Source: Eledone cirrhosa (taxonomy: Eukaryota). Taken from it: a stretch of 64,000 nucleotides of DNA. Positions 1-64,000 of this stretch are shown here, one piece after another. The position numbers and the translations under genes are program-made. The notes under the pieces were generated by a model. It saw nothing but the letters and a program-made list of their open reading frames with translations. It did not search any database and was not told the origin of the DNA. The stretch spans positions 186,001-250,000 of the forward strand of contig OZ024752.1 of NCBI GenBank assembly GCA_964016885.1. Direction: 5' to 3'. The stretch's first letter is position 1. Each line of letters opens with the position of its first letter.

Positions 1-27
1 TAAATAGCCGAACTTGTCAAGGGGTAC
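1..27 (-). ncRNA. 5' half of a large U3-A8 hammerhead (cut by window edge)
   Basis: Minus strand reads acccc-UUGACAA-gttcggcta. Homologous to 29282-29306, with the variable core position 7 differing (C vs G). Confidence 0.55.
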
Positions 28-429
28 TTCCTTATATGGGAAGATTGTCAAGAGGATTGGTTAAAATTTGTTGTAAACACAAATAAGTCTAATATATATA
101 TATAATATATATATATACAATCTTGTAACAGATTAAAAGCAGAATGTAGAGGAGGCACAAAAGAGAATAGCAATTGAGGAGGTCACATTTTCTACACGTG
201 TACATTTTTTAGACATGTTTATAAAACCTATATATTGATTCTTCATTTAAGCACAACACCTGCAAATGTTTGGGAAAGGTAAAGTTGATTTCATCAACCC
301 CAGTACTTTACTGGTACTTTATTTTATCGACCGCGGAAGGATGAAAGGCAAAGTCGATGCGAACTCAATGTAAACAGCTAGAAAAATGATATATATTTTA
401 TCTGGTGTTCTATAATATGTATATATTAG

Positions 430-790
430 TGATAGTTGATGCAGCGTGGTTGAATGGTTTAGATGCTCACTTCGCAATTATTAGGTCCCGGTTTCGATCT
501 CACTCCGTGGCAACCCTTGAACAAGAGTAATTTACCCTAGCCTCTGATTAACACGAATCTTGAGTGAAATTGGGGAGCGGAAGTTGTTTGGAAGCCCGTC
601 ATATGGACTGTCGCTATAATTCAAACGGCCAGCCATGTTACATACTCTGTCACGCTGAATCTCACCGAGATTGACATTATGGCTACACGTATCTGTGGAA
701 TGCTCAGCCACTTACACGTTAATTTTGTGAGCAGACTGTTTCATTGATAGAACAACTAGAACACTCATCGTCACCACAGACGGAGTTCCA
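430..790 (+). mobile_element. tRNA-derived SINE, CORE-like family (chimeric head plus common tail)
   Basis: A-box tggttgaatgg, B-box ggtttcgatctc, and tail tgtcacgctgaatctc...gaatgctcagccactt shared with many copies. Confidence 0.7.
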
Positions 791-879
791 TTGTGTATTA
801 GTAATAACAATTTTAAGGTTGTGGACTGTCTAGATTTTATTCAATTATATTTGCATAAGATTTTATTTCAATTTACGTC

Positions 880-919
<40 letters not shown>

Positions 920-1122
920 ATACTTGGGGAGGGTCATATTTGTGTAATATTGCCAGAATTAATAACAGAACACACTCACTGTTTGGTTGGTTTTCGCTTT
1001 TCGCTTCTGTGTCTTTTATATCGGTAATCTAATTTATTCGGTCCTCAATGTTGCCATTGACTGACCGGCGGTCAAAAATAATACAGATACAATATAGACA
1101 CAAACACATATATATAGTTTAT

Positions 1123-1162
1123 CAGAGTTCTTTCGTTGCACATCTGCAACATCGTCAGTGGT
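1123..1162 (-). ncRNA. Degenerate hammerhead core
   Basis: Minus strand CUGACGA-u-gttgca/gatg/tgcaac-GAAA-gaactc. Stem I and the cleavage triplet are not intact. Confidence 0.4.
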
Positions 1163-1543
1163 GCTATTGTTTCCTCCCGTTGCATTGTATGTCTACGCCA
1201 TTTTTATTCAGTCTGTCTATATATTTATTTATTTATTTGTTTGTTTGTTCATTTTATTTTGTCTTCTTTGCGATGCGTTTGCGTATGTGTATAGTGTTTT
1301 GTTTGATGTGTGGTCGTGATTGGGTGACTAGTGTGTGTTTATATGTGTTTGTGGTTATTGTGCTTGTGTATGTATTTATTTATTTATCTATTTATTTATT
1401 TATATATGTTGTCTATGTTACCGTCGTGTTGTTGTCTGGCATGTTCGTATAGTACTGACCCGTTTTTTCGTCCTTTTAGTTCCCCCAGTGTTGGTCTATC
1501 CTTTCACCTATGCTACGAGCTGTCTCACCTATGTATGTTGTTG

Positions 1544-1578
<35 letters not shown>

Positions 1579-3417
1579 CAGAGAAGAGCTGAGGAGGCCT
1601 GGGCCATTGAGAAGATCAAACTCAATCCCAAAGTGTTCTTTTCATTTGCAAAAAAACACAAAATCACTGGCTCTACTGTTGGCCCTCTAATTGATGAAAA
1701 TGGCACTCTTCAAGACAATGCTAAAACCATGGGTGAGATACTGCAGAAACAATACTGCTCTGTTTTCAGCAATCCTGATATGGCCGATCTGGGCTGTATC
1801 GGCGATGTTACTCCCCATTACACCTTATCGGACATAACGTTTGGCGCCCCTGATGTCTTGGCGGCAATAAAGGAAATCAAGCATAATTCAGCAGTAGGTC
1901 CCGATAGGTTCCCTGCTTGTGTCTTGAAGGCGTGTCAACACCAACTTGCATCTCCTCTTGCCAATCTGTGGCGGAACTCACTGGATGCTGGATATGTGCC
2001 AGAAAACCTTCTATCCCAGTCTGTTGTCCCAGTTTTCAAAAAGGGAAACAAATCCCTTGCCGTGAATTACCGTCCAATCTCACTCACCTCTCATATCATT
2101 AAGGTATTTGAGCGAGTGGTGAGATCGCGAATGACCCACTTCCTTGAGAGTAACAATATGCTGAACTCCAACCAGCATGGATTCCGTAATGGAAGGGATT
2201 GCCTGACGCAGCTACTGCATCACTTTGATGACATTTTGAGAGCCTTGGGAGAGGGTTCCAACACTGATGTTATCTACCTTGATTTCAGCAAGGCCTTTGA
2301 CAGGGTTGATCATAACATTCTACTGAGAAAGCTGTCCAATATTGGTGTCACTGGAAAGCTGCTGCAGTGGATCAAGAGCTTCCTGTCAAACAGAACCCAA
2401 CATGTTGTAGTTGAGGGAGTCAAATCCAGCCCAGCCAAAGTCAGTAGTGGGGTCCCACAAGGCACTGTGTTGGGCCCACTTCTCTTCATCATCTATATTA
2501 ATGACATCACTGACATCATCAAACACAGCAACATTAAAATTTTCGCTGATGATTCCAAGCTCCAAAAGGTCATCAATGGCGTGGATGACCGGATAAGCCT
2601 TCAGTCAGACCTACTGGCTGTTACCCAATGGACGGAAAAGAACAACATGTTACTGAACGAAGACAAATTCGAACTGATCCACTTTGGAAAAGAGGATGCT
2701 CTGAAACTCCCGTACTCCCTTCCCTCCGGGGCATCCAACAACATCAGAGACTTGGGAGTAACCGTGGACAGCAACATAAGCTGGACCACGCATATAAGCA
2801 GCAAAGTTGACATGGCCCGCAGAATGTGTTCCTGGATCCTCAGAACCTTCCAGTCGAGAGATTCCCGCACCATTATCCTTCTCTTCTCTACTTTTGCCCG
2901 ACCACACCTTGAATACTGTTGTCCACTGTGGTTTCCCCACACGAAACAAAGTATCATGAAACTTGAAGCTCCTCAAAGGGCAATCACGAAAAAGATAGAT
3001 GGCATGTCAGACCTTGACTACTGGGGTCGATTAGAAAACCTGAAACTTTACTCACTCCAACGTCGCCGTGAGCGTTATATTATCTGCATGATGTGGAAAA
3101 TGTTCCATCATCACTGCCCAAATGATGTTGGCATCGCCTTCAAGATACACCCAAGGCTTGGGCCCCGTGCTATCCGTCCCATTCAAAAATCTAAATCGCA
3201 ACTCATAACAACAATACGGCACAATTATTTCACCTCAATCGGCCCTGCTCTCTTCAACATCACACCAGGACACGTCAAAACAGAAACTGACCACACAAAA
3301 TTCAAGAAGTCTTTGGACAAATTCCTCCAAGTAATCCCGGACAAACCACCCACACCCGGATATGTCTCCGCAAACAGTAATTCTCTTCTCGAATGGGCCA
3401 TGGTGCCCAAATCCTGA
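1579..3417 (+). CDS. 5'-truncated non-LTR retrotransposon ORF2 (reverse transcriptase plus C-terminal region), CR1/L2 group
   Basis: Uninterrupted frame with [69 protein letters not shown] and SLQRRRER. No endonuclease domain; the sequence starts right after a (TA)n tract. Confidence 0.93.
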
Positions 3418-3492
3418 ATTGAAAGACTTCGCCAGGTGGTGCTATTAAGTTAGACATGGCCTGGGCCAATACTGGCCAAAACATTTCAAAGT
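1579..3492 (+). mobile_element. CR1/L2-group LINE copy inserted in a (TA)n microsatellite
   Basis: RT ORF plus ~75-bp 3'UTR, with (TA)n on both sides (1545-1578 and 3493-4120). Confidence 0.88.
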
Positions 3493-3514
3493 TATATATA
3501 TATATATATGTATA

Positions 3515-3576
<62 letters not shown>

Positions 3577-3583
3577 TATATAA

Positions 3584-3658
<75 letters not shown>

Positions 3659-3694
3659 AATATATATAAATATATATAAATATATATATATATG

Positions 3695-3748
<54 letters not shown>

Positions 3749-3759
3749 AATATATATAA

Positions 3760-3804
<45 letters not shown>

Positions 3805-3860
3805 TATATATATGAATATATATATATACATATATATATATATACATATATGTATATGTA

Positions 3861-3905
<45 letters not shown>

Positions 3906-4120
3906 GTATATATATATATATGTATGTATATATATATATATGTATGTATATATATATGTATGTATATATATATATATGTATGTATATATATATATGTATA
4001 TATATATATATACACACATATATGTATACGTATATATATATATATATACATATATACACATATATATACACATATATATATTTATACGTATATATATATA
4101 CGTATATATATATATAAATT
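3493..4120. repeat. (TA)n/(TATG)n microsatellite
   Basis: Direct reading. Confidence 0.95.
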
Positions 4121-4239
4121 ACATAAACACACATAATTTATTCGACCACACCCAAACACGAAGCCTCCATCAACACAATTACAAACCCCAAAGGGAACTA
4201 GTTGGAAGAAGAAGAAGAAGAAATTAAAACAGTAACAAA

Positions 4240-5335
4240 AAAACCTCAACAACAACAAGTCACAAATCATTAACAACACTACCATAATTAGCATCAGCAA
4301 TAACACTAACAACTACAGTGGCAACAACAACAGCAATAGCAACAACAACAATAGCAACAACAGCAATAGCAACAACAACAACGATAGCAGCTGGACAATT
4401 ACAGTAGCAACAGCGTCAGTAACAACAACAATATTAACAACAACTGTAGCAACATTATCAACAACGACAACAGTAAGATTAACGATAGCGACAACAACAA
4501 TAACAACAACAACAACAACAACAGTAGCAACAACAACAACAACAACAACAGTAGCAACAACAACAACAACAGTAGCAACAGCAGTGACAACAACAACAGT
4601 GGCAACAACAGTAGCAACAGCAGTGACAACAACAACAGTGGCAACAACAGTAGCAACAACAACAACAACAGTAGCAACAACAACAGTAGCAACAACAACA
4701 ACAGTGGCAATAACAACAACAACAACAGTAGCAACAACAGTGACAACAACAACAACAGTGGCAACAACAGTAGCAACAACAACAACAACAGTAGCAACAA
4801 CAACAGTAGCAACAACAACAACAGTGGCAATAACAACAGTAGCAACAACAACAACAACAACAGTAGCAACAACAGTGACAACAACAACAACAGTGGCAAC
4901 AACAACAACAACAGTGGCAACAACAACAACAACAGTAGCAACAACAGTGACAACAACAACAACAGTGGCAACAACAGTAGCAACAACAACAACAACAGTG
5001 GCAACAACAACAACAACAGTGGCAACAACAACAACAACAGTAGCAACAACAACAACAACAACAGTAGCAACAGCAGTGACAACAACAACAGTGGCAACAA
5101 CAGTAGCAACAACAACAACAACAGTAGCAACAACAACAACAGTGGCAATAACAACAGTAGCAACAACAACAACAACAACAGTAGCAACAACAGTGACAAC
5201 AACAACAACAGTGGCAACAACAACAACAACAGTGGCAACAACAACAACAACAGTAGCAACAACAACAACAGTAGGAACAAGCGGTAATAGCAACAATATC
5301 AACAACAACATTAGCAGCAATATGAATGGCAACGT

Positions 5336-5371
<36 letters not shown>

Positions 5372-5680
5372 CAACATTAGTAACACCACCACCACCACCA
5401 CCGCCAACAACAACAACAACAACAACAATAACAGCAACAACAACAACAGCAACGTTAGTAGTAGTAGTAGTAGTAGTAGTAGCAACATTAGTAACACCAC
5501 CACCACCAACAACAACAACAATAACAGCAACGTTAGTAGTAGTAGTAGTAGTAGTAGCAACATTAGTAACACCACCACCACCACCGCCAACAACAACAAC
5601 AATAACAGCAACGTTAGTAGTAGTAGTAGTAGTAGTAGCAACATTAGAAACACCACCAACAACAACAACAACAGACAAAA
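4240..5680. repeat. (CAA)n-derived trinucleotide satellite with acagtagca/acagtggca units, followed by a (TAG)n-(CAC)n-(CAA)n higher-order repeat
   Basis: Direct reading; four higher-order units at 5330-5670. Confidence 0.93.
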
Positions 5681-5744
5681 CAATGAGAACAAAAGGGGAC
5701 ATTGCAGTTACATAAGATGGCTGTTACTATGGTAACAGTGCAAT

Positions 5745-5783
<39 letters not shown>

Positions 5784-6699
5784 CTGTGTGCGCATGTGTC
5801 TCTGTATGTGTCTGTGAGTATGTCTGTCAGTGTCTGTATGTGTGTGTGTCTGAGTATGTCTGTATGCGTCAGTGTCAGTATGTGTGTGTGTGTGTGTCTG
5901 TGAGTGAGTATGTCTGTCAGTGTCAGTGTGTGTGTGTGTGTGTCTGAGTATGTATGTATGTATGCGTCAGTGTCAGTATGTGTGTGTGTGTGTGTCTGTG
6001 AGTATGTCTGTATGTGTCAGTGTCAGTATGTGTGTGTGTGTCTGTGAGTATGTCTGTATGTGTGTGTGTCTGTGAGTATGTCTGTATGTGTCAGTGTCTG
6101 TATGTGTATGTCAGTATGTGTGTATGTGTGTGTCTGTGAGTATGCCTGTATGTGTGTGTGTGTTGTACCACCGTCAGTCCCGACGGCGAGTGTTCCAGTT
6201 GATCGAACAACGGAACTGCCTGCGCATGAAATTAACGCGTAAGTGGCTGGGCATTCTACAGAACGTAACTCTCAGGGAGATTCAGAGCGGCACAGTGTGT
6301 GACTGACCCCCGGCAATGTCACACAATAATACGTCTAGTACAAGAATCTCAGGGTCACTCCCTGCACATTTCTGTTACTTTCAACGAAAATATTGACTCG
6401 GCAAAACCGAGTCAACATTGCCTTTCATCCCTTCAAGGTGAGTACCACGGGGCTTCCCCACAGCCGCATGCCAGGGTTTGAAAGAATAAAGAATATGACT
6501 GTTATTTCTTGTGGCAAGACTTATTTTCAAAGGTCCTGAGCTTTGAAATAGGCCCTGAGCTTGGCTGGTTGCGCTTGGGGATCTAGCCGGGTCAGTTGGA
6601 GGCGGTTGCTTCTGACATGACCCGCTGGAAGGTGTGTTTGAGGACTTTACTCCCACGACCCTCTCAAGAAGAAGAAGAAGAAGAAGAAGAAGAAGAAAA

Positions 6700-6910
6700 A
6701 AAAAATAATGATTTCATTTATTAGCCACAAGGGCCGACATGTAGACAGGGACAGTGGGGGTTTACAATAAGGTCGAGTAAAAGTGCACAATGGCAAGACT
6801 AATTTAACAATGAAAATATAAAAATATAAAATAAACTATGCATAAATATAACAAAATAAATTCCCCGATAGGGGGTGGACGACCCTGGGGTGACTCGGGT
6901 ACCCCACCAA
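6700..6910 (-). mobile_element. 3'UTR fragment of a Tx1/L1-like LINE
   Basis: Reverse complement (ccccctatcgggg...ggcccttgtggctaataaat) resembles the 3'UTR at 38040-38170. Confidence 0.45.
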
Positions 6911-7020
6911 TCCTGAATCACCCTGTGCTTCAATAATAATAATAAGATTTCTTGTGTCAGATCCTTCCTGTAAGACAGCACCGTTGAAACGTGTGTATTA
7001 CACACTATCACCTCTGATTG

Positions 7021-7342
7021 TGAAGGTGCATGGCTTTGTGGTTAGGGTGTTTGGCTCCCGATCGTAAGGTCGAGAGTTCGATTCCCGGCGGCATGTGATG
7101 TCCTTGAGCAAGACACCTTACTTCAAGTTGTTCCAATCCTCTCAGCTGGCAAAATTGAGTTGCGCCCGTAATTCAAAAGATCCAGCTTTGTCATATAATA
7201 TGTCACGCTGAATCTCCCTGAGAACTACGTTAAGGTTACACGTGTCTGTTGAATGCTCAGCTACTTACTCATTAATTTCATAACCCCGCTATTCCGTTGG
7301 TCGAACAACTGAAAGCCTCGTCATCGAAAACCTATGGAGGTC
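7021..7342 (+). mobile_element. Full-length tRNA-derived SINE, CORE-like family
   Basis: A-box tggctttgtgg, B-box gagttcgattcc, CORE-like tgtccttgagcaagacacctta, and the shared 3' tail. Confidence 0.8.
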
Positions 7343-7359
7343 CATTCCATTCAATACTG

Positions 7360-7682
7360 TATGCATGTTCCCGTAACTCCTCAGGAAGTCGTAGGGGCAC
7401 CGTATTGACACGTTTCTTGGGTATTTTTAAAACCTGGCGGAACGCATCTCCTCTCCAAGCCTGACTACAGCAGAGTTCTTCCAAAGAATGATAAAGAGAG
7501 TGAAAGTGAGGAAGAAATATAGAGGAAGAATCGACCCCAGTACTAGACTGGTACTTTTTAGTATCGACTTCGAAAAGTGAAAGGCAAAGTTTACCTCGGC
7601 AGGATTTGAACACAATGAACAGAGAGCCGAAAATCCGTAAATCCTTCTATCCTACGTTGACTTAGTCAATTCACCGTCTCCC
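7360..7682 (-). mobile_element. tRNA-derived SINE, long-tail variant
   Basis: Central gcctttca...gtcgat...gtaccag domain plus tail cccgtaactcct...ggggcaccg; also at 27585 and 38895. Confidence 0.7.
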
Positions 7683-8959
7683 ATATTACATACCATTAAC
7701 TCTGGTGTAACCCAAAGTTCAGTAATGTCTCCTACACTTTCCTGCCATCATTTACCTTTTTCTTTTACCTTCCTTTTTCATACCCTTTTTGCATTTTCTG
7801 TTTTTTTCGTTCATTTTTTCATTCCTACCTTTATTTTTCTCTTTTTTTTTCTTTAATTATTTATTTTTCCCTTTCATTCATTCTTTCCTTGTCAATTTTC
7901 CTTCAATTTATTTTTGTAACCTTTTTGTGCAATGTTTATAAAAAAGTTAATTAAAAAAAATCCCACCTCGAAAGCAATCGAAGTGACAAAACGACACAGA
8001 GACAGATACATACAAATCTACACTCACACACATACACACACACACAAGAGGTACACAGACACATACAAATTTACTCTCACTCACACACACACACACACAC
8101 ACAGAGGTACACAGACAGACACATATAAATCTACACTCACACACATACAGAGGTACACAGACAGACGCATAAAATCTACACTCACACACATAAACACACA
8201 CAAGAGGTACACAGACAGACACATACAAATTTACACTCACACACATACACACAGAGGTACACAGACAGACACATACAAATCTACACTCACACACCTACAC
8301 ACAGAGATACACAGACAGACACATACAAATCTACACTCACACACATATTACACACATATTACATTGTACCAAAACCAAGCACACAATACATGGCAAATAC
8401 ACACATACACACAGACAGGTCCACACATACAGACATAGATATAAATCCACACTCATACACATACTCACACATACAAAACGACACAGAGACACTCACACAT
8501 ACAAAACGACACAGACACACAAATCCACCACATTGCAGCACCACCAGGTACACAATACACGGTAAATACACACACACACACACAGATACACGCACATACA
8601 TACACAGATACACGCACATACACACACAGATACACACACATACAAACACACACAGATACACACGCAAACACACAGATACACACACATAGTCACAGATACA
8701 CGCACATATACACACACATACACACACAGATACACATACACACACATACACACACAGATACACACACACATACACATAGACACAGATACATACACATTCA
8801 CACACAGATACACACACACACACACACACATTATATGTTATAGTGTCTAATGTAGGTATATGTATGAGAGTATGTTGGACGCCGGAAGGGTGAAAGGAAA
8901 AGTTGAGCTCGGTGGGATTTGAATGTAGACAGCCAGAATAAATACTGCAAGGCATTTTC

Positions 8960-9034
<75 letters not shown>

Positions 9035-9071
9035 TTGTGTGTGTGTATATATATATATATAAATGTGTGTG

Positions 9072-10468
9072 CTAGCAGAGTACCCGGCGTTGGCCAGGTT
9101 AAAGAAAATAATGAAATTTCATTCAAAACTTGATATATTTTCTGAATACTTATGGTGATTGGTTATTCTAACATTACCGGCATGACAAATTCTGTGAGAT
9201 TAATCATCATCATCATTGTTTTTACCATCCGCTTGTTCACGCTTGCATGGGTTAGACGGATCTTTTCAGCACAGCATCTCTCCATTCATCGCGTTCCTTC
9301 CTCATCTCTTCTGTGAGTCTCAGCGATTTGAGATCAGCTCTCACTACCTCTGTCCAGGACTTTCTTGGTCAAGCTCTACTGCGGTTCTTACCACTGCTAT
9401 TTCTAGGCCCCCCCCCCCCCCCAGCGATTATCGTCCATACGCATCCCGTGTCCGTACCAATGCAGTCTTCTCTCCTGCACACTGCTTTGGATTCCTCTTA
9501 ATCCAGCTTATTCTCCAGTTCATCCAGGCTCTGTCTTTCTCCCACTTTTATTGCACATCCAACGAAGCATGGTAGCTTCATTTCTTTCCAGTCTACACGT
9601 GTTTCACTACCATGCAGCCTCGCATTTTGCACACAGGCGTCCCTTTGTACGCAGGAGGAACCTTTTGTTGTGAACAGTGGGCATATCTCTAATTTTTTTC
9701 CCATCCAATCCTTATTCAAGCTATTATGGTCTCCGACCACCTTCCTCCGCTGAAAGTTAAGTCCCCTAGATTGCAGATCAACAACAATAATATAATTGAC
9801 CTAGTAAACACATAAAAGCAAATTATGATAAAACTTCTTTATATACAACATTATGAGTTGTTCCCAATGAAGTATAAATGAAAAGATGTTTTGAACTTCC
9901 AGTACGTGAGCATCCAACATACAATTGTCCACGACAGAAGCAAGAAACTTCTAATTGCAAATCAGTTATGGATAATGTCTGTCCCTAAGATTTGTTGATG
10001 GACATTGCAAAACTTAGTCTAATTGCAAACTGTACTTTAAAAAATTATATTGGTAAATCAGTAGGTTTAAAAGGAATTCTTCGAATAAACATATTATCAT
10101 TTGCTCTCGGAAATAAACAAAAGCTAAGGGTTGAGTCAAATTTTCGTTGAATTACGACTCACTGCATTAACTTTCAGTTATCTTTCGGAAACAACAACAA
10201 AAATCTAACGGAAATGAACATGCTAAAAACTATTACAGGTTTCACAAAAGCTATTTTTAGTAGTGTTTTCATAAATCAAAACGCGTCTCGCTCACTTTCT
10301 TCGCTTTCTTTACCTCTATGTCTTTCTCTCCATGACTACCAATGTTATTTTTCCAAACTCAGACAGACAAACAAACATATAAACAAATGAACATAGATTC
10401 AAATGTGGACATAAGAGATAAACAGACAAAAAAGAACAATTATATATATATATATATATATATAAAGA
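9072..10468 (-). mobile_element. Non-autonomous Helitron-like element with a nested RTE fragment
   Basis: Minus-strand 5' end A|TCTTTATATA at 10468; 3' end cctggccaacgccggg-tactctgCTAG at 9072. Confidence 0.5.
9204..9780 (-). pseudogene. Decayed RTE-clade LINE 3' fragment
   Basis: Translates to PLFTTKG..DACVQNARLHGSET (RTE-type 'CVRSAMLHGSETW' region), with a (GAT)n tail. Confidence 0.65.
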
Positions 10469-10859
10469 TGCACACATACAAGCATGTCTGTTTATGAATC
10501 TATTTCTCCCCCTCTCTCTCTCACTGTATTCCATTCTCTCTCTCTTAACCCCACCCCATATGTATACATATGTATGTGTGCGTAAGATTTTTAATTAAAA
10601 ACCTGGATGATATAATAAATATTAAATATTTATTTTCTCCTACAAACATGTTTGTGTATATGTGTATGTATTTACGTGTTACTGTGTAATGAGTGTAGGT
10701 GTGTATGTTTGTTAATATGCGTGTCTGTTGTTAGTGTATGCATAATAAAATGAAGTGAGTTCGTGTGGGTTAGTGGTTAGGTGTATTTAGCTGACGGTGG
10801 TAAGGTCGTGAGACCAATACAAGGCAGCATGTTATTTCCTTAATCTAAAGTCTGTCTTG

Positions 10860-11105
10860 AACCCAGAGACTCATCATATCAGTGCTTAGCCCGGTTTCTG
10901 TGGCATGAAGTGACTGAGAGTACAAGACTTTCCCCTGGACAGGACGCCAGTCCATTGCAGGGTTAAACCCCGAGCTGAGTATTCTAGAGCAACATGAAAT
11001 GAAGTGTTTTGCTCAAGAACACAACAAACCAACCAGTCCAGGAATCAAACCCATAACATTATGATCGTCAGTCCAACACCCTTACCACTAGGCCACGCGC
11101 CTCCG
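10860..11105 (-). mobile_element. tRNA-derived SINE (CORE-like head, different tail)
   Basis: Minus strand gcgcgtggcctagtggtaagggtgttggact...gggtttgattcctgg, then tgttcttgagcaaaacactt. Confidence 0.7.
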
Positions 11106-11443
11106 CTGTCCTTGATGAAGACACGTATTTCAACGCTACTCTGCTCCCCTCGGCGGACCAAAGTGAGTTGTACCTGTAATTCAAAAGGCGAACTTTATCA
11201 TGCGCTGTGTCACTCTGAATCTCCCTGAGAACTATGTCAACAGTGTATTTGTCTATGAAATACTCAGCCACTTGCACTTGCTAGTTAATTTCACGAGCTG
11301 GATGTTCCTTTGTTCAAACAAATGGATGAGGCATCGTGAAGAGCGACGGAAGTCCAACCCACACTACAAAATGGTTTCTGATTTAGGCACAAGGCCAATA
11401 ATTTGGGGGGAAGGGGAAGTCGATGAAATCGATCCCACTACTT

Positions 11444-11506
<63 letters not shown>

Positions 11507-11859
11507 TCATAACAGCTGTCACATACACACATACAGTATAACAGCAGTCACGCATATACACACTTCACAAGAGCAGTCACACATACACTTACATACACAC
11601 ATCACACAAGATGTCACATACATACACACATAACAGCTGTCACACACACACACATATATACACACACACGCACATATACACACATACATGCACACAACAT
11701 AACATGTCACACACACACACACACACGTAATAACCACACACACACATCTCACCACACTGCACATCAGCACATGACACCACATTTTATCACAACATACTAT
11801 CCACTTAAAACACACACACACACACCCACACTATACCTCACCTCGCACTGTGATTTGGT

Positions 11860-12155
11860 CCTTCGGCTGATTCGACGAAGAGTATTCTAGCTGTTTGGTC
11901 AATGGAACACCCTGCTCGTCAGATTAACGTGCAAGTGGCTGAGCATTCCACAGATATGTGTACTCTTGACGTAATTCTCAGGATGGTGCTTTGAACTTCG
12001 ACTACAACTCATGGCAGCTGAGTGGACTGGAGCAACGTGGAATAAAGTGTCTTGTTGAAGGGGGGGGGGCGACGACAACAGCATCGCCGGGAATCGAACG
12101 CTCGACCGTTGGATTGTAAGTTGATCACCGTAAGTAGTATACCACGCACCTTCAC
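11860..12155 (-). mobile_element. CORE-like SINE copy
   Basis: Reverse complement of the 7021 family head and tail. Confidence 0.6.
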
Positions 12156-12469
12156 ACTGTATATCACACACACATATACACACACAGGCAGTACGTTTCG
12201 CCTTACAAAACCACCTTACCACACCGTATAACAGGTAGCACGTTAAGTCACAACAGCAGATACCACCACCACCGCCACCACCACACATACTCCGAAGTAA
12301 CGCAGCTTCCCCCACACATATATACAAACACACACATACACCGTGACAACACACAACACCACCACCACCACTGTCATACATATAAAGACATCACACACCA
12401 CCACCACTCTCACAGTCAGACACACTCGGCCGTAATATACCACACACACACACACACCAGACATATACA

Positions 12470-15400
12470 CTAAGACACAGCCTACATACATACACTACAG
12501 TCACACACACAGACACAGCCTACATACATACACTACAGTCACACACACAGACACAGCCTACATACATACACTACAGTCACAACCTACATACATACACTAC
12601 AGTCACACACACACAGACAGACACAGCCTACATACATACACTACAGTCACACACAGAGACACAGCCTACATACATACACTACAGTCACACACACAGACAC
12701 AGCCTACATATATACACTACAGTCACACACACAAAGACACAGCCTACATACACACACTACAGTCACACACACACAGACACAGCCTACATACACACACTAC
12801 AGTCACACACACAAAGACACAGCCTACATACATACACTACAGTCACACACACACAGACACAGACTACATACACACACTACAGTCACACACACAGACATCC
12901 TACACACACACACTACAGTCACACACACAGACATCCTACATACATACACTACAGTCACACACACACACAGCCTACATACATACACTACAGTCACACACAC
13001 ACATCCTACATTTATACACTACAGTCACACACACACAGACACAGCCTACATACATACACTACAGTCACACACACAGACACAGCCTACATACACACACTAC
13101 AGTCACACACACACAGACACAGCCTACATACACACACTACAGTCACACACACACAGACACAGCCTACATACACACACTACAGTCACACACACAAAGACAC
13201 AGCCTACATACATACACTACAGTCACACACACAGACACAGCCTACATACATACACTACAGTCACACACACACAGACACAACCTACATACACACACTAGTC
13301 ACACACACAAAGACAGCCTACATACATACACTACAGTCACACACACAGACACAGCCTACATACATACACTACAGTCACACACACAGACACAGCCTACATA
13401 CATACACTACAGTCACACACACAGACACAGCCTACATACATACACTACAGTCACACACACAGACACAACCTACATACATACACTACAGTCACACACACAG
13501 ACACAGCCTACATAAACACACTACAGTCACACACACAGACACAGCCTACATACATACACTACAGTCACACACACAAAGACACAGCCTACATACACACACT
13601 ACAGTCACAGCCTACATACACACACTACAGTCACACACACAGACACAGCCTACATACATACACTACAGTCACACACACACAGACACAGCCTACATACACT
13701 AGTCACACACACACAGACACAGCCTACATACATACACTACAGTCACACACACACAGCCTACATACATACACTACAGTCACACACACAGACACAGACTACA
13801 TACATACACTACAGTCACACACACACAGACACAGCCTACATACATACACTACAGTCACACACACACAGACACAGCCTACATACACACACTACAGTCACAC
13901 ACACAGACACAGCCTACATACATACACTACAGTCACACACACAGACACAGTCTACATACACACACTACAGTCACACACACACAGACACAGCCTATATACA
14001 CACACTACAGTCACACACACACAGACACAGCCTACATACATACACTACAGTCACACACACACAGACACAGCCTACATACACACACTACAGTCACACACAC
14101 AGACACAGCCTACATACATACACTACAGTCACACACACAGACACAGTCTACATACACACACTACAGTCACACACACAAAGACACAGCCTACATACACACA
14201 CTACAGTCACACACACACAGACAGCCTACATACACACACACAGACACAGCCTACATACACACACTACAGTCACACACACAAAGACACAGCCTACATACAT
14301 ACACTACAGTCACACACACAAAGACACCCTACATACATACACTACAGTCACACACAGACACAGCCTACATACACACACTACAGTCACACACACAGACACA
14401 GCCTACATACACACACTACAGTCACACACACACACAGACACAGCCTACATACATACACTACAGTCACACACACACAGACACAGACTACATACATACACTA
14501 CAGTCACACACACACAGACACAGACTACATACATACACTACAGTCACACACACACAGACACAGCCTACATACACACACTAGTCACACACACAGACACAGA
14601 CTACATACATACACTACAGTCACACAGACACAGACTACATACATACACTAAAGTCACACACACAGACACAGCCTACATACACACACTAGTCACACACACA
14701 GACACAGACTACATACACACACTACAGTCACACACACACAGACACAGCCTACATACACACACTACAGTCACACACACAAAGACACAGCCTACATACATAC
14801 ACTACAGTCACACACACAGACACAGCCTACATACATACACTACAGTCACACACACACAGACACAACCTACATACACACACTACAGTCACACACACAAAGA
14901 CAGCCTACATACATACACTACAGTCACACACACAGACACAGCCTACATACATACACTACAGTCACACACACAGACACAGCCTACATACATACACTACAGT
15001 CACACACACAGACACAGCCTACATACATACACTACAGTCACACACACAGACACAACCTACATACATACACTACAGTCACACACACAGACACAGCCTACAT
15101 AAACACACTACAGTCACACACACAGACACAGCCTACATACATACACTACAGTCACACACACAAAGACACAGCCTACATACATACACTAGTCACACACACA
15201 CAGCCTACATACATACACTACAGTCACACACACACAGCCTACATACACACACTACAGTCACAGCCTACATACACACACTACAGTCACACACACAGACACA
15301 GCCTACATACATACACTACAGTCACACACACACAGACACAGCCTACATACATACACTAGTCACACACACACAGCCTACATACATACACTACAGTCACACA

Positions 15401-16130
15401 CACAGACACAGACTACATACATACACTACAGTCACACACACACAGACACAGCCTACATACATACACTACAGTCACACACACAAAGACAGCCTACATACAT
15501 ACACTACAGTCACACACACAAAGACAGCCTACATACATACACTACAGTCACACACACACAGACACAGCCTACATACACACACTACAGTCACACACACAGA
15601 CACAGCCTACATACATACACTACAGTCACACACACACAGACACAGCCTACATACACACACTACAGTCACACACACAAAGACACAGCCTACATACACACAC
15701 TACAGTCACACACACACAGACACAGCCTACATACATACACTACAGTCACACACACACAGACACAGCCTACATACACACACTACAGTCACACACACAGACA
15801 CAGCCTACATACATACACTACAGTCACACACACAGACACAGCCTACATACACACACTACAGTCACACACACAAAGACACAGCCTACATACACACACTACA
15901 GTCACACACACACAGACACAGCCTACATACACACACACAGACACAGCCTACATACACACACTACAGTCACACACACAAAGACACAGCCTACATACATACA
16001 CTACAGTCACACACACAAAGACACCCTACATACATACACTACAGTCACACACAGACACAGCCTACATACACACACTACAGTCACACACACAGACACAGCC
16101 TACATACACACACTACAGTCACACACAACC
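12470..16130. repeat. ~38-42 bp minisatellite (cagcctacatacatacactacagtcacacacacagaca)n, ~3.6 kb
   Basis: Direct reading; head-to-tail units with variable CA count and no unique spacers. Confidence 0.95.
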
Positions 16131-16339
16131 ACACACACATATACCACAGATACACAATCACGCAGTCACACACACACTCACACATACCACAGAGACACAA
16201 TCACACACAGTCACACACACACTCACACACACATACCACAGAGACACAAACACACACACACTCACACAGACACACAGATTGCACATTTCTTCATTTCAAG
16301 TCACAACAGCACAGCCAAATAGACGTCACAGAGTCACAC

Positions 16340-17940
16340 ATACATACACACAGCACAAACCACACCACACACCACACCACACTACACCACACTACACCAC
16401 ACCACACCACACTACACCACGCCACACCACACTACACCACACCACGCCATACCCCACCCCACCACACACACCACATTACACCACGCTACACGACAGCACA
16501 CTACACCACACCAAACCCCACCCCACCCACCACACTACACCACACCACACAACACTACACCACACCACACTACACCACATCACACTACACCACACTACAC
16601 GACACCCACACCACACTACACCACACCACATCACTACACCACTCATATCACTCCACCACATCATTACACTACACCACATCACTACACCACTACACTACAC
16701 CACATCACTACACCACACCACATCACTACACCACACCACATCACTACACTACACCACACCATATCACCACACCACATCACACCACATCACCACACAACAT
16801 CACCACACCACATCACTACCCCACACCACATCACTACACTACACCACATCACTACACTACACCACATCACTACCCCACACCACACCACACCACATCACTA
16901 CACCATACCACATCACTACCCCAACCACACCACACCACATCACTACACCACACCACATCACTACCCCACACCACACCACACCACATCACTACCCCACACC
17001 ACATCACTACACCACACCACATCACTACACCACACCACATCACTACACCACACCACATCACTACCCCACACCACACCACATCACTACCCCACACCACATC
17101 ACTACCCCACACATCACTACCCCACACCACATCACTACACCACACCACATCACTACACCACACCACATCACTACCCCACACCACATCACTACACCACACC
17201 ACATCACTACACCACACCACATCACTACCCCACACCACACCACATCACTACCCCACACCACATCACTACCCCACACATCACTACCCCACACCACATCACT
17301 ACACCACACCACATCACATCACTACCCCACACCACATCACATCACTACCCCACACCACATCACATCACTACCCCACACCACATCACTACACTACACCACA
17401 TCACTACACCATACCACATCACTACCCCACACCACACCACATCACCACACCACATCACTACCCCACACCACATCACTACCCCACACCACACCACACCACA
17501 TCACCACACCACACCACATCACTACCCCACACCACATCACTACCCCACACCACATCACTACCCCACATCACCACACCACACCACATCACCACACCACACC
17601 ACATCACTACCCCACACCACATCACTACCCCACACCACATCACTACCCCACACCACATCATTACCCCACACCACATCACTACACCACACCACATCACTAC
17701 CCCACACCACACCACACCACATCACCACACCACACCACTACACCACACCACATCACTACCCCACACCCCATCACTACACCACACCACATCACTACCCCAC
17801 ACCCCATCACTACACCACACCACATCACTACACCATACCACATCACTACCCCACACCCCATCACTACATCACTACACCACATCATTACGCCACACCACAC
17901 CACGTCACTACACCACACCGCACAGCTACACCACACCACC
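16340..17940. repeat. (CACCA)-derived satellite (ccacaccacatcacta)n
   Basis: Direct reading. Confidence 0.92.
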
Positions 17941-17982
17941 ACAGATCACATCACAACAGTCTCGTCTTCACAAGTAAGCACT

Positions 17983-18034
<52 letters not shown>

Positions 18035-19003
18035 ACCACAGTGACACAGCACACTACACCACACCACACCTCACCACTTCCTCACACCACCACACCTCAC
18101 CACTTCCCCACACTACCACAGAGAACACACATCACAACAGTCACAGTCTCGTCTTGACATACATACCAGAAAGACACAACCACACACAGTCCACACAGCA
18201 CAGAACAGCACACTACACTACACTACACCTCACCACACGACACCACGACACGACACCACCACAGAGAACAGAACATCACAACTACAGTCTCGTCTTGACA
18301 AGGAGGGAATAAGCACTACACACACATATACCACAGTGACACAATCACAGTCATACACAGTACACCACCACCACCACCACCACCATTACAGCACACTACA
18401 CCATACCACCACACCACCACACCACCACACCAGACCACACGACACCACACCACCACAGAGAATACAACATCACGACAGCCATAGTCTCGTCTTGACAAGG
18501 AGGGAATAAGCACTACACACACATATACCACAGTGACACAATCACAGTCATACACAGTACACCACCACCACCATTACAGCACACTACACCACACCACCAC
18601 ACCACACCACACCACACCACACCACCATCACCACCATTACAGCACACTACACCACACCACCACACCACCACAGAGAACATCACAACAGCCACAGTCTCGT
18701 CTTGACAAGGAGGGAGTAAGCATTGCATTAGGTAAGTAGCTTCAAGCCGTCCACAAAATAATACAAGCAAAATACTAGCAAAAGACGTAACCATAGCTTC
18801 ATAGCTTTACACTCACTCACACACTGTACGGTGCACAATCACTACTATGTGTGTGTGTGAGTGTGTGAGTTTGACTGTGTGTGTGTGAGTGCGTGCGTGC
18901 GTGCGTGTATGTATATATATATATATATCAAGCGTTAAACTAATATATTTCTTCATTGTATACTGTCATTTGCTTTATTTCAGTTTACTTTTTACATACA
19001 TAC

Positions 19004-19082
<79 letters not shown>

Positions 19083-19243
19083 CTGTGTGTGTGCGTGTGT
19101 GTACTATAATTTACTCAGATCGCTATACACACATACACATATTGTTGCATTCTATCATATATATTTTCACACACACATCAATCTACTATGTGTATTCATT
19201 CTAACTCTTTCTCTCAGTTCTCCCTCTCTCTCTTGTTATATAT

Positions 19244-19296
<53 letters not shown>

Positions 19297-20344
19297 ACAC
19301 ACACAAACAGATTGGTTGTTTCTAACACAAACACATTCTCGTACGTACATTATTTGTTTAAACCTTTTTACTTCACTTATTGCCAGTTTTTTCTGTGTAG
19401 ATAATGTCATTATTATATACACAACTGTTCGTAGCTTCTTATACACACATGTTATACACTGTTTTTATATACTCACGGACTGTTGCTTTATATATACATA
19501 TATAAATATATATTTATACACACGCATACTTCTCCATTTTTCCCTCTGTCTATCTGTGTAGTACACCATTCGTAAAATCTTTCTCTTATTAAGGATATCT
19601 CGTACCGTATACGTACCTATGTATGTATGTATGTATGTATGTATGTATGTATGTATGTATGTATGTATGTATGTATGTATGTATGTGTGTATGTGTGTAT
19701 GTGTGTATGTATGTATGTATGTATGTGTGTATGCATGTATAAGCACGTATGTATTTAAATATGTAGGCATGTATGTGCGTACGAAGGTATGTGTGTTTGT
19801 GTGTATATATGCATGTATGTATGTGCATATGTATGTGTATGTATGTATGTATTGCACGTACGAATGTATGTATGCATATATGTATGTAGCACTTACATAG
19901 GTATGTATGTCTCTGTGTGTACATAAGTTTGTATGTATATATGAGTATGTATGTATGTGTATGCGTGTAAGTATTCATATATGTATATAAGTATATTCGT
20001 ACGTAAGTATACATGTATGATTGTATGTGTGTATATGTGCGTATGTATGTATGTAAGTACGTGTGGTGTATAGTCATTAATTATACACCACTATACACAC
20101 ATATGTACACACGCACAAACACGTCCGTACGTTATTAACAAGAACATTTTTCTTTACGATTCCATTTTTATCATGTTTGTTGAAGATGCTTATATATTTA
20201 TATATATATATATATACACATGTACATATGTATATATATATTTAATGGATAAGATGCCCGACGGTCAAGCCTAAACCGCTTCGGTGGCATCCTATCCCAT
20301 ATCTACTCCCTTTAAGTATATAGTATTAAGTTGTCTAATGGTCA

Positions 20345-20439
<95 letters not shown>

Positions 20440-20807
20440 TGTATGTGTGTGTGTGTGTGTGTGTGCATACATGCGTACATATGTATACATAGATGCACAC
20501 ACAGACGAGCGGTTGTTTTCATTCCCTATCTTATAGCAACCATACATAACTTTCCTCGTGTAATTATATGTGTACAAACACACATACACACACATATATA
20601 ATGCACAATAATGCACACACACCCACACATGTAACCACACTCTTTCAAGCAATCACCTTTATACAACAATACATATAAAAGTTATTTTATTCACACACAT
20701 CGTATACATACGTATACTTTAATTCTTATGAAATCTCTTATACAGTCAGGCACACATACAGACACACACCCATATACATACATACACATGCATACATATA
20801 TATACTT

Positions 20808-20847
<40 letters not shown>

Positions 20848-20897
20848 TTCGTCTAGAAAGAGGGAATTGGCAAATCTTAGTTTTGTATACATTTTAT

Positions 20898-20945
20898 CAT
20901 CGTCTGATGACCCTGTGATAAGCAGGCGAAATTCCAGAGCGATAA
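20898..20945 (+). ncRNA. Degenerate hammerhead in a TA-flanked island
   Basis: atcgt-CUGAUGA-c-cctg/tgataag/cagg-c-GAAA-ttccaga-gcgat. The cleavage triplet is damaged; followed by AATAAA and the actctact..gtattgagtac module. Confidence 0.4.
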
Positions 20946-21029
20946 GACTCACCATTTAGTCTTAATAAAATGAATATTAAAACTCTACTTCAGTATTGAG
21001 TACCCCCTTCTCCCAGTCGTCAACCACAT

Positions 21030-21072
<43 letters not shown>

Positions 21073-21149
21073 AAAGGTAAACAGAAATAACAACATAATC
21101 GGTACAGTATATGGAAAGTATATATTAGGTTAGCGCTTGATATAGCAGG

Positions 21150-21209
<60 letters not shown>

Positions 21210-21250
21210 CGAAACATAAGTCAATTGCATGAACTCATAATCCTTTATTT

Positions 21251-21306
21251 ACTGCTATATATATTTCGATGATAGCCATTGAATGGCTATGACCTCATCA
21301 GGCAGT
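21251..21306 (-). ncRNA. Type I hammerhead ribozyme (canonical core, palindromic mini stem III)
   Basis: actgc-CUGAUGA-ggtc atagccat/tca/atggctat catc-GAAA-tatata-UA-gcagt, then AATAAA. Stem I actgc/gcagt is perfect. Confidence 0.8.
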
Positions 21307-21503
21307 TAGTCAGTTCTTAGATATGCCAGCTCTGTGTTTATAGTGTTGATGGAATCAGAGCCTTGGGACTATATATATATATATATAAATAGGAAAAAGT
21401 ATGACCCCGACGGTAGAGCTCAAGCCGTTTCGACGGCTATTTCTGGACTATTGAGTACTCTGGTGCGTTATGGTCCATTTGGTTCCTTACCACAACTCCT
21501 TCG

Positions 21504-21555
<52 letters not shown>

Positions 21556-21565
21556 GTGCGCGCGC

Positions 21566-21734
<169 letters not shown>

Positions 21735-21826
21735 CGTGCGTGCGTGTGCGTGTGCGTGTGTGTGCTAACCTAATATATTCCTACCAAATACTGTACCGAT
21801 TGTGTTGTTATTTCTGTTTACCTTTT

Positions 21827-21859
<33 letters not shown>

Positions 21860-22196
21860 AAAGGACCACCACATTTTATAATTATTATATATATATATTA
21901 TATATATATATATATCAGGATGGATTCAGTTTGAATCTGGTTAGATCATTTCTCACCAGAGTACTCGAGACTTTGGGATAGTAGAGTATGATTATATTAT
22001 AAGGAGTCTGGACTAGCTGTTGAAACAGCAAGAGCTCAGCCGTCGGGGTCCTGACTCTTTATGATATATATATATATATATAAAGATGTAAAAATATATA
22101 CACGCTTCAACAGCATTCTAATAAATATATATTGCATGTATATATTGCATGTATAGGTAATCAAAGTGTGAATACATTTTTGGGGACACACACCCG

Positions 22197-22238
<42 letters not shown>

Positions 22239-22826
22239 ACGAGTTTATGGGAAATATTTGCCATAATCCTGATTGCTCACAATTGCCCAATGAGATGTTG
22301 TTTGAACGTGTATCAAGCAACAGTTGTCTCAGAATACTAACAAAGTTTATATTCGTAACGTGGCATTTATGGCCCTTATGTCTGGACCCAGCGTTTTAAA
22401 AAATTTCTTCGGATTCCTACATTGAATCATAGTAAAAATGACGATGTTTCAAACGTGCTTTTCTTTGATTTTCTTTTTCGAAATTCCAACATTAAGATAA
22501 CAGTAACGCTCACCTAACCCTAACGGTAAACCCAATCCTTATCACTAACTCTAAACCAAAACCCAAATTTAACCCTGACCTTAAACATAACTCGAACCAA
22601 GAAAACGATATCTCTATTGGTCTTTCTATGGTTGATAATATTTGCCGGCCAAGCAGCAATGTGAAATAAAGTATTCTACACAAAGTATTCTGCATAGCCC
22701 TGTGCAGGAGTGGACCCAGTATATTATGACCGTGTGTCCAACACCCTAAACATTAGACCACGTGCCTTCACAACAACGTAACTCTAACCTTAGCAGAAAG
22801 CCTAACTGAAATATTGAATAACTGTC

Positions 22827-23357
<531 letters not shown>

Positions 23358-23583
23358 GACGACTAAAAAGCACATTGGCTGTAAAGTTTATTGGCTGATT
23401 AGTTCATAGGCTGACCAAGATACTCTCATGGAATGACCAAATGAGGTTTACTTTTCAACGTAGTCCCTAGAAAGAAACAATGCAGTTATTGATAAGAAGA
23501 GTTACAATTAATGCATGCAAGATTTCACAGTTCTAGCATCACTCCTTCATTGGCTATAGCTTATGAACTTTTCTGCCGATCCT

Positions 23584-23793
<210 letters not shown>

Positions 23794-24449
23794 TGTGTGT
23801 GTGTGTGTTTACATGTACCACATATATATATATTTCGGGGAAATTCTTCACTAGAGATCAAGAAATAATATAAACATCGTCTGGTTCTCGGGAATTTATT
23901 GTGTAGAAAGAAGACACGTATGGCTTAGGGTGGGGTGTCTCTCGTCGGCTCATGTCTATGTGTCTGCCTGTGTGTCTGTGTCTGTGAGTGTATATCTGTG
24001 TCTATGTGTGGGTATCTGTGTCCCTGTGTGTGTATGTGTATCTATGTCTCTAAGTATCTGGGTCTGTGCGTGTGTGTGGTGTACGTACCTGTGTGTAAAT
24101 CTATGTGTGAATCTGTGTGTGTGTATCTGTATGTGTGAATGTGTGTGTGTGTATCTGTATGTCCGAATGTGTGTGTGTATCTGTATGTGTGAATGTGTGT
24201 ATGTGTGAATGTGTGTGTGAATGTGTGTGTGTCTATCTGTATGTGTGAATCTGTGTGTGTGTATCTGTATGTGTGAATGTGTGTGTGTGTATCTGTATGT
24301 CCGAATGTGTGTGTGTATCTGTATGTGTGAATGTGTGTATGTGTGAATGTGTGTGTGAATGTGTGTGTGTCTATCTGTATGTGTGAATCTGTGTGTGTGT
24401 ATCTGTATGTGTGAATGTGTGTGTGCCTGTATTTTTGTGCCCTCTGTGA

Positions 24450-24710
24450 AAGCGAGTTAATGATGCTCGGCTCAAGATCGTAAGGCGACGAGTCCTTGAG
24501 CAAGACAGTCTTTGTCATGTTGCTTCAGTCGACTCGACTGGCAAAACTAGTTGTCATACTGAATAAGTCACAGGTAATCTTCCTGGGAACTATGTTAAAG
24601 GATCACGTGCCCGTGGAATGCTCAGTCACTTGTACGTTGATTTCACGAGCAGGCTGGTCCCTTGGTCAAACATCTGTAACACTGATCGGCGATATCGACA
24701 GAGGTTTCTC
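24450..24710 (+). mobile_element. Diverged CORE-like SINE
   Basis: gtccttgagcaagacag plus tail gaactatgttaaag...ggaatgctcagtcactt. Confidence 0.6.
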
Positions 24711-25609
24711 TTACTGTGTGTGTAGGTATGTATACATATGTGTGTGTGAGTGAGTGAGTGAGTGAGTGAGTGAGTGAGTGAGTGAGTGAGTGAGTGAGTG
24801 AGTGAGTGAGTGAGTGAGTGAGTGAGTGAGTGAGTGAGTGAGTGGGTGAGTGAGTGAGTGTGTGAGTGTGTGAGTGAGTGTATGTGTGTATGTGTATCTG
24901 GGTCTGTGTGTATATCTGTATGTGTGAACGTGTGTGTGTGAGTGTGTGAATGTGTCCGCACACCCGTGCGAATTTCTGTGCGTGTGTTCACATGGCCTTC
25001 TCGCTTCGCCGAATATAAGTATTGTATTTAAGTATATAAGAAAATCAAATATATCATTCCAGCTTCTTATTGTTCTCTCGCTACCAAAGAAATTTTGTCT
25101 GAATACTTCTACAGTAGAGTTTCTGAGATTCGATAAAGAAAGGGGAAAAAAAATTGTTTTAATCGAAAATCAGTACAGGTTTGAATCTAATCGAAGGTGA
25201 TAGGCTTGGCAGTTTCAATCATAGCTCTCCTTATCATTGGCTCATATCTCATCTTTACTTGATTAAATTTGTGGTCATCATTTTTGTAGATAATAAATGT
25301 CGCCATTGTTAAACAATCTTCTAGAACCGTTGAGCAATAGGAACGTTTCAAAGGTACAAGCAACAACGTTGTTTGACTATGAAAAATAGTCTAAGTTGAG
25401 TACAGAAACCCTAGTGACGGAAAATATTTGTACAATGCCCACATTTTTTCCGTCACCAGGATTTTAATGCCCATCTTAGACTATTTTTCAAACTATTTTT
25501 CAGAGTCCTTGTGATATGATGTTCGCGAACAATTTGTGTAATTAATTTTTTGAAATAGTTGTCATACAGTAGTTAGTCTGCAGACAAATAGAATCTATAT
25601 TCTATGAAT

Positions 25610-25830
25610 AATTGTTTCTACTTTAGACACAAGACCAGCAATTTGAAGAGTAGGGGGAAAGTCGATTAAATCGACCCCAGTGCATTACGGGTGCTTTATT
25701 TATCGATGCTGTAAGGATGAAAGGCTAAGCTAACCTCGGCAGGATTTGAATACAGAACGTAAAGGGCCAAACTGTAACCTGCAAAGTATGGTGTCCGACG
25801 GTCTACCGATACTGCCAATCCACCACCCCT
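25610..25830 (-). mobile_element. tRNA-derived SINE family A (long form)
   Basis: Minus strand ggtggattggcagtatcggtag (A-box), gtattcaaatcc (B-box-like), gcctttcatcc..gataaa central domain, and tail ending gtagaaacaatt. Confidence 0.75.
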
Positions 25831-26194
25831 CCTATATTCTATAAATAATATATCATGTTATCGAGTGAGTTTAATTAATGTCTGGGATTTTCTTCAACAG
25901 TTATGTATGGATCTACACAAGAAGAGCCTTTGGTTAAGGTGTAGAACTCACGCCTGCTATCTCACTGTTGTCACTTCAGTCATACAACATTGATGCTTCT
26001 AACTTTCAAATCCAAAACGTCGTCATATTAAATGTAATAAACAGCAAAACAAAAAAAGAAAGTCGGCGCAAGTTCTCAACATTTGCATGTCAAAAACATA
26101 GTTTCTGCTTTTCATACATTTGTATAGAATGATAGATGTATTACGAAACATGTGCACTTATGTATGCTTACATTAGCGGAAAACCGCTGCTGTT

Positions 26195-26277
<83 letters not shown>

Positions 26278-26439
26278 GTGTGTGTGTGTGTGCGCGCGTA
26301 CGTGTGTAACGGGAGTGTGATCAAGAAAAAAAAATCGCTCTCTGATTTACAGTTCCGGTGAAGCAGAAAACTGTAGATGTGTGGAGAAAAGGAAGACAGT
26401 TTGTGACATAACAATAGCCAGTACACACTGCCGGCTCAG

Positions 26440-27030
26440 AAAGAATACAAAGCGACGCCATGATAATATAGTAAAATTCATTCATTGGCAGTTATGTGGA
26501 AAATACGGTTTCGTAAGAGCAAGTTAGTGGTAAGAACGCCAACCAGAAGGTGTTATAGAAAATGACCTCGTCATGAATCTATGAGACTTTATGGTCCAAT
26601 GTGACTATGAAAGTGAATATCACAAATCTGATATTGTGGGATCAACAAATTTAACCAACAATGTTTGATTCTGGATGCAGTTTGTCCCACAGAAATAAGC
26701 TTTGTGACAAAGAATTGAAGATTGAGATATATGAACCACTAGCATGGGAGATAAAACATTTGTGGGCAATGAAAATCTTTGAGGTGGTCCCAGTTGTAGT
26801 CGGGGAGCTTGGTACTGTGAACACCAGAATTGAAAACTATTTATAAACAAATTGGGCCCAACATTAGAGTGGGGCTCTCGCAGAAAACAACACTCCTTGG
26901 AACTGCTTAGAGTACTTAGAAAAGTGTTTGACAATTAAAGGTGCCACCTCAGTCCACTGGTTGTGGACAGCTGGCACCCGTATGACATTACCAGCAATAG
27001 ATACTGAGCTACAAGCAGAAGATAATATTA
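26440..27030 (+). pseudogene. Decayed restriction-like endonuclease C-terminus of an R4/Dong-type non-LTR element
   Basis: L*DFMVQCD..EYHKSDIV...KIEIYEPLAWEIKHLWAMKIFEVVPVVVGELG matches the PD-(D/E)xK REL region of R4/Dong. Confidence 0.7.
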
Positions 27031-27241
27031 ATGGTTTCTTATATAGGCACAAGGCCAGCCATTTTGGGGGAGGGGAAAGTCGATTAAATCGACCCCAGTG
27101 CGTGACCAGTACTTTATTTTATCGACCTCGTGAGGATGAAAGGCAAAGTTAACCTTGGCGGGATTTGAACTCAGATCATAAATTTTATGCTGCAAAGCAT
27201 GGCGTCTATGCCCTCTACCGATACTACCAATACACCGTCCC
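27030..27241 (-). mobile_element. SINE family A (long form)
   Basis: Same consensus, including the internal gtcgattaaatcgac hairpin. Confidence 0.8.
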
Positions 27242-27584
27242 ATTTTCTAAGAGCTGGCAGTAAATTAGAATGATTGGGGGCATTCCGTTAAGAAACGATA
27301 CAAGAACTGTGAGAAAGGGCTGATGAAAGAGAGCATGTTGAGACGTGTCTTACGTAAAGACATTATTTTGGGCGGTGAATTAGCAGTATCGGTAAAGGGT
27401 TGGACGCCATGCTTTCTAGCATAGTTACGTCCCATTACGGTCTGAGTTCAAATCCCGTCGAGGTTAACTTTGCCTTTCATCCTTACGGGGTCGATAAAAT
27501 AATATGAAGAGCTAGAGGTGTGAAGTGATACATGTGGGTATGTATGTTCTTTGTAGAATCAATCTACAAACAGATGGTATGGTA

Positions 27585-27883
27585 TGGCATGGTCCCGTAA
27601 CTCCTGGTGGAGACGTAGGGGCACCGTAGTGACATACGGCGTTTCTAGTGCATTTGTAAACCTGGTGGAGCCCACCCCCTCTCCAGGTGTGAGTACAACA
27701 GATTTCTTCGATGATATAGAGAAAGAATCGACCCCAGTACTAGGCTGCTATTTTTTATGGACCTCGAAAAGATGAAAGGCAAAGTTGACCCCGGCAGGAT
27801 TTAAATCCTGAGAGCAGAGAGCCGGACCAAATAACACAAACCATTCTATCCGACGTTCTAACGACTCTGCCAATTCTCCACCT
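27585..27883 (-). mobile_element. SINE long-tail variant
   Basis: Homologous to 7360-7682. Confidence 0.7.
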
Positions 27884-28361
27884 TCTACAGATATCAATCT
27901 CTTTATTTCTAATGTAGACTGTAAAGAGAGACATTTGTCAATGAACAAGAATGTAATTTCCACAGATAGACGCAACACAATCAATCATGTAGAGATGCCG
28001 ACTTTTATATGTCTTACATTTGCTTTAAACTTTGTAAACACTCTAGTGGTCGTAAGAATGATCTTAGAGCACTGAGGTATTTGGAAATTACCAATTAATA
28101 ATGGTTTCTAATTTAGGCACAAGCCTATCAATTTCAGTGGAAGGGCAAGTTGACCCAACTATTTAACTGGTACCTTATTCTACCCCTACTTTTTATGTAT
28201 TTTTTTTTCTTCGTAATGTCTCTTCATTCAGCGTCCTTATTGCAAATAAACGGAATCATTATTATTAATATCTGTTTGTAGATTGATTCTACAAAGAACA
28301 TACATACCCACGTGTATCACACCACACCTCTAGCTCTTCATATTAACAAACAAGTTCAAAA

Positions 28362-28553
28362 TAATTGTTTCTACTTTTGGCACAAGGCGGGTAATTACCC
28401 AGTACATTACTGGTACTTTATTTTATCGACCCCGTAAGGATGAAAGGCAAAGTTAACCTTGGCGGGATTTGAACTCAGATCATAAAGGCGCGTAACTCTG
28501 TGCTGCAAAGCATAGCGTCCGACCCTCTACTGATACTGCCATATCCAACTGCC
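28362..28553 (-). mobile_element. SINE family A (short form) with 11-bp TSD ttcaaaataat
   Basis: Consensus match; TSD at 28355-28365 and 28554-28564. Confidence 0.85.
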
Positions 28554-29059
28554 TTCAAAATAATGTCTTTACATAAGACACGTCTCAACATGCTCTCTTT
28601 AATCTGCCCTTTCTCACAGTCCTTGTATAATTTCTTAACGGAATGCCTCCAATCATTCTAATTTACTGCCAGCTCTTACCAATCGCTAACATTTCATTTG
28701 CTTGTTTATTTGTTGATTTTCTTTTTTATTAGTATTTTATATTTAGTGGTTAGGTTATTCAGATCAAGATGGTAAGACCATGTGTTCGATTCCCGGTGGT
28801 GGCTCGTTGTTTACTTCAGGTAAACACTTTATTTCTTGTTGCTCCACTCCACTTAGCTAACAAAAAATTAGTTGTGCCTGTGATTCAAAGAGGCAGCCTT
28901 GTGACACAGGGTGTCACGTTGTGTCACGTGTTGTGTTACACTAAATCTTCCTGAGAACTACGTTTAGGGGGCACGTAGGACTAGAGGAACATTAAAATTT
29001 TCGATTTGGAGCTATTACTACCATGGATACCACCACAAAAACACACACACACACACACA

Positions 29060-29107
<48 letters not shown>

Positions 29108-29212
29108 TATATATTCACCAAGCGTGAACCTAATATAACTGTACAATTGCCTCCTGTGTTTTGTTCGTTTATTTCAACTATATATATATATATATATATA
29201 GGAACCGGTAAG

Positions 29213-29306
29213 ACCCCGACGGCTGAGCTCAAGCCGTTTCGACGGCTAATTCAGGACTAAATGAAAATTTATCCTGGTATTTAAATAGCCGATCTTCTCA
29301 AGGGGT
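29213..29306 (-). ncRNA. Large type I hammerhead ribozyme, U3-A8 core variant
   Basis: acccc-UUGAGAA-[ga/tc, cggcta/tagccg, cagga/tcctg, taaat/attta]-GAAA-cggct/tgagctc/agccg-UC-ggggt. All three stems pair. Confidence 0.75.
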
Positions 29307-29660
29307 AATTCCATATATGGTCAAAGTGATTGTCAAAAGTCAGTAGTAATTCTGTGATTGCAAATTAGTAGGGGAGATGGTGGCTAAACCTGCCAGTGGG
29401 AGAAAAAGGGGAGGGGTGGAGTAGACCCAATCATGCGTATCTTCTTTGACCTCATGCCCAGCTGTAGATGGCACTACCAACGCATGATTGGGTCTACTCC
29501 ACCCCCTCCCCTTTTTCTCCCACTGGCAGGTTTAGCCACCATCTCCCCTACTAATTTGCAATCACAGAATTACTACTGACTTTTGACAATCACTTTGACC
29601 ATATATGGAATTACCCCTTGAGAAGATCGGCTATTTAAATACCAGGATAAATTTTCATTT

Positions 29661-30517
29661 ATAATAATAATAATGAAATTATTGTGTACAGTGCTCAGGT
29701 GCACTACAACTCATCAAAGGTGCATGTATAGTACATAGAATAATGTACAAATGTCAGGAAAATGAACAGTGTACGAGTCATGATATAATAACAATAACAA
29801 TAATGAAATATTGTGTACAGTGCCCAGCTGCACCACAACTCATCAAAAAAGTGCATGTACATAGGGCAATGCACAAGTCATGATACACACATGTGTGCAT
29901 GTGCATGGAAGGGGTACATCAGGTGTAGTTTTGGCGTATTTCGGGAAGCATGAGTGTCTTAAAGGATGCAGTGTCTCGGCAGCTAACAATTGACGCAGGC
30001 AGTTTGTTCCATGCTTCAGCAACTCTGAGCGTGACAAAATGTCTACGAAAGTCATGGGAGCTGTGCTGTTTTCTGATCTTGTAGGCATGTCCACGTGTGT
30101 TAGAGACATGGAGATCAAAGAGGCGCTCAGGGTTGCAATTGGCGAGATGGTTAAAAACTTTGTGGGTATTCACCAAGTCCATTGCCAGACGTCGGAGCTT
30201 CAATGAATCCATGCCCAGGGAAGCAAGGCGTTCAGAGTATGGTAGGTGTCTGATGGAGGGTATGCGCTTGGTTGCACGTCTCTGAACAGTTTCCAGGAGG
30301 TCAATGTTCTGAGCAAGATAGGGGTTCCAGACTGATGATGCGAATTCCAAGTGTGGTCGTACCATAGCTGTATACAGTTTTAAATAGATGGCTGGAGAGC
30401 GGCTAACAAAGGTCTTGCTGAGTGATGCCAAGACACCCTCGGCCTTCTTGACAATCTTAGAGACATGCTTTGTCCAACGCAAATCGTTGCTGACAGTAAT
30501 GCCCAGGTCACGTTCAA
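29661..30517 (-). mobile_element. 5'-truncated CR1/L2-group LINE (C-terminal ORF 29919-30482, duplicated 3'UTR, (ATT)n tail)
   Basis: RPHLEFASSVWNP, LETVQRRATK, YSERLASLG, TRGH and WNKLP; short TSD attta. Confidence 0.88.
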
Positions 30518-30657
30518 TTTAGTCCTGAATTAGCCGTCTAAACGGCTTGAGCTCAGCCGTCGGGGTCTTACCGGTTCCTATTACCCACTCTACTACCCTA
30601 AGTATTGAGTACTTTGGTGCGTTATGGTCCACCTGGTTCCTTACCACATTTCCTTCG

Positions 30658-30710
<53 letters not shown>

Positions 30711-31031
30711 CATGTATGTATATATAATGAACGAAAGGATCCTCCGCCGATCTGTAGTATTCTTTTTATTGATATTAATCTACCTTGTAATGAAATCTAA
30801 AGGAAAAAGAACCTTTATATCAACCTCCTTGTTTCCTGTTACATACACAGTTATCCAGCTTATCTTACTGTCATTTCTTCTTCTTCGCCGAATTGATACC
30901 CCACTCTCTCTCCCTCTTAATCTCGTCTTTTCTACCGCCACATTTACCATTTTCCTATACTTGTATGTTTGTGTATGTATGTATGTTGTATGCATTATAT
31001 AACATTATACATACATACACACATATATATG

Positions 31032-31064
<33 letters not shown>

Positions 31065-31065
<1 letters not shown>

Positions 31066-31121
31066 AATGTAAGTATGTATGTATACGTACATACATATAT
31101 GTATACAGACGTACAGTAGCA

Positions 31122-31173
<52 letters not shown>

Positions 31174-31708
31174 CATACACACATATACATACAGGTACAC
31201 ATACATATATGCACGTATCAGTTTAGCGGACGCTTATTATAACGCCGCTTTGTTCGTTTGTAAACAAACTGAACAGCCTGAATTTATGCCGTACGGTGTT
31301 AAGGCAACCACGTCACCTTTTTGTTCAACACTGACACTAAGAGTGAGAAATGAAATTTCGTTTTCATTTTATTTCAACTTATCGTTTTCGGTATGCCTGA
31401 CTGACTTAACTCACTCGATATGCAAATTAGGCTGCTCAGCCGTTAATTTTCATAAGGAAAGTATATACTTTCGAACGTTCAACTATCTGGCAGAAGGGTA
31501 TACGGTGCTGATGATAGCTAACAAGCTTGAAACTAGTACATCGTTCCTGTGTCAGTGTTGAACAAAAAGGTGACGTGGTTGCCTTAACACCGTACGGCAT
31601 AAATTCAGGCTGTTCAGTTTGTTTACAAACGAACAAAGCGGCGTTATAATAACCGTCCGCTAAACTGATACGTGCATATATGTATGTGTACCTGTATGTA
31701 TATGTGTG

Positions 31709-31756
<48 letters not shown>

Positions 31757-31813
31757 TGCTACTGTACGTCTGTATACATATATGTATGTACGTATACATA
31801 CATACTTACATTT
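31065..31813. mobile_element. Fold-back element with ~270-bp inverted arms and a hammerhead in the spacer
   Basis: 31065-31337 is the reverse complement of 31549-31813; the spacer start ctaagagtgagaaatg... is repeated directly at 31827-31871. Confidence 0.85.
31502..31544 (+). ncRNA. Minimal type I hammerhead
   Basis: acggtg-CUGAUGA-u-agct/aaca/agct-u-GAAA-ctag-UA-catcgt; 6-bp stem I with one G.U pair. Confidence 0.7.
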
Positions 31814-31869
31814 AAGTAAGTGCCGTACTAAGAGTGAGAAATGAAATTTCCTTTTCATTTTATTTCAAC

Positions 31870-31870
31870 T

Positions 31871-31902
<32 letters not shown>

Positions 31903-32224
31903 CAATATATATATATACACATATATATATATATACACATATATATATAAACATATACAATATATATATATATATATATATATAAAGAAAAAGGGATGAA
32001 ATCGAAAATGCAACTGAAGTCTTATTTTTTTTTAAAATATATATATTTATTTGGTTCCTTTACCGGTTTCGCAGTTCTTCTGCTTTTCAAAAGGTGAGTT
32101 GAGATGGAGGGTCTGTGGTTTTTCTCACATATATATATATATAAACATATATATTGTATATGTTTATATATATATATATATAAACATATACAATATATAC
32201 AATATATATATATATACATATACA

Positions 32225-32257
<33 letters not shown>

Positions 32258-32877
32258 CAATATATATATTACATATACAATATATATATATACATATACA
32301 ATATATATATATACATATACAATATATATATATACATATACAATATATATATATACATATACAATATATATATATACATATACAATATATATATATACAT
32401 ATACAATATATATATATACATATACAATATATATATATATATACAATATATATATATATATACAATATATATATATATATATATAAACATATACATATAT
32501 ATATAAACATATACATATATATAAACATATACATATAAACATATACATATATATAAACATATACATATAAACATATACATATATATAAACATATACATAT
32601 ATATAAACATATACATATATCTATAAACATATACATATATATAAACATATACATATATCTATAAACATATACATATATATAAACATATACATATATATAA
32701 ACATATACATATATATATATATATATACATATAGAATATATATATATATATATATACATATAGAATATATATATATATAAACATATACATATATATATAT
32801 ATAAACATATACATATATATATATATAAACATATACAATATATATATATAAACATATACATATATATATAAACATAT

Positions 32878-32930
<53 letters not shown>
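31870..32930. repeat. (TA)-rich satellite with (acatatacaatatat)n and (taaacatatacata)n units
   Basis: Direct reading. Confidence 0.9.
32057..32094 (-). ncRNA. Minimal type I hammerhead, U3-A8 variant
   Basis: cctt-UUGAAAA-gcag/aagaa/ctgc-GAAA-ccgg-UA-aagg. Confidence 0.72.
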
Positions 32931-32931
<1 letters not shown>

Positions 32932-33018
32932 GTAGGAGGTGAGTTTTATTGTAGTACAATAAAGCAATGCAGATATCGGATAAGAAGCACTCTACAGTTT
33001 GTAGGACTGGAGTATACA

Positions 33019-33356
33019 TAATATATAAGAACAAAAGATGGTTAAAAGAGTTCCATGTATTTTATTATGCGCATTTAAAAAACAAATATCATCATGCAAT
33101 AATATTTGTGTTTTAATCAGATAAAACAGGAAGACATGATATGAAGATTAAAAAACACTTGTGGATAGTGCAGTTTTAAATCAACATATGTTGATTTAAA
33201 ACTGCACTATCCACAAGTGTTTTTTAGCCTTCATATCATGTCTTCCTGTTTTATCTGATGAAAACACAAATATTATTGCATGATGATATTTGTTTTTTAA
33301 ATGCGCATAATAAAATACATGGAACTCTTTTAACCATCTTTTGTTCTTATATATTA
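33019..33356. repeat. Spacerless palindrome, ~170-bp arms, centre 33187/33188
   Basis: ...tttaaatcaacat|atgttgatttaaa...; only a few mismatches between arms. Confidence 0.92.
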
Positions 33357-33568
33357 TATATATATATATATATACTATATATATATATATATACTATATA
33401 TATATATATATATATACTATATATATATATATATGAATGTATGTATGAGTGTGTGTGCACCACCTTTCTCGTGTTACTTTCATTACAATTTGATCATTCG
33501 AAAGACGAAACTTTTAATTATTTGAAGAAGTGATTCTCTTTTTAGGTGTTAAAAAAATCGTTATATAT

Positions 33569-33615
<47 letters not shown>

Positions 33616-33779
33616 TTAGGTTTGAAGGTTCACCACTGGATAGAGCTGGTCAAATCCGTATGGTCAATCTTAATGTAATAATATGGAGAGTACTCAACGT
33701 AAAGCAGTTCAACCGTCTTCGTTTTTGTAGTTGGTGGTGCTAGTACGGAGTTAAATATTATAATAAAATGACAGGAGGC

Positions 33780-33856
<77 letters not shown>

Positions 33857-33905
33857 AAAAAATACGAAAGAGAATACAGACTGTCAGAACATGTTTATAC
33901 AATAA

Positions 33906-33947
33906 GCACCTACGTACGTTTTGCCCGAAAAGGGCTTCTCAAAGGCA
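33906..33947 (-). ncRNA. Degenerate U3-A8 hammerhead
   Basis: gcct-UUGAGAA-gccc/ttttc/gggc-AAAA-cgtacg-UA-ggtgc; G12 is lost, consistent with CpG decay. Confidence 0.45.
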
Positions 33948-34224
33948 TACAAAGCTAGAGAGTGTTCAATACAGAACCCAGAAGGGGTTTTTAAGATGAT
34001 AACCACATCGAAGTTCATGTTCAACTCAAACAGACATGGCTGTAACTAGCCATAATAGTATCAAACATTATATAGGGGCCACCTCTGGCTCGTTCAAAAC
34101 TAGATTTCGAACGCATCTCCACTCTTTTAGAAACAGGAAGCTAAGGTAAATGCACCAGCTTATGGCAACTAACTATATGTATCGCTTATCCCTTAAACCT
34201 TCTACTCTCTCACGATACTAAAAT

Positions 34225-34269
<45 letters not shown>

Positions 34270-34341
34270 AATCCTCTGTGTGTGTAATTAGAAATTAGGT
34301 GGCGTAAAGAAAGGATACACATGCAGGCATGTATGTATATA

Positions 34342-34653
34342 CAGTTGTCCCCCGGTATTCGCGGGGCTTACGTTCCTAGAGAACCGCGAAGAGTGAAAAA
34401 CAGAGAATATTGGATGTGGTCTATAAAAATGTCTATAAACGTCAAAATATAACGTAAAAGTATAATTTAAAAAAAGTGGGAGCGTCTTATGCGAAGGGGC
34501 GTCTAATAGACCGGTATATTGTTATAAATAATTTGGCGTTAAAAAAGCGATAAAAAAATAGCGGAAGATATTTACGATTCCGCGAACATCCGCTAGTTTC
34601 CACGAACAATTATCAGTTCTCAAGAAAATTCCGCGAATTCCGAGGGGACACTA
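34342..34653. mobile_element. Tigger/pogo-like MITE
   Basis: TA|cagttgtcccccggtattcgcgg ... ccgcgaattccgaggggacact.|TA imperfect TIRs. Confidence 0.6.
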
Positions 34654-35253
34654 TATATAATCGGTATAAATCGAAGTTGTAGACGCAGTATAGCATATAT
34701 ACATAAATATAGATGTATATATATATATATATATACATGGTGGCTGCCAACTCGTTTTCGAGTACGGCCACTACCTTATGTCCATGTAGGAGAACCCCTA
34801 CCGATGCGCTGAACGAGTGTGACTTTTTAGTCCAGCCAGCTACTTGAAAACTCTGGTACAAACACTACACTTGTGACAATTATTGACACATAGTGTTGGG
34901 CCCATGGTACCATGTGATGACAAGTGCAGAGAGATCTCCAGATATAAAGCAATGCCTGTGCCATGAAGCTTTTATAGTGAGCAAAGGCATTGCACAAAGC
35001 CAGTCCCACTCTCTTAACCAAGATGATATTTACCAAAAAGAAGAACAAGTCAACATCATTGGATACCATCAGGGTTGCAGGTGTTATATCAGAGTTTTCC
35101 TTCTCCAAGAATTCTGCCTTGACAAAGGCTAAGGGGTCATCTCTCCCGGTGATTTTGGATGGCCATTGACTCTTAAGAGCTCCTTTGCCCTTTGACAGGT
35201 TTTGTTTTTAGTTCTGCAGGATGTCCAAAGTCACCCTCCTCACCAAGAAACCT

Positions 35254-35338
<85 letters not shown>

Positions 35339-35990
35339 TGGATCTTCCGTCGGTTTGAACGATCTGTATACCAATTGTTTGATCAATTAGACTACCTACA
35401 CAATATATCATTACGTAGACGAGTGAGTGTTCCACAAAGCCGTGTAAATCAAACAACTGGAATTCTCGTCGCTGAACCGACGGAGGTCCAACAACATATA
35501 TATATATTTCTTCACTGGCGTTCTGTGACATGATATAGTTGTGCCTAGACACGTTAATGTCATGATTTTGACTTGTTTCTCGCATGTTTCCTAACTAGGC
35601 GCGTGGCCAGGTAATATCATTAAATGGTGTATATCGAGCCAACGAGGAAAGCCTCTCTGTGTTCGTTCGATTGGCTACAAATAGAAGCCAAATCTCCCGC
35701 AGATCACACTCTACTGTACACACTAGATAATATAGATCTGGACATAAAGAAGAATCGGGATCGTCAAAGCTAGAGGATCCTTGATTATAGATTTGCTCGA
35801 CCAAGGCCGACCTGGAGTTAAACAATACATGAATACACATACATGCACATTCACAGATACACGCGCACGCATACATACACACATACACACAGACACTCAC
35901 ACACAAACCTTTCTTCAACTCGACTCTAATATACTACATCTATTACTATAACCTTTATAGATACGATAGAGTGATTATTTTAATGTTCAG

Positions 35991-36030
35991 TTGACCCTTG
36001 CTTGTGTAGTTCGAAATCTAATTTTGTGTA
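35991..36030 (+). other. Candidate 40-nt micro-exon (copy 1)
   Basis: ttcag|...|gtaagt; a paralog at 60087-60126 has the same length and splice signals. Confidence 0.35.
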
Positions 36031-36699
36031 GTAAGTTTACATTTTGTTTCAAATACTACATGTACTTACATGGTTAAAAGACTTAAAGCGCTATGAAAAT
36101 GTTAAAAATACTCAATACAAATGATTCATCGTCTCAGAGAATATCAATCATTGGATCATGGTTCATGCCTCAAAATATTGCGTAGTTCTAAAATGTCCTA
36201 TATATAAACACTTCTGTTATTACGCCAAAATGTCACCCGATCATTGTTTTAAAAATCTAATTCGTATAAATAAAGTTATTTCCATTTTGTCAGTTTTAAT
36301 AGAGAAAAATCTGTAGCATACAAGCCATGACTGTCCTCTCTTTTAATGTAACAGGCATTGCATCGTCTCTTTTTAAATCTTTTGTTATTTTCAACTGAGA
36401 GGTCGCGATTTGAGGGAATTTGGTTGTTATTTCTGCGAATTGTCACAAGCTTTATAACATCGAACGAAATCCCTTCTGATATTTTAATTTGGCTCTTTGC
36501 GTTTTGAGTTCAAATCCTGAAGTCAGTTTTGTCTTTTATCTTTCCAAAGCCGTGAAATACAATAACGGCCAAAGGTAACAAACAAGCGGGATTATTAGAG
36601 CGTCAGATGGAATATCTTGCGGCATTTTGTTTCTTGCTCCATTTCTTTGCAATTCTAATCCGAGCCATCTCCTACACTTAATCCACCACTTTGTTTGGG

Positions 36700-36990
36700 A
36701 CACAGCATTGGCTGAATGGTTAAGCAGTTCTTATCGAAATCATTAGGTTCCGGGTTCGATCGCACTGCGTTGTATCTAAGGTAAATGACATTTACGATTC
36801 ATGTCTTGCGAGGGAAATTGGGTAGACGGAAACTGTTTGGAAGCCCGTCAAGCTGAATCACTCTGAGAATTAATTTAAAGGTATATGTGTCCGTGGAATT
36901 TTTAGTCATTTACACGTTAATTTCTTGAGGAGGCTGTTTCATTGATCGAAGTACTAGAACACTCATCGTCGAAACAGACTGAGTTCCATT
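36700..36990 (+). mobile_element. Chimeric CORE-like SINE, paralog of 430-790
   Basis: A-box tggctgaatgg, B-box gggttcgatcg, and the same internal junction ggaagcccgtc. Confidence 0.7.
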
Positions 36991-37101
36991 TTGTATTAGT
37001 AATAACACAATTTTAATGTTGTGGACTGTCTACATTTTATACACTTATATTTGCATCAAATTAATATACCTTCATATCTCTCTCCCGCTCACTATCTATC
37101 T

Positions 37102-38207
37102 ACGTATTCCTCACCGGACAACCGGCGTGGGCCCCGTTTGTGAGGCGAGCCTTCCCACGACTCGTCTCGCTGACCGAGCTGCAGTCCTGGGTCAAGCAAA
37201 GACCGAGGAAAATGGGCGACTGGCACATCGAATGTGCTCAGGCGCTCACAGCCCTCTGGCAGGCGGACCCGGCGATCAGTGAAGACTCCACTTCGTCATT
37301 CTATAGAGGGTTGATTCGCAGCAAGTGCGACGACGCGCTCAGAGAAACTCTAGGCGTAGAGGAAGACAAACTGGTCAGTCTGTTCGGTAGGACCTTCCGC
37401 CCGGGACCGATGGACAACTTCCAAAAGTCCCTGGCCTGGCAGTCTACCGAGGAGCTCTACCAGTTCAAGACAAGCTCTACAGACATGGGTGCCTGGGCAG
37501 GGACCCTTCGAAAAAGATCTGTCCGAGATGCGTGCGAGACGAAGAAACCGTCGCGCACGCATTCGTAAACACCCGGGCGTTACCGACCTGTGGGGCTATG
37601 TAGAACGATTATTGTCGCGGGTGGGACCAATCCGGTTGATCACCGAGTCCATTGTCATGATCAAACCGCCACCCTCCTTCAAAAACAAAGGAGAGGCGGT
37701 TTTTCTTTGTGTGATAGCTATGGCGAAAGAGGTTGTATGGTGGACGAGGTTAAAAGGGCTGAGGTCAGACACCTTTCTCTCCGGCCAACAACTGATTCTT
37801 TTTTTCAAATACCACTTTGGAAGCAGAATCAGGATGGAGAGAGAGGTGCTGTACCCCTGCAAGTTTTATGAAAGGTGGGTGAAAGTGGCGAGAATGGCCC
37901 GAGTGAATGGGACTTCTCTCTATATCAGCCTGTAGGTTGAGGAAAAAGAGGAGGAGAGGAAAGGAGTACAAACTCTTCGTACTCCTGGAGATGAGGGTTG
38001 CACATTTTTTCGGGGGTATGTGTTACCCATATGAAATGTCTCCCCCTATTGGGGAAAATCGATTAATTTTTAAATTGCATTTGTGATAGTATTTTACACG
38101 TTTTTATTGTATGTAAACTTCCTCCTTTGTATTTGTCCCCTTCTTTTGTGCCCATGTGGGTAATAAAGAAACATATCTATCTATCTATCTATCTATATAT
38201 CTATCTA
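37102..38207 (+). mobile_element. 5'-truncated Tx1/L1-clade LINE 3' end (frameshifted; zf-RVT), 3'UTR, AATAAA and (TATC)n tail
   Basis: WQ(C)YRGALPVQDKLYRHG..CPRCVRDEETVAHAF (CCHC knuckle), then DLWGYVERLL and AKEVVWWTR. Confidence 0.8.
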
Positions 38208-38894
38208 TTCCCGAGAATCACATTAAGGATACACGTGTCTGTGGAATGCTAAGCCATTTACACGTTAATTTAATGAGTTGGCTGTTTCGTTGATCAAACA
38301 ACTGGAACACTCATCGTTTATATCGACGAATGTCCATTCAATTCTACTTGGTTTGATACCACAACTTGGCCCTTAGGTGTCTTTAACAGAGTACACTGTC
38401 AAATACATTTGGTTTGGGGATACCTTTTTCCTTCCTCTCCCCCACCAGTCGCAGGACTGCACAATCTTTTCTCTTGACTAACCGATAAAAGAAAAACAAA
38501 AAAAACTATAGCGATATCTTCTTTGACTCGGGGCAAAATGGATGCTTAAAATAACGGTGGATGATATCTAGAAGACTGTATATGATATCTGTTATCCGGG
38601 ATTACATTGTCCAATATGTCCTTCTTTAAAATATAGTCGCCACATTGCAAACAATCATAATAATAATTGATAACCATGAATAGATCGAGTAAAGTACTTC
38701 TGGGGGCAGGGAGACAAATGGGTAGAGACGCGACCAAATTTAATTTGTGTAAATAAAGTGACTCCCATATTGTGGTCGTTTTAGACTGTAGGGTGTAATT
38801 TGAGGAAATTTGGTTGTTATTTTTGGCAGCCCAAGTGATCAAGAAGAAGCCTCCTCGTTGTTTTCGTTAACTCATCATATTTTATATGCTAAAG

Positions 38895-39203
38895 AAATGC
38901 ATGTAATGTCCTTTAACACCTGAGGGAGTCAAAGGGGCGCCGTATGGACATACGGCGTTTCTAAGGCATTTTAAAATCCGGCGGAAACCAATCCTCTCCG
39001 GGTCTAAATACAGCAGATTCCTTCCAGAGAAGAATAGAGAGAGAGAGATTGAGAGAAAGGAAGTGAGAAAGAGATATAGAGGAAGAATCAACCCCAGTAC
39101 TAGACTGGTATTTTTTTATCGACCTCAAATGGATGAAAGGCAAAGTTGACCTCGGCTAGATTTGAACTACACAACGTTCTAGCGTCTTTGCCAATACGCT
39201 GCG
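38895..39203 (-). mobile_element. SINE long-tail variant
   Basis: Homologous to 7360 and 27585. Confidence 0.65.
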
Positions 39204-39533
39204 TATGCTATATATATATATATATATATGCTATATATATATATATATATAAAGACTTGTGCCGTATGCTATATATATATATATATATATATATAAAGAC
39301 TTGTGCCGTATGAAAAAAAAAAAATGAAAATCAATCAATATTTCTAATGCTATATTTTCGATGACTGTGTCTGATGAATATTTGAATATTTGAAGTCGAG
39401 ATGTAATACAATGATAATAATAATAATGTTAATGTTAATGGTGATGATGATGATGATGAAGAAAATGATGAAATAAAATTGCTGGAGATTACTTAATACT
39501 GATTTATAGCCTTCTTAAGACGGCTTGTCAGAC

Positions 39534-39581
<48 letters not shown>

Positions 39582-40586
39582 GACAGACATACACACACAC
39601 AGAAATCTATCATCATTCTTTTTTATGTATATTTCTTTTCATTTGTTCTTTTCTTTTCTTTCTATCTTTTTTGTCTTTTTTTCTTTCTTTTTTTGCCCAT
39701 ATCTTTGGCAAGTGGTTTTGATCTGAAATGAAATGATGTGTTGAAACAAATATTTGTTTCGCAAGCGTCATCTTTGGCAATCATTAACACACACACACAC
39801 ACACACCCTCCTCCACACACACAGACAGACACCCCACACACACAAAGTACATACACACACGCACATAAAGACACACGCAGACAAACACACATACACACAC
39901 AAAGACAGACAGACAGACACACAAATACACAAATACACACAGACACACACATACCCAGACACCAATACACAAACACATTATTACCAACACCTCAAGAGTG
40001 GTGAGATGGGAGAATCGTTTGAACTTCAAACAAAATGGTTTGTGGCATTTAGTTGTGATCCTTTATGTTCTGAATTCAAATATTGCGAAGGTTAACTTTA
40101 CCTTTCATCCTCCTGGGGTCGATTAAAGAAAGTACCAGCCAAATACTCGGGTCAATATAATCGACTTTAACCCCCCCCCCCAATCAAAATTGCTGGCTTT
40201 GTGATAAAACTCGAAAGGATTGGACTTCCATCGGTTTCGACGAGTGTTCCAGTTGTTAGATCAACACAACAGCCAACTCATGAAATTGACGTTTAAGTCC
40301 TTGGACATTCCACAGACACGTGTACTGTTAATGTAATTCTCAGGGAGATCCAGCATGATAGTGTGTGTGACAATGCTGACTCTTTGAATTACAGGTACTG
40401 TCCATCCGGCTGGATTCCAAACAATTTCCGTTCACCAAATTTCTCTCACAAGGAATGGTTCGACCCTAAACCATGGTGAATGACAATTACCCGAGATGCC
40501 ACAGAGTGGGATCGGACCCGGGACCTAATGGTTGCGAAGTGAACTCCTTAAACATTCGGCCATGCTGCATTCACGATAATAATTAA

Positions 40587-40799
40587 CCCTTTAGCATTTA
40601 CATTACTCTATATTTACTATTGTATTTTCACAGTAAAGGCTTTATCTCATATAATATCTCACATAATATCGAATCTATGGGATTTTGATATTATTTATTT
40701 TGAGAACAATACCTTAACACAAGTATGAGTGGCTAGTTAAGGCTAGTTTAAACAGAAAGAGAATTCTAGCCGGATATGGCCGGTTTAAATGCTAGAGAG
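40587..40799. mobile_element. piggyBac-like MITE
   Basis: TTAA|ccctttagcattta ... taaatgctagagag|TTAA. Confidence 0.7.
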
Positions 40800-41329
40800 T
40801 TAACACAGACTCTCAGCCTCACACACATTATATTTAACACCCGCATGGGTGGTGGATTGGCAGTATCGGCAGAGAGTCGGACGAAATAATGTGCGGCGTT
40901 TAATTATTGTTCTTTTTCGAGGTTAACTTTGTCTAAAGACACAACACTCCGCGGTGAATCGAACTTATAACCTTAGGATAGTTAGTCAAATACCTTAACC
41001 ACTAAACAATGTGCTGTCCTTAATAGATACGATTATACATAATGATTGCTTCACCTTATCAGATGAAAGCCTTCTCGGATATTAGTAGAATTCTTAGACA
41101 GTCACATAACATGATTTGCGGTATTTTATGTGACACTTTACGGTCTATTTTCAATTTCCGTCGAAGTCAATTTTGCCTTTCATCCATCCGGGGACGATAA
41201 GATACCAGTCAATTACTGGGGTTAATTTAATCAAATTTCCCTTCCCCCAAATTACTGACCTTATGTTTTAATTAGAATATGTAACCTTTATTAGCGGATT
41301 TTGTGCCTAAAGTAGAAACAATTATTAGC

Positions 41330-41815
41330 GGATTCCGCTTAAAGCTAGATGCTCCCTCAGCTCATCCAAGCTCTGTCGAACTCTCACATTCACATTACAC
41401 ATCCATCAAAGCATACTTGATTCATTTCTCGCCAGCTTAGGCATATCCTCTGCCCATGTTTCCCTACCTTGCAATATTGCACTTCGCACAAAGGTGTCAT
41501 ACAGCCATCCTTTCGTTCGTAGGGAGAAACCTTTTGTTGTCAACAGAGGGAGTAGCTCTCTAGTCTTCTTCCATCTTATCGTCAATCTATCTAATTTGCT
41601 CTCAGTGCACCCTTCCCCACTGCTAATAAGATTACGTAGATAGCAGAAACTATTAATTAATTCTATAGATCATTCATGTGGTTGGAAAAGGATTTTATCA
41701 CTGACACTTTTACTATCAATTACCCTGAGCATCTATTACACACGAAGTTTTCCTTTCCTGTTAGCCTGCCTATTATCCGACTACACCTCTTGTGTACCCA
41801 AGATTTGCATATAAT
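41330..41815 (-). pseudogene. Decayed RTE-clade RT fragment
   Basis: Minus strand GWLYDTFVRSAILQGRETWAE. Confidence 0.6.
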
Positions 41816-42002
41816 ATCATATAAACTGAGAATATTACAGAAGTTAGTGAAGGACCTGGAGTTTCGTACCAATTAATTTGGCAGGCTAATGATAATAATA
41901 ATTGAGAGGAAACGTGGAGACGGAGAAAGGGGGACATTTAGGACGACTATATTTCAAATTAAACATTTTACCAATGCCTCTTAAGCCAACCACACACACA
42001 CA

Positions 42003-42399
42003 TCTATATATCTAAAACAGAGAATGTCTGTCTGTCTGTCTGCTCACTATAACTGGAGAACCACCCAACCGATTGTTTTCAAACTTTACACATGTAATAC
42101 TTATGGTCCTGTGAGTGTTTTGAGCATTAAGCGATTTAGCGATCTCTCTCTATAATTCTTAGTCTTTCTTTTTAGATAGATACATAGATATAACGTTGCA
42201 CCCTTATAATATCTGTCTGTATGTCTGGCTGTCTGCATTACGACATTATGACGCTGTGTGTGTGTGTGTATATATGTATATATAGTGTGTAACGTTTTTC
42301 GAAATATTTACTTCTGCGTTCACAGATTGATTTTTTTAGTTTCAGAAGATCCTGTTAAGGGTGAAAGCAGCGATTCTTTGCTTAAACTTTAATCTGTTA

Positions 42400-42462
<63 letters not shown>

Positions 42463-42579
42463 TAAAATAACAGATTAAAGTTTAAGCAAAGAATCGGTGC
42501 TTTCACCCTTAACGGGATCTTCTGAAACTTGATATATATTTATCCTTATCGAGCCATCTTTGGATTTTAGTCTTCAAAT

Positions 42580-42641
<62 letters not shown>

Positions 42642-42780
42642 GTGTACAGATATTTTTGCATACACAATAACAAAATATAAACAAACGTATTTATTTCACG
42701 AGGCTCGATAAGGATAAATATATATCAAATATATAAGAACCCTAGAGGAAATCCCGAGCAACGCCGAGCCATTCTGCTAG
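42003..42780 (+). mobile_element. Non-autonomous Helitron-like element carrying a hammerhead palindrome
   Basis: 5' A|TCTATATATCTAAAA..(gtct)n; 3' cccgagcaacgccgag-ccattctgCTAG|T. Confidence 0.7.
42338..42529. ncRNA. Convergent pair of hammerhead-like motifs (42338-42388 +, 42479-42529 -) around (TA)n
   Basis: agttt-CAGAAGA-u-cct/gttaa/ggg-u-GAAA-gca..tgc-UU-aaact; U4 is A in both arms. Confidence 0.55.
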
Positions 42781-42870
42781 TATATAATATAATATTGGCA
42801 GCATAACCATCACAAAATATAACAATATAATATATGATATAAAATATATATAATATAATATAATATAATA

Positions 42871-43057
42871 TAATTGTTTCTACATTTTGGCACAAGGCCA
42901 GCAATTATCCAGTGCATTACTGGTACTTTATTTTATCGACCCCGTAAGGATGAAAGGCAAAGTCAAGCTCGGCGGGATTTGAACTCGGATCGTTAAGGGA
43001 CATAACTATGTTGGAAAGCATGGCGTCCGACCCTCTACCGATACTGCCAATCCACCG
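42871..43057 (-). mobile_element. SINE family A (short form)
   Basis: Consensus match. Confidence 0.85.
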
Positions 43058-43094
43058 ATAATATAATATAATATAATATGATATAATATATATA

Positions 43095-43151
43095 TATTCT
43101 GACGACTGAAGACAGACACAACATCTGCCTTCAAGAAACCACTGGTAAATG
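43095..43151 (+). ncRNA. Type I hammerhead candidate
   Basis: tatt-CUGACGA-c-tgaagacaga/cacaaca/tctgccttca-a-GAAA-ccactgg-UA-aatg. Confidence 0.5.
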
Positions 43152-43200
43152 AAATAATTATCTTATGTTGTTTATTACATAACTAAATATATATATATAT

Positions 43201-43406
43201 AGAAAAAAAGATGAAATCGAAAATGCAACTGGATTCTTATTTTTTTAAAAAATATATATATTTATTTGGTTCCTTTACCGGTTTCGCAGTGCTTCTGCTT
43301 TTCAAAAGCAGAAGAACTGCGAAACCGGTAAAGGAACCAAATAAATATATATATTTAAAAAAAAAAATAAGACTCCAGTTGCATTTTCGATTTCATCTTT
43401 TTTTCT
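43201..43406. repeat. Palindrome (~100-bp arms, 1-nt spacer at 43303) made from the 31985-32094 hammerhead element
   Basis: Arms match 31985-32090; the centre lies in ttttcaaaa, the ribozyme core. Confidence 0.92.
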
Positions 43407-43840
43407 TTATACTTTCACTCGTGTAGGACACCTCGGTTATTTTTCATTTTGTAAAAAAAACCTCACTTTCTTATATATATATATATATATATATATATTT
43501 GGTTGGTCTGGAAGAAGAGACAATGTCTTTCTCTCTGAATGCGCTCCGTCTAAGATATAGGTGTATATGTAGCAGCGGCTCAATTCCAGATTTTGGAGCA
43601 GCACTCCATTGAGGCCCCCTCACCTGAGCATTGTAGATGATCCACAACTGGATTAATTATTCAGTAACATATGTACGTGCTTAGTGCATGAAGGGAGGTA
43701 GGGTGCCATTTGATTTAGATTAAATGCATTTGCCATAAAAAAACGATTTCTTTATTTAACACAAATGGTTTACATTAAGAAAACATTAGGACAGCTCAGG
43801 ACGAAAACATAGTGTGTGCGTGTGTGTGCGTGTGTGTCTC

Positions 43841-43878
<38 letters not shown>

Positions 43879-44804
43879 TGAGTATGTGTCTATGTGCATG
43901 TGTCTGTGTCTGTGTCTATGTATATGTCTGTGTGTCTGTGTCTGTGCATGTGTCTGTGTGTGTCTATGTGTGTGTCTATGTATGCGTCTGTGTCTATCTG
44001 TGTCTGCGTGTGTGTCTATGTTTGTGTGTGTCTGCGTGTGTGTCTATTTCTGTGTGTGTCTGCGTGTGTGTCTATGTCTGTGTGTATCTGCGTGTGTGTC
44101 TATTTCTGTGTGTGTCTGCATGTGTGTCTGTGTCTGCGTGTGTGTGTATATCTGTGTGTGTGTATGTCTGTGTGTGTGCGTGTGTGTGTATGTCTGCGTG
44201 TGTGTTTATGTTTGTGTGTGTCTGCGTGTGTGTCTATGTGTATGTGTGTGTCGGCGTGTGTGTCTGTGTATGTATGTGTCTGCGTGTGTGCCTATGTCTG
44301 TGTGTGTCTGCGTGTGTGCCTATGTCTGTGTGTCTGCGTGTGTGTCTATGTCTGTGTGTGTCTGCGTGTGTGTCTATGCCTGTGTGTGTCTGCGTGTGTG
44401 TCTGTGTCTGTGTGTGTCTGCGTGTGTGTCTGTGTGTGTGTCTGTGTTTACACATACACATAATCCCAATAATATCATGGAAGTGGCAATACAAATTTGC
44501 ATAATACCATAATACCAGTAGTTACGCTAGCGTCAGTACTGATATTATGCAGAGACACATGTTTATGTATGTCACAGTGTTTATTTACACTTTTACACAG
44601 CTTCCGTTAAATCTCTTACTGTTTCTCTACAGATGTGCAATGGCGTCTATAGCTGCTTAGTGCACAATTTACTATTTAGTATGTGTATGAGTGTATGTTT
44701 GTGTGTGTGTGTGCGTGTGTGTGTGAATATGTTGAGTGTACTAAGTGCTATAACTGCTGCTGCTGCCACCACCACCACCGCCACTCTTCCTCCTCCCCCT
44801 CCTC

Positions 44805-44861
<57 letters not shown>

Positions 44862-45031
44862 AGAGAGGACTCAATACAATTGCTGAGCAAACTTAATGCG
44901 GTGTATTGGACGACTCACTCGTCTAATTCTGGGAGTTTATGTGTTGTGTGTATGTGTGTGTGTGTGTGTGTTTAACTGCGCATGTACACCCAAACAATAC
45001 ACACACACACACACACACATATCTATCTATC

Positions 45032-45068
<37 letters not shown>

Positions 45069-45556
45069 AGAGAAGTAACAAAAAGGAAAAAGAAATACAA
45101 GCAAAAAAAGAAATCAGAACCGAACTAGACCCAACAAGAGAACAGCTGTAGAGTGTATAGAATTGGAAGGGGCAAACGATGATGGAGGAATGATTGTTAG
45201 AAAAGAAGAAAACAAAGAGAAAGAAAGAAAGAAGGATATATAATAAGAGTGGGTGGAAGATAAAGAAATACATGAGATTACATAAAAAAATAACGAAAGT
45301 AACACACAAACAAGCAAACAACAGAAATATCAAAACCCAAATATACTAAAAAATAAAAACAATAAAAAAAAAAGTCCAGCAAAGTTACAAACAAACAAAC
45401 GTAAAACAGACGTTAAAACGTTGCCAAAAAAAGCTAATCCTTGCTGTTTTGGCTTTATGCCAGAAAAGCAAGTATCGTTCGTTTAGGCTATGTAATTTAC
45501 TGGTAGGGACTGACTTCTATGTACTCTCTACTGTCTCTCTGTCCCTGCCTGACTAC

Positions 45557-45593
<37 letters not shown>

Positions 45594-45705
45594 CACACAC
45601 CTATATATATATATATACATACACACACACACACATCTATATATATACATACACACACACAGATACATCTATATATATATATATATATACATACACACAC
45701 ACACC

Positions 45706-45762
<57 letters not shown>

Positions 45763-45897
45763 GTGTGTGTATGTATACGTCTCTTCTCAATCTGTCTGTC
45801 AGCCAGTCGCCATGTTTGTCTGCCGGTCTGTCTCAGATGGAAGTATATCTCCTCTATCTATCTGTTTGTCTCTTTCTCCATACACATATACACTCAC

Positions 45898-45956
<59 letters not shown>

Positions 45957-46789
45957 GTATATATGTGAGTGTGTGTATATATTTATAATATTAATAACAA
46001 TATTTTTTATTGGTCGCGAGGGTCTCTTTTGGGGGTGATCATGGCAAACTCGCCAAAGTATGAGACTCTTGTGGCCAATAAAAATTATCATTTTATTATT
46101 ATTATTACTATTATTGTTGTTCTTTTTGGTGGATTGGTAGAATCATCCGAACATCGGACAAAAAGTGAAATGAAAATGAAAATGAAAATATACATATTTC
46201 ACAATTTCTTTTTTAAATGTATGCTCCAGTTTTTAAACCAACAGAACAACCTGCTCATGAAACTAACGTGTAAGTGGCTGAGCATTCCACACGCACACAC
46301 ACACACGCGTGTGTATGTGGCTGAGCATTCCATATACACACACAAACAAACGTGTATGTAGTTGAGCGTTCCGCACACACACACACACACATACACACAC
46401 ACATATACACACAACGGAATTCCTAGGGAGTTTCAGCGTGACACTGTGTGTTACAAATCTTGCCCATCCAACGGGCTTCCAAACAGCTTCTTCTACTCAA
46501 TTTCACTCACAAAACACTGGTCGAACCGAAGCTATAGTAAATGACACTTGTCCTAGATGCCCCAACAATAGGATCGAACTTGCGAACTTCTTGATCCATT
46601 CAGCCACGCTATGTCCTCTGTCTTTACAGTAGGATCATTACCTCAGGAACAACCAAAGAATCCCTACAGATCCTGTACTACTCTGACAACTAATCACGTT
46701 CCTAATAACTTAAAATATCCATAGCGAAACTTCTGTATATTTATTCTACTTAAACATATTATATATGCTTTCATATCTATCTCTATAAT

Positions 46790-47330
46790 GGAGACTAGAT
46801 GTTTGCCATTTCTACCTGACATTTCAAGGATAGCTCCTTCTCTGTCGATTTATGGTGGAAACCTTTCGCCTTGCCCTTAATCTCGTCCCAGGTGGAGGTC
46901 CGTACTGAACTAGACCAAACTAACTTAACCGATCTATCTGTCCAGCGCCCCACAAACTTGTCCAATGACATTGACTTCTCTATTCAAGTGCCAAAATGCA
47001 AGGCCACCGATTTTTTAAAATTAATATTTGCTCCTGTCGCCACTTCGTATTTCTTTAAAACATTTACCGAGCATTTTGACGTCTGTAGTAACACCCATCA
47101 TTGGAATACATCTACATATACTGACGCGGCCCTCCTGTGTCTCAGTTTGAATCAGATGCTTATCAACATTTTTCGTAGTAAAGGCCCGAGTCGTGGATAG
47201 ATCTGCTCGAAATTGCAAACAATTTTTTCGAACATAAAACATTCTCGGTCCTTGAACGGTGTCACGAGTAACGAACATGAATGCCGGCAACAACGATTGA
47301 CAACAAGCTTGGAGTATTGGCGGGAAAACG
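46790..47330 (-). pseudogene. Decayed Tx1/L1-clade RT fragment
   Basis: Frameshifted SVYVD, KYEVATGANINFKKSVALHFGT*, WDEIKGK and ELSLKCQVEMAN. Confidence 0.6.
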
Positions 47331-47946
47331 ACACTTGTAATGTAGTTAGTTACGATGGTGATATCTATCTGTCTTTCACATACAGTCTCTCTCTCTCATT
47401 GTATTTCTCTCTCGGCATTTCGTATGGAAAAAATAGTTTCAGTTTACGATCATTTCGGGCGATGAACGGCCTTCAGCGACATATTAACTTGGTGGAGCGA
47501 GGTTACACTTTATATATATATATATACACACATACTCACATACCATACAAGCGTCTTAACCTTCGTTGCAAATGGGATGCTGAAAACATCAGCTGGGTAC
47601 TTTGACACATCCGCAACAGTTTTACTACTTACCAACCTCCCCGCCAACCTTACCGACCTACATATATACCTAGCTACCAGCCTATTTAGATATCAATCTC
47701 CTTACACACCTACCTACCTAATCTAAAACTTAGATACGTTTGTACATATGTATATATCATAGCTTCCTACTGCCTACCTATACACATACATACCTGCATA
47801 CACAACACACACATTTATATATATAAATAATATTATGAAGACTCTTTACGATATAACTAAACTCTACTACCCCAAGTATCGAGTACTCTGTTGAGAAATG
47901 GTCAAACCAGTTTCAAACTGAATCCATCCTGATTTATATATATTAT

Positions 47947-48049
47947 CCGCCGAGGTTGACTTTGCCTTTCATCCTTACGGGGTCGATAAAATAAAGTACC
48001 AGTAATGCACTGGGTATTTGCTGGCCTTGTGTCTAAAGTAGAAACAATT
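47947..48049 (+). mobile_element. SINE family A 3' half
   Basis: gccgaggttgactttgcctttcatccttacggggtcgataaaataaagtaccag...gtagaaacaatt. Confidence 0.8.
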
Positions 48050-48099
48050 ATATGTATATATTTTCTTTCTCTCTCTCTATATATATATGCAGTATATTC

Positions 48100-48140
<41 letters not shown>

Positions 48141-48747
48141 GGTGGGGGTGTTGGGTGGGGTGGTCATTGTCAGTCGACACATTTTCCCAGTTACCAGTAC
48201 ATCATGCGGCAAATAACAACCACATCTCCTTTAAAGCACGCCTTGTCTTACTGCCCGCAGGTACGAGCCCCACGAGGTGGAGTAACTGTTTCAGCGCGTC
48301 TCCCTCACCATCCTCCGGGGCAATGTATTCTCTATCCTGTCGGCAGGAACCAAGAGGCTGAGGGTTAGATAGTTGGAGGCGGATGATACTAGTTCGTAGG
48401 CACACACATACTCACATACTCATTCCTCAGCATATTAACCTTTATAAAATACTAAGGAACAGATACCTAAAACCTTCTAACAGCTAGTAATGATTCAGCA
48501 GAAAATATCTATTAAACAAAGCTAGTTTGTTACTTCAAATGTTTACAGTATCTTTCTTTATTAATGGACAAATTGTAATGAAAATTTGTAGTAAATTAGA
48601 CTTCAATTTTTAATTGCAATCATAATACTGATTTGTACTTTTCAAGGATGTGTTTGTTGTAAATGCGGTTTCACGTATTGCAGGGCGCTATGAGTTAAAA
48701 AATATGGAAGGTCATATTAGATAATGTAAACCTATATTCCTTTAAAA

Positions 48748-48913
48748 CAGGGTTTCCCAAACTTTTTCTAACACGGAACCCGTTTTGGTTCAGAAACTTT
48801 GGGAGGAACACCAAAGTCTAATACTGTTATATTGTCGTAATATAAATATACTCCACTACACTTTTCACAGAACCACAGACACCTCTTTGCGAAACTTATT
48901 TTGGGAACCACTG
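48748..48913. mobile_element. hAT (Charlie-like) MITE
   Basis: TIRs cagggtttcccaa/ttgggaaccactg; perfect 8-bp TSD ctttaaaa. Confidence 0.85.
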
Positions 48914-49174
48914 CTTTAAAAGAATAGCTCTGTCCATTTTACATCCAAGTCTGTTGGATTGTTTTGATCATCATAGGACTGTTTGATGTAAGTTGAGCTG
49001 GGGCTAAACAATATCAATAGCAAAAACATCCTTATACTGACTTAATAAATTACAACTACATAATTGTAACAAGGTCACTGCATATTTGTTTAAAAGGCAC
49101 GTGGTTTAGTAGTTAGGGTGACTGTGCCAATTCTAATATATAATTAACTATTTACATCTTCAAAACGCCACTGA

Positions 49175-49527
49175 TGAATTTTATTTAATTTAACTTAAAG
49201 TTAAAAGCTTCGACGTACAGGTTTTTGTTTATGTAAAATAATCTAACTAGTTTGGCAGATAAGCCAATGGAGATGGAAAAAGTAGACAGCATTGCCCATG
49301 GGATTCGAACTCACATCTGCCTTAAACCAGCTGCACCAAAGCGATGCTCAGAAATTTTTCCGTTATTTAAGCTGTTTGAGCGAGTATAAAATTTATTGAA
49401 TTTTATTTAAAGATAAAAGCTGTCCAATATTCCCAAATTGTTAGACTATTTTTCATAGTAAAAAAAAAACTTTAAAAAAACGTACGCTGAAGCTTTCAAC
49501 TTGAAGTTAAATACAATAAAATTCATT
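49175..49527. mobile_element. MITE-like element with ~50-bp imperfect TIRs and an internal B-box
   Basis: atgaattttatt..aagttaaaagcttc..cgtac vs gtacg..gaagctttcaactt..aataaaattcat; gagttcgaatccc on the minus strand at ~49300. Confidence 0.5.
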
Positions 49528-50772
49528 CCTGCTCGACGATTCTAGAATAAATCGTTTGACGACTGATGAACGTTTTGATAACTGGCAGTAGTCTGCACGA
49601 AAGACAGTTGATTCCATAATAACTATTTTGTAAGGGGTTATATTTCTCAAATCGTTATATATTTGTTGGCTTGCATGTTATCAAGTGAATAAAGGAGAGG
49701 GAAATGGCAAGGATTGTTAAGCAATGAATGAAAGGGTGATGGGAAGACGGTGACAGATTCTACAACTAAGTCAGTGTGGTATTTCGGTTGCACCCCACGG
49801 ACAAAATGGCAAAAACATTGTAGCGGACAATAGCCAGCGACATCCGCAACAACAGCCATCCCACCTCGTGGATTTCCTCAAACAGCCTGCTTCATGTTTG
49901 CTTATGACGAAAAACAAAACGGTTTATTTAAGGGAATTTTAGAACTGCACAAATCTTTGGAGGCAGATACCATGACCCAGAGTTTGATATTCTCTAAGTC
50001 TAAGAATCATTTGTTATGGCTATTTAAAATATTTTATGAGCGTTTCAAGCCATTATTTACTATGTAAACACACATAGTATTTGACATAAAATATAAACTT
50101 ACAGCACAAAATTAGATTTAGAACATCACAAGCAGGGGTCACCTACACATTGATATAGTCATTGTCGTAAATAAAAGGTAAATATTGAAAAGGATGATAG
50201 ATGTTTTTTACTATAATCCTTCTCGATGGCCACACTAGCCTGATTAACGCATTATCAATAATGAATCACTTTATTTCATTCCTAAGAACTTTTTATTATC
50301 TTCTGTATAAATAGTATATCATACTTTGTTCTATTATGCAGCTTCTCTATATTTCAATGTTATACTAAACTAGTACACGGTCAGTGAATTAAATCATAAG
50401 AAAATAAAAAGGAGGAAAAAATGTTACAAAAGATTTCTTTTGTCTTTTCATTGATTTTCTTTTAACGTAAACCAATCATACGTGAACGAGGACTAAATAC
50501 TACTCCTGATGAACTTTGTAGATAACTGTCTCCTCGTCATGAACATGTTTGTTTGCAGAATATTAGACCGTGAAATAGGACATGTACTACATGACATGTT
50601 CACTGCATAATTAATCCTACACCGATTTATACAATATATGCAGCCTCATACTTATTTATATGTATGTATGTTAGAACTCAATGTGGCCTTACGCTTTTTT
50701 GCCCATAGCTGTATTTGACAGCATTTAACTGTTTTAAAGTCTGTTCTAGCGATGAGTTTTCTCATTTTTATA

Positions 50773-50807
<35 letters not shown>

Positions 50808-50865
50808 CCCATTGTGTTGCAATTCTGATTACGCCTTGTAACACTATGTATGTGACCCCCCCCCC

Positions 50866-50918
<53 letters not shown>

Positions 50919-51204
50919 CACACACACATTGTATGTATTCAATATTTTATACATTCGCATAAAATAAAATTTAATTTCCGTCTTTATTTTCGCAATATTT
51001 TCTTTCCTTTTCTTTTACTGTAGTATAGAATTTATGGCAGCCGAGATAAATAATACGGTTATGTTTAGTTTATAAATTGGACTTCATAGCAGCGGATATT
51101 GTATCTGTCTAACATGAAAATAGCCATTTAATCTATTATATATTGAATTCCATGCATTAAATTAGCTTTCTATATAATGAATTAGATATTTTTATATTTA
51201 ACTT

Positions 51205-51330
51205 TACGGACATATGGTTAGAATGTCTAAGGAAAGATTCGTTGGACAGATTTTACGGGCAAAGCCAACTGGCAGGAAACCTCGACGTAGACGCCGAACA
51301 AGATGGCTGGATAAGAACGGCGAAGAAGAA
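51205..51330 (+). pseudogene. RTE/Rex3-like C-terminal fragment
   Basis: GHMVRMSKERFVGQILRAKPTGRKPRRRRRTRWLD. Confidence 0.65.
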
Positions 51331-51684
51331 GAATAAAAAAACACTAAAAATAAAAATGCAAAAACAATAAAATATCTAGAAAAATCTCACCTACCTGTCA
51401 GGTGTTCCATGTGTATCAGTTATCTGATGTCTGAAAAGTTAGAGCAAAATATGTTTAGATGACTCCACACCTTGGTTTAGCAGAAAATATTTTAAAACGG
51501 GTTTGTTAATCAAGATATTTACAGTATCTTTACCAATAGACAGACCACTGTGGAAATTTGCATTAAACTAAAGTAAAGGCTGTTATTTTTAATGTGATGC
51601 AGTCATATTGCTGTTTTCTACCTTTTAATGATGTTTTTTTCTAATGTGGTTTCATGTGGTACAGGACTTCGAGAGTTAATTATC

Positions 51685-52071
51685 ATAATTGTTCCTACTT
51701 TTGGTACAAGGCCAGCAATTTGAGAGTGAAGGTGAAAATCGATTAGATGGACCTCAGTACTTTACTCGTGTTTATTTTATCGACATCGAAAGGATGAAAG
51801 GTAAGGCTAACCTCGGCAAAACATAAAGGGCCGTAACTGGTATCCGACGCTCTACCAATTCTGCTAATCCAGGTCAACTTAATAATAATTGTTTCTACTT
51901 TTTGGCACAAGGCCAGCAATTATTCCAGTGTATTACTGGTACTTTATTTTATCGACCCCGTAAGGATGAAAGGCAAAGTTAACCTCGGCGGGATTTGAAC
52001 TCAGTCCGTAAAGGGACGTAACTGTGCTGCAAAGCATGGCGTCCGACCCTCTACCGATACTGCCAATCCAC
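51685..52071 (-). mobile_element. Two tandem SINE A copies (old long form plus young short form)
   Basis: Consensus matches at 51685-51875 and 51886-52071. Confidence 0.8.
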
Positions 52072-52817
52072 TAATACTAATGGTTTCTGATTTACGCTCA
52101 AGGTCAACAATTTTGGGGGAGGGGAAAAACGATTATATTTTGTACCACATTCCGAAATTCGTCATCGCTTCTGGATTTTATTCTTCCATCAGCTCCTACT
52201 TTTAAAAGCACCTCCGTTGATTTGGTCACCTGTTGTGACTCATCGGACAAGCAGTCAGACCCGATGGCGTAAACAGCGCAAACGCGAATTAGCACGATCA
52301 AGTCGGATGCTGGGCGAATATCTGCTCCTCCTATATATAGTGTCTGCCGTTGGAATCGTGACTGGTTGCCAGTATCTATGTTGAACTTATTTGATTTGCC
52401 GTGTGTTGGTAGCCCCTGTTGGCAACGTTGTGGATACACTGGTTAAAGCTAGATCAATCCAGCCTGGCTGAACGCCGACACAATTGCTGGACCTCCGTCC
52501 GTTACGACAACGATTGCTCCAACCTTTCAAACAACGGATCTACGTGTTCTTGAAATTAACGTGCAATTTGGTCAGTTTGAGTCAACGTGACATAATATGT
52601 GACAAAGTTGACCATTTGAAATACAAGTACGATATTTATTTTTTAGCAGCTGGGTGCAAAGCAGAAACGTGTTGTAAAATATCTTGCTCAAGGACAAAAT
52701 ACGCCGACAAGAACTGAACATCGAGATCACCATGCCGCGTGTTTCCTTGCTGGCACAAATACAAGTAGACGTACTTATAAATTTAAACGCACACAAACAC
52801 ATTCTCCCCCCCCCCCC

Positions 52818-52850
<33 letters not shown>

Positions 52851-53033
52851 CCTATATTTCTCTTGAATATCACAGTAACTCCAAAAACGGCACTGAACAA
52901 TGTATTTCAAAAGAAGCAGACGATATTTCTAACATGTCAAATCACTATATCAAAACATTCTTTTTTCATTCAATATTGTGTGTATTGTCTGTATACATAC
53001 ATGTATGTAGACAAGAAAGTATGTGTGTGTGGC

Positions 53034-53149
<116 letters not shown>

Positions 53150-53539
53150 TATGAATGTACTTATGTGCGTTTGTTATTTTGAATATCATAAGATGTTTTC
53201 GACTGTTCACGAAACTGGAAATAGCGTCAGTGAATACCATACCGGAAATAGGACAGGTAGTTCTTTAATACATACACACACACATGTGTATATATATATG
53301 TATACACACATACACACTTCTCTCGTCGCGAACGACAGATGAGGATTCAGCAAGGATATATATATATATATCTGTCTCTCTCTCTGTGTGGTGTGTGGTG
53401 TGTGGTGTGTGGTGTGTGGTGTGTGTGTGTGTGTGTGTAGGTCTGATGTGGCATATACTCTAGTAAGCAGTGGTAAATACATATGGCTCATGTATAGGTT
53501 ATCGCGATATACATATAACATACGTGATGTACTTAGAAA

Positions 53540-53960
53540 TAATTGTTTCTACTTTTGGCACAAGGCCAGCAATTACCCAGTGCATTATTGGTACTTTATT
53601 TTATTGACCCCGTATGGATGAAAGGCAAAGTCAACCTCGGCGGGATTTGAACTCAGATCGTAAAGGGAGGTAACTATGCTGGAAAGCATGGCGTCCGACC
53701 CTCTATCGATACTGCCAATCCACCGCCCTTGCCAGAAATAATGGGTTCTGATTTAGGCACAAGACCAACAATTGTGGAGGGAGGAACATGTCGGTTAAAT
53801 CTACCCCAGTGCATTACTGGTACTGTAGTTTATCGACTCCGAAGGGATGAAAGACAAAGCTAACCTCTGCGGGATTTCAACCCAGGACGTAAAGTACCGT
53901 AGCCATATGCTAGAAAGAACGTTGTCGAACGCTCTAGCGACATCGTCAATTCCCGTCTCG
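53540..53960 (-). mobile_element. Two tandem SINE A copies
   Basis: Short form 53540-53728 and long form 53740-53960. Confidence 0.8.
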
Positions 53961-54579
53961 CCTAGTATACTTAGAAATAACATAAGAGAATAAAACAACT
54001 GGAGCGAGAATAACTAATAAAGCTAGTTCAGTGCTATTGAGTCGCTCCTTTGTCCCTGATCGGGAGAGGAAATAGTGACAGCTGCTTCAAAATCGAACGT
54101 ACTGGCCCATATAGAACCACCCACCATCCTACTCTGCGTGGGCCTGTTATATATTGACAAATATTAACACACACAAACATATACACACGAGCATATACAT
54201 ACAACACACTCACATACAAACAAATACACTTACATACGAACAGACATACACAGAACACACTTCTTTGAGTCATTTCCTCAAAAATGTATACCAATTTATA
54301 TAGGCTTGAATTAACAAATGATGTGTGTATATGTATATGTGTAACGCACATACGTATGTATATATACGTAGATAAGTAGATAAGTATGAATGTATATATC
54401 TCTATATCTATATATATATACATACATACACAGATACATATATGTAATCATAGATAAATATGTTTGTACAAATAAACACATATTTTTGTGTAGAGTGAGG
54501 AGTGGCGGGCGTATAGTAGAGGAAAGATGGGGAGAGTGAAGGGAATATATACTCATATATATATATATATATATATATA

Positions 54580-54615
<36 letters not shown>

Positions 54616-54768
54616 TTTTGAGTTTATGTTGGTTGTATACCAACACCTCAGATATAATTCCAGTTCCTCAGTGAAATAACAACCCAACCAGGAACTGGGC
54701 ATATCAGAGTATTGACAATATTATACACCTCAACAACATATGTACTTGTCTATACCATACTAATTCAA

Positions 54769-54823
54769 ACTGCCTGAAGAGATCACAGCCAAAGATGGCT
54801 GTCACTGAAATATATATAGCCGT
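54769..54823 (+). ncRNA. Type I hammerhead, same family as 21251
   Basis: actgc-CUGAAGA-gatc acagcc/aaagat/ggctgt cact-GAAA-tatata-UA-gccgt, then AATAAA. Confidence 0.68.
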
Positions 54824-54868
54824 AATAAACGAAGCTAAATTTTAATCATTTGACTTTTTATTTAACTT

Positions 54869-54914
<46 letters not shown>

Positions 54915-55040
54915 ACATATATATAACCAGTACTGGCATTGATAAATATGCTGGGTCCGTCAACTCCTTATAAAAAAAAAAATAAAAAAAAAATAAAAAG
55001 AAAAAGAAAGTTATATATATATAAATGAAAATAGAGAAAT

Positions 55041-55626
55041 TAATTGTTTCTACGTTAGGCACAAAGCCAGCAATTACCCAGTGTATTACTGGTACTTTAT
55101 TTTATCGACCCCGTAAGGATGACAGGCAAAGTTAACCTCGGTGGGATTTGAACTCAGAATGGCAAGGGCCCTAACTCTATGCGTCAAAGCATGGCGTCCG
55201 ACCCTCTACCGATACTGCCAATCCACCGCCCTAATGAAAATAGAGAAATAATTGTTTCTACTTTTGGCACAAAGCCATCAATTACCCAGTGCATTACTGG
55301 TACTTTATTTTATCGATCCCGTAAGGATGAAAGGCAAAGTTAACCTCGGCGGGATTTGAACTCAGAATGATAAGGGCCGTAACTCTATGCGTCAAAGAAT
55401 GCCGTCCGACGCTCTACCGATACTGCCAATCCAAGAGAAATAATTGTTTCTACTTTAGGCACAAGGCCAGCAATTACCCAGTGCATTACTGGTACTTTAT
55501 TTTATCGACCCCGTAAGGATGAAAGGCAAAGTCAACCTCGGCGGGATTTGAACTCAGATCGTAAAGGGACGTAACTATGCTGGAAAGCATGGCGGCCGAC
55601 CCTCTACCGATACTGCCAATCCACCG
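55041..55626 (-). mobile_element. Tandem trimer of SINE A (55041-55231, 55249-55432, 55441-55626)
   Basis: Three full short-form copies separated by copies of the target sequence. Confidence 0.9.
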
Positions 55627-55847
55627 GAGAAATAATGAATAGAAAATAGAAAATGAAAATAGAGAAATTAATGTGAGCAAGAAGCCAACATTAATTCATA
55701 CATATAAGTGACTATTACGTCAAGATGGAAAATATTTAACGTAAGATATGGGAAAATAATTCAATCCCAATTCAAAAAAAGTCAAGACAGAAATTTTATC
55801 CACAGATTTTGTGTAATCCAGGGAATATATATATATATACTCGTATA

Positions 55848-55953
55848 TCAAGGGTGTCCTCAAAAATATATACATACTTCCATTACCTTTACCTGTACAG
55901 AAAATATTTATTAGAACGCTGTTGAAGTGTGAATACATTTTTGGGACTCACGG
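55848..55953. mobile_element. Tc1-like MITE (second copy near 22090-22200)
   Basis: Imperfect TIRs gggtgtcctcaaaaatatatacatact / agtgtgaatacatttttgggactcac, with TA flanks. Confidence 0.45.
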
Positions 55954-55972
55954 TATATATATATATATATAA

Positions 55973-56006
<34 letters not shown>

Positions 56007-56134
56007 CGAAGGAAATGTGGTAAGGAACCAGTTGGACCAACCATAACGCACCTTTTTTTTTTTTTTTTTTTTTTTTCTAGTCCAGAATTAGCCGTCGAAA
56101 CGGCTTGAGCTCAGCCGTCGGGGTCCTACTCGTT

Positions 56135-56178
<44 letters not shown>

Positions 56179-56180
56179 CG

Positions 56181-56212
<32 letters not shown>

Positions 56213-56260
56213 TTAGATTCCTTACTGTATATATATATATATTCATTAGATTCTTTACTG

Positions 56261-56293
<33 letters not shown>

Positions 56294-56527
56294 GCGTATA
56301 TATATATAACGTATTTAGACCCGCTGCAAAAATAGGTCAGTTACAATAGAGACATCTATTTTACAGGGAGGAGTTGTAAGGTCTGTGTATTAACTAACAA
56401 ATTAGATATTAAGAGAATTTATTAGCTCAGCATGAGTCTGATAATTGTTGTATGTATACATGGATATATATAGAGAGAGGGAGCTGGAATCACACACACA
56501 TGCGCATACACACACACACACACACAT

Positions 56528-56573
<46 letters not shown>

Positions 56574-56796
56574 CACTACTTGTGTTTTTATAATTGTTGT
56601 GTATACATGAATATATATAGAGAGAGGGAGCTGGAATTACACTCACATACACACATACATTTATATATGTATATATATATACACCACTACTTGTGTTTTT
56701 ATATATGTAATTATGTATGTACATGCATGTGTTCATGTGTATAAATATGTATATGTATGTGTGTGTGCGTTTGTGCGTGTGTGTATATTTATATAT

Positions 56797-56987
56797 AATT
56801 GTTTCTACTTTAGGCACAAGGCCAGCAATTATTCCAGTGTATTACTGGTACTTTATTTTATCGACCCCTTAAGGATGAAAGGCAAAGTTAACCCCGGCGG
56901 GATTTGAACTCAGAATGGCAAGGGCCGTAACTCTATGCGTCAAAGCAATGCGTCCGACCCTCTACCGATACTGCCAATCCCCCGCCC
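56797..56987 (-). mobile_element. SINE family A (short form)
   Basis: Consensus match. Confidence 0.85.
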
Positions 56988-57225
56988 TATATATTTGTAT
57001 ATTTATATATAATGTATATATATTTGCATGTATATTTATATATAATGTATATATATAATATATATATACATATTTGTGTGCGTCAGAGAGTGTGTTCGTT
57101 ATGTGTCTGCAAATGCAACTATGTCCGTATACTGTTCGACATTTATACGAGACATTTTTACAATTCGTAAATGATACTACGTACACAAAATCATTGTATA
57201 AGGAGTTGCACGTGTGTGTGTGCGC

Positions 57226-57260
<35 letters not shown>

Positions 57261-57524
57261 TGTGCGTGTGCGTGTGCGTGTGCGTGTGCGTGTGTGTGTG
57301 TGTGCGTGGATTTATGTACGTATGTATGTACGTACCTATTTATCTCTGTTAGAGTACCTGAAATGTGGACATTCTTATTTCATACAGAAATGACTTCTAT
57401 AAGGATAGATCTGTTTCATTCGTATGAAATCATCATACACACACACACACACACACACACACATCTATCTTTCTCTCTATATATAATATATATTATATAT
57501 ATTATATATATATATATATATATA

Positions 57525-58395
57525 GGAGGGCCAATTAAAAAGTAATGCCTTTTGTTTTATTGCAAGAAAAATAAAGAACAAAACCAAATGTATCATACAT
57601 CAAAATGAAGCTGTACATCAGAGGATCACATTCCTACTTCTCAACATAGTCAGCACCTCTTCTGATAGCAACATTCCACCTTGAGGGCCTGTAACCCACC
57701 TTCGTAAAACTGTGCTGGCTGCTCATGAAGCTAATTCTTTACAGCAGTTTTCACTTCCTCATCATTTCCATAGTGGTGGCCACTCAAGGCTTCTTTCATG
57801 GGACCGAAGAGGTCGTAGTTTGATAGTGCCAAACCAGGTGGGTATCGAGGGTGCAACAGCGTTGTCCACCCGAATGAGGTGATTTTCTCCTTTGTCCTGA
57901 TGCTTGTGTGAGGTCTGGCTTTGTCATGTTGGAGAGGAACTTTATTTGTCTCCAAGTCAGGTTTTAATTGTTGAATACTTGCTTTTAGTCTTTTTAGTGT
58001 TTCACTATATGCTTCAGAGTTAATTATTTCTCCTCTTGGCAAGAAATCAATAAGAATCACTTCTTGAGTATCTCAAAAGACAGTCGCCATGATTTTTTCC
58101 GGCTGACTTTTGTGCCGTGAATTTGGGGTTTTTGGAGACGTCATTCCATCGACTGGCTTTTTGACTCGGGTTCACCTTTATAAACATTTCTTAGTCTCTT
58201 GTGAAGGAGTATCTCCTTCAGCAATACGGAATTCAATTACTGTTCTTTGCTTCTGACGGATTTCCAAGGAAGCAACCATTTTGAAATCAACTCAACCATT
58301 CATATAAATCCGTAATAAAAAATTAGGTATTTTAGTTTGAAGATATGTGCCTTTATCTTGAAAAATGAGCCTGCTATGATAAAAAAAAGGCATTA
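57525..58395 (-). mobile_element. Decayed mariner (DD34D) transposon
   Basis: ORF 57731-58060 has ILIDFL, LQHDKARPH and HPRYPPGLALSNYDLFGPMK (HDNARPH / HPPYSPDLAPSDY). TIR TA|ggagggccaattaaaaagtaatgcc; the other TIR is partial (aaaaggcatta). Confidence 0.85.
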
Positions 58396-58396
58396 G

Positions 58397-58467
<71 letters not shown>

Positions 58468-58504
58468 TGTGCGTGTGCGTGTGCGCGTTTCATCAGGAAT
58501 TCTA

Positions 58505-58549
58505 TTCCTGATGATCTCATACGAATGAAACAGTTCTAGTACCGTAGAA
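58505..58549 (+). ncRNA. Hammerhead candidate (inverted partner at 57395-57435)
   Basis: ttc-CUGAUGA-tctcatacgaat-GAAA-cagt/tctagt/accg-UA-gaa. Confidence 0.5.
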
Positions 58550-59325
58550 GCAATTTCTATATTAAAAAAGTTGTTTCTACTGTTGGCACAAGGCCAGCAA
58601 TTATACCAGTACATTACTGGTACTTTATTTTATCGACCCCGAAAGGATAAAAGGCAAATTTAACCTCGGCGGGATTACACACACACACACACACATATAT
58701 ATATATCAACTTTCGTCAAATCGGACCGAGGAAACAATGTTTCCGTTGGTCTTTCCAATTGCTAATACTATCTATCGGTCGCAACTCCAGGTAGAAGGAG
58801 CCGCGTGAAATAAAGTGTCTTTCTCAAGGAAATAACGCATTGCCCGGTCCAAGAATCGAACTCACAACCTCACGATTGCGAATCCAATTCCCTTACCACT
58901 CAGCCATGTATGTATATATACATACATACATATACACACATACATATATATATACAGATGAAAATTTCATATACACAATTGAAAACATTCAAATGTAATT
59001 AAGACGTGAAACCTATTTGAGATTCCATCTCGATTTATTATAGTTCTCTTTATCTCTTTCTTATATCATATATCAGTTTTCTTTGCTCGTGTAGACAGAA
59101 TTTATTTATTCATCTATTTATTTATTTGTTTTAATCCTGCACTATCTCTATATTTCTTTCTCATTTTATGATGTTATTCTTTTAATTAAAGTATGTTGAA
59201 TAGAGTGATGTAGAGTTTCTTTTACTCTTTTGTCTTTAAACAACAACTTATTCTTTTATTAACTGTATTTCTTTTTACAATTCTCCGTCTCTTCTGAAAC
59301 ATACCACCGTCAGATATTACACAGA

Positions 59326-59452
59326 TCTCTCTATAATAATTATAAAGAAAAATCAGATAGGAGGTGGAAGGAAACTGGAATATGTTTTAATCATTGAAGT
59401 AATTTATTAAAGTTATTTATGAAGCCGGTCAATGCCGGTTAGTTGCTGCTAG
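59326..59452 (+). mobile_element. 127-bp mini-Helitron
   Basis: A|TCTCTCTATAATAAT ... gccggtcaatgccggt-tagttgctgCTAG|T. Confidence 0.6.
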
Positions 59453-60086
59453 TTAACGATAAAACGTAATTTTTATGTTGTTATTTAAGATTTTTGCAAT
59501 AAATTTAATTTCTTTATTTGATTTGATAATATAACTCAAAATTTTGAACGATGTAAATAATAATAATAATGAATACTAATACTAATAAAGCTGACTGCTA
59601 GCTGTCGATAAATCAACGTAATGTAAACAATGGAAGTTTAAAAGGTTGTCGTATATTTTCATAAACTTGAATCAAGGATATATTCTTATTTAATATTTCA
59701 CACTTTATTCATGTTTTTTTTTCTATAAAAACAGTAGTTGGCCAAATGGATAGGATAGTGGATGTTTATTTGAGAGGTTGGTGGTTCATATAATGTCAAC
59801 AACACCATGATGTGACCTTGGTTAAGGCATTTAAACCTCAAATGGCTTACTCTATCTGCAAAATTGGTAAGCACTTAAGTGAATCAATGAAGGAGACGTT
59901 ACTGGGTTGCTCAAACTTCTAGAAATGATAGCGAAGTCTCCCCAAACCACATCCAGCTGTTTCTTTTATAAAATATCCAAAGAAGTACATAAAAAGAACA
60001 AGACGGGATGATCATAGCTTGAATAACTTTGATCCTAAGTCTGTTTCAGTTGAGCTGAGCTGGACAGTTATTATTTTAACGTGCAG

Positions 60087-60126
60087 TTGACTCCTGCTTG
60101 TGTAGTTGTAAATCTAATTTTGAGCA
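60087..60126 (+). other. Candidate 40-nt micro-exon (copy 2)
   Basis: gtgcag|...|gtaagt; paralog of 35991-36030. Confidence 0.35.
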
Positions 60127-60549
60127 GTAAGTTTTCATTTTGTTTCAAATACAATACATATGCTTACATGGTGATTCATGGTTAAAAGTCCTAAAATACT
60201 AAAAAAAAAAATGTTCAAAATAACTATTACATATGCTTCTCTGACTCAGAGAATATTAAAGATATGTGCAATTCTAAAAATGTCTTTAATATAAACCCTT
60301 GAGCTAGGGTTGAACAACGTGTTGAATTCAATATCTAACGTAGGCCTACAGAAATCAATGGAAAACTACACCAGTGAAGTCCAGTAGTACGTCACGTGAT
60401 TATGGAACCCTTTGATGATAATGGGGTTTCATTTAAATGCTTTAAACTGTCAGTCGTACACCGTAGTAGGTGGCGAATTGAAACCGCGATCTCATGAATA
60501 CAAGCCGAACTTTCGGCTGTATCTGTACCATTATCTGTATCTGTATATG

Positions 60550-61070
60550 TGAAGGCATGTGACTTAGTGCTCAGGGGGTTCGGTTTACGAACAAGAGACG
60601 TGTCCTTGAGCAAGACATTATTTCACATTGCTACAGGCCACTCTGTTAGGAGAAACAAAATGAGTTATACTCGTAATTCCACTGGTCTCCTTTGTCACAC
60701 ACCGTATCTTGCTGACGGTCCCTGTGAATTACGTTAAAGGAACACGTCTCTGTGGAATTCTCAGCCATTTACATGTCAATTTCATGTCAGAACCGACAGA
60801 TGTCCTACACCTACGCACATTATCTACCAACCCATGCTCTATGATTGAAATTAGGTGGACGGAAACTGTTTGGAAGCCCGTCTGTAACTGTAATTTAAAT
60901 TGTCAACTTTGCTATACACTATGTCACGCTGAATCTCCCTGAGAATTATGGTAAGATCACCGGTGTATGTGGAATGCTCAACTACATGTATGTTAATTTC
61001 ACAAGCAGAGGGTTCCTATGTTGAAAGACACCTAGAACAACCATCGTTGAAACCGACGGATGTCCAACAT
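60550..61070 (+). mobile_element. Nested/tandem CORE-like SINEs
   Basis: tgtccttgagcaagacatta plus two tail copies. Confidence 0.65.
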
Positions 61071-61365
61071 GACACAAAACTGTGTATTTACCAGTTCAAT
61101 TGAACAGTTAATACGTGTATACATTTAAATAACAGAGTGTGTTTTGGTGTAGAAGTACAAAACCAAGGTAGAAAAATCAATAAAAGTTGAGCGCATGGTA
61201 GATTCGATTGCCACTAGATCCACGTATCGTATTGACTTTCTTGTTCTTTTAGTTCATCTATCCCAAAACAACACTGTTTACAAAATGTAAACACATTTGT
61301 GTGCATGTACTTAAAGGCTAACGTCTAATGTTGCACCGTGTCAATTATGTAAGAGTGCGCAGGCA

Positions 61366-61416
<51 letters not shown>

Positions 61417-61436
61417 CTATATACATATATATATAT

Positions 61437-61481
<45 letters not shown>

Positions 61482-61518
61482 AAAGAATAGAGGTGTAACA
61501 CACGAGTTATGATATATT

Positions 61519-61797
61519 GGTAAAAGGAAAAGAAAATGCTGACAAATTGTTCCCAGTGAAAAATAGTTTAATTAGGAATAAGTAAAAATTAGTAATAGTA
61601 TTGGTTAGTATTCAGATTAGAGCAAACATCACGGGCGCTCTATCTCAAAATTATTTTTGAAAAGCATTAGAAATGTGCAACCGGTAAAACTTAAAACCAG
61701 GACTGAATACTAACCAATACTATTACTAATTTTTACTTATTCCTAATTAAACTATTTTTCACTGGGAACAATTTGTCAGCATTTTCTTTTCCTTTTA

Positions 61798-61799
<2 letters not shown>
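61519..61799. mobile_element. Fold-back element, 97-bp perfect arms, degenerate U3-A8 hammerhead in the spacer (61654-61689)
   Basis: 61519-61615 is the reverse complement of 61703-61799; ttt-UUGAAAA-gcatt/aga/aatgt-GCAA-ccgg-UA-aaa. Confidence 0.85.
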
Positions 61800-61871
<72 letters not shown>

Positions 61872-61874
61872 CAC

Positions 61875-61905
<31 letters not shown>

Positions 61906-61912
61906 CATACAC

Positions 61913-61943
<31 letters not shown>

Positions 61944-61946
61944 CAT

Positions 61947-61980
<34 letters not shown>

Positions 61981-61986
<6 letters not shown>

Positions 61987-62054
61987 ATATTAAATAAATG
62001 GAAACTATATTCATAAAATCATAAATATAGTTTCCATTTATTTAATATCATTGT
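61981..62054. repeat. Palindrome, 31-bp arms
   Basis: 61981-62011 is the reverse complement of 62024-62054. Confidence 0.9.
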
Positions 62055-62143
62055 GTATTATACTCCAGAAAACTTGTCGAGTGCTTCAAATCAGTTATAA
62101 AGATATATATTTGTTGAATTACCAACAAATTAAATATCCCTTT

Positions 62144-62187
<44 letters not shown>

Positions 62188-62225
62188 AGGAAGTTATAGT
62201 TCACTTGAAGCATTGTGTAATGAGG

Positions 62226-62455
62226 TATAAACGTTTGTATTTGTAAAGCCAAAACAATGCAGGTATGGATATAGAATATAAATGCAAATGCAAAAGATAT
62301 TGTTGACAATTAGTCTTTTACCTTAAATTTATTTAAATATATTAAGGATATTTAAATAAATTTAAGATAAAAGACTAATTGTCAACAATATCTTTTGCAT
62401 TTGCATTTGTATTCTATATCCATACCTGCATTGTTTTGGCTTTACAAATACAAAC

Positions 62456-62462
<7 letters not shown>
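62226..62462. repeat. Palindrome, 115-bp arms, 7-nt spacer
   Basis: 62226-62340 is the reverse complement of 62348-62462 with ~2 mismatches; TA-flanked. Confidence 0.92.
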
Positions 62463-62501
<39 letters not shown>

Positions 62502-63289
62502 TCGTAATTTGAGTATGTGTGAAAGGAAAGAAGCACAGCTAGGCATTACAGGTATTAGCCAGAAGAGGAGGAGGAGAAGAAGAAGAAGAATTCTATTTCT
62601 TGACTGGTACTTTATTTATCGACCCCGAAATGCAAGTCGACTGTCCGACCGTGGCAGAATTTGAACTGAGACAGTAGAAAGCTAGAACAAACACCGCAAA
62701 TCAGTCTAACTTTGTGTATGTATATGTATATATATGTATATATATATGTACATGTATGTATATATATATATATATGTATATGTATATATATGTATATATA
62801 TGTATATGTATATATATATATGTATTTATATGTATATATATATGTATATGTGTGTATATGTATATGTATGTATATGTATATATATGTATATGTATGTATA
62901 TGTATATGTATTTATATGTATATATATGTATATGTATGTATATGTATATATATGTATACGTATATGTATGTATATGTATGTATATGTATATATATGTATG
63001 TATATGTATGTATAAGTATATATATGTATGTATATGTTTACCACCAACTGTCACCCCCCCCCCCCCCCCCCTATTCTCAACAACAGTTACACAACATTTA
63101 CTCAATTAATATGATTATTTCTGCATATTTTCCACATCACACGATTATTGTATTTGCACCGATTACGATATTATTGTATTATTTTACACCTAGCTGAGGC
63201 TAATTTCACTGATGTTTGTCGACGTTTATCAATTTGTACTGCTTACAAAGCTGTACTTGAGATGGTGCTGTTGTTATCGTTGTCGTCGC

Positions 63290-63681
63290 AGGTTCGAGGG
63301 TTAGGTCATTTGGGACATCCAAGTTTTTATTTAGCTCGGAGATCAGAGAGTCACTACAGGTAGAGCAGCTACCTCTCTGAATTGAGAGATCACAGCTCCG
63401 ATACTACGGGCATGTGGTTAGAATGTCTCGGGAAAGAATCGCTGGACAGATTTTACGTGCAAAACCAACCGGCAAGAGACCGGGTAGATCCCGAGCAAGA
63501 TGGTTGGATGCCGAGTGCTGTATGGTTGGAATGAAAATCAGTGTTGTGAAAAGTGAGACACTCGTCCTCTCAAGGAAGCCTGCGCAGTGTCCACGCTACA
63601 TGTGAATGGAGTTCCACTGAAGCAGATAGAGAAGTTTAAGTATCACGGGGTCGTGTTCACGAGTGATAGAAGGCAAGAGGC

Positions 63682-63685
<4 letters not shown>
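63290..63685 (+). pseudogene. Scrambled RTE/Rex3-like LINE fragments
   Basis: IERSQLRYYGHVVRMSRERIAGQILRAKPTGKRPG..RWLD followed by the normally upstream GMKISVVKSETLVLSRK..KQIEKFK..GVVFTSD. Confidence 0.7.
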
Positions 63686-63763
<78 letters not shown>

Positions 63764-64000
63764 AAAAATGGCGTGCTGCGTTGTTGCGAATATGAACATA
63801 TGAATGAAAATAGACCGAGAAACAGGAAAAGTCCATCATCAGTAGTCTGCTGATTATCATTGGTATTTCTTCGCATTAAAAACTAGATACCTAAAATCAG
63901 TGCGAGCGATAACTAAATTAAGTTATCGGGACAGAGGAAAGTGGACAAACAACATGGTAGTAATGTAACGTAAAGAGAGGAAAAGAGAGACAAGTCAATG

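Follow-up and report, generated by a model that had tools for sequence, protein, structure and literature searches.

The 64,000-nt stretch of Eledone cirrhosa DNA analysed here (hereafter the window) carries, on its minus strand, a 94-nt sequence with the appearance of a hammerhead ribozyme, and it raises the questions of whether this motif is genuine, what kind of element carries it and how the motif relates to the start and the cutting of that element's RNA. Positions are numbered with the G that follows the GUC triplet as +1 (29217, minus strand) and C17 as -1 (29218).

29213..29306, minus strand: type I hammerhead motif with a UUGAGAA core (U3-A8) and a GUC triplet, identified by sequence, fold and descriptor control.
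29217..29218, minus strand: predicted cleavage position, with C17 (29218) on one side and G (29217, +1) on the other, placed by hammerhead geometry and by the pile-up of copy ends at +1.

The 94-nt hammerhead shape that the initial annotation had described on minus strand 29306-29213 is borne out by both structural checks: the minimum-energy fold is a three-way junction at -29.6 kcal/mol (z -2.41, with 4 of 200 shuffles equally good), and a hammerhead descriptor has one match in the window and 0 in 100 shuffled windows. Read along the minus strand, stem I is formed by ACCCC (29306-29302) and GGGGU (29217-29213), the UUGAGAA core occupies 29301-29295 and GAAA 29240-29237, the base of the 54-nt stem II arm is a pair between G 29294 and C 29241, followed by CGGCUA (29291-29286) paired with UAGCCG (29248-29243), and the palindromic helix III joins ACGGCU (29237-29232) to AGCCGU (29224-29219), with C17 at 29218. 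Three helices surround the core and the chain ends lie in stem I, the arrangement of a type I hammerhead; folded with its flanks, stem I is predicted to lengthen with a bulge. U4 G5 A6, A9, G12 A13 A14, A15.1-U16.1 and H17 are all present in the window copy, and the core letters are invariant or nearly so among aligned copies, most of which were found by patterns holding those letters. Positions 3 and 8 form a Watson-Crick U-A pair in place of C3-G8, as had been claimed, in the window copy and in 71 of 100 full motifs listed, and the U3-A8 variant had already been published for Penelope-like element (PLE) hammerheads of Schistosoma mansoni, in the accessible text of PMC4209133. Rfam returned no hammerhead model at gathering score (0) and none among 35 matches at E<=10; its miRNA-like matches were rejected because they arise from the inverted repeat. 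We conclude that 29213..29306 is a real hammerhead motif, of a known kind in a known clade, differing in size.

Stem I, CGGCUA/UAGCCG and the helix III pairing stood as annotated, whereas ga/tc and cagga/tcctg, also assigned to stem II, occur only in some copies. Among 94 motifs, from loci enriched for the window's subfamily, the second base of ga/tc is A in 43, C in 38 and T in 13, and cagga/tcctg is private to the window copy (1/94), 83 reading TCCAG instead; at the base of stem II a single G-C pair is constant. In the aligned copies stem I is paired in 15/15, the second stem II pair in 1/15 and the sixth helix III pair in 6/15; covariation comprises one compensatory pair, in 3/15 rows, and is not significant, as 80/500 shuffles reached its score. 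The 100 full motifs listed, counted by eye, comprise 71 U3-A8, 27 C3-A8, 2 U3-G8 and 0 C3-G8, and 4 of 5 C3 loci inspected are true substitutions. The C3-A8 mismatch subfamily (loci L043, L044, L055 and L056) offers a natural test of whether cleavage matters.

The helices are predicted at a probability of 0.95 in the window copy against 0.05 for a competing hairpin, whose probability reaches about 0.74 when one copy typical of the family is folded together with its flanks, and helix III is likely (over 0.85) in three of seven other copies and unlikely in four; the suggestion of bistability was therefore a fair prediction. The motif is larger than minimal PLE hammerheads, as the initial annotation had it, and a monomer fold is possible, but helix III is an 18-nt palindrome with a single additional U, and the predicted energy of a dimer (-75.7 kcal/mol) is below that of two monomers (-59.2), so the claim that it should fold as a monomer, unlike PLE hammerheads, was too strong.

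Judged by its sequence, the element to which the motif belongs is a young Hydra-clade Penelope-like retrotransposon, with the hammerhead in its terminal repeat. The initial annotation had recognised neither this element nor the start site within stem II that is proposed below. The unit, read from a head-to-tail array, measures 3,531 bp, with the motif at the junction of units, and an ATG at +191, 190 nt past the motif's cut site, opens a 717-aa frame. This single ORF encodes a reverse transcriptase (RT; YRDD at 348) with a C-terminal GIY-YIG domain (VIY..YIG at 591), together with RWR at 37, DKT at 117, CNCPDRSIC at 572 (CxCx5C), CNLC at 670 and CKH at 698; it lacks CX2-5CxxC and CCHH motifs and has one C within the GIY-YIG core. 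These motifs match the definition of Hydra in the accessible part of PMC8557442, from which we assign the clade, and the element also shows (TA)n insertion, a pseudo-LTR, an inverted arm and a tail. Its N-terminus resembles that of Hydra-1_Obim by eye, the best homologue carries GIY-YIG, the best 120 of 2,036 homologues are 38-53% identical, and a Pfam scan of the protein gave no match. The Neptune clade was rejected for want of the CX2-5CxxC linker and the CCHH motif, a non-LTR retrozyme (non-coding, in tandem units of about 300 bp) because the unit is 3,531 bp and coding, and the frame at 1480-3417 as the element's own ORF because it encodes a LINE-type RT (RVT_1).

The family is abundant, its fragments numbering in the tens of thousands genome-wide: exact genome-wide matches number 25,039 for a 26-mer, 3,274 for a full-motif pattern and 21,236 for a tail pattern, and some of the best 40 of 1,436 candidate copies scored are 97-98% identical. 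Nine of the 30 best protein matches hold the whole ORF, of which seven reach upstream of the entire hammerhead, one ends at -40, one at +39 and none at +1, which indicates that RT usually passes the start site proposed below. In one four-unit array (L102/L103, 437.2 Mb) the units differ by 0-1 base and alternate (1=3, 2=4), which suggests duplication of a dimer or an assembly effect. Further Penelope-like families adjoin the element, one (L032, reverse, 455-aa frame) Poseidon-like by eye and another (L035, reverse, 215-aa frame) a diverged Hydra-like family beside it.

Within the window the motif sits in a two-armed insertion at 29200-30659 flanked by (TA)n tracts.

29200..29437, minus strand: first arm, the element's 3' terminal repeat with the intact motif, ending at +18 to +20 in (TA)n.
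29438..30659, plus strand: second, inverted arm, its hammerhead interrupted and with TAAA replacing GAAA.
29662..30516, minus strand: LINE 3' fragment inside the second arm's stem II, with flanking duplicated ATTTA and a 199-aa frame.
30580..30659, plus strand: 80-nt tail, the next part of the unit's 5' leader, ending at +98 to +100 and followed by (TA)n.
1..54, minus strand: 5' part of a hammerhead copy of another subfamily, the whole copy having a GCC cut triplet (sequence read into the neighbouring stretch).
56070..56158, minus strand: short copy with only the 3' half of the hammerhead, beginning just upstream of the inferred start.
21368-21450 and 22008-22094: pieces like the short copy at 56070..56158.
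1480-3417, plus strand: LINE-type RT frame of 645 aa (RVT_1, E 1.7e-31), 5'-truncated at a TA tract.
25596-25858, 28351-28565, 42844-43098, 51755-52122, 53530-53940, 55024-55636 and 56784-57024: copies of a repeat of ~190-200 bp.

The insertion crosses the cut site without a scar, since both of its arms extend some 220-260 nt further upstream. The long 3' end at 30650-30660 reads CTTCGTTAT, and the same word follows the hammerhead of the published Hydra-2_Amil consensus; it is possibly a shared RT start motif. The LINE fragment, which we take to be of CR1/L2 type and in which a Pfam scan of the 199-aa frame gave no match, lies between ATTTA duplicates at 29657-29661 and 30517-30521. Its point of entry into the second arm is the initiator-like ATTTA itself, which corresponds to the start site proposed below; AT-rich targeting may have brought this about by chance. 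The initial annotation had noted at 1-27 a second copy whose core differs only at position 7; this is correct for the 5' core, but the whole copy carries GCC, not GUC. At 55930-56158, as at L213, L252 and L275, long T or A runs stand at the junction just upstream of the proposed start, perhaps through cDNA slippage or tailing. A close relative of the LINE-type RT frame at 1480-3417 occurs in locus L019. Other long inverted repeats, at 33013-33362, 31064-31814, 62226-62462, 43196-43411, 42338-42529 and 61408-61909, are possibly two-armed insertions of further Penelope-like families. The repeat of ~190-200 bp occupies at least seven places, 85-96% alike and partly in tandem, and minisatellites with periods of 38 and 18 at 12442-18000 show an extreme C-over-G strand skew. 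No host gene was found in the window among the frames listed, three of which were scanned against Pfam.

We asked of the copies where their ends fall, reading all junctions from the genome assembly alone. At the 3' side, 73 ends in 59 loci fall at two places before (TA)n, 34 at +18 to +20 and 31 at +98 to +100, with two running on into the unit and six elsewhere, and it follows that the cut site is not the maker of the insertions' 3' end. By analogy, the two fixed ends (+19 and +99) match the two internal RT start sites described for Poseidon_Ac in the accessible text of PMC11167929.

At the 5' side, we surveyed 90 tailed copies out of 21,236, the first ones listed, which follow one another along a single contig. 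Their ends lie at -26 to -45 in 56 copies (some of those at -45 being chance extensions), at -1 to -25 in 16, beyond -90 in 10, at +2 to +8 in six, at -46 to -78 in two and at +1 in none. In 44 two-armed copies both arms end between -24 and -45, mostly between -34 and -45, in a scan that reached about -47. The zone of these ends, which are spread over about 10 nt and not set at a single base, contains TTAGTC or TCAGTC, words that we take to resemble the Drosophila initiator consensus.

29255..29260, minus strand: initiator-like TTAGTC within stem II, with the inferred capped start at A 29258 (-41), placed by the copy-end cluster and a cap-type extra base.

Antisense arms stopping at A(-41) before C or T number 2,441, and among 100 of them listed the extra base, counted by eye, is C in 86 and T in 14; microhomology explains about 15 of the C rows, without which the ratio is about 70 to 14 (p 4e-10). 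Several copies bear the C mark at A(-41) on both arms. Among 189 arms examined as a control, G precedes the end on the sense strand in 7 and A in 3 at -41, compared with G in 5 and A in 16 at five other positions at which either letter could occur, with position -48 (G 6, A 1) excluded because G is a subfamily variant there. An older sister family has TTAGTT at an equal distance from GAAA and gives 73:27 among 100 listed of 252. In L1, an extra untemplated G has been recognised as a possible trace of the cap, according to the accessible text of PMC9341517; our literature search on cap or non-templated junction marks found nothing. The copy ends make it highly probable that the RNA starts, capped, at 29258 (A -41), inside the ribozyme's stem II. 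With such a start the 5' end of the message would hold only the 3' half of the ribozyme, and the long stem II arm would be explained as the seat of the promoter.

A second, smaller class of 5' ends points to the cut site itself. Tailed copies without C17 number 921, and of the first 30, 18 begin exactly at +1 while 12 are point changes or other ends, which extrapolates to roughly 550 copies, about 3%; against it stands the absence of +1 ends among the 90 unselected copies, where 2-3 are expected, so the class is small. There are 693 short head-to-head junctions, and among the first 50 parsed, 32 have inserted bases. The 64 arm ends of these 32 junctions fall at +1 in 36 cases, +3 in six, +2 in five and -1 in four, a peak at +1 relative to the two neighbouring positions with p 1.7e-10, although exact matching shifts a few mutated arms. 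Of 100 junctions listed, 22 have both arms ending at +1 and 1-6 bases added, the first of which is A in 15, T in six and C in one (both counted by eye); the +1 ends thus bear no cap mark. A further 12 of the 100 are ambiguous, being palindromes without a flaw about the C-G step. The older sister family gave no clear +1 pile-up, with 1 to 3 of about 39 loci ending there on both arms, by eye. The +1 ends are what reverse transcription would leave on running off a template whose uncapped 5' end lies precisely at the hammerhead cut, and we consider it probable that the +1 class is the footprint of in vivo cleavage after GUC.

Taken together, the genomic marks favour, with reasonable though not high confidence, an RNA whose capped start lies inside stem II and which the ribozyme cuts at GUC only some of the time. 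An internal promoter would start the RNA at A(-41), giving a message whose 5' end is half a ribozyme and keeps its cap, and a whole ribozyme would form only where RNA runs through the downstream repeat. Reverse transcription would start internally at +19 and +99 and run off the template's 5' end, which would be the cap in most copies and a ribozyme-cut end in about 3%. The ribozyme would be leaky, with one constant stem II base pair, a competing hairpin and a tolerated C3-A8, and cutting would not be required for each insertion; scarless copies across the cut site, the window's included, would stem either from RNA that escaped cutting or from a switch of template between repeats. Counting against this scheme are the spread of ends over about 10 nt, the lack of +1 ends in the 90 unselected copies, the C3-A8 state of 27 of 100 motifs, a covariation score that does not exceed the shuffles and the lack of a clear +1 peak in the older family, as well as reports that Poseidon_Ac had no RNA-seq reads ending at its hammerhead site and that its cleavage required protein (PMC11167929, in the portion available).

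Each of the two classes of 5' end could have another origin. A splice acceptor (TTTTCATTTAG), or a strong RT stop caused by the stem II hairpin, might account for the 5' wall in stem II; TTTTCATTTAG does resemble an acceptor, the ends are spread, and a Drosophila virilis PLE intron ends at helix I in the accessible text of PMC4209133. The 90 copies, however, have no shared exon attached upstream at -39 or -34, and two families show a C bias that goes with A(-41), so that we hold this origin to be very improbable. The +1 ends could likewise have formed with no cleavage, as RT stops at the folded junction, exonuclease stalls or CCCC/GGGG microhomology joins. Amplification of the C3-A8 subfamily, a competing hairpin that models favour in several subfamily copies, the older family without a +1 peak and the 12 ambiguous palindromes all speak for such an origin, but the +1 peak was counted solely on junctions with inserted bases and is one base wide, the 22 junctions with both arms at +1 and added A or T have the layout seen at the capped end, and a helix III stop would be expected at -1, where only four ends lie. 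This origin seems to us decidedly unlikely.

The remaining readings concern how copies come to cross the cut site. The cut may set the 3' end of an RNA with a 41-nt terminal repeat (-41 to -1), such that strong-stop cDNA made near the 5' end moves to the 3' repeat, as in retroviruses; pseudo-LTRs and tandems would then form without a circle, which would extend the capped, partly cut RNA proposed above without excluding it. The start at -41 and the cut at -1/+1 do bracket a repeat, short run-off copies predominate, seven of the nine ORF-complete copies pass the start site and the four-unit array differs by 0-1 base. Against it, no subfamily chimera across -41 to -1 was found in 123 motif occurrences (a search of low power, as some loci overlap), a cap letter followed by resumed upstream sequence occurs in 0 of 100 listed rows by eye, and uncut read-through of tandem donors accounts for the same copies; we rate such a transfer as possible but doubtful. 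Alternatively, a unit-length RNA cut at both ends might be ligated into a circle and reverse transcribed beyond one round, the model put forward by Cervera and de la Pena (2014) in the available text of PMC4209133. Such a circle would leave behind near-identical tandem units and copies that cross the cut site without a scar, as are seen here, and the +1 copy ends show that RNA with such 5' ends likely exists. An RNA starting at -41, however, would be missing the 5' half of its upstream ribozyme, a modelled two-piece co-fold of one family-typical copy favoured the competing hairpin, on which ground assembly of a split ribozyme from two pieces was rejected, and cap-marked ends number 2,441 against about 550 cut-site ends, a rough comparison of different patterns; the circle is thus unlikely in our estimate. 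Strand transfer, circle and read-through could each give rise to the full-length copies, and the empty chimera search does not favour one over another.

A capped start inside stem II with occasional cutting at GUC would bear on two published questions: the accessible text of PMC8557442 describes as unclear what the hammerhead does in Penelope-like elements that bear an endonuclease, and that of PMC2377424 gives no known mechanism for pseudo-LTR regeneration. Taken only as a hammerhead, the motif adds a modest new variant, and its interest lies in the proposed start site and the likely cleavage footprint. A high-copy family of this kind gives base-level genomic marks of the putative start site, cut site and both RT starts, which turn these questions into defined assays, and end-mapping needs a genome only and is applicable to other families. 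If strand transfer were the true course, the promoter would lie inside the hammerhead, the message would be capped and the ribozyme would cut only the far end; the origin of pseudo-LTRs and tandems would be explained, and thousands of fossil intermediates would mark the steps to the base.

The nearest known system is the Hydra clade (Craig et al. 2021, PMC8557442), which in its accessible description shares with the present element a C-terminal GIY-YIG, RW[KR], DKT, a CxCx5C linker and no CCHH, as well as (TA)n targets, a type I hammerhead near the 3' end, an inverted 5'-truncated arm and a tail at one end. The octopus family Hydra-1_Obim is listed there among Hydra elements, but its hammerhead is a different sequence from the motif here. 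All 26 of the 26 published Hydra hammerheads in that text have a CUGA core, a loop 2 of 3-10 nt and a helix III of 3-4 bp, whereas the Eledone cirrhosa element has U3-A8, a 54-nt stem II arm, a helix III of 5-6 bp and a 7-9 nt palindromic loop; arm and helix III sizes absent from those 26 rows make it a new variant in size. The unit is also longer (3.5 kb versus mostly under 3 kb), as is the tail (80 nt versus 30-40).

The minimal hammerheads of metazoan PLEs (Cervera and de la Pena 2014, PMC4209133) are likewise type I, located in a terminal repeat and provided with G10.1-C11.1 and a palindromic helix III; the main text of that paper describes a large, monomer-stable helix III from fungal and protist PLEs and not from animals, and its accessible part gives no in vivo evidence of PLE hammerhead cleavage. 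Our literature search, with subscription papers mostly outside it, returned no start site within a PLE hammerhead and no genomic copies whose end coincides with its cut site. The one reconstituted system, Poseidon_Ac of Anolis (Frangieh et al. 2024, PMC11167929, as far as its accessible text goes), is similar in that two internal RT starts past the hammerhead define the tail, targets are AT-rich and the hammerhead is dispensable for insertion in vitro, but it belongs to another clade, its start codon lies within its hammerhead, and no reads end at its cut site, whereas here genomic copies do. The closest parallel for such ends is found in R2 with its HDV-like ribozyme (Eickbush et al. 2013, PMC3774820, in the available portion), where the cut site is mirrored in the 5' junctions of copies; R2 differs in its ribozyme and RT class, and the cut there sets the normal 5' end, whereas in the Eledone element it would account for a minor class.
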